Of a stretch of DNA of 64,000 bases, positions 1-64,000 are shown piece by piece (the first letter of the stretch is position 1; each line of letters begins with the position of its first letter). Source of the stretch: Sphyrna mokarran (lineage: Eukaryota); contig JAGIQG010000009.1 in NCBI GenBank assembly GCA_024679065.1, forward strand, positions 93,310,001 to 93,374,000, in the 5' to 3' direction. Made by a program: the position numbers and the translations under genes. Below the pieces are notes generated by a model that had not been told where the DNA came from, searched no databases, and was given only the letters and a program-made list of their open reading frames with translations.

Positions 1-1339
1 CAGCTGAATTCCCAACGATCAACCATTGACCAGAAATTTGATTAGAATAGCTATAAAAATAATTTAGCTATAAGGACACGACAGAGGTGAATAATTCTCT
101 AGTGAGTAATTCACTAACCAGCTTCCTCAAATACATGGACCATTTAGAAAGCACAATTCATGAGTGTTAACTTTTTCAGTAGAGGAATATCTGCCAAAAC
201 TCACCACACAGGCATCAGGGAACACAGTTTTATTGCAGCCTCACTCACTTCACATGCCAAACGACAAGTGCGCTCTCAGGGTGGACCATAGGCAGATCAC
301 CCCACACTCCAGGTCACCTGACCATTTCCCTTAAAGTGGCTACACTCCAATATAGATGACAGGAAACATGAAATATTCTCCCTTTATATCAGCGCAGCTC
401 CAACAAAGAAGAAACTCAACAGTATCAAGGACAAAGCAGCTTGTGATCGGCATCCCATCACCTTTAACTTCCACTCTCTTCATTACCGACCCATGGTGGC
501 AATAATGTATACCACTGACAAGATTAATTTCATTAAGTCACAAAGTCTCCTTAAAAAGCTGCTTCCAAATCTACAAGCACTACCACCTTGAAGAAGAAGC
601 ACAACTTCCTGTAATTTTATGCTGCACTACTTCCAAGGCCAATTTATCTTTTCTAAAAGTATGGTGCACAGAATTGTACACAGTGCTCTGGATGTGGTTG
701 AATATAGACTGTTCACAATATAAAAGACATTCTGATCTACCAAGTTCCAAACTGGTTAGTTTCTCACATTCCTACACTAAATTCTGTCAGCCATACTCAC
801 TTTCTCTCAATGTCTTATATTAATATCATGTGCCTGTCCACACCACTTACGATATCACTAATGTTTGTGTGCTACAGATAGGTAAACTCTCTATTTCTCT
901 AATGGGCAGCACAATGGCAAATTTCATAACATCTTTCTCCTATCAACTAATTTTTCAAAAGAGTACACCAGATACAAACTTTGCTTTGCAAATCCATGCT
1001 GTGATTCTTCAATCATCTCAAATTTAACTAACAGGGCTGTATTTTCCTGATTTCTTTATTTAAATAGTGGAATTACATAAGTAATTTTCCAAAGTATGAG
1101 ACAATTCCATAAAATTTGGGAGATAATGGCTACAATACCTACTTTCTTTAAAATTCTAGGGATGTGAGAGCTTTTAATGTTGTTACTTTCTCTAATGCTG
1201 TTTTCTTGTTTACATTAATTCCAGTCCACAGAATTCACTGGGGATCAAGGACTGAGAGAAAAATTACCCTCTTCGTAGAATGTGAATATTGATAAAGGCT
1301 GAATGAGACATTCAGAAGAATGTATCATTCATTAATAAA

Positions 1340-1605
1340 TGGAGTGACATAATGGCTCAAATTGCTGCCTCACAGCGCCAGGGACAAGGGTATCAATTCT
1401 CTCTTGGGTTACTGTCTGTGCGGATTTTGATGTTCTTCTTGTGTCTAGATAGATTTCTTCCAGATACTCCCGTTTCCTCTCTCAGTCTGAAAGACATGTT
1501 GGTTAGGTGCAACAACCTGAAGAGGCGCGAGTAGGGCAAGTTCACAGTAGCTTTGTTGCAATGTTAATATAAGCCTTACTACTGATTAATGCATCAACTT
1601 TAATT
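1340..1605 (+). mobile_element. Decayed tRNA-derived V-SINE (HE1-like)
   Basis: Head gctgcctcacagcgccagggac and degenerate V-domain tgtctgtgcggatttt...ccgtttcctctctcagtctgaaagacatg. Confidence 0.7.
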
Positions 1606-1727
1606 TAAGTTTACTCACGTTTTATGAAAGAAACCATATTACCCATTTCTTTTACAATATTTTTGTTAAAACTGTGCAAATCTTCATGAAAGTTTCATTT
1701 TGAATTTCATGCAGTAGCTTTTAATGT

Positions 1728-2820
1728 AAGGCTGCTGAGCAAGGTAAGCGCTGAACGTGTTCAAGGCAAGTTACTAGCATGGATAGAAAATTGGCACACC
1801 AGCGGAAGGCAGCAAGTGAGGATAAAAATGGGTCCTTTTCAGGGAGGCAGCCACTGACGAATGGAGCTCTGCAGGGTTCAGTATCGGAACCACAACTTTT
1901 CACTTTATACAATCATGGTCTAGATGAAGGAACTAAGAATATTTTGGCTCAGTTTGTAGATGATACAAAGAGAGATGCAAGGAAAGATAATACTGGATGG
2001 GGGAGGCTACAGAAGCACCTGAACAGGTCAGGAGAGTGGACAAAGAAGTGGCAGATGGAATAAAATGTACAGAAGTATGAAGTTATACACTTTGATAGGA
2101 AGAATAGAGGAATTGACTATTTTCAAAATGGGGAGTGATTTCTAAAATTGGAAGTGCAAGATGACTTTGGAGTCCGAGATCAGGATTCTCTCAAGATTAA
2201 CTTGCAGGTTGGGTTGGTAGTTACAATGCTGAATGCAATGTTAACATTCATCTTGAGAGGACTGCAATATAAAAGCAGGGATGTATGGCACTGGAGCATT
2301 ATGAGCAATTTTGGGGCCCCCATCAAGGGAAGGGTGTGCTGTCCTTAGAGATAGTCTGGTGGATGTTCACAAAAACAACCCCAGGAATTAAAAATTTAAC
2401 ATATAAAAGAGTGTTTGAGGACTCTGGGTCTATGCTCAAAAGGAGTTTAGAGGGATATGGGTATCTCATTAAAACAGAATGCTGAAAGGTCTGGGTGAAG
2501 TGGATTTGGGGAAAATGTTTCCATTAGTCAGAAAAGCTAAGTTCCAACCTCAGAGTAAAGGGGCCACCCTATAGAATCGTGATAAAGAGGAATTTATTCA
2601 GCCAGAGGATGGTGAATCTGTAAAATTCATTGCCACAGAAGGCTGTGGAAGCTAGGTCATCAAGTATATTTAGGCAGCAATAGATAGGTTATTGATTGGT
2701 AAATCAGATCAAAGTTGTGGGGGAAAAGGAGGAAAAAAGCAATTGAGAAATTTAGTCATCCATTGAATGCAGAGCAAACCTGAAAGGCTGAATGACCAAA
2801 TCCTGCTTTTTATCTTGTGA
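1728..2820 (+). mobile_element. Old 5'-truncated CR1-clade LINE (RT C-terminus and 3' UTR), decayed
   Basis: GALQGSV..QLFTLY...FVDDTK motifs, ..WQME*, and a CR1-type 3' tail. Confidence 0.85.
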
Positions 2821-3489
2821 TATTAAGGCTAAGCATAACTTGCCAGCTTGAGTAATTGTGCTTCTCTTTAAGTCCAAAGTCTGTACTAAGCTAAATTATT
2901 CTTTCAACTTCTCCCACTGTTTGTCTCAATGTTTAACAGGCAATACTTTTGATCAGTTTGCTATAATCAGTCTGTGTTTCATCTCATTAATAACAAGTCT
3001 TACCAAAATGTAAGATCTCAGACGCTAGCATTTTTTTTTGAATCCAACATTGAGCAGTGATCATGGTAGATCACATTCAATAAACGTTCCTTTTTTTTTG
3101 TGAAGTGAATTATATCTGGTTCATTGCTCAATCCCAAATCAAAAACACCTTGCCCTCGGCTTGGTTCTGAAACATTATGGCAGAAAGCTGCGTTGAATTA
3201 ATATATTAAATATTTTTCCTGACATCAGTTACAGTGGTTTTCTTAATTCGTGAAATTTAAAGTTTCACATTAAAAAGAAATCTCTTGGTTTGCTATAAAT
3301 CTGTCTAATCTCTTCATTAACATGTTCTGTCACTTTGTGCAGACAGCCTGTAGACATTATATTCATATAATCATTTTATATTTCACAATCCAAACTGAAA
3401 TACAATCCTCAACTTATCTAACTCCTCTCTTTTTAAAATGTTAGAATATTCCAAGGCAATATTAATTATCTCAAGCAAAACCTAGATTA

Positions 3490-3880
3490 GTCAATTGTCA
3501 GCTTATCCATTAGATTGTGGCCTCTCCTCCTGGAAACATATTCCCCATGTCCCTTCTATCCAGGCCTTTCATTATTCTGTAAGTTTCAATGAGATTCGTA
3601 CCCCACACCCTTCCAACCCCAGCATCTTTCCAAACTCCATCGAGTACAGACTTAAAGACTTCAGCTTTTCATTCCTGGGATCAGTCATTCTTGTGAACCT
3701 CCTCTGGACCCTGTCCAAGGCCAGAACATCCTTCCTCAGAAAGGAGTTTAAAATTGCTCACAATATTATAAATGTGGTCTGAGCAGAGCCTTACAAAACC
3801 TCAGCAATATATTCCTGCTTTTGTATTCTCATCCTCTTGAAATAATTGCTAACATTGCATTTGCTTTCCTAACTACCAAA
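3490..3880 (-). mobile_element. Decayed CR1 fragment
   Basis: Reverse complement carries CR1 ORF2 C-terminal motifs (..[25 protein letters not shown]). Confidence 0.7.
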
Positions 3881-3963
3881 TTAAAAGGCAGATCAAAGAA
3901 ATATGATTACAACATTTTAAACATTACTGACAGACTCGACTGTATAGTCACTGTTCCTCTTAC

Positions 3964-4236
3964 CCCAGTTTCTGGTCTCCACTCCAATGCTGCTGTGTTC
4001 ATACATACAGGAATAAATGGCTCTGTCACTCAACTCAATCTGCGCCCATCTCCTGAGCTGGCAAGTGCCATTGTGGTTGGGCAGCATGCCTGTAGAATAT
4101 GTATCCATGATCGGCTTGCCATTTCTCAGGAGAATGACTTCGATATCACATGGGTAAAATCCAGTGAGGAGGCAGGAGAGTTGCATCCATTTAGTGGCCG
4201 ATGCCTTGTTCACAGAAACAAACACCTGTGGTGCAA
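3964..4236 (-). CDS. MHC class I heavy chain, exon 4 (alpha3, Ig C1-set domain)
   Basis: tctctcag acceptor, 273 nt, gtaaga donor. Translation APQVFVSVNK...LSCLLTGFYP.DIEV...LPNHNGT.QL...YSCMYEH...NW. Confidence 0.96.
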
Positions 4237-5046
4237 CTGAGAGATATCAAAATAGATCAGAGTTAAGTTTATGCGTGTCACCCTTAAACTGGAATTAGAT
4301 CTCTGACCCCAGAAATACAAAATCTCAGAAACGTCAGAGCAAAAGGGGTCATTTGGCTCCCTGAGTCTGCACCAAACGAGGATCATTCATTTCTGTTTAA
4401 GTATTCTAATGCCCTCTTGAATGCCTTGAGTGAACCTGCCTCAAACTTGCAGAATGTGGTTTACAGATCAGACTCACTGTGTGAAAGATTTTCTTGCATC
4501 ACATTTGCTTCCTTTTCAAATCACTTCAAATCTGTGCCCCTGTTTTATGAGCAAGAACAGTCTTTTCCTTGATCTATCCTGTTTGACAACCTCATCATGA
4601 TTTCGAGGAACTCTATCACATCAGTCTCAAACACTCCAATTTAGTCTCATAACTGAAGTTGCTGATCTGTGGAATCATTCTTGTCAACCTCTTCTGCACT
4701 TTTTACAATGTATCCATACCTTTCCTTTAGCATAACAGCTGTACATGTACAGAATTTTTCAGCTGAGGTCTAACTAATATCTTTATAAGTTCAGCAGAAT
4801 CTCCTGTACCCTATGTCCCTATTAATAAAACCAAGAAAGCTATCAAATTTAATAACTCCACCAGTCCTGTCACCTTCAATAATCTATGCACATATAGAAC
4901 AAAGTCCCTCTACTCCTTAATTCATTTAAAAATTACTTTATATTGGCTCTCCATATTCTACCTACGAAAATGCATCACTTCAGACTTTCCTCCAATGAAG
5001 CTCATCTGTTACTTATCTGCTCATTCCATTCATTTATCTATGTTCT

Positions 5047-5318
5047 TAGAATCTTATGGTGCAGAAGGTAGCATTCCATCCATTGAGCCTGCACTAATCA
5101 CAATCCTACCCTTGTCCCCCTGACATAAGGGGCAATTTAGCATGGCCAATCCATCTAACCTGTATATCCTTGGACAGTGGGTGGAATGAGGAGGAAACCC
5201 ACGGAGAAAAAGGGAAAATGTGCGAACTCCACACAAACAGTGACCTAAGACAGGAATTGAACCCGAGTCTCTGAAGCTATGAGAAAGCAGTGCTCACCAC
5301 TGTGCTATCATGCTGCCC
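5047..5318 (-). mobile_element. V-SINE (HE1-like)
   Basis: Reverse complement of gggcagcatgatagcacagtgg...tgtgtggagttcgcacatt...ggattggccatgctaaattgcccct. Confidence 0.85.
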
Positions 5319-5447
5319 TAACTAAGAACCAAATTTTTTTGAAGTTCCACACTGTCTTTTTGACAATACTTCCAAGTTTTGTGTCATTCACAAACTTCAA
5401 AATTTTGCCTGGCACACCAGAGTCTAGATCATTAACATTATCATATC

Positions 5448-6365
5448 AGGTACTGGGTTCACTGTTACTTGTCATTTATATCAATGATTTGGATGAGAAT
5501 TCAAAAGGCACAGTTAGTAAGTTTGCAGATGATACCAAGATTGGTGGTATAGTGGAGGTTATCTAGGATTGCAATGGGGTCTTGATCAATTTGGCCAGTG
5601 GGCTGAGGAATGGCAGATGGAGTTTAATTTACATAGCAATGCATTTTGGTGAATCGAACCAGGATAGGACTTGCTCAGTTAATTGTCAAGTGTTGGGGAG
5701 AGTTATAGAACAAAGAGATCTAGGGGTATAGCTCTTTGAAAGTTGAGTCAGAAGTGGACAGAGGGGTGAAGAAGGCCTTGGTATGCTTTGTTTCATTGGT
5801 CAGAATATGGAATATAGGAGTTGAAACAGTTGGTTAAGTTCTGGAAGACATGGAATACCGTGCACAATTTTAGACACCCTAATAAACTAGAAAGAGTGCA
5901 GAAAAGATTTACTAGGAACAACCCAGAGGTGATGGTTTGAATTATAAGGAGAGCTGGATAGACAGATTTTTTTTTTCTTCCCTGGAGTGGAGGAGACATA
6001 GGGGTGATCATATAGCGATCTATAAAATCATGGGCAGCATAGATTAGCTAGATACTCCCAAAGTTGGGGGAGTCTAATACTAGAAGGCATATATTTAAGG
6101 TGAGAGGGGAAAGATATAAAAAAAGAGTCCAGAGGGGCAATCTTTTTACACAGAGGGTGAAATAAGTTGCCACAGGTAGCAGTAGAAGTGGGTACAATTC
6201 TGTCTTTTTAAAAACGTTTAGACAGTTACATGTGTAAGATGGCCATGGAAGGATATAGGCCAAATGCGGACAATTGAGGCTAGGGGGTTAAAAAAAAGGG
6301 GGGGGGGGCAAATGGACAAGTTGGGCCAAAGGCTGGTTTCCATACTGTAAACTTCTATGATTCTA
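5448..6365 (+). mobile_element. 5'-truncated CR1 LINE
   Basis: [27 protein letters not shown], with tail ttctatgattcta. Confidence 0.88.
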
Positions 6366-7291
6366 AAATCAAGGGCCCCAACACCTCTACAAACTTTCCG
6401 CTAGCTCAAAATAGATCCATTGATCATTATTCTATGATATCTATTATTCAGCCAATTGTCCATTAGGGTGCTATAGTCCCTTTTATTCCATGAGGTATAA
6501 CTCCTTTCTCAATTCTGGCACTGTATTAAATGCTTTCTGAAAGTCCACATACATCACATCAACAGTGTTGCCCTCATCACTGTTATTTTCTGTTACCTCC
6601 TTAAAACATCCAGCATGTTTGTTAAACATGATTTCCCCTCTGAGAATCCATGGTCTTCCTAATTAATTAACATTTTTTCATGTGACCAGTAATTCCATTC
6701 CAAATAATTGATACCAGAAGTTTGCCAACAAGTGATTTTAAATTAACTGGCTTGTAATTCCTGTGATTATTCTTATAAATCTGTTTTGAAGAAGGGTGTA
6801 ACTTTAATGGTTCAATTCTGACCTTGTGTGACTGTGTGGGCATTGTATATTTTTTCCCTATACTTGTAGCTTTTTTTTTTAAATTGCTCTGGTTTCCTCC
6901 CATAATCCAAGGAAGTGCAGGTTAGGTGGATTGGCCACGGTCAATGCATGGAGTTACAGGGACAGAAGAGGGAGTGGACCTCAGAAAATTCTCGTTTGGA
7001 ATCTCGGTGCAAACTCAAATGAGCCAAATGGCTTCCTTCTGCATTGTAGGGATTTTATAGATTTGCAATTCTCCAGACCTCTGACAGCTCCCCTGACTCT
7101 AGAGAAGGCAGGAAGATTATGACTGGCACCATTGCAATTGTCATTCTTACTTCCTTTAATATCTTTGATGCATGTCAGGGAATGGTGTGGATCCCCTTAA
7201 AATGGGGATTGGGAAATAGATCTCCAGTCCGAATTGCAGAATTTCAAAACATTCCTGCTAACTGACTGTTAATATCCTTTTCCTCACTCAC

Positions 7292-7564
7292 AGGGTCTCA
7301 GTTCCTGTTCTCCATCCTTCAGGTATTTCTTCAGTGACTCAATGCATTCCTGCTCCAAGTAACGCTTCACGTGCTTGTTAAAGCCAGGGGTCTGGTCCCA
7401 CCTGTTCTTGCTCACTTCTCCCCAGTTCACACGAGTTACCCAGACCATGTGATCCTTATCAAAGTTGACATAATCTTTCCCATCCCAGCCGAACTGCTCA
7501 AATCCACTGGTGCTTCCATCATTCCTCATCTCACAACCATACATTAGTTGATAGGTGTGGATTC
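7292..7564 (-). CDS. MHC class I heavy chain, exon 3 (alpha2 domain)
   Basis: tgacag acceptor, 273 nt, gtgagt donor. Translation GIHTYQLMYGCE...GWDGKDY...YLEQECIESLKKYLKDGEQELRP has the C101/C164 pair. Confidence 0.97.
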
Positions 7565-7871
7565 CTGTCAATCAAACACACACAGTCAGAACTTGTTTAA
7601 AAGATAACTGTTATCCTCCATTGAGGAGGCAGAGAGACACTGGCATGTGAGAGGGAACGGGGAGCTTGAGGGGCAGGCAGGCAGAGAGACAGGCAGATGG
7701 GCAGGCAGAGAGACAGTGACACAGACGTACAGTGGGAGGAAAAAGAGACTGATATGAGGATAAGTAGAAAGACATTTTGCAGATCGAGGAGGCATGGAAA
7801 AACGGAAAGACATAGTGAAATTAAGAGGCATGGAGTGAATTGAGAAACAAGCAGGTGAATACAGGCACCAA

Positions 7872-8157
7872 ATCTACAGTGCAGGAAGACAGAATTTGGC
7901 CCATTGAGCCTGCACCGACAACGAGCTCGCTCAGGTCCCGTAACCCCATATATTTAGCCTCCTAATTCTCTGACACAAAGGGTCAAGGTGGCATGGCCAA
8001 TTAATCTAACCTGAACACCTTTGGACTGTGGGATGAAACTGGAGCACGAGAAGAAGCCCATGGGGAAAATGTGCAAACTCCAGACAGTTACTCGAGGCCA
8101 GAATTGAACCCACATCCCTTACTTTATGAGGCTGCAGTATTAATGACTGTGGGCACC
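7872..8157 (-). mobile_element. V-SINE (HE1-like)
   Basis: V-domain reverse complement ctttggactgtgggatgaaactggagcac...tgtgcaaactcc. Confidence 0.8.
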
Positions 8158-8651
8158 CCTTATGGGTAATACATAAGAGGACAAGTGACATGGGAGGGAA
8201 TAGAATGATAGTGGCTTGTAGGGATTGGGGGGTTGGGTTGGGATGGGAGTGGAAAGTAATGGAGACATATGGGAAAGGGCTAGAATCCCAAGACATGTAA
8301 AAGGTAGAAATAGTCAATGATTGGCCTCCCACCATTGGTATATCTTTGGAAGGGGGTTCACCCTGGAATCTGATAATCCCCATTTCCAGTATGAGGGTGA
8401 TTTCCCACGCTCCTCTGAAGATGGACCTCTGCAACACTATTAGCCCCTACCAGCTACCCCAACTCTGCTCACTACCCTGGGACACAAGCAATTCTGTCTC
8501 CATCTCCATCTCCCGTCCTTCAGCTCATTCCTAACACCAATCCACCACATTAGATATACATGTAAACAACTGCCTGGTTCCCCACTCTCAGTGTGTCACC
8601 CCTTGCCAGCCTATTGAATTAACTGTGCACAGTGAGACAGCAAGCACTCAC

Positions 8652-8912
8652 CATCTGTCTGGTTGGTCCGCTTCATGATGATCTGAATACTGATTGTCAG
8701 AGCCTGTTCCCATTCCCGTGCAGTCTGTGTTTGCTGCTTCCAATACTCAGGACCTTTGCTGTCTGCCATCCAGCACTGTCGAGGTATCATCTCCTTCCGA
8801 TTGCTGTCATACAGCACAAACTCCATATCATCCACATAGCCAACAATCACAAACTGTGGAAGACCAGGAATTGGGGTCATTGATGTAAAGAAATACCGGA
8901 GAGAGTGAGAGT
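8652..8912 (-). CDS. MHC class I heavy chain, exon 2 (alpha1 domain), shark UAA-like
   Basis: tgtttcag acceptor, 261 nt, gtgagt donor. Translation (D)SHSLRYFFTSMTPIPGLPQFVIVGYVDDMEFVLYDSN...GPEYW...KRTNQTD has Y7, Y59, R84 and the N86 glycosylation motif. Confidence 0.97.
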
Positions 8913-8974
8913 CTGAAACACAGAGACACGCATCAGGGGATGAACCCAAAACATCAGCCCCATACAGAGGAGGA

Positions 8975-9155
8975 NNNNNNNNNNNNNNNNNNNNNNNNNN
9001 NNNNNNNNNNNNNNNNNNNNNNNNNNNNNNNNNNNNNNNNNNNNNNNNNNNNNNNNNNNNNNNNNNNNNNNNNNNNNNNNNNNNNNNNNNNNNNNNNNNN
9101 NNNNNNNNNNNNNNNNNNNNNNNNNNNNNNNNNNNNNNNNNNNNNNNNNNNNNNN
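8975..9155. other. Assembly gap (181 N) in MHC intron 1
   Basis: Run of N. Confidence 1.
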
Positions 9156-9639
9156 ACAGAACATCTAGCATGAACCTCCAAACCAAAAAAAAAACAACCC
9201 CATAAGAGAAGCAAAATGGGAGGAAGCTTTGTAAATAATGGCCAGTTACATTGGACATCATCAGCTAGTTACAGGCCAAACTATGGGCCAGTGGCACTGA
9301 ATATTGTCTGATATAGATGGGATCTGTGAACCACTCTTCTCCCTTCTATTAAGGGTCTTGTCTCCAAAGTGACCAGAGAGAATAATCATTGCCTGAGTGG
9401 CTAAACCCAACACCTCATAGGTCAGATACTTAACCTCCTCCGAGAAAAAATATCAACATTGCTGACAGACTGAGGAAGATGGTCCTGGGGGTTACTTAGC
9501 CACTGATAGACTAAGAGCATGACATAGAGCAATTGACAGACTCAGAGGGTTCTGGCTGGCCCACCCACTGATATGCTATGGAAGGAGGCTCTAGTTTACT
9601 CCTGAACTAAAGAGACTGGTGTCCCAGATATAATCAACC

Positions 9640-10100
9640 TCAGGTTCTGACCTGAAATGGGGGTGTTTGCTGATGACTGCACCATGTTCAGCACATTCAT
9701 ATTTCCTCAGGAATACAAGCAATCCATGCCCAAATGCAGGAATACCTGGATAATATCCAAGTTTGAACTGAGAGTTGGCAAGAAACATTCGTGCATGAGT
9801 GCCAGGAAGTGGCCATTTATCACAAGATCACCCCTTGACATTAGATGACTTTACCATCTCTGAATCCCCCACTATTAGTACTGCGGATTACTACTGACCA
9901 GAAACTGAAGCGAACAAGCCATATAAATATGTGACTACAAAGGAGATCAGAGGCAGCAGCGAATAACTCACTTCCTGACTTACAAAAGCCTGTCCAATAG
10001 CTAAAAGTAATAGAAAAAAATACTTTCCACTTGCCTGGCTGAGTCCAGCTCCACTAACATCATGGAACAACATCATGGAACAACAAGAATACACAGAAAG
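9640..10100 (+). mobile_element. Decayed L2/CR1-type LINE fragment
   Basis: GVFADDCTMF RT motif and downstream LINE-like sequence with stops. Confidence 0.6.
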
Positions 10101-10270
10101 ATTGGCACTATAGGGAATCAATAACTTATACTAAATTCCATTCCTTTTGTGCCAGTTGTTGTTATTGTTTTATCAAGTTTTGGTATTCTGTTTATTTTTA
10201 TTATATTATTTTGAGTAAACTATTACAATCTTTTAGAATAGAGAGATTGTTTCAAGTAATTTGTACTTGT

Positions 10271-10598
10271 CATAAAATCCCTACAGTACGGAAAGAGGCC
10301 ATTCCGCCCATTGAATCTTCAGTGACCACAATCTCACCCAGGCCCTTTCCCCATATCACTACATATTTACTCACTAATCCCTCTAACCTATACACCTGAG
10401 AACATTAAGGACAATTTTAGCATGGCCAAAATCGACCTAACCCGCACACCTTTGGACTGTGGGAGGAAACCAGAGGAAACTCATGCATACGAGGAGAATT
10501 TGCAAATTCGACACAGATAGTGACCCAAGCTGGCAATTGAACCCAGGTCCCTGAAGCTGTGAAGCAGCAGTGCTAACCACTGTGCTACTGTGCTGCCC
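10271..10598 (-). mobile_element. V-SINE (HE1-like), near full length
   Basis: tRNA-like head gggcagcacagtagcacagtggttagcactgctgcttcacagc, V-domain and CR1-like tail. Confidence 0.9.
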
Positions 10599-12147
10599 AT
10601 CTGTATTGTATTTGTGCATGTTAGGAATAAACTACAACCTTATATTTAATTGATTTTTTTATGTATTTAAAAAAGATGAAATCTGGATTTTGGTTTCACT
10701 TTAAAGTAGAACCAGAGATTCTGAGGCTCAGTTTGTGCACTAACATTTTTAATGTGGTATTACGATGCCTGACATGAACAGCTGCATTTCTGAGCTACTG
10801 ACCCCCTTAGTAAAGCACAAGAAAAGAATATGCTGTTGCCCAGAAACAGACCTACAGAGAAAGAAAGTTTTATTTACAGGTCAGACTATTCCACAAAAAC
10901 TGCCAGAGCAAGTAGGATAGAAATTGCAGAGATGAGATTTCCCAACAGAAGATAAAAGGTCTCATAAGACAAGGGTGTGGAAGATAAAGAAAGGAGGGCC
11001 CATGAAAATCTTCTAGTCAAAATAAAATGACAAGAATCTAGAATAGATCCTATTCAGTGAAGTTAAAATAAGCAGAGAAAATGCTTTGAAATGTAGAAAC
11101 CTGCAGGTAGCTATACCATGGGCCAATGTGAGCTTTCAAGAAGCCACATTGAGGAGACAGCCAAATGTGGACAATATCATACTATGGGCCTGTGAAACAA
11201 AGATATTGTGATGGACCAGTCTGGAAGTTGTTAGCAGCATTGGAAGCTGCCAAAGGATGGCCTTTCACTCACTGTTTTGAACTGGTTATGAACATTAGTT
11301 AACCAGAGTAGGAGTATTCTTGCAGAACACATCTGCTATGATGTGGTGCTTGCTGGCCACTTAAATTTTGGAGACAATAAAGCTGCCTTGCCCATAGCAG
11401 GATATCCAGATCATAGGTACATAAATTGAACAGAAATTGTTTCCTCCTGACTGGATCAATGGTGTATGGGAATGCCAATAAAACTGTTGTCTATGAGAGC
11501 TGATATGCAGTATTGCACACTCCTGCAGAAATAGCAGGTCGGCTCTGGTGTTGGCAAGGAAATCTCAGGTTGCAAACCAACGCATAGCACTGCACATGTT
11601 AATAAATACAATCCTTATCATCATTTTAGTGTTCGCTAAGCAGCTCTATTGTTTTTCCACAGGTGGTTGGTTCCTGTGCAGCCACAGGCCAAAATTCTCT
11701 GGTCTTACATACCCTGTTACCACTGTTAGCAGGAACACAGAGTTTGGTGATCAGCCAAGTCTTCCTTCACAATACAGGGAAAGGAGGATCCCAGCTGCAG
11801 GCGAGGTCAGAGTAAACTGGCCATAGTATTTGCCTAAAACCATCCTGGCTTATTAAATTACAATTGTTCAATCAGCTGTGTATGCATGAGCACGTGCACA
11901 AAAATGTGAATTTTGTATTTTTTTTTGTAGAAGTCTCTTTTCCCTCAGAAGTTGCTATTCCCAGTTTCACACAGTTAGGATCCAACAAGCACTTCAGTTT
12001 CCAAACTAGCCTTTTCGTTATCTCCAATATTTTAGAGCTCAGGTATTTCATCCTCCAGTTCCCAAGAACTTTGCCATTCTTCTAGTGCTAGTCTTGTCCT
12101 TCACCTTCAAAGCATTAGACTCTGTCACCCAAGTCAAATGTGAGTCA

Positions 12148-14618
12148 TGTAATATAAATATAATATTATTAATATGTAATATAAACAGGGCCTAGGTTTA
12201 AGGCTGATAAAATTGGATACCCTAAATTAAAGAATTGGGCATATTAAAAATCAAACACAATCAAACCTCAGGCAGGCCAACTGTACAATACACAAACATA
12301 GAACATAGAACATTACAGCGCAGAACAGGCCCTTCGGCCCTTGACGTTGCGCCGACCAATTAGGAACAAGCAGTGACCCCCTAACCTAAACCATTTCCTT
12401 TTCATCCATAAACTTATCTACTAACCTCTTAAAAACGCCACCAAACTTGGCACATCTACAACTGATGCAGGCAAGGCATTCCATACCCTTACCACCCTCT
12501 GGGTAAAGAACCTACCTCTGACATCTGTCCTAAAACCACCACCCCTTAATTTAAAGCTATGTCCCCTCGTGCTAGCTTTCTCCATCCTAGGAAAAAGGCT
12601 ATCACTGTCCACCCTATCTAAACCTCTAATCATCTTATATGTTTCAATAAGGTCTCCTCTTAGCCGCCTTCTTTCTAACGAAAACAACCTCAAATCCTCA
12701 GCCTCTCTTCATAAGACCTGCCCTCCATACCAGGCAACATCCTGGTAAACCTCCTCTGTACCCTCTCCAATGCCTCCACATCTTTCTTATAATGCGGGGA
12801 CCAGAACTGCACACAATACTCCAAGTGCGGCCGCACTAGAGTTTTGTACAGTTGCAACATGACGTTGCGGCTCCGAAATTCAATCCCCTACCAATAAAAG
12901 CTAAGACTCCGTATGCCTTCTTAACAACCTTATCGACTTGACTGCCAACTTTCAGGGATCTATGCACACATACACCAAGATCCCTCTGTTCATCAACACT
13001 ATTAAGAATCCTACCATTAGCCCTATACTCTACACATTTATTATTCCTGCCAAAGTGCATTACCTCACACTTTTTCACATTAAACTCCATTTGCCACCTC
13101 TCGGCCCAGCTCTGCAACTTGTCCAAGTCTCTCTGCAAATTATAACACCCCTCTTCACTATCTACCACTCCTCCAACTTTAGTGTCATCCGCAAATTTAC
13201 TAATCCATCCTTCAATACCCTCATCCAGATCATTTATAAAAATTACAAACAGCAGGGGCCCCAAAACAGATCCCTGAGGTACACCACGAGTAACCAAACT
13301 CCACGATGAATATCTCCTATCAACCACCACCCTCTGTCTTCTATCTGCTAGCCAATTCCTAATCCAATTAGCTAAATCACCCTCAATCCCATACATCTGC
13401 ATTTTCCGCAGAAGCCTTCCATGGGCCACCTTATCGAATGCTTTACTAAAGTCCATATATACCACATCAACTGCCTTACCCCCATCCACCTCTTTGGTCA
13501 CTTTTTCAAAAAACTCACTAAGGTTAGTAAGGCACGACCTACCCTTCACAAAACCATGCTGACCATCCCCAATCAATTCATTTCTCTCTAAATAACTATA
13601 AATCCTATCCCTAATAATTCTCTCCAATACTTTGCCCACAACAGAAGTAAGACTCACCAGCCTATAATTCCCCGGAAAGTCTCTCTTCCCCTTCTTGAAC
13701 AATGGGACCACATTCGCTATCCTCCAGTCTTCAGGCACTATACCTGTAACCAATGACAACCTGAAGATCAGAGCCAGAGGCTCTGTAATCTCCTCTCTCG
13801 CCTCCCAGAGAATCCTAGGGTAAATCCTGTCCAGCCCAGGGGACTTATCTAACTTCAAACCCTCAAGGATGTCTAGCACATCCTCCTTATCTACTTCAAT
13901 ACTTTCCAGTTTGCAACCCTGTATCCCAGTGTTCTCCACAAACATGTCTGAGCCTGATTCATCAATCTCCCATCAAGGTCATTGCACCCGACTGATACTC
14001 AGCAGGAGATCATTGCATTGGCCTATTGTTAGAAGACCAGATTGGGTCAGACTTCGTCACCGCAAGTTCCTGCAGTTGGCTTAATCTGATAACAGGTTAC
14101 ATGCAAGTAATAGCATGGAGATGGACACCTGGGGGCGGACCCTGGTGTCCTGTTAGGCAGACATCAAGAAACCCACTGGGACCTCATTGGCCAGAAGCCA
14201 GAGAAGTCAGACAAGTTTCTGGAAAGGCAAGCAGGCAAGAGATAAAGGAATACATTTTCAGACACCAGGGATGAAGTCTCGATGAAGGACGCAACCCTTG
14301 ACCAATGGAAGACTGACCAGAAAAGGAAGGAAGCAAGGAAGAAGCTGCCATCGAGACTCACCTTCGTGACGATGGACCAGAGGGACTCAGAATCAAGTCT
14401 GCAGTTTTAACAAAACCATATTTGTGGGTAGTATATTTGAATCTGGGGTATCCTCTTGTTTCATGTGGGTAATTTAAGGGCAAGTAGTGTTATTGTTAAT
14501 AAACTTGTTGGACCTTTACTTGTGTTTGTCGTTTGACCATCTTGCAAATAAGGGCACCAGAGTAAAACATCAGAGTAAGCAAACTAGTAGAAAGCATCTG
14601 ATATTTAAAATCACAACA
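12148..14618 (+). mobile_element. Solo LTR (TG...CA, 4-bp TSD gtca) interrupted by a CR1
   Basis: Begins tgtaat (12148) and ends acaaca (14618). gtca lies at 12144-12147 and 14619-14622, and aataaa at about 14498. About 0.83 kb once the CR1 is removed. Confidence 0.65.
12300..13936 (-). mobile_element. Young 5'-truncated CR1 LINE (RT domain, with frameshifts near the 3' end)
   Basis: ORF 12836-13945 has [19 protein letters not shown] and FADD. (ATGTTCT)n tail; 9-bp TSD cacaaacat at 12291-12299 and 13937-13945. Confidence 0.97.
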
Positions 14619-14859
14619 GTCACCTTTGCTACTCATCTGGGTCATGGCTTGGTCCCTTCTTAGCCTCTTCTCTGTTTGGTCTTCCTAATCTGTTGCTAAT
14701 ACATCAGTTAATCTTCTGCTCATTCCTCCTCCATTGATTTGATCTACTGAGAAGTGGGAAGTTTAGGGGTTGGGGAGGGTGAGTGGTACTGATGTCTAGT
14801 GGTTTGTTGCCTCACTTCATTCCATCCTCTAGACCCTATTTCTGTCCTCCTTTCTCTGA

Positions 14860-15760
14860 TTCTGCTCACTGGCAGGCAAAGGTTTACAAGTCTGCTAGAC
14901 AATAATCAGACTCACAGTTCTGTTTGCTTACTCTGCAATTGTTTTTTGCCACCTGTGCATAACTGAGGTACTGTGTGTGTGTGTGCCAAATCTTGTAGAG
15001 ATGGCCTGCCTTACCACATAGACAAGATTGCAGGCAGTAACCTATCTGATGCCCTTTGTGCTTGTGGTTCTTGAAGGTGGTAGCACTGCAATTGGCCTCC
15101 ATATGCCAAATTTACTGCTGTATTGATAAACTTTGGGTTTTCTGAGGTACGTAAGATAGCTTGGATTTCCATGGATAGAGAATGTGAGGGAGAGTAGAGA
15201 TTGCTACCAAAACATCCCTCTTGAATGAAATCTTGAATTGCCATTTGCTGGTCTAAATCCCAAAGCTATGCTATCATCAATTGCAACCTCATTGGCTCAC
15301 CTAGCAAGGAACGTGAGCACATCAATGATAGGAATAGAGGACTGTAGAGAAGCACAACATCGGATGGTACTGTTGTGACAGAGGCGTGAACAAGGGCTCA
15401 GATATGAAGATTCTCAGGTGTGGCAGGCCTCTCTTTTACTTGTACACCTACTGAAATGTCCTGCACACAACAACATTCTTGAAAGTCATGCCAAAGTATC
15501 CAGTGTTGGCAAGGGCTTGCAAACAGTGGATGCCCATGGCTTCAAATCCATAGGATTCCAAATGAAATGATGAAGCCACGGCCTTTGCCAGCTTTCACTA
15601 TCACCCCAATGTGTTACATAGTCCTAGTTTAGGGCATATCCAATTGCAGCTCTTAAGTTCTCAATGTTAAGCAGTGAAATCCTTTCAGCGTGAACAAACA
15701 CCACACAGATGACCTCCATATTCACAAAACATCAAAGACTTTGCTGAAACCCCCAATAAA
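14860..15760 (-). mobile_element. Decayed L1/Tx1-type ORF1 (zinc-knuckle) relic
   Basis: Degenerate CCHC knuckles ..MEANC..KNHKHKGHQIGYC..CLCGKAGHLYKI, followed by SYAQVA. Confidence 0.6.
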
Positions 15761-15895
15761 AGAAATGAAACCAACAAAAAAACACTAAATGCATGGAGGG
15801 ACAAACCATGAACAGAATCTCTCGACCCGTCCAATTACTCACTAAAGATGAACGCCCCAGTATACAGTCACTGAGATCTTCCCGGCTGTATTACT

Positions 15896-16016
15896 GACAA
15901 TAAGAAGTCTCACAACACCAGGTTGAAGTCCAACAAACAAACTTGTTTAACATTCATCTGGCGCTGTGAGGCTTCTAATTGTGTTTACTCCAGTCCAACG
16001 CCAGCATCTCCACATC
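15896..16016. mobile_element. Short Penelope-like terminal-repeat remnant with 8-bp TSD
   Basis: taagaagtctcacaacaccaggttgaagtccaac...ccagtccaacgccagcatctccacatc, flanked by gtattact at 15888-15895 and 16017-16024. Family call is from recalled shark repeats. Confidence 0.65.
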
Positions 16017-16027
16017 GTATTACTCAC

Positions 16028-16076
16028 CTGCAGAGACCTCACTACACAAAAGGATCAGCACTGTCAGTCCAAGCAT
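16028..16076 (-). CDS. MHC class I heavy chain, exon 1 (signal peptide MLGLTVLILLCSEVSA)
   Basis: Minus strand reads aacaATGCTTGGACTGACAGTGCTGATCCTTTTGTGTAGTGAGGTCTCTGCAG|gtgagt. The 49-nt exon has a phase-1 donor and joins exon 2 as G|AC (Asp), giving ...SA-DSHSLRY. Too short for the ORF track. Confidence 0.85.
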
Positions 16077-16199
16077 TGTTATTTCCTTCGACTGGCTAGG
16101 ATAAAAAAACTATTTTTCGGACACACTGTTGTTCGGTGTTCCTGAGCTGTGTGCCCCCCTGCTGCATGTGTTAAACAAGGAAATGCTCCTCGTTTCCTC

Positions 16200-16290
16200 A
16201 ACCACCTCCGCATTGATTGGTTGGACAGTGTATTTACATCCAATCGGAATAAGGATCTCGCTGTGAATAATCAGTATCCGTACGGAAGAG
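16200..16290 (-). promoter_or_regulatory. MHC class I proximal promoter: inverted CCAAT (Y-box-like) followed by a CCAAT box
   Basis: Minus strand has ccgATTGGat (about 16240-16244), then aaCCAATca (about 16216-16220), 140-170 bp upstream of the ATG in locally CpG-retaining sequence. This is the order seen in vertebrate class I promoters. X and S boxes were not confidently identified. Confidence 0.55.
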
Positions 16291-16448
16291 ACTATTTCTG
16301 AATCGGAATAACCATCAAATAGCACATGATCATATGCCCAGTCCAAGAAATTCTATTATCGTCATTTATCAGGGATAGTAACAGAAAAAAAAATTGTTGA
16401 TCAATCTGGCACGTAAAAATCGATTTGCATTTCAACAGAAACTACAGT

Positions 16449-16750
16449 GTGCAGCATGGTGGCACAATGTTTTAGCACTGTGCCTCACAGCTCCAGGAAC
16501 TTGGGTTCAATTCCTGGCATATGTTTTTGTTTGCGTGGGTTTCCTCCAAGTGCTCCAGTTTCCTCCCACAGTCCAAAAATGTGCAGGTTGTGTGACCATA
16601 GTAAGTTGTCTTAGTTCCTGTGATGTGTAGGTGAGAGGGATTATTGGTGCAAATGTATAGGGTTATGAGGATAGTATCTGGATTCTGGTTGGTGCAGACT
16701 CGATGGGCCGATTGGTCTCCTTCTGCACTATAGAAATTCTATGATTCTAT
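16449..16750 (+). mobile_element. V-SINE (HE1-like) upstream of the MHC promoter
   Basis: Head, V-domain (gtgggtttcctcc..tgctccagtttcctcccacagtccaaa) and ttctatgattcta tail. Confidence 0.88.
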
Positions 16751-17460
16751 AAAAAACCTGCGACTACAGCAGCTACAATAAAAGCAGCACAGTATATAAA
16801 TGCGTGCTATTGCTAAGAAATGTTCAGATGAGCAGTTTATATTCGTATGAACTCATAATTTTGATTCAACATTACCGATAAAGACTGAAGGATTCCAGAA
16901 CGTGGACTAATGTGTTTATACAAGGGTCACAATGGACAGAATAGGAAACCAATCTCACAGTAAGAATAGAGTGACAACAACTTTGTTAAACACCTTCAAA
17001 TTGTCTTCAAGCAAGACTCAAACTTTGTTGTTGCTTGCCACTTCAACACACCATTCTGCTCTCCTGCCACATGCCAACCTTGGCATTTTACAAGGTTCTC
17101 ATGAACTAGGAGGGGGCATTTAAAAGTTGACTCTAATCTCTTCCCATAGATGCTGTCAGAGCTGCTGAAATTTTCCAGCATTTCTTTTTGTTTTTGAATC
17201 AGCAACATTTCAGGAGATACACCAAAAACAAAGTTGCAGATGTTAAAGAGGCATATTTGATTAAAATGATGAATCAAAGAAGCAAAATATCTTGGATGTC
17301 CAGGTACAGAAAATGTATACGCACAGATTTAACAAAAAAACTCAATATTTTGGCTGTCAGATCCAAGATCGCACATTTTCCTACCATTAAGTACTGAAAA
17401 CTATCTCCAGTTTACTGCTATAGTTGGGTCTCACTGCCCACCTTTCTGTGCCATTGCATA

Positions 17461-17606
17461 CATGACGCAGAGATGCCAGCATTGGACTGGGGGGGGGGGG
17501 GGGTGGTAAACACAGTAAGAAGTCTCACAACACCAGGTTTAAGTTCAACCAGTTTATTTGATAGTCAATCTAGATGATCAAATAAACTGGTTGGACTTAA
17601 ACCTGG
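17461..17606. mobile_element. Second Penelope-like terminal remnant, with a 30-bp inverted repeat
   Basis: Same family as 15896-16016. Arms 17533-17562 and 17577-17606 differ by one mismatch. Confidence 0.65.
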
Positions 17607-17889
17607 CCATTACATACATCCAGCACTTCCTGTGTTAAGCGTGTTGTTTATTTTCCACTCAAAGTTGGCAAGATCATCAGACTCTGATGGTGGCCTGGAC
17701 ATTTTTATGGCAGTTTGTACATTTCTATGTATATTGCACATTTATTGTATTTAATGTTTTCTGCCCTTTTCTGCACATTTCTGTTCACCCTGTTCTGTCC
17801 CACTAGTAGCTACTACTATTGATTGGAGCTTGCTGTTTTGGTTTGTCAAGTCAGCAACTCCTCTGTAAAGTCTTTCAACCAACTACACA

Positions 17890-20280
17890 GAGGTGATCCT
17901 CTTTTCTCCTGTCTCCAATTTGCCCTCTCAAAGAGAATAGTTGTAGCATTTCAGTTCAGGCTAAATGGCTGAAATGCTGATGTTTTCTTTTCTGGGTTTC
18001 ACTTCTTAAAATTATTTTGCTTTTGCTATTTCAAGCACCTCTTCATTTGCTGAATACAGAATTGCGAGCAACCTGGGTAGAGTGGATTGGAAGAGCTGAT
18101 TTACCTTAGCTGAGAGGCCAGTAATTCGGGACATAGATTTCAAATGATTGGTCCAAAAGAATTTAGAGGGGTAATTAGGATTTTTATTTTTACCCAGAGG
18201 GAATTAGGGGGCCAGGACTGATTACCTGAATGTGTGATTACTCATTTAAAAGGTATCTCAAGTATCATAACCCATAGCGCTATGAACCAAATGCTGGGAA
18301 AATGGTATCAGACTGGGTGGCTCATTTCTCAGCTGGCACAGACATGATGGACCAAGTGTCCTTTTACTGTGCTGTAAACATTCTATGATTTTATGACTCA
18401 TTGCTGTTTTTGGTCTATATGGAATGTGAAATTCTAAGCATACATCTTAGCATCCAAATTTAAAGGCCCTGATTTTCTTCCAAAGATCTTTATTTATTTT
18501 CCAGATTTTTGATGCGTGCAAGAAAGTGGCTAGAATACAGCTTCTATTGAATTTCTTTTCCTTGTGTTTTGTTGTTCTTAACACATCATCTATCTTCACA
18601 AAATTATTTCTGGCTATCTCTATCCTTGTTCTCACTTTGACCTCACACCTACCACCTTGTCATGATCTATTCTAAGTAGGTAAACCTACCCACCTTTTCC
18701 AGTTTGATGTTTTCTTTTTAACTATTGCTGCTTTTGTAATTTTGGTGTTCATCCACAATCCAGATTCTAAAGGCCTGAGTTTTATTTGCTCAATTATATT
18801 TTGTGAAGTGTCTTCTGATTCAGCAACTAGTGCCATGTTGTTAGCTTACCTACAGGTTGATTGTGATCCTGCTTCCAAATTTTAGCCCTGGAAGTATATC
18901 TAACTCTTCTGTGTACAGATTGAATAATTTTGGCAACAATAAATAGTCTGGTTATAATCCTTTCTTCAGTTGGAACATATCCAATTGTCTACCTTCTAGA
19001 CTGCTGCTCGCTATTTGGTCCTAATATGGCTTCAGCATAAAGGTCACTCACTACAAATTTCAGCAACACATTTCATAGCTTATGGTAATAAACATATCAA
19101 TTCTTTCACTATATGAACTATATGTAAATATTATTCTGTAATAAACCCCAACACTTACATGGGAACCCCTGTTTGGCCTTCCAGCTGGACTTATTTGTGT
19201 TCCTGGTTGATTATAATTACCTTAACAGGTGGAACTTATATCCTGAGCCCTTTATAAAGCAAGCCCCTAAATGGGTCCATTATTGTAATTTCCCAACTAG
19301 GACCTGTATGTGTTCACCACAGACCTCGTGTTTTGCTTTACTTTTACTTTACTTTTACTTTGTACAGTAAAACACTGTTCTTTTACAACTGACTCCTGAA
19401 TTATTATATATTACTTTCAGATATTTATTGAATATTGTTCTTGGGATAAATATTTCCTCTTTTGAACCTACCCTCTTTTGTGATAGTTATAACTACCTCT
19501 TTTGTGATAGTTATAGGACGGATATCAGAGGTAGGTTCTTTACCCAGAGGGTGGTTAGGGAGTGGAATGCCCTGCCTGCGGCAGTTGTAGATGCGCCAAG
19601 TTTGGTGGCATTTAAGAGGTTAGTTGATAAGTTTATGGAAGAGAAGGGAATGGTTTAGTTTGGAGGGTCATTGCTTTTTTCATAATTGGTTGGCGCAACA
19701 TCGAAGGCCGAAGGGCCTGTTCTGCGCTGTAATGTTCTATGTTCTATGTTCTACCCTGCTTTTCTCCTGTTATGATCTCCAAAGTGAATTTAACAGATCA
19801 CTCATTGAGCTGATTGTTCTAAAATGATTGCATTCCACTTCTTTAGAATTCTTTAGCTGTCTTTTGCAACAAATAATGCATGTTTCATGCCTTTTGGAAT
19901 ATAATGAACTAATTTCTGTTATTGCTTCTATAATATATTGGTTTCTCAAAGTGCCTTTAGATCTTCTGTTATTATGTCATCTATGCTCATGTTTTTCCTG
20001 TGGTCATCAATTTAAAAAACATTCTTTTCTCTGATATCATAACATTTGGCTCATCATTTGCCTTTATATCTTGAGGAATGCCATGATTTGGATCATCATA
20101 TCCTATCTGTCTTTCTGTTGCATTTGCATCAAACAATATTTTCCAATCTTTGCCTTTTATGGATGCACTATATGTTGTTCTTTCTTTATTTCCGCCAGTC
20201 AAAGAATTCTCCTGCACAAATCTTTTGCTTCTTTCTGACTCCAATACTCAGGTCACATTATGCCATTTCTTTTTAAGCGT
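17890..20280 (-). mobile_element. Decayed RTE-clade LINE, interrupted by CR1 fragments
   Basis: RTRIEIARNNF...FLHASKIWKI...KKIRAF (RTE C-terminal motif) and SIKGKDWKILFD (EN-RT linker). Confidence 0.7.
19504..19752 (+). mobile_element. 3' fragment of the young CR1 family
   Basis: Near-identical to 27923-28160 (SYRTDIRGRFFTQRVV...EEKGMV*, ATGTTCT tail). Confidence 0.93.
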
Positions 20281-21219
20281 CTCTAAATGAAGTACTTAGC
20301 ATCCAGTGGTAGCATCCTGGGGAGGGAAGGAAGGGGGATGGTTGCAGTGGGAGTGATTGCTCCCCTGAGCACATTTTTCAGAAGTGGCACCTTTTATACT
20401 CACTAACTCTCACCCACATACAACTCCCTGACTGACAGGTTGATGAACCAATCCGGAGTACGATTCCTCACCCACTAACTGACAAGTTTACAGAGAGGCT
20501 GGAACCTGTATTAGTCAGGAAACATAAGGATTTGCTTCTTTGGCACACACTCTTACTAAAGGAGTCAGTTACTGTAATAGCAGTCGCTAAATTATTAAAT
20601 ATTGATCGTCAAAGCAGTTCTGAAGGAGATCATCCAATTACTCAGACCAAAGTGCAGGACTTAATTTATCAAATTTTCCCTCTTCAGTTTTTGCTTGTAA
20701 CACGGGAGCAGGAGCCTAGCCTTGTGATCTAATTTGCCAAAGTGTGGAAAGACAATAGAGTGGTAGGCATATTTGATATTTGTATACCAGTGGTCCTGGA
20801 TTTTTTTTTTGTGTTTTTATTCCAGTTCAATCCAACCAACTCCGATTCAGAGTCCCAACAAGTTGAGACATTCCCTATCCGTGCTGACAAAACAGGGCTC
20901 TCACCTCATGTCTTGGGCTTGATCTATGTGAGCCAAACTGATTGGTGTAGACGTACCTCATCCTCCAAGGCTTGATCTCATCTGCATCTGAGCCAAAAGG
21001 CCGAGATGCTGCTTTAAAAAATTGCTTCAAATGAAGCTAAAATGTAACCTAACTTGCTCTTCGAGTGGCACAATTGCTTTCTATTTTGCTCCCAGTCCTC
21101 TGTTTTATTTGAAATTATTTGATTTAGAAAGCAATCTTTTCCTTTATGGTCATGCTTGTAGCGCGTTCTATATTTTGCATTGAAAGGAAACCCAGGTTCC
21201 CAGACGCTGTGTTTTTTGA

Positions 21220-21560
21220 TTGACAGCTCCGATTGCGCGTTACGTCTTGCGTCATAATTGAACGTTATGACGCTTTCACTTACGTCCCGGACTGCCCACG
21301 CATGCGCTTTTCCAAGCTGTGAGGGGTTCCTTCAATAACGGAACGATGCCCCCAGTCTCAGATGAGAAATAGAGGCCATTTAGTTTGGGCGGATCTGGTG
21401 ATGCTGATGTGGAGAGGTCTACAGAAACAATGCTGGCTTATTGGTATCCGTTGGTTGTTTGGTCAGCGGCTCTTTTGATTGGCGCTGTTACGCAATCCAG
21501 ACGGTCACTCCTCCCATTGCAGGTTCCTCTGGCGGCGGTGCTAACCCCGTGACTCCTGAC
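21220..21560. promoter_or_regulatory. CpG-rich promoter-like island
   Basis: Dense CpG; inverted CRE-like half sites gcgtcataa-N7-ttatgacgc (21249-21273); NRF1-like acgcatgcgc (21298-21307); GC box (21387-21392); ATTGG at 21440 and 21478; C/EBP-like ttacgcaat (21488-21496). Confidence 0.7.
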
Positions 21561-21685
21561 TTCGTGAGGTCACATTGCTGAGTGCAGTGACCCCCTGTCT
21601 TTGAGTGGTTACAGTGGCTGACCTCTTATCTTTATGAGTTCACAGTGGCACTGTGAGCCCTGTCTTTGTGAAGGCATAGTGCTTG
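21550..21685 (+). repeat. Degenerate tandem repeat of about 30 bp (gacccctgtctttgtgaggtcacagtg-like, about 4 copies)
   Basis: Visible recurrence of ccctgtctttg...acagtg. Confidence 0.55.
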
Positions 21686-22883
21686 CGGATATGATATAGG
21701 CTGTCCACAAGAACGGGAGGAGGACATTCAGCCCCTCAAGCATTATAGCATTCCAATGATAGCATGGCTGATCTTTGATCCAACTGATTCCAACTTACTC
21801 CCTATTCCCATAATGCATTTGGATGGTAAACATTTCCATTATCTCGGAGTCAGGGAGAGAGGAGGAGAATGGTAAAGTGACTTACTGAGGGATTGTGTGA
21901 ATTTTTATCCTTGCGGTGCCCAATATGTTAGCGAGGCTCAGTTGTTTACTGTTGGCCACCTTGCGGTCAAAAGTGTCATGAGGTTGCAGAAGGATACAGC
22001 ACAGAAGGAAGCTATCCAGCCAGTTTTGCCTGTACTACCTCTGTGAAAGAACAATTCAATTAGTCCCTACTCCCACAACCATTTCACCTTCAGTTGTTTG
22101 TCTCTTTCCCTTATGAAAGATAAATATACATTGTCCTTCCGTCTTCAGTCAGTGGAAACCAAATCATAAGAACCCATTATATAAACAAAAAAATCATTTA
22201 CTGCCCCTCCCTTTTGGTTCAAGTAATTGTCTGATTCTCTTTTGTTTGCAGATTGATTTTGGATTGTCCAGAAATCAGATTAATACAAGGGAGCTTGTGT
22301 GATTACCCATGCTCTGTGGTAAGATCATTTTCTCTCTCCTGTTTTCCAGGTTTTCCTATTTGAATCTGTGAACTGATATGAGGACTCAGCAAAATCAACT
22401 GCAGCTGTAACTGATAGTTTCTCCACATCAATGTTTTATCTTCCTGTATGTCAAGCACCAAAGAGTAAGTGTCTGATAGTGTGATATATTTCTTAATTCC
22501 AAGTCTGGGAAAGTTTTGTTTTTTGATATTTTCCACTTCATGTTCAAATTTCTTTATGGGCTCTTTCCTTCTTGGGAATTCATGCAGCTTTATAATCTTT
22601 CCTCGGTAATGCATAGGTAATGGAATTTATCCCTTCCAACAGAAGGTATATGACTGCCCCCTGTCCCCATTTCATTGAGTCCTGCTTAAGTGAACAACCT
22701 GAATCCTTTCTCACAATCCTCGCATTTCCTTGGTTTGTTTGTGGTGCAGGTGCACTTGTGTCTAATCAGTTGAACTTTCGTCCACACAGAAAACACACTA
22801 ACAATTTCTGCCCACTGTAATAGTGTAGTGTTATTTCAGACCATGAGACTGATTTAAAACTCATCCTAGTCTGGATGGCAAAG

Positions 22884-24292
22884 ACTGGAGGATGGCAAAT
22901 GTTGTCCCTCTTTTCAAAAAGGGGAGTAGGGACCATCCTGGAAATTATAGACTGGTGAGCCTGACTTCTGTTGTGGGCAAGGTCTTGGAAAGAATTATAA
23001 GGAATAGGATTTATAATCATCTAGAGAGAAATAAATTGATTAGGGATAGTCAGCACGGTTTTGTGAAGGGTAGGTCGTGCCTCACAAACCTTATTGAGTT
23101 TTTTGAGGAGGTGACCAAAGAGGGAGATAAGGGTAAGGCAGTTGATGTAGTGTATATGGATTTTAGCAAAGCGTTTGATAAGGTTCCCCATGGTAGGCTA
23201 CTGCAGAAAGTGCAGATGCATGGGATTGAAGGTGATTTAGCAGTTTGGATTAGGAATTGGCTAGCTGATAGAAGACAGAGGGTGGTGGTTGATGGGAAAT
23301 ATTCAACCTGGAGTGCAGTTACAAGTGGTGTACCTCAAGGATCTGTTTTGGGGCCACTGCTGTTTGTCATTTTTATAAATGATCTAGATGAGGGTGTAGA
23401 GGGTTGGATTAGTAAATTTGCTGATGATACCAAAGTGCGGGGAGTTGTAGACAGCGAGGATGGATGTTACAGTTTGCAGAGGGACATAGGTTGCAGAGCT
23501 GGGCCGTGAGGTGGCAAATAGAATTCAATACGGATAAGTGTGAGGTGATTCACTTTGGTAGGAATAACAGGCATATGAAATATAGGGTTAATGGAAGGAC
23601 CCTTAATAGTGTTGTCGAGCAGAGGGATCTTGGGGTACAAGTACATAGCCCTTTGAAAGTTGGCACCCAGGTTGATAAAGTTGTTAAGAAGGCGTACGGT
23701 GTGTTAGCTTTTATTGGTAGAGGGATTGAATTTAGGAGCCGTGAGGTTATGTTACAACTGTACAAAACTCTGGTGCGGCCGCACTTGGAGTATTGCGCAC
23801 AGTTCTGGTCGCCGCATTATAAGAAAGATGTGGAAGCATTGGAAAAGGTGCAGAGGAGGTTTACCAGGATGTTGCCTGGTATGGTGGGAAGGCCTTATGA
23901 GGAAAGGCTGAGGGACCTGAGGTTATTTTCATTAGAGAGAAGAAGGTTACACGGTGACCTAATTGAGGCGTATAAGATGATCAAGGGATTGGATAGAGTG
24001 GATAGTGAGAGCCTTTTTCCTCGGATGGTGATGACCAACACGAGGGGACATAACTTTAAATTTAAGAGGTGGTAGTTATAGGACGGATGTCAGAGGCAGG
24101 TTCTTTACACAGAGGGTGGTAAGAGCGTGGAATGCCCTGCCTGCAGCAGTTGTGGACTCGCCTACTTTGGGGGCATTCAAATGTTCGGTGGATAGGCATA
24201 TGGATGATATTGGAATAGTTTAGGTTAGAGGGTCCACTGGCCGGCGCAACGTCGAGGGCCGAAGGGCCTGTACTGTGCTGTAATGTTCTATG
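22884..24292 (+). mobile_element. Young 5'-truncated CR1 LINE
   Basis: ORFs 22892-23509 and 23464-24075 form one frameshifted RT; CR1 tail present. Confidence 0.97.
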
Positions 24293-26099
24293 TAGTCAGT
24301 GCACTGTAACACTCACTCCAATTTATGTGGCACAGTATCTTTGCAATAACATAACTGCATCAAATCTTTTTTCCCCACATGCAAATTAGACCAAATTTCT
24401 CTTTCAAGTTCAACAGTTGGATTTACTGAGGTCCTGATCAATTGAGTGGCTCTGCCAAATGTCGGCATCATGTTTGTTTTGAGCTTTTCCATCAACAGTT
24501 TGTCCCTTCTTAAAAATGAATTTGCAAATGCCATTCCTACACGTGCAGAAGAGAAATTTAGAATAGACAATTCTAATTTCTTCTAAATTCTTGCCCTTCT
24601 TGTCCCCCAAAAAGATAAATCCATGTTACATATCCTCTATCCCTTCAAATTATTTTTGATGATGAGCAAAACTGACCAAATTTCCTTCCTTGTGCTGAAA
24701 TGAAAACTCATAACTATAGAATACAGTCCAGAAATGGCCCTGCAGCCATTGAATCTGTAGTGACATTCAGAAAAAAAACTGACTTCCTACCTAACCTCAC
24801 TAGCATTTTGTCTATCACCTTTATGCAGTCTGTAGGCCACCACCTAGTGGGAAGGATTTAGAGGAACACATGTTTGAGAAAATTACAAAAGTGCAACGAC
24901 TATACATTTGTTGTAATGTGGGATTTTAATGTTTTGAATATAGCAAGAGGATTTAGACTCTGCAAAACCTAAGATTAAGAAAATTATTGTTGAGGAACAA
25001 CTAAATTAGCAAAAAGCCTGATTTTAAATGCAAATTAATAAGGTTTAATTGGACCATAAAGATTAATTCTTGGCATCTTATTATTTGAAGCATGCCACAT
25101 TCAGAAGTTCATCATGTATTGATCTGTCTTTTCTGTGAATTCTCCAACTGCTTGGATCTTCTCTTGGTTCTTCGAACTTTTTCTCTTGACTCATGACATC
25201 AATTGAGATTTTAGCTCAGCTCAACTTTTGAATCAAACAAACAATAGTCACTTTGTTGTGTTAAAACTTGAACTCTAGTATATCATTTTTGAAATTCACA
25301 GCTTCCAGTCCACCTTAACTGCTGAATCTAAGATTTCACTGTGTTCTCTATCGCTATCATGTAAATGCTTTCTAACAAAGTGGATTTCTCAAAATGTTTG
25401 ATATTTTATTAATTTTTACAAGCTAGAATTTAAGTGGCTGAACTCTTAGCTAAGTAAAAACACGTTTTCCAATCATTCACTTAAAGCAATGATTTTGGTC
25501 TGGCAATTTTGCCCATGCTAGGTCCAATATTAGATTGTTATGTAAGCCTCAGCCTGATGAAAGCTACTTCACTCAGTGTTACTTTCAGCTTAATGGTGAG
25601 TTCTCATTGGCAAGGCAACTTGCAACAAATGGCTGTCGACTAGCCATGTCCTATGCAAATGCAAGCTTCCAAGCAAGGGTCTACTGCTGACAGACAGAGC
25701 TATCGTTGCCAGTGCTCTATTCCTCGGTCTTCTGAAAAATGTTTCCCCAGCAAATGACCTGTGATAAATTCAAAACCTTGGCAAGTGTGAAGAGCTCAGT
25801 GTAGCACCCCTAATTTTGTACTTTTTATAGGTAACTAACATTTAACCCAAGTTTGTAGTCTGGGCCAATACAACTAACAAATTGTAATCAGGTATTTCCA
25901 GCTTTTGAACAAAGGGAAGTGTGTCTCTACCATTCTCAAAACAATCTCACTTAATTTGTGTACCTGTTTGGAGGTTCTCATAAATTTCTAGCCCCAATAA
26001 TCAGCTCTGAAGCTTTGGTATCTCTTCTACCAGCTGAACCACGACTTGCAGAAGAATACTAAGAATTTTCCACAGAAGTAGGTTTCCAGTCAAGCAAAA

Positions 26100-28530
26100 A
26101 CAGATATATTCACAGATCTAGCTTCTGGGAATGAGGTGCGGCAAGTGGATTGGGGACTGTTTAAGGAACAGTAATCGCGGTGTCATAAGATTTAGGTTAA
26201 CCATAGAACCATCCAAATAAGAATATTCAACTGGGAGAAAGCCAGCTTCAATTGAGAATTGATCAGACTTGGATAAATTGGAATCAAAGGTTGGCTGTGA
26301 AGATTAACTAAGAATGGCCTTCATTTCAAAAAAAAAAGTAGTTCAAGTGCAGTCTATTAATATGCAGACAAGGGTCGAGTAAGGAAACCTGATCCAGAGC
26401 TCTGTGAATGAAAGAAAAATGAAAATGTTCTAATTATGAGAAATGTGCCTGTGTTTAAAAAGGGCTGCAGGAAAAAGTCTGAAACTGCAGGCCAGTGAGC
26501 CTCACATCTGTGATGGGTAAATTGTTGGTAAGTATTTTTGAGAGACAGGATCTATAGACATTTAGAGACGCAAGTACTGATTAGGGAAAGTCAAAATGGC
26601 TTTGTAATTGGAAAATCATATCTCTCAAATTTGAGTTTGAGGGGTAACCGAGAAGGTAGATGAGGGCAGTGCACTTGATGTTGTTTACATGGACTTTAGC
26701 AAGGCCTTTGAAAAGGTACCGCATGATAGGTTATTGCATAAGGTTAAATCTCATGGGTTCCAGGTGAGGTATTGAGAGAGAATATACTCTCATTAGAGGA
26801 TCAGTTAAAAACTTGGAATTAAAACTTGTATATTGAAATGTGATGAGATCAGTATGTTAATCAATTATAGTCAATGTAATCAGTGTATGTTGACCAATAT
26901 GATAGAATCAATATGGTAATCACTTATCATCAATGGACGTAAGCAGTAACAACCTCGGGAAACAATGGTTATTGTTCGGTTATTCAACTTAGTGTCCTGA
27001 GATGCATAGTTAAGAGGGATTAGTGGGTAAAATATGTAAGGACGGGCGGTGGGAGCTAGTGCCTGGATGGGATTGTGGTTGGTGCAGACTCAGTGGTTCG
27101 ATTGGCCTCTTTCTGTACTGTAGGGATTTTAAGTCTAAGGGAGGGTGGACAAATGCAGAGAAATATGAAGTGATTCACTTTTATTGAAGGAATACCAAGT
27201 CAAAAATAAAGGTACAGCTTTAAAGGGGATGCATTTGCACGGGATCTGGGTGTACATGTACACAAATCTTTGCAGGTGGCAGGACATTTCAAGACCGTGG
27301 TTAATGAAGCATACAACATTTTGGCCTTCATCAAAGTGGCATAGAGTTTCAAAATCAAGGAAGCTATGTTCACCTTGTTTTAATGTGGAAAAGTGTGAGG
27401 TAATGCACTATGGCAGAAATAATAAATGTGTAGAGTATAGGGCAAATGGTAGGATTCTTAGTAGTCTAGATGAACAGAGGGATCTTGGTGTGTATGTGCA
27501 TAGATCCTGAAAGTAGGCAGTCAGGTCGAGAAGGTTGTTAGGAAGGCATATGGAGTCTTGGCTTTTATTGGTAGAGGGATTGAATTTCGGAGCCGCAACG
27601 TCATGTTGCAACTGTACAAAACTCTAGTGCGGCCGCACTTGGAGTATTGTGTGCAGTTCTGGTCCCCACATTATAAGAAAGATGTGGAGGCATTGGAGAG
27701 GGTACAGAGGAGGTTTACCAGGATGTTGCCTGGTATGGAGGGCAGGTCTTATGAAGAGAGGCTGAGGGATTTGAGGTTGTTTTCGTTAGAAAGGAGGCGG
27801 CTAAGAGGAGACCTAATCGAAACATATAAGATGATTAGAGGTTTAGATAGGGTGGACAGTGATAGCCTTTTTCCTAGGATGGAAAAAGCTAGCACGAGGG
27901 GACACAGCTTTAAATTAAGGGGTGATAGTTATAGGACGGATATCAGAGGTAGGTTCTTTACCCAAAGGGTGGTTCGGGAGTGGAATGCCCTGCCTGCAGC
28001 AGTTGTAGATGCGCCAAGTTTGGTGGCGTTTAAGAGGTTAGTTGATAAGTATATGGAAGAGAAGGGAATGGTTTAGTTTGGAGGGGCATTGCTTTTTATA
28101 TTGGTCGGCGCAACATCGAAGGCCGAAGGGCCTGTTCTGTGCTGTAATGTTCTATGTTCTATGTTCTATGTTCTATGTTTTAAACATTAGTTTGGCCTCA
28201 ACTGGAGTTTTGCCCCCACTTCTGAGCATCACATTTTAAGAGGACTGTGCTGTCTTTGCAGACACTGTAGAAAAGGTTCATGAGAATGGTAGCATAGATT
28301 AGGATAATCAATTACATAAATGGATTAGAAAAGCTGGGACTGTCTGCCTTGGAGAAGAAGAGGATGAATAGAGGTTTGGTAGAAGTTTTCAAAACTATTA
28401 GAGAGTGGACAGACAGGGAGAATTTGTTTATACTGAAGGATGATTGGGAATCAGGCACACAGCTTTAAGGTAAATAGCATTACCGGAAAAAGCTTTTCAT
28501 GCAGCGAGTGGCTAGGATCTGGAATGTTTT
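26100..28530 (+). mobile_element. Old CR1 remnants hosting younger insertions
   Basis: VYMDFSKAF remnant at about 26680-26710 and ORF2 C-terminal remnants at 27140-27370 and 28180-28530. Confidence 0.6.
27379..28178 (+). mobile_element. Young 5'-truncated CR1 LINE
   Basis: ORF 27558-28076 and (ttctatg)x4 tail. Confidence 0.96.
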
Positions 28531-28536
28531 TTTTTA

Positions 28537-29185
28537 AGCAACACAGCACGGGAAACAGGCCCTTCGGCCCAACGAGCCCGTGCCGCCATCATACTATATA
28601 GTAGCAAATCCATTATCCTATTTTAATATTCCTATATAATAATATATATATTATTCCTAATATGGAAAATTCTCACCATAGGGACAATTTGTTTCCCAAT
28701 CAGCCTAAGAGCGAATTTTTGGGTTGTGGGAGGAAACCGGAGTGTCCGGAGAAAACCCACGCAACCACGGGGAGAACGCGCAAACTCCCGCAGACACCGG
28801 ACCAATTCCAAGTGTCTGCACAGCCACATCGATAGTCTCTGAGCTGTCATGGTGCCCTTCAGATGGTCCACATAAAGCACTCATTTACGACATGAGGTAC
28901 CAGGCAACCCATGAATCAACATCCAAGAGCTGTACCTGCACCACCTGCCGAATGCCTGCTCAAATTATGGACCGAATTACCTGTGGAAAAAAGCCGTAGT
29001 TAAACAGTCCTAATATATCCCTCTATCTGCATACCGCTCATGTGGCTGTCCAAGAGACCCTTAAACAGCCCCAGCGTGCCTGCTCCTACCACCTTACTCG
29101 GCAGTGCATTCCACACCCCCACTACCCTTTGTGTGAAAAACTGCCCTCTAATATTCGTCCTATACATAGCCCCCCTCATCCTATC
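28537..29185 (-). mobile_element. CR1 3' end whose 3' UTR contains a V-SINE-like body
   Basis: ORF2 end (RGQFFTQRVVGVWNALP), then SINE-like head, V-domain and CR1 tail. Confidence 0.85.
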
Positions 29186-29356
29186 CATTTCTAAAGGTGG
29201 ATGTTGTGCCTGAGTTTGGTGGAGGCAGGTTCAGTCAAAGCACTTGAGGAATTGGATTATTATCTGAAAAGGAAGAATGTACAGAGCTACAGGGAGAAAT
29301 CAGGGGAGTGGTACTCTTTTGAAGAGTCAATGTAGCAAAATAGACAATGTTTCAGA

Positions 29357-30148
29357 ATGTGTAGAGTTAATAATTTTGGCAGATCCAACGGGATGAATGT
29401 TTTCACTATCAAAGGTAGGAGTCTTAGCTGTGTGGAAGAGCAGAGGGATCTTGGGGTCTGGGTCCATAAGACTCTCAAATCGGCCTCCCAGGTGGAGGAT
29501 GTGGTTAAGAAAGCTTACGGTGTACTGGCCTTCATTCATCGAGGGATTGAATTCAGGAGTCAGGAGGTAATGCTGCAGCTTTATAGGACCTTGTCAGACC
29601 ACACTTGGAGTACTGTGCGCAGTTCTGGTCGCCTCACTATAGGAAGGACGTGGAAGCTATTGAAAGGGTGCAGAGGAGATTTACAAGGATGTTGCCTGGA
29701 TTGGGAGGCATGCCTTATGAAGACAGGTTGAGGGAGCTGGGACTGTTCTCCCTAGAGAGACGAAGGTTGAGAGGCGACCTGATAGAGGTTTACAAGATGT
29801 TGAGAGGAATAGATAGGGTGGACTCTCAGAGACTATTTCCCAGGGCTGAAATGGTCGCAGGGCATTTCATGCCCTGACAAGAGGGCACAGATTTAAGGTG
29901 CAGGGAAGCAAGTACAGAGGGGATGCTAGGGGAAAGTTTTTCACTCAGAGGGTGGTGAGTGAATGGAATCGGCTGCCGTCGGTGGTGGTCGAGGCGAACT
30001 CGCTGGGGTCTTTTAAAAGACTTCTGGATGAGTATATGGGATCCAATGGGATTGGGGGTTATAGATAGGTCTATGGCTGGGTAGGTTTTGATGTGTTCGG
30101 CACAACTTGTGGGCTGAAGGGCCTGTTTGTGCTGTAGTGTTCTATGTT
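29357..30148 (+). mobile_element. 5'-truncated CR1 LINE (different subfamily)
   Basis: EEQRDLGVWVH...[14 protein letters not shown]; tail ttctatgttc. Confidence 0.93.
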
Positions 30149-30519
30149 CCAATAATAGGGAATAAATAGTGTGCAGAAAATCCATAGCCAATATAAGCTC
30201 AGAAAGGGGAATAACAATGGCACATAATGTTGATTAAAAACAGGCCTTGACAACGAAAGATATTGTTTAAAATCAAGCTAATAAGACAGCAGCACGTGAT
30301 CAGATGATGTCAGAAGTAGAAACCTCATTTAGTCATCATTTGCAGAAGTAACAGTACAATATGAAATATGACAAATATACACCAATTGTTAGATGTAAAG
30401 AAGCATAGGAAATGGTAGTCACAATCGAAAGCACAGATGAAATATGACAGTGGATGTATGTATTCATAAAGAAGAAGGGCATTGGTCTGAGTGGATCAAA
30501 GAGTGTCACTGAGGATTTT

Positions 30520-30900
30520 ATTTTAAATTTATTTGTTCATGGGATGCAGGCTTGACTTGCTAGGCCAGCATTTATTGCCCTTCCCTAATTGGCCTTGAGA
30601 AGGTAGTAATGATCTGTCTTCTCAAACTGCTGCAGTCCATGTGATGTAAGTCCACAATGCTATTAGGAGCAAGTTCCTGGATTTTAACCCAGAAACAATG
30701 AAGGAATGCAATACAGTTCCAAGTCAGACTGCTATGTGGATTGGGGAGTAACTTGCAGGTGTTAGTATTCCCGGGTATCTGCTGTCTTTGTCCCTTTAGA
30801 TGGTTCAGGTCACGGGTTTGAAGGTGTTTTTAATGGAGCTTTGCTGAGTTGTTGTAATACATCTTGTAGATGATGCATACTGCTGCCCTGCATCTCTGAG
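30520..30900 (-). mobile_element. 3' end of an old L2/CR1-type LINE
   Basis: Recognisable tail ttcatgggatg..gctaggccagcatttattgccc..ccctaattg..ccttgagaagg. Confidence 0.55.
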
Positions 30901-32133
30901 CAATGCCTGCAATGAAACTAAAGTAGCACCTGAAATAAAAGCAAATGCTCAGCTGACCCAACAGCATCTGTCCAGCAAGGAACAGAGCTAATATTTTAGG
31001 GTAATGTTTTAGGTGGCAATAAAACACTGCTGACTGCTGATTAATAACAGCCACGATTCCCACAATTTTCTGCGCACCCAAAATCACTGTATGCAATGCA
31101 CTCAATTTCCCTTTTGCCCAGTGTGCCCATACTTTCCAGAGCCAGCTGCCATTCTGGGTGAGAAATCAGGAAACTAAAGCATGGATAGGGGAGACACTTC
31201 ACATTGGTTCAATGATGTCTCCTAAGGACATTCACCATATTTGAAGTCAGGCTAGGCAGCTCTAGTTCAGGACATGAGACGTGCTTGATGTTGCTGAGAC
31301 TGCAGTCGTGGAGCCGCACTGCAAATGCTGTGTGCAGACAGGCTGTCTCTGCAGTAAGGTCCTTATGCTGCCTCGATGTTAGGGATCTTGCAGAAGATAT
31401 CGGCCCTAGCTACTATGCACAGCATTCCAGCCCACCATTCTTCCACAAACCAAGCGTTTTTCTCGACTATATAATTAGTCTGTGCTCACTGTATTTTCTT
31501 AATGATCTTTCAAGTATGAATAAGATGCCATTTTGACTGTTGGAAGACAATTTGATGTCAATTTTTAATGATTTATACTCTTGTGAATGACTTAGCATAT
31601 TTATCTATATTCATGTGCTTGAATGATTGCATTGATTGCGACCAAGGAGCTAAGATTTAAATCTGTCATGATCTAATTGAAAGGCTGAACAGCCTAGAGG
31701 AGCTGAATGGCCTTATTCTGTTCCTATGTTGTTACTTGAAATGCTGTTTCCTGTCATCAGCTACAGGGGTATTTGAAGGGCAGGGCATATAGACAGAAAT
31801 AATTCTGGGCTCCTTCTGTTCCTCCGCCTCAGCCATATTAAACAGTAGCTGTATCCGTTTAGAAGAAGGGTCATCCAGACACAAAATGTTGGCTATGTTC
31901 TCTCTCCAGAGTTGCTGCTGGATCTGTTGAGATTTTTCATAATTTTCTGTTTTTGTTTCAAATTCCAGTATTTGTCTATTTTGCTTTTACACATTTAATC
32001 ATTCAAAGGAGATCGAGTGACCCTGCTAGAAAGTGTACGTATGAGGTATCAGATAATAGCAGCAGAATAGCCTTTCTGCGCTCAACGTACAAGGTGGCAC
32101 GGGTAGATTGGGCACGTCAGAGTAGCATATTGA

Positions 32134-32800
32134 ATCATAGAATCCCTGCAGCGCAGAAGGAGGTCATTTGACCGTTTGAATCTGCATGAACTTTCTGACA
32201 GGGCATCTTACTCAGGCCCCATCCACATAACCCCACATATTTACTCCCTAATTCCCTAACCTACACGTTTTGAAACAGTGTGTTTCTTCAGAAGAAACTT
32301 TTCAAAAAGCAGCAAATGAAACAACGACAAAACTTACTTCAACTTATAAATCAAAGAAAGGGTTTAAAGAAACGTCATTACTCCAAACTTGGGGCCTCAT
32401 CCTGGGCCACTCCAAGCTTCCCACAGTTCTACATAATTCCTTACTTATAGTGAATCAGTTGCTCAGCTGACTTTTACATCACTCTGTGATTAGTTCCATG
32501 TTTTACTGGGTCAGTTGACCCATTGTTCCCACTGGTCACATTAGATCCAACGTAAATTTGTCACTGGTTACTTTCTAATTCTAAGGGGCAATTGTATGGC
32601 TTACTTACCTGACCTGCACATCTTTGGACTGTGGGAAGAAACCAGATGTCCCAGAGGTAACCCACAGAGACCCAGGGAGAGCATGCAAAGTCCATAAGTC
32701 ACCTGAGGCCGGAATTGAATCCGGGTCCTGTCTGACTTAAATCATTTCGACAGTCACATGGCAGCATATAAAGCAGCAATGCTAACCACTGCGCTGCCAG
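32134..32800 (-). mobile_element. V-SINE split by an insert of about 310 bp
   Basis: Tail at 32134-32266; V-domain and head at 32581-32798. Confidence 0.7.
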
Positions 32801-32807
32801 AGTGAGG

Positions 32808-33880
32808 AACAAAGAAAATTACAGTATAGGGACAGGCCCTTCAAGCCTGCACTGACCATGCTGCCTGACTTAACTAAAACCTTCAACCCTTCCAGGGATT
32901 ATTTTCCCTCTATTCCCATCCTATTCATGTATTTGTCAAGACGCCCCCTAAAAATAATTATCGTATCCACTTCCATTACGTCCCTTGGCAACAGGTTCCA
33001 GACACCCGCCGCCGTCTTTGTAAAAAATCTGCCTCATACATTTCATTTAAACCTTGCCCCTCACACCTTAAATATGTGCCCTAAGTAATTGACTCTTCCA
33101 TCCTGGGAAAAGCTTTTGACTATCCACTTTATTCATGTCTCTCATAATCTTTTAGATTTCTATCAAATCCCCCCTCAACCTCTAACGTTCCAGTGAGGAC
33201 AAACCAAGTTTCTCCAACCTCTCCTCGCAGCTCATGCTCTCCATATCAGGCAACATCCTGGTAAATCTTTTCTGCACACTCTCCAAAGCTCCAAATTTTT
33301 CTGATATTATGGCGACAAGAGTTGAACATTATATTTTAGGTGTGGCCGAACTAAGGTCCTATAAAGTTGGAACATGACTTGCCAATTTTGAAATTCAATG
33401 CTCTGGCCAATGAAAGCAAGAATGCCGTATGCCTTCTTGACTACCTTTTTTACCTGCATTGCCTCATTGAGTGATCTGTGTACCTGTACACCCAGATCTC
33501 TCTGACTATTTACTGTTTCTGCCATTTATTGTTCATTTCCTAACTATTATTAGACCCTCCAAAATGCATTACCTCACATTTGTTTGGGTTAAACTCCATC
33601 TGCCATCTCTTTGCCCAAGTCTTCAACCAATCTATACCCTGCTGTATCCTCTGATGGTCCTCATCGCTGTCTACAAATCCACTAACCTTTGTGTTATCTG
33701 CAAACTTGCCAATCAAACCAGTTACATTTACCTACATATATAGCAAAAGTCCTAGTACTGAATCCTGAGGGATGCACCTTGTCACAGCCCTCCATCAGAA
33801 ACGCACCCTTCCATTGCTACCATCTGTGTTCTTTGACCAAGCCAGTTTTGTATCCAACTTGCCAGCTTACCTCTCATCCC
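32808..33880 (-). mobile_element. 5'-truncated CR1 LINE, decayed
   Basis: QRDLGVQVHRSL...KKAYGILAFI...LVRPHL. Confidence 0.9.
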
Positions 33881-34148
33881 ATTGCAAGGAGAGCAGGAAG
33901 AACCAATGAATGTGGAACTGAATTCAGTCGCATTCAACACCTTTTACTCGGGTGAGGGAGAAATATCCGCCAAAAGTAAAAATAATTGAGATAGTCTGCT
34001 AGGTTTGGATTTTAGCAGAGTGTGCAATTTGAGATTTCCAGCCTTTGATTGAAAAAGTTAGGAAAGTTGTTGCAGACAAGCTGGAAATGCCTGTTTTAAA
34101 TTTCTTGCCTGCAGTGACAGTGACAACTTTTGTAAACTCCTTTTGCAG

Positions 34149-35781
34149 GATATTGAAAACGGTGAAAACTCAAATCACCAATCGCATCAAGATCAACAGA
34201 GTCATTCAGTTTATCAGCATCTGGATATCATCGGCCATTGAAGTGGGAGGAGAAATGTTTGCTCTATCCATGGGTAGAGATTTCAAATATTGGTGTGATG
34301 GAAAAGCATCAAAACAATTGAGTGAGAAGATTGTTCCACTCCATAGATGATGGAAAGAGCTTTAACCTGACATATATATACACAGAAGTGTACATTATTT
34401 GCAGCAGAGTTAAACTGCTGCCATGTGACTGTAGAAATGATTTAAATCAGACAGGAGGAGATTGGTCATCATTCAGTGACTGTGAAATTGGTTAATATTG
34501 AACTGGAGAGGATTGATTTTAATGGTGTTTCGGTTTTTTTATATTCAACATGACAATCTAGTCTAAAGATAGATTAAAAATATCCTTGATATGAAGAGAT
34601 TGATTTGTCAATCACAGATCAGCCAATTTAATGACATTGATGTGAAATACAATGCCATCTTTAACCACTATTGTTATGAATTTTAAGAACGTGGACCATA
34701 GAATCCCTATAGTACAGAAAGAGGCCATTCATCCCATTGAGTCTGCACTGACCACAGACTTATCCAGGGCCTCTCATATCCCTATATATTTTACCCACTA
34801 ATCCTTCCAACCTACGCATCTCAGGACACTAAGGGGCAATTTTAGTATGGCCAAAACAACCTACCCTCCACAACTTGGACTATAGGAGGAAACAGGAGGG
34901 AACCAGGGAAACACGAGGATAATGTGCAAACTCCACACAGCTACTGACCCAAGTCAGGAATCGAACCCAGGTCCGTGGAGCTGTGAAGCAGCAGTGTTAA
35001 TCACTGTGCTACCATGCTGTCCTGGTGGATGGTTTATTAAATTTTGGAAAGCCCAATCTACCAGTAATTCATTTTAACACTTTAAAGTCTGAACAAGACT
35101 TGAACCCACTGGGGAGATCAAGACACTCATGGCAAATTCAGAAGAAGTTTATGCAGAAAACTATTAATGAATACAAAGTTGAAATATTAAAAAAAACTTA
35201 AAAAACTTATGCAAAAAGAGACTTTATGACTTTTGATAGTTGATCAGGCTCTTACCTCGTTCTCAAAGGTTCCTCAAATGAAATTGATTATTTTATATTT
35301 CTTTTTGTTTTTAGATAGAATGCAGGCACTGGCAAAGCTAACAGTAAAGACTTAAATGATACTGCTTTAACCTGTGTAAGTTATGAGAATTAAAACAATT
35401 ATGATTTTAAGACACAAGTTGATATTCTAAATGTATTTCAAATATTTTGCTGTGATTGTTCTCTTTGGCCAGTGCAAGATACCGAAAGGTGTGATGGGAA
35501 ATAAAAATACTTGGAGCCAAATGCTTGGGAACCCGATAGCTCGCAAACTCATATCTGGAAGATCTTTGAGGGAACAGTCCAGATGCAGAATAGAAACGTC
35601 TCTGGATGCAGGAATATTGAACTTGGCAGTGAACCAATGAGAACTTCCACTTTGACCTGAACGGTAGCGTTTATTGTAACCAGGCAACAAGGAAGGAGCT
35701 TTAGCCAAGAAGGGAGTTATGTATGGTGCAAGGTATGAATGAGAAAACATCATGCTGAAAAGTACAACACGTTTGGCTAAG
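34149..35781 (+). pseudogene. Possible heavily decayed NLR (FISNA/NACHT/LRR-like) gene relic
   Basis: Ordered weak motifs across stops and frameshifts: FNLTYIYTEVYII; RIDFNGVS..KID*..YEEIDL; KNVD[SINE]LVDGLLNF; then an AG-bounded segment CKIPK..RSLRE..CRIETSL..ILNLAVNQ. Confidence 0.25.
34697..35022 (-). mobile_element. V-SINE (HE1-like), near full length
   Basis: Close paralogue of 10271-10598. Confidence 0.9.
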
Positions 35782-36127
35782 GTATTTGACAAAGATTTGA
35801 GTTGACATTTGAATACTAAATGAAATCAATTTTAAACTAATAAAAGGCAGGGAATCAGATTAAGAAAATGTATAACTTCTGTTTTTACAGTTAACTGAGG
35901 AAAGTCAGGCAGTAATGTATTTGATTTCATGTCCTCAGTGTAAAAAAGTTTCTCTTCATATTGGTGGGAAGTAGATTCTGAATTATTCTGACTCTCTGCT
36001 CTCTGGCTATTGATGTTCCAACCAAGGGAAACATCTAACTTAATTATTCATTTGGTATTTGTAGATTTCAAGGACATCATTTTAGATTTTCTGAACGTGT
36101 AGGAAATACAGGCCCTGTTAGCTCAAT

Positions 36128-36712
36128 CAATGGAGTATAAAAGCAAAGAGGTTTTGTTGCAATTGCACAAGGTACTGGTGAGGCTGCACTTAGAGTACTG
36201 TGTGCAATTTTACTCCCCTTATTTGAGAAAGGATATATTAGCTTTGGAGGGAGTGCAGAGAATGTTCAACAGGTTGATTCTGGAGATGAGGGGGTTAGCT
36301 TATGAGGAGAGATTGAATAGACTGGGCCTGTACTCAATGGAGTTTAGAAGGCTGAGGGGAGACATATAAGAGAATGAAGGGGCTAGGCAGCGGCAGAGAG
36401 ATTATTTTCACTTCGAATGGAAACAAGAGCTAGAGGGCACAGCCTCAAAATAAGGGGGAGTCAATTTAGAGCAGAGTTGAAGAGGAACTTCTTTTCCAAG
36501 ATCTTTGGAATTCTCTGCCCACTGAAGCAGTGGAGGCTACCTCGTTAAATGTGTTTAAGTCACAGGTAGGTAGGTAGGTAGATTTTTGACCAATAAGAGA
36601 ATTAAGTGTTATGGGGAGCAGGCAGGTAAGTGGAACTGAACCACTATCAAATCAGGGCAGGGCAGGCTCGAGGGGTTAGATGTCCTATTCCTGCTCCGAT
36701 TTCTTATGTTTC
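36128..36712 (+). mobile_element. 5'-truncated CR1 LINE, present in only one copy of the His-Pro duplicon
   Basis: MEYKSKEVLLQL..LEYCVQF; absent from the paralogous site at about 47200. Confidence 0.9.
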
Positions 36713-37004
36713 TTAATCTCTACAGAAAGTACTCTCGCTACCCCAAAAGCAGAAAATGCTGAAAATATTCAGCAGACCTGACAGCAACTGTGGAGACAGA
36801 GCAAACATTTCACATCTGCATGACCTTTGCTAGAGTCTTGTAAACGTTCATTGCACTGTCTCTGTGATAATTTGTTTTGTCTTGTGATAAGGTGACCAAA
36901 ACTACACACAATACTGTCACCCTTTTTGAATAAAACAATTACATTCCAATTCGGTAGAACTATGGAATTTTGAAAGTTAAAACGATTATAATTCAACTCT
37001 TTTT

Positions 37005-37083
37005 GGCTTGTTGGTGTAAAGGTACGATTCTTGCTTGCATTTGTGCAAGCGACAGGTCCCAGGTTGAAATCCCAGACGAGTCT
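37005..37083 (+). pseudogene. tRNA-Pro pseudogene
   Basis: ggcttgttggtgtaaaggtacgattcttgctt...aggtcccaggttgaaatcccagacgag resembles vertebrate tRNA-Pro; the anticodon arm is disrupted. Confidence 0.75.
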
Positions 37084-37819
37084 CTTGCGCTTTTATTTTC
37101 ATTGAGCCCAATTTTCAGACATTTAAAACAAATGTTCCAATAAGATTTTGGCTTGACGTTTTAATGGCATGATTTTTGTGCTACAAAAGAGACAAGACAG
37201 TTTATTTTGTAATGAGGTACTTACAGGGGAAAATAGATGCTGAATTGCATAGTTGTTTGCCCATGGAAACTATTAGTAGTTCAACCCCAATACATGTACT
37301 CAGGTGACCCAAAGCTACCAGCTCCGATAACTGGAGCACTTAAGTCAAAATCATCTGTGGCACATAATGCAGTTTCATGGAGTTTGAAACTGCTGTTGGA
37401 TTTGTATTTGAACGTACCCCAGTGGGTTTCCTACATTTACAGTGATTAAACATAAGATTTTACATGGCTTGAGATTCATAAGGTCATATAGTTGTATAGC
37501 ACAAAAGTAAATCATTCAGCCCATCGTGTCACAGCTGGCCATCAGCACCAATTTTCAATATATTTTCTTGCACTTCAATAGCCTTGTATTCTGTGCACTT
37601 CAAGTGTCTATGTTTCTTGAAATTAGAGTGCTCCTGCCTCCATCATCATTTCAGGCAATGAGTTCCAGATTCCCCCACCCATCTTCTTAAAAAAGCTTTT
37701 GTTCAATGGCCTCTGAATCTGCCTTCTTAAAACCATGCCTCTAGTTATTGACCCCCTCAACAGGAAGGAAAAGTTTATTCCCATCTCCCCTGCCTACGTC
37801 ACTCCTAATTTTGCCAGGT

Positions 37820-37982
37820 CGCCCCTTCCTCCTCCACATTCCATTCCCCAGCCCATATTCTCCTCCCTCCCCCTCTCCCATTCCCCTTCCCCCTCTTCCT
37901 CCACCACCCTCCCACCACTCCTCCCTTGCTCTCCCCTGTCCCCTCCTCCAGCTCCCTCCCCTCACTTCCCAACCACCCCAGC
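37820..37982. repeat. C-rich polypyrimidine low-complexity tract
   Basis: Runs such as ctccctccccctctcccattccccttccccc. Confidence 0.9.
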
Positions 37983-38089
37983 TTACTCTGCTTGAAGGAA
38001 AATACCATCACAACCAGCTTCTTGGCCGAACCACTTCAGCCTGAGCAACTTCTTGGTGAATATTTTTAATGTTTATTCATAAGTTGCAA

Positions 38090-38360
38090 GTTGGCTTACA
38101 GTCTCATGACAATAAAGTTACTGTGAAATATCCCTCATCACCACACTATGCTGCCTGTTTGGGTACACTGAAGAAGTGTTTATCATGGTCGATTCATCTA
38201 AGCTGCACATCTTTGGACTGTGGGGGGAAAGTGAATCACCTGGAGGAAACCACACAGACATGTGAAGAATATGCAAACTGCACACAGACAGTGACCCAAG
38301 GCAGGAATTGAACTTGTGTCCCTGTGACTGTGAAGTAGTAATGCTAGCCACTGAGCCACC
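38090..38360 (-). mobile_element. V-SINE-like element
   Basis: ctgcacatctttggactgtggggggaaa...tgcaaactgcacacagacagtgacccaagg. Confidence 0.75.
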
Positions 38361-38738
38361 TCTAAATTTCTAGTGCAACTGCAACATTCCTAAAATTTGG
38401 AGACTGGAACTACACGTAGTCCTCTGGATGGGGCCGAACAAGCATATAATGCATATCCTTCATTACCACCCAGCTGTTATATTCTTCATTACGGCGAATA
38501 AATGTAAAAATCTCATATGCGTACTCACCTGCCTTCTGAGATCATTCATTCTTTTGTAAATGTAATCAAAAGTCCTCGATAAATCATAGATGGAATATCT
38601 CGATGATGGCCTGATGAGTATTTGCACTTGATAAACAGTTGTTCAGCCAAACCCATCTTGTGCATTGAAATATGACATTGCAAAGAATGCATGAAAAATA
38701 ACCGCTTGATGTTTGACTTGCTCAATGCAAGCCAGTTT

Positions 38739-39232
38739 AGAACATAGAACATTACAGCACAGAACAGGCCCTTCGGCCTTCGATGTTGCGCCGACCAATA
38801 TAAAAAGCAATGCCCCTCCAAACTAAACCATTCCCTTCTCTTCCATATACTTATCAACTAACCTCTTAAACGCCACCAAACTTGGCGCATCTACAACTGC
38901 TGCAGGCAGGGCATTCCACTCCCGAACCACCCTTTGGGTAAAGAACCTACCTCTGATATCCGTCCTATAACTATCACCCCTTAATTTAAAGCTGTGTCCC
39001 CTCGTGCTAGCTTTCTCCATCCTAGGAAAAAGGCTATCACTGTCCACCCTATCTAAACCTCTAATCATCTTATATGTTTCGATAAGGTCCCCTCTTAGCC
39101 GCCTCCTTTCTAACGAAAACAACCTCAAATCCCTCAGCCTCTCTTCATAAGACCTGCCCTCCATACCAGGCAACATCCTGGTAAACCTCCTCTGTACCCT
39201 CTCCAATGCCTCCACATCTTTCTTATAATGCA
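38739..39232 (-). mobile_element. Young CR1 3' fragment, almost identical to 27669-28160
   Basis: Identical translation [10 protein letters not shown]...EEKGMV and identical 3' UTR. Confidence 0.96.
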
Positions 39233-41002
39233 GGTAGTTTAGCCCGATGGAAATGCCTTTTGAATGTTTATGCTGCATGTGGCAGTTCAGGGAAACAGCA
39301 GACCTTGAATCGCAATTATGAAAATTTAATGAGAGTTCCTGTCCTTCAAAACATCCGAAACCAAAATTGGAGCACTATTTACACAGCAGCTCCCAAACCC
39401 AGCTTGAGTCCAAAAAACTGTTGAGAGATGAACTTTAGGGGCTGCAGAACTGCCTTATTAGCATTGGGCATAGTTCACCAGAGATACAAATCAAGTACCT
39501 CGAATCTGAGGAATAGTTGCCTTACTGCTCCTATACAGGACAATCTATAGTATCAAATTGTCCAAAGAATTTCATTCAGGCACGCTTTCACCGCAGAAAT
39601 TGCTACTTCAGAACTTACAGAACTGTGAAAATGCCACCTACAACCATGATGTTCAGCAATTGTTTCCCTTCTGTTTGAATTTCCTTTGTCTTTTCATTTT
39701 TCTGGATTGGATTATTGAACAGCAGGAAAATGAATTTTCAACTCACTGGACACAGCGCTGAGTTTGAGAGCTTCAGTGTAAAAAAAAAAGTTCCACTTTG
39801 GGTTTCAGCTGTTTAGGCATACAGGAACTCACATTAAATTTCCATAATCAGATTCAAACTATATTGTTCCTCTTCATTTTTTCCCTTCTGATCGAAGTGT
39901 AGCTGTGGACCTCTGTGGTCTGTCAGGCTGTGTATAGTATGGAGTGGACCAATAGCATATCTGAGCTGAATTATTGTCAGAAATCAATGGAGAGAAGCCT
40001 TACCAGTAATTTAGACTCAGTTCAAAATTTGGGGATAGGCTTGCGTCAGCCAGTAGACAAACAGAAATTTATGTCACTGCAGAGTTCAAATACATGATGC
40101 ATGTTCACCTACATGAAAATAATCAACAACTAAGAAGCTTCCCCCCAGTTAATTGCCATCCTGATTTGATACTACATCACTATTCCTTAAATGTTCCTTC
40201 GTCAAAATCCTGGAAATACCTCCCTAAAAACAATGCCTGTGCATCCACATCAAATAAGCAGCAAATGTTGTCACGAAGCAGCAATGCATGACATTCTGCA
40301 GAGCATTTAGTGATGCCTAATTCCATGAACGAATGTACAGATACACATCAGTATAAATTCTAATACGTTCAAGTCGATGAGTCTCTGGTCAATTAAATCT
40401 CCTCTCAAGCTTTACGATATTCTTTCTAAGCAATGTTGTCAACCCTTCTCCTTGTCCTCTTTCCCAATTGTTCCATGGCATCTTTGTCACAATAATGTGC
40501 TGTGTCTGACCATGCATTTAATTCAGTCAGCTTTCTGGTAGCACCAGTAAAATATATTTGCCATGCTTTGTGCATTCTTCATATTTGTATTCGGAAGTTT
40601 GATCGGAATATGAAGAAACCGGAGATGTTTTCCAAATAGTGTAGCTTGAAGTTAACAACAAAGAGAGAAAAAAAAATAAAGATTGGCTGAAACTACAGCG
40701 ATGCTGACATTCACCAAAATAAGAAAGATAACATTGTAAGCGATATAGGGCATGTGGAGGCCAGTTGGCAACATCTTAACAGAACATTGATTAATGTTTG
40801 AGCCATAGAGTTTGCTCATTGTATTGATATTTATACATTTTGTCATGGTCACAAGCATGTCACATCTGGTATAGAAACAGAAAAATAACGCAGAATATGG
40901 TATATTTGCCCTTAGCCTTGCACAGAAACCTTCGCTAGCAAAGGAAGAAAGACATGAATGAAAATGGTAGAATTACATTCAGAATTACATTAATGGTAGA
41001 AT

Positions 41003-41071
41003 TACATGGGTGGGAATCAAACGTGATTTTTGGTTTACGAAACTAATGCTTTGCTACTTGCCCACCGTATC
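41003..41071 (-). pseudogene. tRNA-Thr(CGT) pseudogene
   Basis: cgtgatttttggtttacgaaactaatgctttgctacttgcccaccg aligns to the intact copy at 53641-53712. Confidence 0.75.
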
Positions 41072-41429
41072 AACTTGTGCGCAAGTGCAAAATTCATAAA
41101 AACAGAGTATTCCAAGCAGATTGCAAGGTTTCGATGATAGCACTGGCTTCAATTATCTAGAACTTTAATGAAAACACACAACAAGAAAGACAATATTCGC
41201 AACACTTCACCTGGAACAAAATATTTGCGTCAGTTGTGGTAAATGCCACTGACATTACTCGAAGGATAAAAGTGCTATCCACCAAGAAGAGGTTGAGCAA
41301 AATGGACCATCTTGCTAGTCGTTAAAAAGAAAGGACATGCAGAGAAATATGTTTATTTTGTAGTTTGTATATGAGCTGTCAAAGGGTGAGTATATTTAAA
41401 TTTGAGAGTGACAGAATTGATTTGACCAA

Positions 41430-42100
41430 GGATGAGACGAAGTACGGAAGAAGGATAGAGAATGTGTGAAATGGTGCAGCGATAGAAATAGCTTCCTTCA
41501 TGTCTGTAAAATGAAGAAGGTTGTCATTGATTTTAGGAAGCATAGTGGAGGACATAGCTTTGTTGGCATCAATGTGGATAATGAAATTGTGCAGAGCTTT
41601 ACATTTATTGGTGTCCAGATCACCAACAAGATGTCCAGGCCCTTTGTGTGGACTGTAGATAAGGCAGATCACCAATGCTTCCTCATTAGCTAAGAAAATT
41701 CAGCAGGTCAGCTACAACTCTCACCAGTTTTTGCAGATTTTCAGGAAGAAAACATCCTTTCCAGCTTGGTATAGCTCCTATTCTATCCAAGACCAACAAG
41801 ACAAAGGGTTGTGGGTGCTGCCCAGTCCATCACTTAAACAAGTGTTCCATCACTGACTTGTCTATACTTTCCGCTGCCTAGGAAATATACCCAGCACAAT
41901 AAAAGATACCACATATTCCACATTCTTCTTCCATCGGGAAAATATACAAAATTCTGAGCTCATGTTCCATCCTCTCAAAAGCATCTTTTTCTCTGCTGCC
42001 AGTAACGTTGAATGGACTTATATTAAGTTGATATTTCTCTGCATCTTAGTTATATGAAACACTACATCAGTGCCTTTTTTTCTTTCTCTCTCATGCAGAC
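41430..42100 (+). mobile_element. Rex1/Babar LINE 3' fragment (cassette copy 1)
   Basis: DETKY..IENV.KWCSDRNSFLHV.K.KKVVIDFRK...FIGVQITN. Confidence 0.85.
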
Positions 42101-42179
42101 TACGAATGGGATGACTGGGCAGAATATCAGAAGAAACAGTGAGGCATCCCAGGAAAACACTATCTGGACGCAAAGTGAT

Positions 42180-42350
42180 CAAGCAGACAGAAACAAGAGA
42201 GAGATAGCTAGATAAATAGGCAAAGGGAAAGAGTAAGCGCATGTAGGAGAAAGACGGACAGACAGCCAGACAGTGATGGATAGATAGGGAGATAGTTAGA
42301 TAGATAGACAAATAGATAAACAGATGGACAGCCAGACAGACTGACTGGAA
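42180..42350. repeat. Degenerate (GATA/GACA)n microsatellite
   Basis: gatagatagg...gatagatagacaaatagata. Confidence 0.8.
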
Positions 42351-42574
42351 CCGACTGGCCGACTAGTATCCTTCTGGAGTGCAGGAATTCTATTATTCTA
42401 GATTTGCAAGTTAGATGGACCAAGCGCGTTAAATTGTTCCATAGTATCACAAACCATGTGGAACAGTGGCTTTGCGGGATAAGTGTGTGGGATTGCGGGG
42501 ACGTGGTAGGAGATGGCCATAGTAAAATGCTCCGTCAGTCTTTAGAGGAGGCTTGCTTTTGAGCCGCAGCAACG

Positions 42575-44230
42575 CCCATATCCACTAAAAATAAGAAAGA
42601 TAAACATTGGCAGTGATTCAGGGCATATCCAACAGCGATGGCAGGCATCTTAACAGAGCATTGATTAATGTTTGAACTGGAGAGTTTGTTCATTTTATTG
42701 GTAGTCATTTAATTATCCCGGTTATAAGCTAATCGCATCGGGAAGTGAAGAAGAAAAAAATAAGACAGAAAATGTTATATTTGCCCTCAGCCTTGCATGG
42801 AATTCTTCGTTGATACATGAGGCAAGACTAAATGAAATTGCCGCAAATAAATGAAGGAATCAATTTATTGTTGATTTATGAGATCAATGCTTTGCCGCTT
42901 GGCCGTGGCTACCACATTGCCCAGAACCGAGAAACACTTAAAAAGAGTTTTCGAAGCAGGTTGCAATACAGCAATAATATATCTTGTTTCATTTATCCCG
43001 GCCTTCAACAAGAACACATGAAAAGTCACAGTTATTAACACTTTATCGGTAGAATGAAATATTTTCATCAGTGGTGGTGAGAATTCATTGACATTACTCG
43101 AGCGATAAAATGAACTATTTGAAAACAGCATGAGTCAAACGGACCTTCTTACTGGAGGATAGAAAGAAAGGATATGCGGGGAAACATGTTTATTCAGCAG
43201 TTTATTTATTTTAAATACAACACACATATATGTTATGTACATTAGCCGGAATGCTTTCAGCGGTGAAAAGATATTTAAACGTGAGAGCGACAGATTTGAT
43301 TTGACCAAGAATGAGGAGTACAGAAAAAGAATAAAGAATCTGGTGGAAAAAAGCACTGCGACAGTAATCTCCTCCTTCATGTCAGTGTACCGTTAGTCAC
43401 TGACTTCAGACGACACACCTTTGTCCACATCAAGGCGATGAAGCGGAAATTATCCAGAGCTCCATGTTTCCCGGTATCCAGATCACAAACAACGTATCCT
43501 GGATGCTCAAAGCGGACCATAGATAAGAAAGACCAGCAACGTCTTTACTTTCTCAGAAGGCAAAGGAGCTTGGGCATGTCGGCTACGACTCTCACCAGTT
43601 TTTACAGATGCACGATAGAAAACATCCTTTTTAGATGTATCATAGCTTGGTATAGCTGCAGCTCTAAACAAGATGCAACGAACGAAAAAGAATTGTGAAT
43701 GGAGCCCGGTACATCACGCATCAAGCTTTCTTTCCATTGACTTTGTCTGTACTTGGCACTGAATGGGAAAGTACCTAACACAATCAAGGATTCCACGCAT
43801 CCTGACAGATTTTTTCCTTCTTCCGAAGGTAAAATATACAAAAGTCTGAGCTCATGGACCAAGAGACTCAATGACAGCTTCTTCCCTGCAGCCATCAGAT
43901 TTTAAATGGACGTATCTTATAATACGTTGATCTTTCGTTACCCCCTAGCTATTCTGCATTCTACGTTCTGTACTCGTTCCTTTCCTTCTCCCTGTGCATG
44001 CGATAAACCGGATGCTTGATCTGTTTAGCAAAACAGTGAGGAATCCGAGAGAAATGCAAAGTGCTCAAGCTGACAGAAAAGACAGAAAGGTAGCGAGATG
44101 AATAGGCAGACAAAGATAGTAAGTATGTCTGAGAGAAAGACAGACAGAGATATAGAGAGAGTTAGATGAATAAATAAATAACTGGATAGCTAGATAACTA
44201 AGTAGATAGATAGATAGATGCATGCATAAA
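42575..44230. repeat. Thr-tRNA/Rex1/GATA cassette, copy 2
   Basis: Direct tandem paralogue of copy 1; Rex1 fragment at 43310-44030 and GATA tract at 44070-44225. Confidence 0.85.
42845..42913 (-). pseudogene. tRNA-Thr(CGT) pseudogene, very decayed
   Basis: tttatgagatcaatgctttgccgcttggcc at the homologous cassette position. Confidence 0.6.
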
Positions 44231-44919
44231 TGCACAGGAACATTCCGATAATGAAAGAAATTACATAGAATTGCACTCATAATACTATCTGTTCCGCAAG
44301 TGCATTTGACAGACAGACAATTCCGTGAAACAACTTTTGGCTAAAAATCGAATTCACAAAATGAGATTCACAATCAAAGCAGCTTCTTCATATCGCAACA
44401 GAATTCACTGTTGAGAAATGTGCATTAAACTTCGAGATGACTGAATTGAGACCCAACACTATTAACGAATTTTAACAGGTACCGATTGGATGAAAGGTTT
44501 TCCGGTCCACATGCATAATTTTCAGATTGTGTTTAAGATTGTTTTAATTATATGAATTTATAATCAAGAATTGTTGTTCCACACATACCCTCCAAACAAA
44601 GAGCGACTTATTTGTTGTTCTTTTAATTTGGTATACTGCTCTCACTTCTCCTTGGTTATATCGAGGAGATCAAATGTTTTTCAGGTAGCAAACATCATCC
44701 TAAATATGGCAACGCCTTTCTATTAATTCCACACAAAGCTCCCACACAGACCTTTCTGTCCTTGCATGCTGATCTAATAAAGCAAATCGAGGAAGAATCC
44801 TTTATCTTTCTACCCTTATGCATCCAACACCGAGTTCAGCGCTTTTTGATTACAACATTTCTTCCATCGTACTATCAATGTTTTCAAATATATTGTCTCA
44901 AACAATAATAAATAATCCC

Positions 44920-45560
44920 AAGCTGGGCGAAAAATTAAACTATTGGGAGGGCAATGAGTTACTGCAAATATATAGTGAATGGTTCAGTGAGTCATATGAA
45001 AAATGACAGATGGAGCATAATGTAGACAAGTGTGAACTCATTCATTTTAGTCGTGAGCATGCAAAAGCAAAACCGTTTTTTGCCTCCACTGGTAAACTTG
45101 TAAGTGTTGACGTTCAAAGAGACGTGTGTGCACTTGCCCAAACAAGGCAGGATGACAGCAAGCAGGTGAAAGATGCAATAACGAAGACAAATAATATAGG
45201 ACATTGGAGTAATAAAACAAATTTGATTTATGCAATTCTACGGGTTTTAGTGATGCAACTTTTGCAATGACAAAGGAAGTTTTCGTCAGCACATGCCAGA
45301 GAAAGATGCTAGTATATATTGGAGGTGGAACATCGAAGTTTCATTAAATTTGCCCTCGATTGAGGAATTTGTCATACCATGAATGGTAAATTAAATTTGG
45401 AAAATATTCGCTGGAGTTTGGAAGAATGAGTCCATCTTGTTGACAACTGCAAAGATCTGAAGGCGCTCCATAGATTGTTTTCAAAGTCTATAATATTGGG
45501 CCCCAATATTAGTATGTTGGCCGAGCTTTTAGGACTGAGATGTAGAGTAATGATTTTAAT
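44920..45560 (+). mobile_element. Old CR1 fragment
   Basis: QMEHNVDKCELIHF...VQRDVCA. Confidence 0.65.
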
Positions 45561-46916
45561 TTCATTATTTCTTGGGCACGAAAACCGCTAGCAAGATCAA
45601 CATTGGTTGTCAATCGCTAATTACAACTAAGTGAGAGTTAAGAGTCAATCACGTTGCTGTGAGTGAGTCGTCTAGACCAGACCAGTTCGGGATGGTAGAT
45701 TTCCATCTTTGAAGGACATTAGTGAGCCAAATGGATTTTTCCATAAATGAAAGCGAAACTCTGCGTCAGCACCATTATTCACCATTCCCTCTGACAGGGC
45801 TGGTGAAGTGTTACCAAGCTTTTTAGCCAAAGATTACTTCGTTAGCTTATTAGAATAAAAAAAAACAACCATTGCCCTGAACTAGATTCGAAATGAGGGT
45901 GGAACTTCGACATACTCCACAATACAGTCACTGTCCCACCTACCTGCAATATTGATTTTTCGTTGCTAAGCCAAATGATCGCAAGTGAGCAGACCAGAAT
46001 ATGTAGCCCCTCGAGCGTACTCTATTGTTCAAGGGTGATGCCCATTATACTTAATTGAATTCCACCTGCTTTTGCAGGCAATCAGTCCTTGGCCTCAGAT
46101 TCAGTTTGAGAAGGCGAGAGGATGTGAGATGGATAGGTTTATCGGATGTTGTGTTACATTCCTGTAACTATGTTGCTTCCCAGTGCCAGGTCGTTTGTTC
46201 TCCTGCGGTAGACTTCCAGCCAACAGGCTGTAGGCTGGATCACGAGATTACACAAAATAGTACAATAAAATACGGGTAACTCAGCTTTTGAATGTGGCGG
46301 CTCACCGAGGGAATTATGTAATTAACGCACTCCTCCACTGCAATGTCAGAGAATCTTCCAGAACCGGGACCTCCAACTTCGAGAAAAAGAGGAACGGACG
46401 AATAGTAAAATTCATCCATGTTGACATCCCTTCACCGCAATATTTTACAATGCATTTTGTGCATTTTAGTTCTTATGAATATGCAACGACTAGCAGTACT
46501 GCGCTTTCCGCCAGGTATATATTACGATTTGTACATTATAATAACCACGTTTAGTCGACATGCACCTCTTCAGGTCAGAACGAAATTAGACCACGTTAAA
46601 TTCCCTCGCTGTCATGTTCACCTAATATTTCGACTGCGCTATCTATCTGACCCACATACATGAGCGTGCTTTTGTCCCTTCCAATGCAACCTGTCAGTCC
46701 CTCTGTTCTTGTCAATTTAGTCTGAACGGCATTGCCATAAGCACACTGCGCGGGCAAAACATTGTTCTCTCTTGTGCAGTTGCAGTTTACATGACTCATT
46801 TCAGCAAACCATTTGCCAATGATTTTTTTTTTTGTTCTCACGTTCTTTCTGCGTTGCTGGCATCTTTTTGTCTTGCGTCTAGAAGTAAGCTGCAGAGGAG
46901 ACCGGAGACGTGTGGC

Positions 46917-46974
46917 GCCGTGATTTTATAGTGATTACTACTGTGTTGTGACCACATTAATTCGAGTTACGTCA
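46917..46974 (+). pseudogene. tRNA-His pseudogene (internal deletion)
   Basis: tgtggc|gccgtgattttatagtgattacta..gttgtgacc..ttcgagttacgtca; same 5' flank (tgtggc) as the intact His gene. Confidence 0.7.
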
Positions 46975-48850
46975 GTAACTTTTGGACCTTAAAGATTCAA
47001 ATCTTCCATGTAAAGGAATTTCTGTTCATCTCGGTACGAAGTAGATTCTCATCATTCTGATTCTATGCTCTCTGATAACTGAACCTCCAAACAAAGGAAA
47101 AAAGTTTATGTGCCTCCAGCTTGTTTGTCCCTTCAGTATTTTGTGGGCTTCAAGGAGATCACTGTGTATTCTTCAACATGTAGAAAATAGAGGTCCAATT
47201 TGCTAACTCTGCAGAAAATACTCTCGCCTTCCCGAAAGCAGAAAATTCAGAAAACAGTCAGCAGGCCTGACAACAAGACAAAGCAAACGTTTCGCATCTG
47301 CATACCTTTCGTCAGAGTGTTGTAAATTTTCATTGCATTGGTTCTGTGGTAATATGTTCTTTTTGTGGTAAGGTGACCAAAACTGCGCACAATGCGCGTT
47401 TTGAATACAATAATTACATTCCAATCCTGAAGAATTAGGAAATCTTGAAAGTCAAAAATATCATAATTCAAACCATAAAATGCTCTTGGCTCGTTGGCCT
47501 TGCGGTGCGATTTCATTAGTCTCTTTTGGTGCTAGGTGTCGCAAGGTCAAAGCCCAGACGAGCGTTTTTTTTATTTTCATTGAATCCAAGTCTCAGATAT
47601 TAAAAAGGCTGTTCCAACAAGGTCTTCTAACGGGATGATTTTTGCGCCACGAAAGACACAAGACAGTTTATTATTTTATGCAATATGATAGAACATGGAA
47701 AACCACAGCACGAACAGGCGCTTCGGCCCACAAGTTGCGCTGATCATATCCCTACCTACTAAGCCTACCCATAACCCTCAATCCCATTAAATCCCACGTA
47801 CTCATCCAGAAAAATGAGAAAGACGATGAATTTATCGGCAAAAAAGACCATGAATTGCATTGTCGTTTGCCCGTGGAAACTTTTAGTGATTCGAATCGAA
47901 TACATGCGCTCGTGTGACCCAAAGCGTGCCAGCTGGAGCACGTCTTTTAGTTGAAATCGTCCACGGCACAACATACAGTTTCAAGGAACTTGAAATAGCT
48001 GTTGGATTTGTATTTGAACAGAGTGTACTGCGTTTCTTACATGTGCAGTGGGCAAAACATAGTTTAGATGCCTTCCGGCTATCAACATTGGAAGAAACTG
48101 AAGCACATGTAAGTTCATCAATACAGAATCAGTAAGCTGACCTACAAATGCCAAAATGTCCAATTCGTTGTTTGATCGTGGTGAAGATGCGGTTTCGATT
48201 CATAAGGTCAAATAATTGTGCAGAACAAAAGTAAAACATTAGGAACATCGTGCCTTAGATAGTTATCAAACACCAATTTGAAACGTATTTTCCCGCACTT
48301 TTGTAACCTTGTATACTGTACGACTAAAGTGTTCTTTCAAACGCTTCTTCAAATTTGAGTGCTCCGACCGCAACCATCATTTCAGGCAGTGGATTCCAAA
48401 TTTTCTCACCCTTCTCTTTTTCCTCAAATTGTCTCTTAATATCCTGTCCCCTACCTTAAACCTATTTTGCTCATTGACCCTTCTATTGGAAGGAACCGTT
48501 TATTCCTGTTTCCTCTGTACCTCTTCTAATTTCACATATGTCAACTAGTAGCCGGCCCTGCGCGAAGGAAACCAACACCAGTTTACGCAGCTTCTCTTCA
48601 CAGTTGAAATGCTCCAGCCCGGGCAACATCCTTGACACTATTCTCTGCACCATTTCTAGTGAAATTGCAACATTCTTATAATATGGTGACTGAAACTACG
48701 AACGGTATCTAGACATGGCCAAACGATGTTTCATATACTTGCATCATTCGTTCCTATTCTTATAGTCAATGTTGCAAGGAATTAACGCACTTAACTCAAA
48801 TGCACTCATATTTGGGGGATCTGTGTCTCTATTCCAGCCCCATAACTTTT
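46960..48850 (+). repeat. His/Pro tRNA duplicon, copy B
   Basis: Colinear with copy A (35890-38700). Confidence 0.85.
47488..47564 (+). pseudogene. tRNA-Pro pseudogene
   Basis: ggctcgttggcct...tcaaagcccagacgagc followed by a T-run; paralogue of 37005-37083. Confidence 0.7.
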
Positions 48851-49329
48851 ACTTACCCGTGGACAACAGACAATACAAGAAAATTTCATTTCAAATCTGA
48901 TGAGAAACTTAGTCGGTGAACGTTGTTGTTTATTAACTCATTCTAAGTCGCAACGCACAGATTTAAACAGACGCCAGGCATCTTAAAACAACATCGATTC
49001 ATACATAAGCTGGGCAGTTTGCTCTTTGCATTGTCATTCATTCCAGTTCTTCGTGGTCATAAACATGTGGCAAGGAAAAAAGAAACAGAGAAATAAGGCA
49101 GAAAAATTGAAACGTATGACATATGAGTAATTAGCCACCTGATAAAGAATCTGCGTTGGTGTCAATGTTAGACTTGAAATTCACAGTCTAGAGCGTTGCA
49201 CACGAGTCAAGAGAAGGAATAAATGCAGAGCCGCTAATTACAGAAGATGTTTTCCGAATATTATACTCTGAAATTAACAAGTTAGGGGGATGGGGGGGCT
49301 AGTGGGGGAAGGCGATTAGCTGGAACCAC

Positions 49330-61641: not shown

Positions 61642-61813
61642 GCCGTGACCGTGCTGCATTGTGGTCACAAAAACCTCTGCTCGAATCGTGTTGATCTTTC
61701 GGATGCAACATTGGCAAAACGGTGGAAGAGCCAATACGCGATGGCGATGAATCATTTAACCGGGATCAAAGCAAATGCAAGTTAAAGTAGAGACTCGTAT
61801 CCGAGTCACGGCA
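61642..61813 (+). pseudogene. tRNA-His pseudogene split by an insert of about 105 bp in the T-arm
   Basis: 5' part gccgtgacc..tgcattgtggtcacaaaaacctctgctcgaatc; 3' part ctcgtatccgagtcacggca. Confidence 0.7.
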
Positions 61814-63799
61814 AAATTTAATTAAATTATTTCCCTGAAGCAGAACCGAAAGGAACACATTGAGAAATCAAATATTTGTTCTTGGTGAAATCTGTTGATT
61901 GCTTCCAAACTGAGCGCATGCCCTTATCCCTTTCCAATGCTCCAGAATTCAAACGGTCAGCATGAACATCTGAATCTGATGGGAACAACCAGTGAGTCAG
62001 GACTTATCCGATTTAACCTGAAGCGGTCAAATTATACTTTTCAGTTTAGCGCAAAACTGTGGAATACATTGGCACCGGACGGAGGCCGTGGCTGATTGCC
62101 GATAGGGATAATTCCAATCCATTCCTCTGTTTGCATGCAAACATCAGGGTTGGGTTTTGGTCAATAATAAATACTTGAAAGACACAGTCTCTCAATGGGC
62201 AAGTTGAACTGTCAGCTGAACTCGATGCAGTCGATCCACAGGGCAATACTCAAGTTAAGCAGGGAAGTTAATTCATAGTCATAAAAACTTGCTGTGTAAA
62301 AACGTAAATTCGCAACTTCCTGAACCACATCTTAATCCATTTTCCGGACAAGCTCAATAGTTGGGAACAGAAAATACAATCTAATCTCGAAGGGCAAAAA
62401 ACTGTTTCCTTTGACTACAACGAAAGCAATTGCTGTACAATATCAGCTTAGGTTGTTAAACAGTGAATTTTGAGGATAGCTTGTACACATTTATTTCAAA
62501 TACGAACAGAAATAAGTATACCTGATACCTGTTTCTACTGCCTTTGAAAATATTAAGACAATGGAATCGAATAAACGATCTGATACCGTTTCTTCGCACA
62601 TATTGCAATCACATTACCAGCATTGGCCACCAGGCATAATTGACAACATAGATCAAAGCCTGGTAGCATTGCGAATTTCCGAACTTTACTGTATATTCTC
62701 ATTGCACACTTGTGGCACTAATAAACCTTAAACCTTTCAGGAACAGTTACGTGGGCACAATACTGATGACATCCACTGAATGTCTTTATTTCGAAAATGT
62801 ATTTTCCACAATCTTACTTTATTTATCTAAGGAGCTCACACCGAGATTGAGCACCTAACTACACATGAACGAATACCCAGAATGCTGGCATCATCCAACA
62901 TCTGGTCACTCGGAAATTAAAGGATGATGCCGTTCCTGCAACATCCTTGTAGAAGGCATCAAAGTCAAACGAGATGGTGGAAGTATACAGGGAAACAAAT
63001 AAAGATTTGGAATAGGAGAGTATTTAAAGAATTGTAGATTTAGGGCTGGCGAACTGATTGAGAGTTCCTCCACCTCTAGTTATCCTGCATGTTTGTCAGA
63101 AGTTAATGTAGCTACATTGATGTAGCTCCGTTGACGCAACTCTTATAGATCTTATGGTTAGTTGATCATTATTATGGACATGCTGCCAGATTTTTGAACA
63201 CTTCTTGATTTGTGAATCATTTGCACTGTTAACGGTTGGCATTCTTCGTAAAACCAGGAAACATCTGACTGCATTTCGATTAGAGTCAGTATTCCCACAG
63301 ACAGTCGTACAGAGCTTTGACCGTGTTGCATTTGTGCAAACAGAATTCGAATTGAGATGCATGCACTAATCAGAGCCAACTGCTGACGTTTGGTCACATT
63401 TCCAAAACTGAAACAACTCGGCCACTTTTCTAGTGTAGTACTATGTGGGTACCTGGTCACGTATGTTAAACGATGGCACCTGCTGGTAATTGGTTAAAAC
63501 CCAAGCCCAGTGGGGATTTTCATCACATGCCCGCCACGAAACAAAGGGCCAAGGAGTCTGGCGACTGTTGGGAAAAGGTACGAGAAAATCAGGTACCCAG
63601 GAGAGATGGATTGCAAACAAGAATATTCGCAAACTGGAACCTGAATTAAGTTTTTGTGTTGGAAGTTTGGAGTATGACTTGTTAGAAGGCACAACGGATC
63701 CACAATGAACCTGGTTAAACCTTACAAACATGAAATTTGAATTGAAAAGGCAGTCTGCATTCTTTAAATCGGTGTGCGTAGAACCCAAAGGATTCTTAA

Positions 63800-64000
63800 T
63801 CGGTCGCATGTAAAGATTAGGTAGTCGGAAGATTTTTTTTCCACAATGGTAGAATCAATTACTAGGGGCTTTTGTTTAAATTTCGAGGGGCATGGTTTAA
63901 AGGAAATGTACGATACAAGTGTTTTACACATATAGTGGTGCGTGCCTGGAACTTGCTGCCTTGAAAGGTAGTGGAAGCTGATATGATACTGACAGGTAAA
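63800..64000 (+). mobile_element. CR1 3' fragment running off the window
   Basis: Similar to 59930-60110. Confidence 0.7.

What the first reader, a model, noticed from the sequence alone, without database searches (positions are those of the whole stretch)
3964..16076. UAA-like shark MHC class I gene with an altered peptide-binding groove (candidate non-classical offshoot)
Seen: four open, phase-1-linked exons. Y7, Y59, R84, Y123, W147, Y159 and Y171 are kept. The alpha2 helix reads EVSKNRW instead of the usual ..TKNKW (T143S, K146R), and CIESLKKY instead of CIEWLKKY (W167S); HLA numbering assigned by eye. Established: these residues anchor peptide termini in classical class I, and W167 walls the A pocket. 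Inference: a recent UAA-lineage paralogue with an opened N-terminal pocket and altered C-terminal anchoring, possibly binding extended peptides or other ligands. No TAP, PSMB or tapasin exon was recognised in about 48 kb upstream, unlike the classical locus.
Basis: partly seen in the sequence, partly recalled or inferred. Interest (0 to 1): 0.7.

Follow-up and report, generated by a model that had tools for sequence, protein, structure and literature searches.

The report
Conserved lone shark non-classical MHC gene
This is an intact, spliced, single-copy shark immune gene, far from the main antigen-presenting cluster and with a binding groove almost unchanged between species; it is likely an old, specialised (non-classical) MHC class I gene that would display a narrow set of peptides, not a recent offshoot.

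Summary
In detail: four open phase-1 exons with S143, R146 and S167, none of which occurs in 30 of 30 houndshark classical alleles. The gene is not a pseudogene: a transmembrane and a last exon lie just outside the window (342-aa frame), and spliced contigs exist in three organisms. It lies about 7 Mb from the TAP/proteasome/UAA block, alone in a tRNA cluster. It is not recent: its exons are only 73-76% identical to their nearest paralogues, and its alpha3 belongs to the second shark alpha3 type (UAA-2, dogfish UAA), not to houndshark UAA (AU p=0.0004). Orthologues are about 94% identical (exon 3 pN/pS about 0.08). S167 is kept in 5 of 5 orthologues, S143 in 4 of 5, R146 in 0 of 5, so altered C-terminal anchoring is weak. 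S167 also occurs in classical pig and primate alleles, and Q63 argues against the known extension mode. The exon for the tail tyrosine has lost its splice donor. Verdict: an apparently unnamed, conserved class Ib locus of the UAA-like group, likely still peptide-binding; ligand untested. The scan held no look-alike note.

The parts
16216..16244 (-). Promoter Y box (ATTGG, 16244-16240) and CCAAT box (16220-16216), aligned with the classical UAA promoter; the X2-like element just upstream carries changes
16028..16076 (-). Exon 1, leader peptide (49 nt coding, phase 1)
   Evidence: 132 nt of the spliced contig lie 5' of exon 2, which fits this exon plus about 83 nt of 5'UTR (inferred)
8652..8912 (-). 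Exon 2, alpha1 domain (Y7, Y59, Q63, R84, N86 sequon; extra Cys near position 50)
7292..7564 (-). Exon 3, alpha2 domain (C101, C164, W147, Y159, E163, Y171)
7410..7412 (-). Codon for S143 (T in 30 of 30 Triakis alleles; S in 4 of 5 orthologues)
7401..7403 (-). Codon for R146 (K in 5 of 5 orthologues: private change)
7335..7337 (-). Codon for S167 (W in 30 of 30 Triakis alleles; no change listed in 4 of 4 laid runs, S in Mustelus asterias)
3964..4236 (-). Exon 4, alpha3 domain of the second shark alpha3 type; extra Cys at HLA 211 and 241. Followed outside the window by the transmembrane exon (G000:C1548:93305830-93305705), a dead cytoplasmic exon (about 93305248-93305213) and the last exon (93305067-93305021)
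53640..53713 (-). tRNA-Thr(CGT), part of the tRNA cluster that marks the gene's position
59527..59599 (+). tRNA-His(GTG), same cluster

Best explanation
This is an intact, spliced, single-copy shark MHC class I gene about 7 Mb from the classical UAA/TAP/proteasome block, with a groove nearly unchanged between species, so it is likely a non-classical (class Ib) molecule that would still bind a narrow set of peptides through a likely widened front pocket. Shown: gene structure, splicing, position, age, conservation, residues. Inferred: a membrane heavy chain that pairs with beta2-microglobulin; the peptide C-terminus is held much as usual (R84, S143 hydroxyl, K/R146, W147); the N-terminal amine network (Y7, Y59, Y159, Y171) is intact while S167 removes the wall, giving room for a bulky or basic first residue (E163 nearby) or a short overhang. 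The dead cytoplasmic exon likely removes the YxxA sorting signal, so the protein would recycle through endosomes less than UAA. It descends from an old duplication in the UAA-like group that carries the second alpha3/transmembrane type and has been held by purifying selection.
For: Open 342-aa frame with transmembrane exon. A 2082-nt contig of run X2 joins exons 2-3-4 with 0 differences in 807 nt; spliced contigs also in X17 and X21. Single 100% hit per exon in the genome, next best 61-66% protein identity. Proteasome- and ABC-family exons at 85.7-86.2 Mb beside an intact UAA-type gene at 85.79 Mb. Orthologue in Mustelus asterias 94% identical in alpha1 and alpha2 against 71-72% for the classical pair; Triakis alleles average 84-86% among themselves; 40 of 43 groove-lining positions identical. 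Exon 3 against four other organisms: 8 synonymous and 3 non-synonymous shared listed differences, pN/pS 0.08, binomial p=0.0001. Six of the nine peptide-terminus anchors unchanged (7, 59, 84 as R, 147, 159, 171); the other three are 143, 146, 167. Model of the orthologue's alpha1-alpha2: ordinary platform, pLDDT 89.8. S167 widens the A pocket in peptide-binding pig SLA-1 (PMC8918614, PMC9777387, passages). YxxA/T in the tail of 26 of 30 other shark class I proteins, absent here.
Against: No ligand, surface-expression or tissue data. Low polymorphism rests on at most two samples of this organism, as contigs that drop rare variants. S167 occurs in classical molecules too (7 of 25 primate hits, a set biased by the query; pig SLA-1), so it does not by itself make a gene non-classical. 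Two extra alpha3 cysteines, one replacing an aromatic residue kept in all 18 other rows that cover it, and the dead exon could mark relaxed selection in this species. The Mustelus RefSeq model stops after alpha2 (196 aa). Exon skipping is inferred from splice sites and contig length, not seen as a joint. Only 11-12 of 16-17 differences per run were listed.
Confidence: 0.6

Rival explanations
1. A specialist for N-terminally extended or N-modified (formylated, acylated) peptides, in the manner of mouse H2-M3 (recalled) or pig SLA-1 extension.
For: S167 needs two base changes from a Trp codon and is kept in 5 of 5 orthologues while the rest of the groove is nearly frozen; S167 permits 1-3 extra residues in SLA-1. 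Two divergent proteins of catshark and zebra shark also lack W167 and group weakly with it.
Against: Q63 instead of E63, which PMC8918614 calls necessary for the extension mode. Y7, Y59, Y159, Y171 all kept, as for a free amine. The grouping with the catshark and zebra shark proteins has support 46/26 only.
Confidence: 0.18
2. A conserved class I-like protein that binds a non-peptide ligand or acts mainly as a receptor ligand (NK-type or transport role), the peptide anchors being leftovers.
For: Near-invariant groove, single copy, position beyond the UDA/UFA/UGA group, altered tail. G74L and other fixed alpha1-helix changes against 30 of 30 Triakis alleles.
Against: Anchors for both peptide ends are mostly kept, unlike the UGA- and UCA-like genes of the same genome, which lost most of them.
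Confidence: 0.12
3. A slowly decaying or second classical-type UAA duplicate, as the first reader's 'recent paralogue' or an early-stage pseudogene.
For: Species-private R146, two extra alpha3 cysteines, a dead exon; two broken genes with the same alpha3 type at 85.95 and 92.82 Mb show that such copies die. The alpha1-alpha2 tree cannot reject grouping with houndshark UAA (AU p=0.20).
Against: pN/pS 0.08 in exon 3, open frame, spliced in three organisms, 73-76% DNA identity to the nearest paralogues, alpha3 excluded from the houndshark UAA clade.
Confidence: 0.1

Closest known systems
Elasmobranch 'MHC-Ia-like' genes, nurse shark 'UAA-2' (Verissimo et al. 2023, PMC10751288: text parts 1-3 of 7 and supplement parts 4, 5, 10, 97, 98 of 98 read)
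   Same: Same alpha3 and transmembrane type: clade support 99/98; by hand count 65 of 90 alpha3 residues match the nurse shark UAA-2 query. Single copy, outside the TAP/PSMB block.
   Different: The true UAA-2 orthologue in this genome is the gene at 89.63 Mb (alpha1-alpha2 clade 100/98; zinc-finger neighbours), which keeps T143, K146, W167 and the tail tyrosine exon. The gene studied has no zinc-finger motif in 144 kb and sits in a tRNA cluster.
Classical shark UAA (nurse shark Gici-UAA*01, PDB 6LUP; Triakis scyllium alleles; own gene at 85.79 Mb; spiny dogfish Q8HWH7)
   Same: Best solved relative (E 2e-34); most anchors; promoter Y and CCAAT boxes; dogfish UAA has the same alpha3 type (66%).
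   Different: About 7 Mb from TAP/PSMB; conserved rather than polymorphic between species; S143, S167; alpha3 only 36-41% to houndshark and nurse shark UAA; no tail tyrosine.
Shark UDA (single-copy class Ib; known here from PMC10751288 and its query alignment; the primary paper was not held)
   Same: Single copy, MHC-linked, away from the class Ia block, keeps most anchors.
   Different: A separate gene at 91.75 Mb (41% alpha1, 36% alpha2 identity); keeps T143 and W167.
Pig SLA-1 with S167 (PMC8918614, PMC9777387; passages read)
   Same: S167 opening the A pocket with Y7, Y59, Y159, Y171 intact.
   Different: SLA-1 is classical and has E63; this gene has Q63 and E163.
Mammalian oligomorphic peptide presenters HLA-E, HLA-G, H2-M3 (recalled, not tested)
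   Same: Works-like analogy: conserved groove, S143 in HLA-E/G, non-Trp 167 in H2-M3, tail without sorting signal in HLA-G (all recalled).
   Different: No orthology; independent origin.

Membership tests
Classical MHC class Ia (UAA) | Tight linkage to TAP1/2 and PSMB8/9 | tested here: not met
   Family hits at 85.73-86.22 Mb, gene at 93.31-93.33 Mb; their identity as TAP and PSMB8/9 is inferred from position beside UAA
Classical MHC class Ia (UAA) | Invariant peptide-terminus anchors (7, 59, 84, 143, 146, 147, 159, 167, 171) | tested here: not met
   6 of 9 kept; all 9 invariant in 30 of 30 Triakis alleles
Classical MHC class Ia (UAA) | High allelic polymorphism | tested here: inconclusive
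   0 differences in 807 nt between the window and one other sample; 94% between species; no population sample
Classical MHC class Ia (UAA) | High, ubiquitous expression | not testable with these tools
   Only contigs were available; their depth cannot rank genes
Classical MHC class Ia (UAA) | Cytoplasmic YxxA motif | tested here: not met
   Homologous exon has AT for GT at the donor; skipping inferred
MHC class I heavy chain (any) | Leader, alpha1-3, transmembrane, tail, with C101-C164 and C203-C259 | tested here: met
MHC class I heavy chain (any) | Binds beta2-microglobulin and a groove ligand | not tested
   No complex was predicted; needs refolding
UAA-2 / MHC-Ia-like group | Second alpha3 and transmembrane type | tested here: met
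UAA-2 / MHC-Ia-like group | UAA-2 alpha1-alpha2 clade | tested here: not met
   Outside the 100/98 UAA-2 clade in the best tree, though the AU test does not reject the grouping (p=0.26); 53% and 62% identity to the 89.63 Mb gene
UAA-2 / MHC-Ia-like group | Surrounded by zinc-finger genes near UAA | tested here: not met
   0 C2H2 motifs in the window and 80 kb downstream; 18 beside the 89.63 Mb gene
UBA | UBA alpha1 (loss of Y59) and UBA alpha3, multicopy cluster | tested here: not met
   Y59 kept; alpha3 45% to UBA; cluster lies at 95.58-95.84 Mb
UDA / UEA(UCA) / UFA / UGA | Lineage-specific sequence | tested here: not met
   Each is a separate locus at 91.0-92.2 Mb, at most 43% identical in alpha1 or alpha2; labels set by eye

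The most novel reading that the evidence does not exclude
An unnamed shark class Ib lineage, missed in published MHC maps because it hides in a tRNA cluster, perhaps as old as the galeomorph sharks if the catshark (XP_038671319) and zebra shark (XP_048376291) proteins are its orthologues, that presents N-terminally extended or N-modified peptides and stays on the surface for lack of its sorting tyrosine: an independent shark counterpart of H2-M3 or HLA-G.
Probability: 0.18. Interest if true: 0.62.

Novelty: new member of a known kind. Interest (0 to 1): 0.38.

Why it matters
Shark class Ib genes have no known peptide ligands. A single-copy gene with a frozen groove and only one lasting anchor change (W167S) is an easy refolding and peptidome target, and would test whether dedicated, oligomorphic peptide presenters exist in sharks. 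It also shows that UAA-like grooves have been paired with two old alpha3/transmembrane types. As biology of a kind it is ordinary: non-classical class I offshoots with anchor changes arise in every vertebrate group.

Tried and rejected
No RNA holder was on record as RNA; expression rests on spliced contigs. Contig depth was not used to rank expression. Single-sequence fold was useless (pLDDT 33.9); the aligned fold gives no coordinates, so pocket shape and a possible C211-C241 bond were not measured. The alpha1 tree and the alpha1-alpha2 tree leave the base unresolved; AU tests reject neither houndshark UAA (p=0.20) nor UAA-2 (p=0.26) as sister; the alpha2 tree was the quick version, and 16 rows (long branches, near-duplicates) were left out. 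The alpha3 sister inside the second clade is unstable (bamboo shark UAA-2, a model lacking part of the domain, and zebra shark; own paralogues). No ISRE or kB match in any of 3 promoters, including UAA, so that scan is uninformative. Pseudogene reading rejected. UDA, UBA, UGA, UFA, UEA identity rejected. Triakis clusters retrieved (30 of 35 members listed) all carry T143, K146, W167; the four representatives placed in the tree have the UAA-type alpha3. The papers on UDA and UEA and one older paper sought for the nurse shark UAA-NC genes (PMC id recalled) were not held. Search by sequence in the scan's notes found nothing. No complex prediction was run.
Full report
Observation. The four exons are real, open and phase 1 on the minus strand.

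Gene is complete and spliced. Outside the window lie a 126-nt transmembrane exon (G000:C1548:93305830-93305705), homologous to those of two paralogues, and a last exon (93305067-93305021). Read together the six exons give 342 residues without an internal stop. A 2082-nt contig of run X2 (organism A, a different sample and study from the best DNA holder X1) joins exons 2, 3 and 4 with 0 differences in 807 nt and runs on for 1143 nt beyond exon 4; runs X17 and X21 of two other organisms hold contigs that join exons 2 and 3 at about 94% identity, and the X17 contig continues into exon 4 (loose end). The runs are only guessed to be RNA, but the joints fall on exon borders and the genome search shows no second near-identical copy.

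Tail. The small exon that carries the YxxA motif in the paralogue at 89.63 Mb is recognisable but has AT for GT at the donor and no AG at the homologous acceptor. Skipping it keeps the frame and leaves no tyrosine; 26 of 30 other shark class I tails have YxxA/T. The contig length fits skipping: 126 plus 1017 nt ends at the end of a 30-mer present 367 times in the genome, a likely assembly break; the alternative end was not controlled, so this is a hint. In mammals that tyrosine, on exon 6, directs endolysosomal trafficking (PMC12518231, abstract and passages).

Position. All 37 alpha2 matches lie on contig C1548 at 85.8-95.8 Mb. Proteasome-family exons (86.02, 86.14 Mb) and ABC-membrane exons (85.73, 86.08, 86.22 Mb) flank an intact UAA-type gene at 85.79 Mb with all nine anchors: the class Ia block, about 7 Mb away. 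By eye against the query alignments in the supplement of PMC10751288, UAA-2 is at 89.63 Mb, the UCA/UEA cluster at 91.0-91.7, UDA 91.75, UFA 91.78, UGA 92.15 and UBA 95.58-95.84. The gene sits alone among 24 tRNA genes found in the window and 80 kb downstream, with a nuclear-receptor exon, likely RXRB, at 94.32 Mb. The same tRNA cluster lies between the class Ib group and SLC39A7/RXRB in the white shark and catshark tables, where no gene in it is labelled MHC, though unlabelled loci exist.

Age and kin. Nearest paralogues are 73-76% identical in exon DNA. The alpha3 falls in a well-supported second clade (99/98) with UAA-2, spiny dogfish UAA and sawshark and sevengill genes, apart from houndshark, nurse shark and ray UAA and UBA; holding it with houndshark UAA is rejected (p=0.0004). 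The alpha1-alpha2 platform forms its own branch with a Mustelus asterias protein (100/99) in an unresolved UAA-like star. The promoter keeps the UAA-like Y and CCAAT boxes. So UAA-like ancestry is right, 'recent' is not.

Selection. The Mustelus orthologue is 94% identical in both groove domains, while the classical genes of the two species are 71-72% identical; 40 of 43 groove-lining positions agree. Four further organisms (B, C, D, E) are about 94% identical in exon 3 and differ from each other at only 2 listed sites. Their shared listed differences from the window are 8 synonymous and 3 non-synonymous over 64 codons, pN/pS 0.08; 5 differences per run were not listed, and the four organisms count as one comparison. 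S167 is kept in 5 of 5 orthologues, S143 in 4 of 5 (T in one contig of depth 2, possibly an error), R146 in 0 of 5.

Mechanism. The lasting change is W167S. In pig SLA-1, S167 widens the A pocket and allows 1-3 extra N-terminal residues, but the same paper states that E63 is necessary (PMC8918614 and PMC9777387, passages); this protein has Q63. S167 also appears in 7 of 25 primate class I hits. The C-terminal end keeps R84 and W147, a hydroxyl at 143 and a basic residue at 146. A fold of the orthologue shows an ordinary platform. I therefore read it as a likely peptide-binding class Ib molecule with a fixed motif and a roomier A pocket (0.6), ahead of a specialist for extended or modified N-termini (0.18), a non-peptide role (0.12) and decay (0.1). 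Against the reading: no ligand data, no population sample, and two extra alpha3 cysteines found in none of the other shark rows that cover those positions.

Novelty. Named shark lineages are UAA, UBA, UCA/UEA, UDA, UFA and UGA (PMC10751288, PMC12562908 passages); 'MHC-Ia-like' genes are mentioned as unpublished and zinc-finger-flanked, which fits the 89.63 Mb gene and not this one. Five literature searches for shark class I lineages (listings only, apart from the papers named) showed no description of this locus, but the key J. Immunol. papers, their supplements and a thesis could not be seen and may name it. RefSeq holds the Mustelus copy as a truncated 196-residue model. It is a new member of a known kind; interest 0.38.

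Noticed in passing
G000:C1548:85.78-85.83 Mb (L047-L050): The UAA-type gene has an inverted near-identical neighbour at 85.82 Mb with a frameshift and stop in alpha1; the UAA promoter appears to carry two Y-box modules.
   Followed up: partly
G000:C1548:85.95 Mb (L044-L046) and 92.82 Mb (L066): Two broken class I genes with the second alpha3 type; the 85.95 Mb one has an unusual alpha1 start like horn shark O19481.
   Followed up: partly
G000:C1548:89.63 Mb (L039-L043): UAA-2 orthologue: all nine anchors kept, alpha1-alpha2 strongly conserved from horn shark to catshark, promoter without the Y box at the UAA position, zinc-finger neighbours.
   Followed up: partly
P0012, P0013, P0014, P0021: Dogfish UAA and sawshark and sevengill UAA-like proteins use the second alpha3/transmembrane type, whereas houndshark, nurse shark and ray UAA use the first: UAA-like grooves have swapped alpha3 partners between shark groups.
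   Followed up: partly
window 3964-4236: Extra cysteines at HLA-equivalent 211 and 241 of alpha3 (possibly neighbours in the fold, recalled) and one near 50 in alpha1, the latter shared with Mustelus.
   Followed up: partly
G000:C1548:92.06 Mb (L053): A single class Ib gene between UFA and UGA with a hydrophobic, anchor-less groove that I could not assign with confidence to a named lineage.
   Followed up: no
window 16028-16090: Leader exon and flank are 80-88% identical in DNA to those of UBA and UAA-2, higher than any other exon.
   Followed up: no
window 12300-13970: High-copy retroelement-like insertion in intron 1 with a 378-codon open frame on the minus strand; not classified.
   Followed up: no
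P0141 (catshark) and P0341 (zebra shark): Divergent class I proteins with Q146, C147 and non-Trp 167; possible distant orthologues, support weak.
   Followed up: partly
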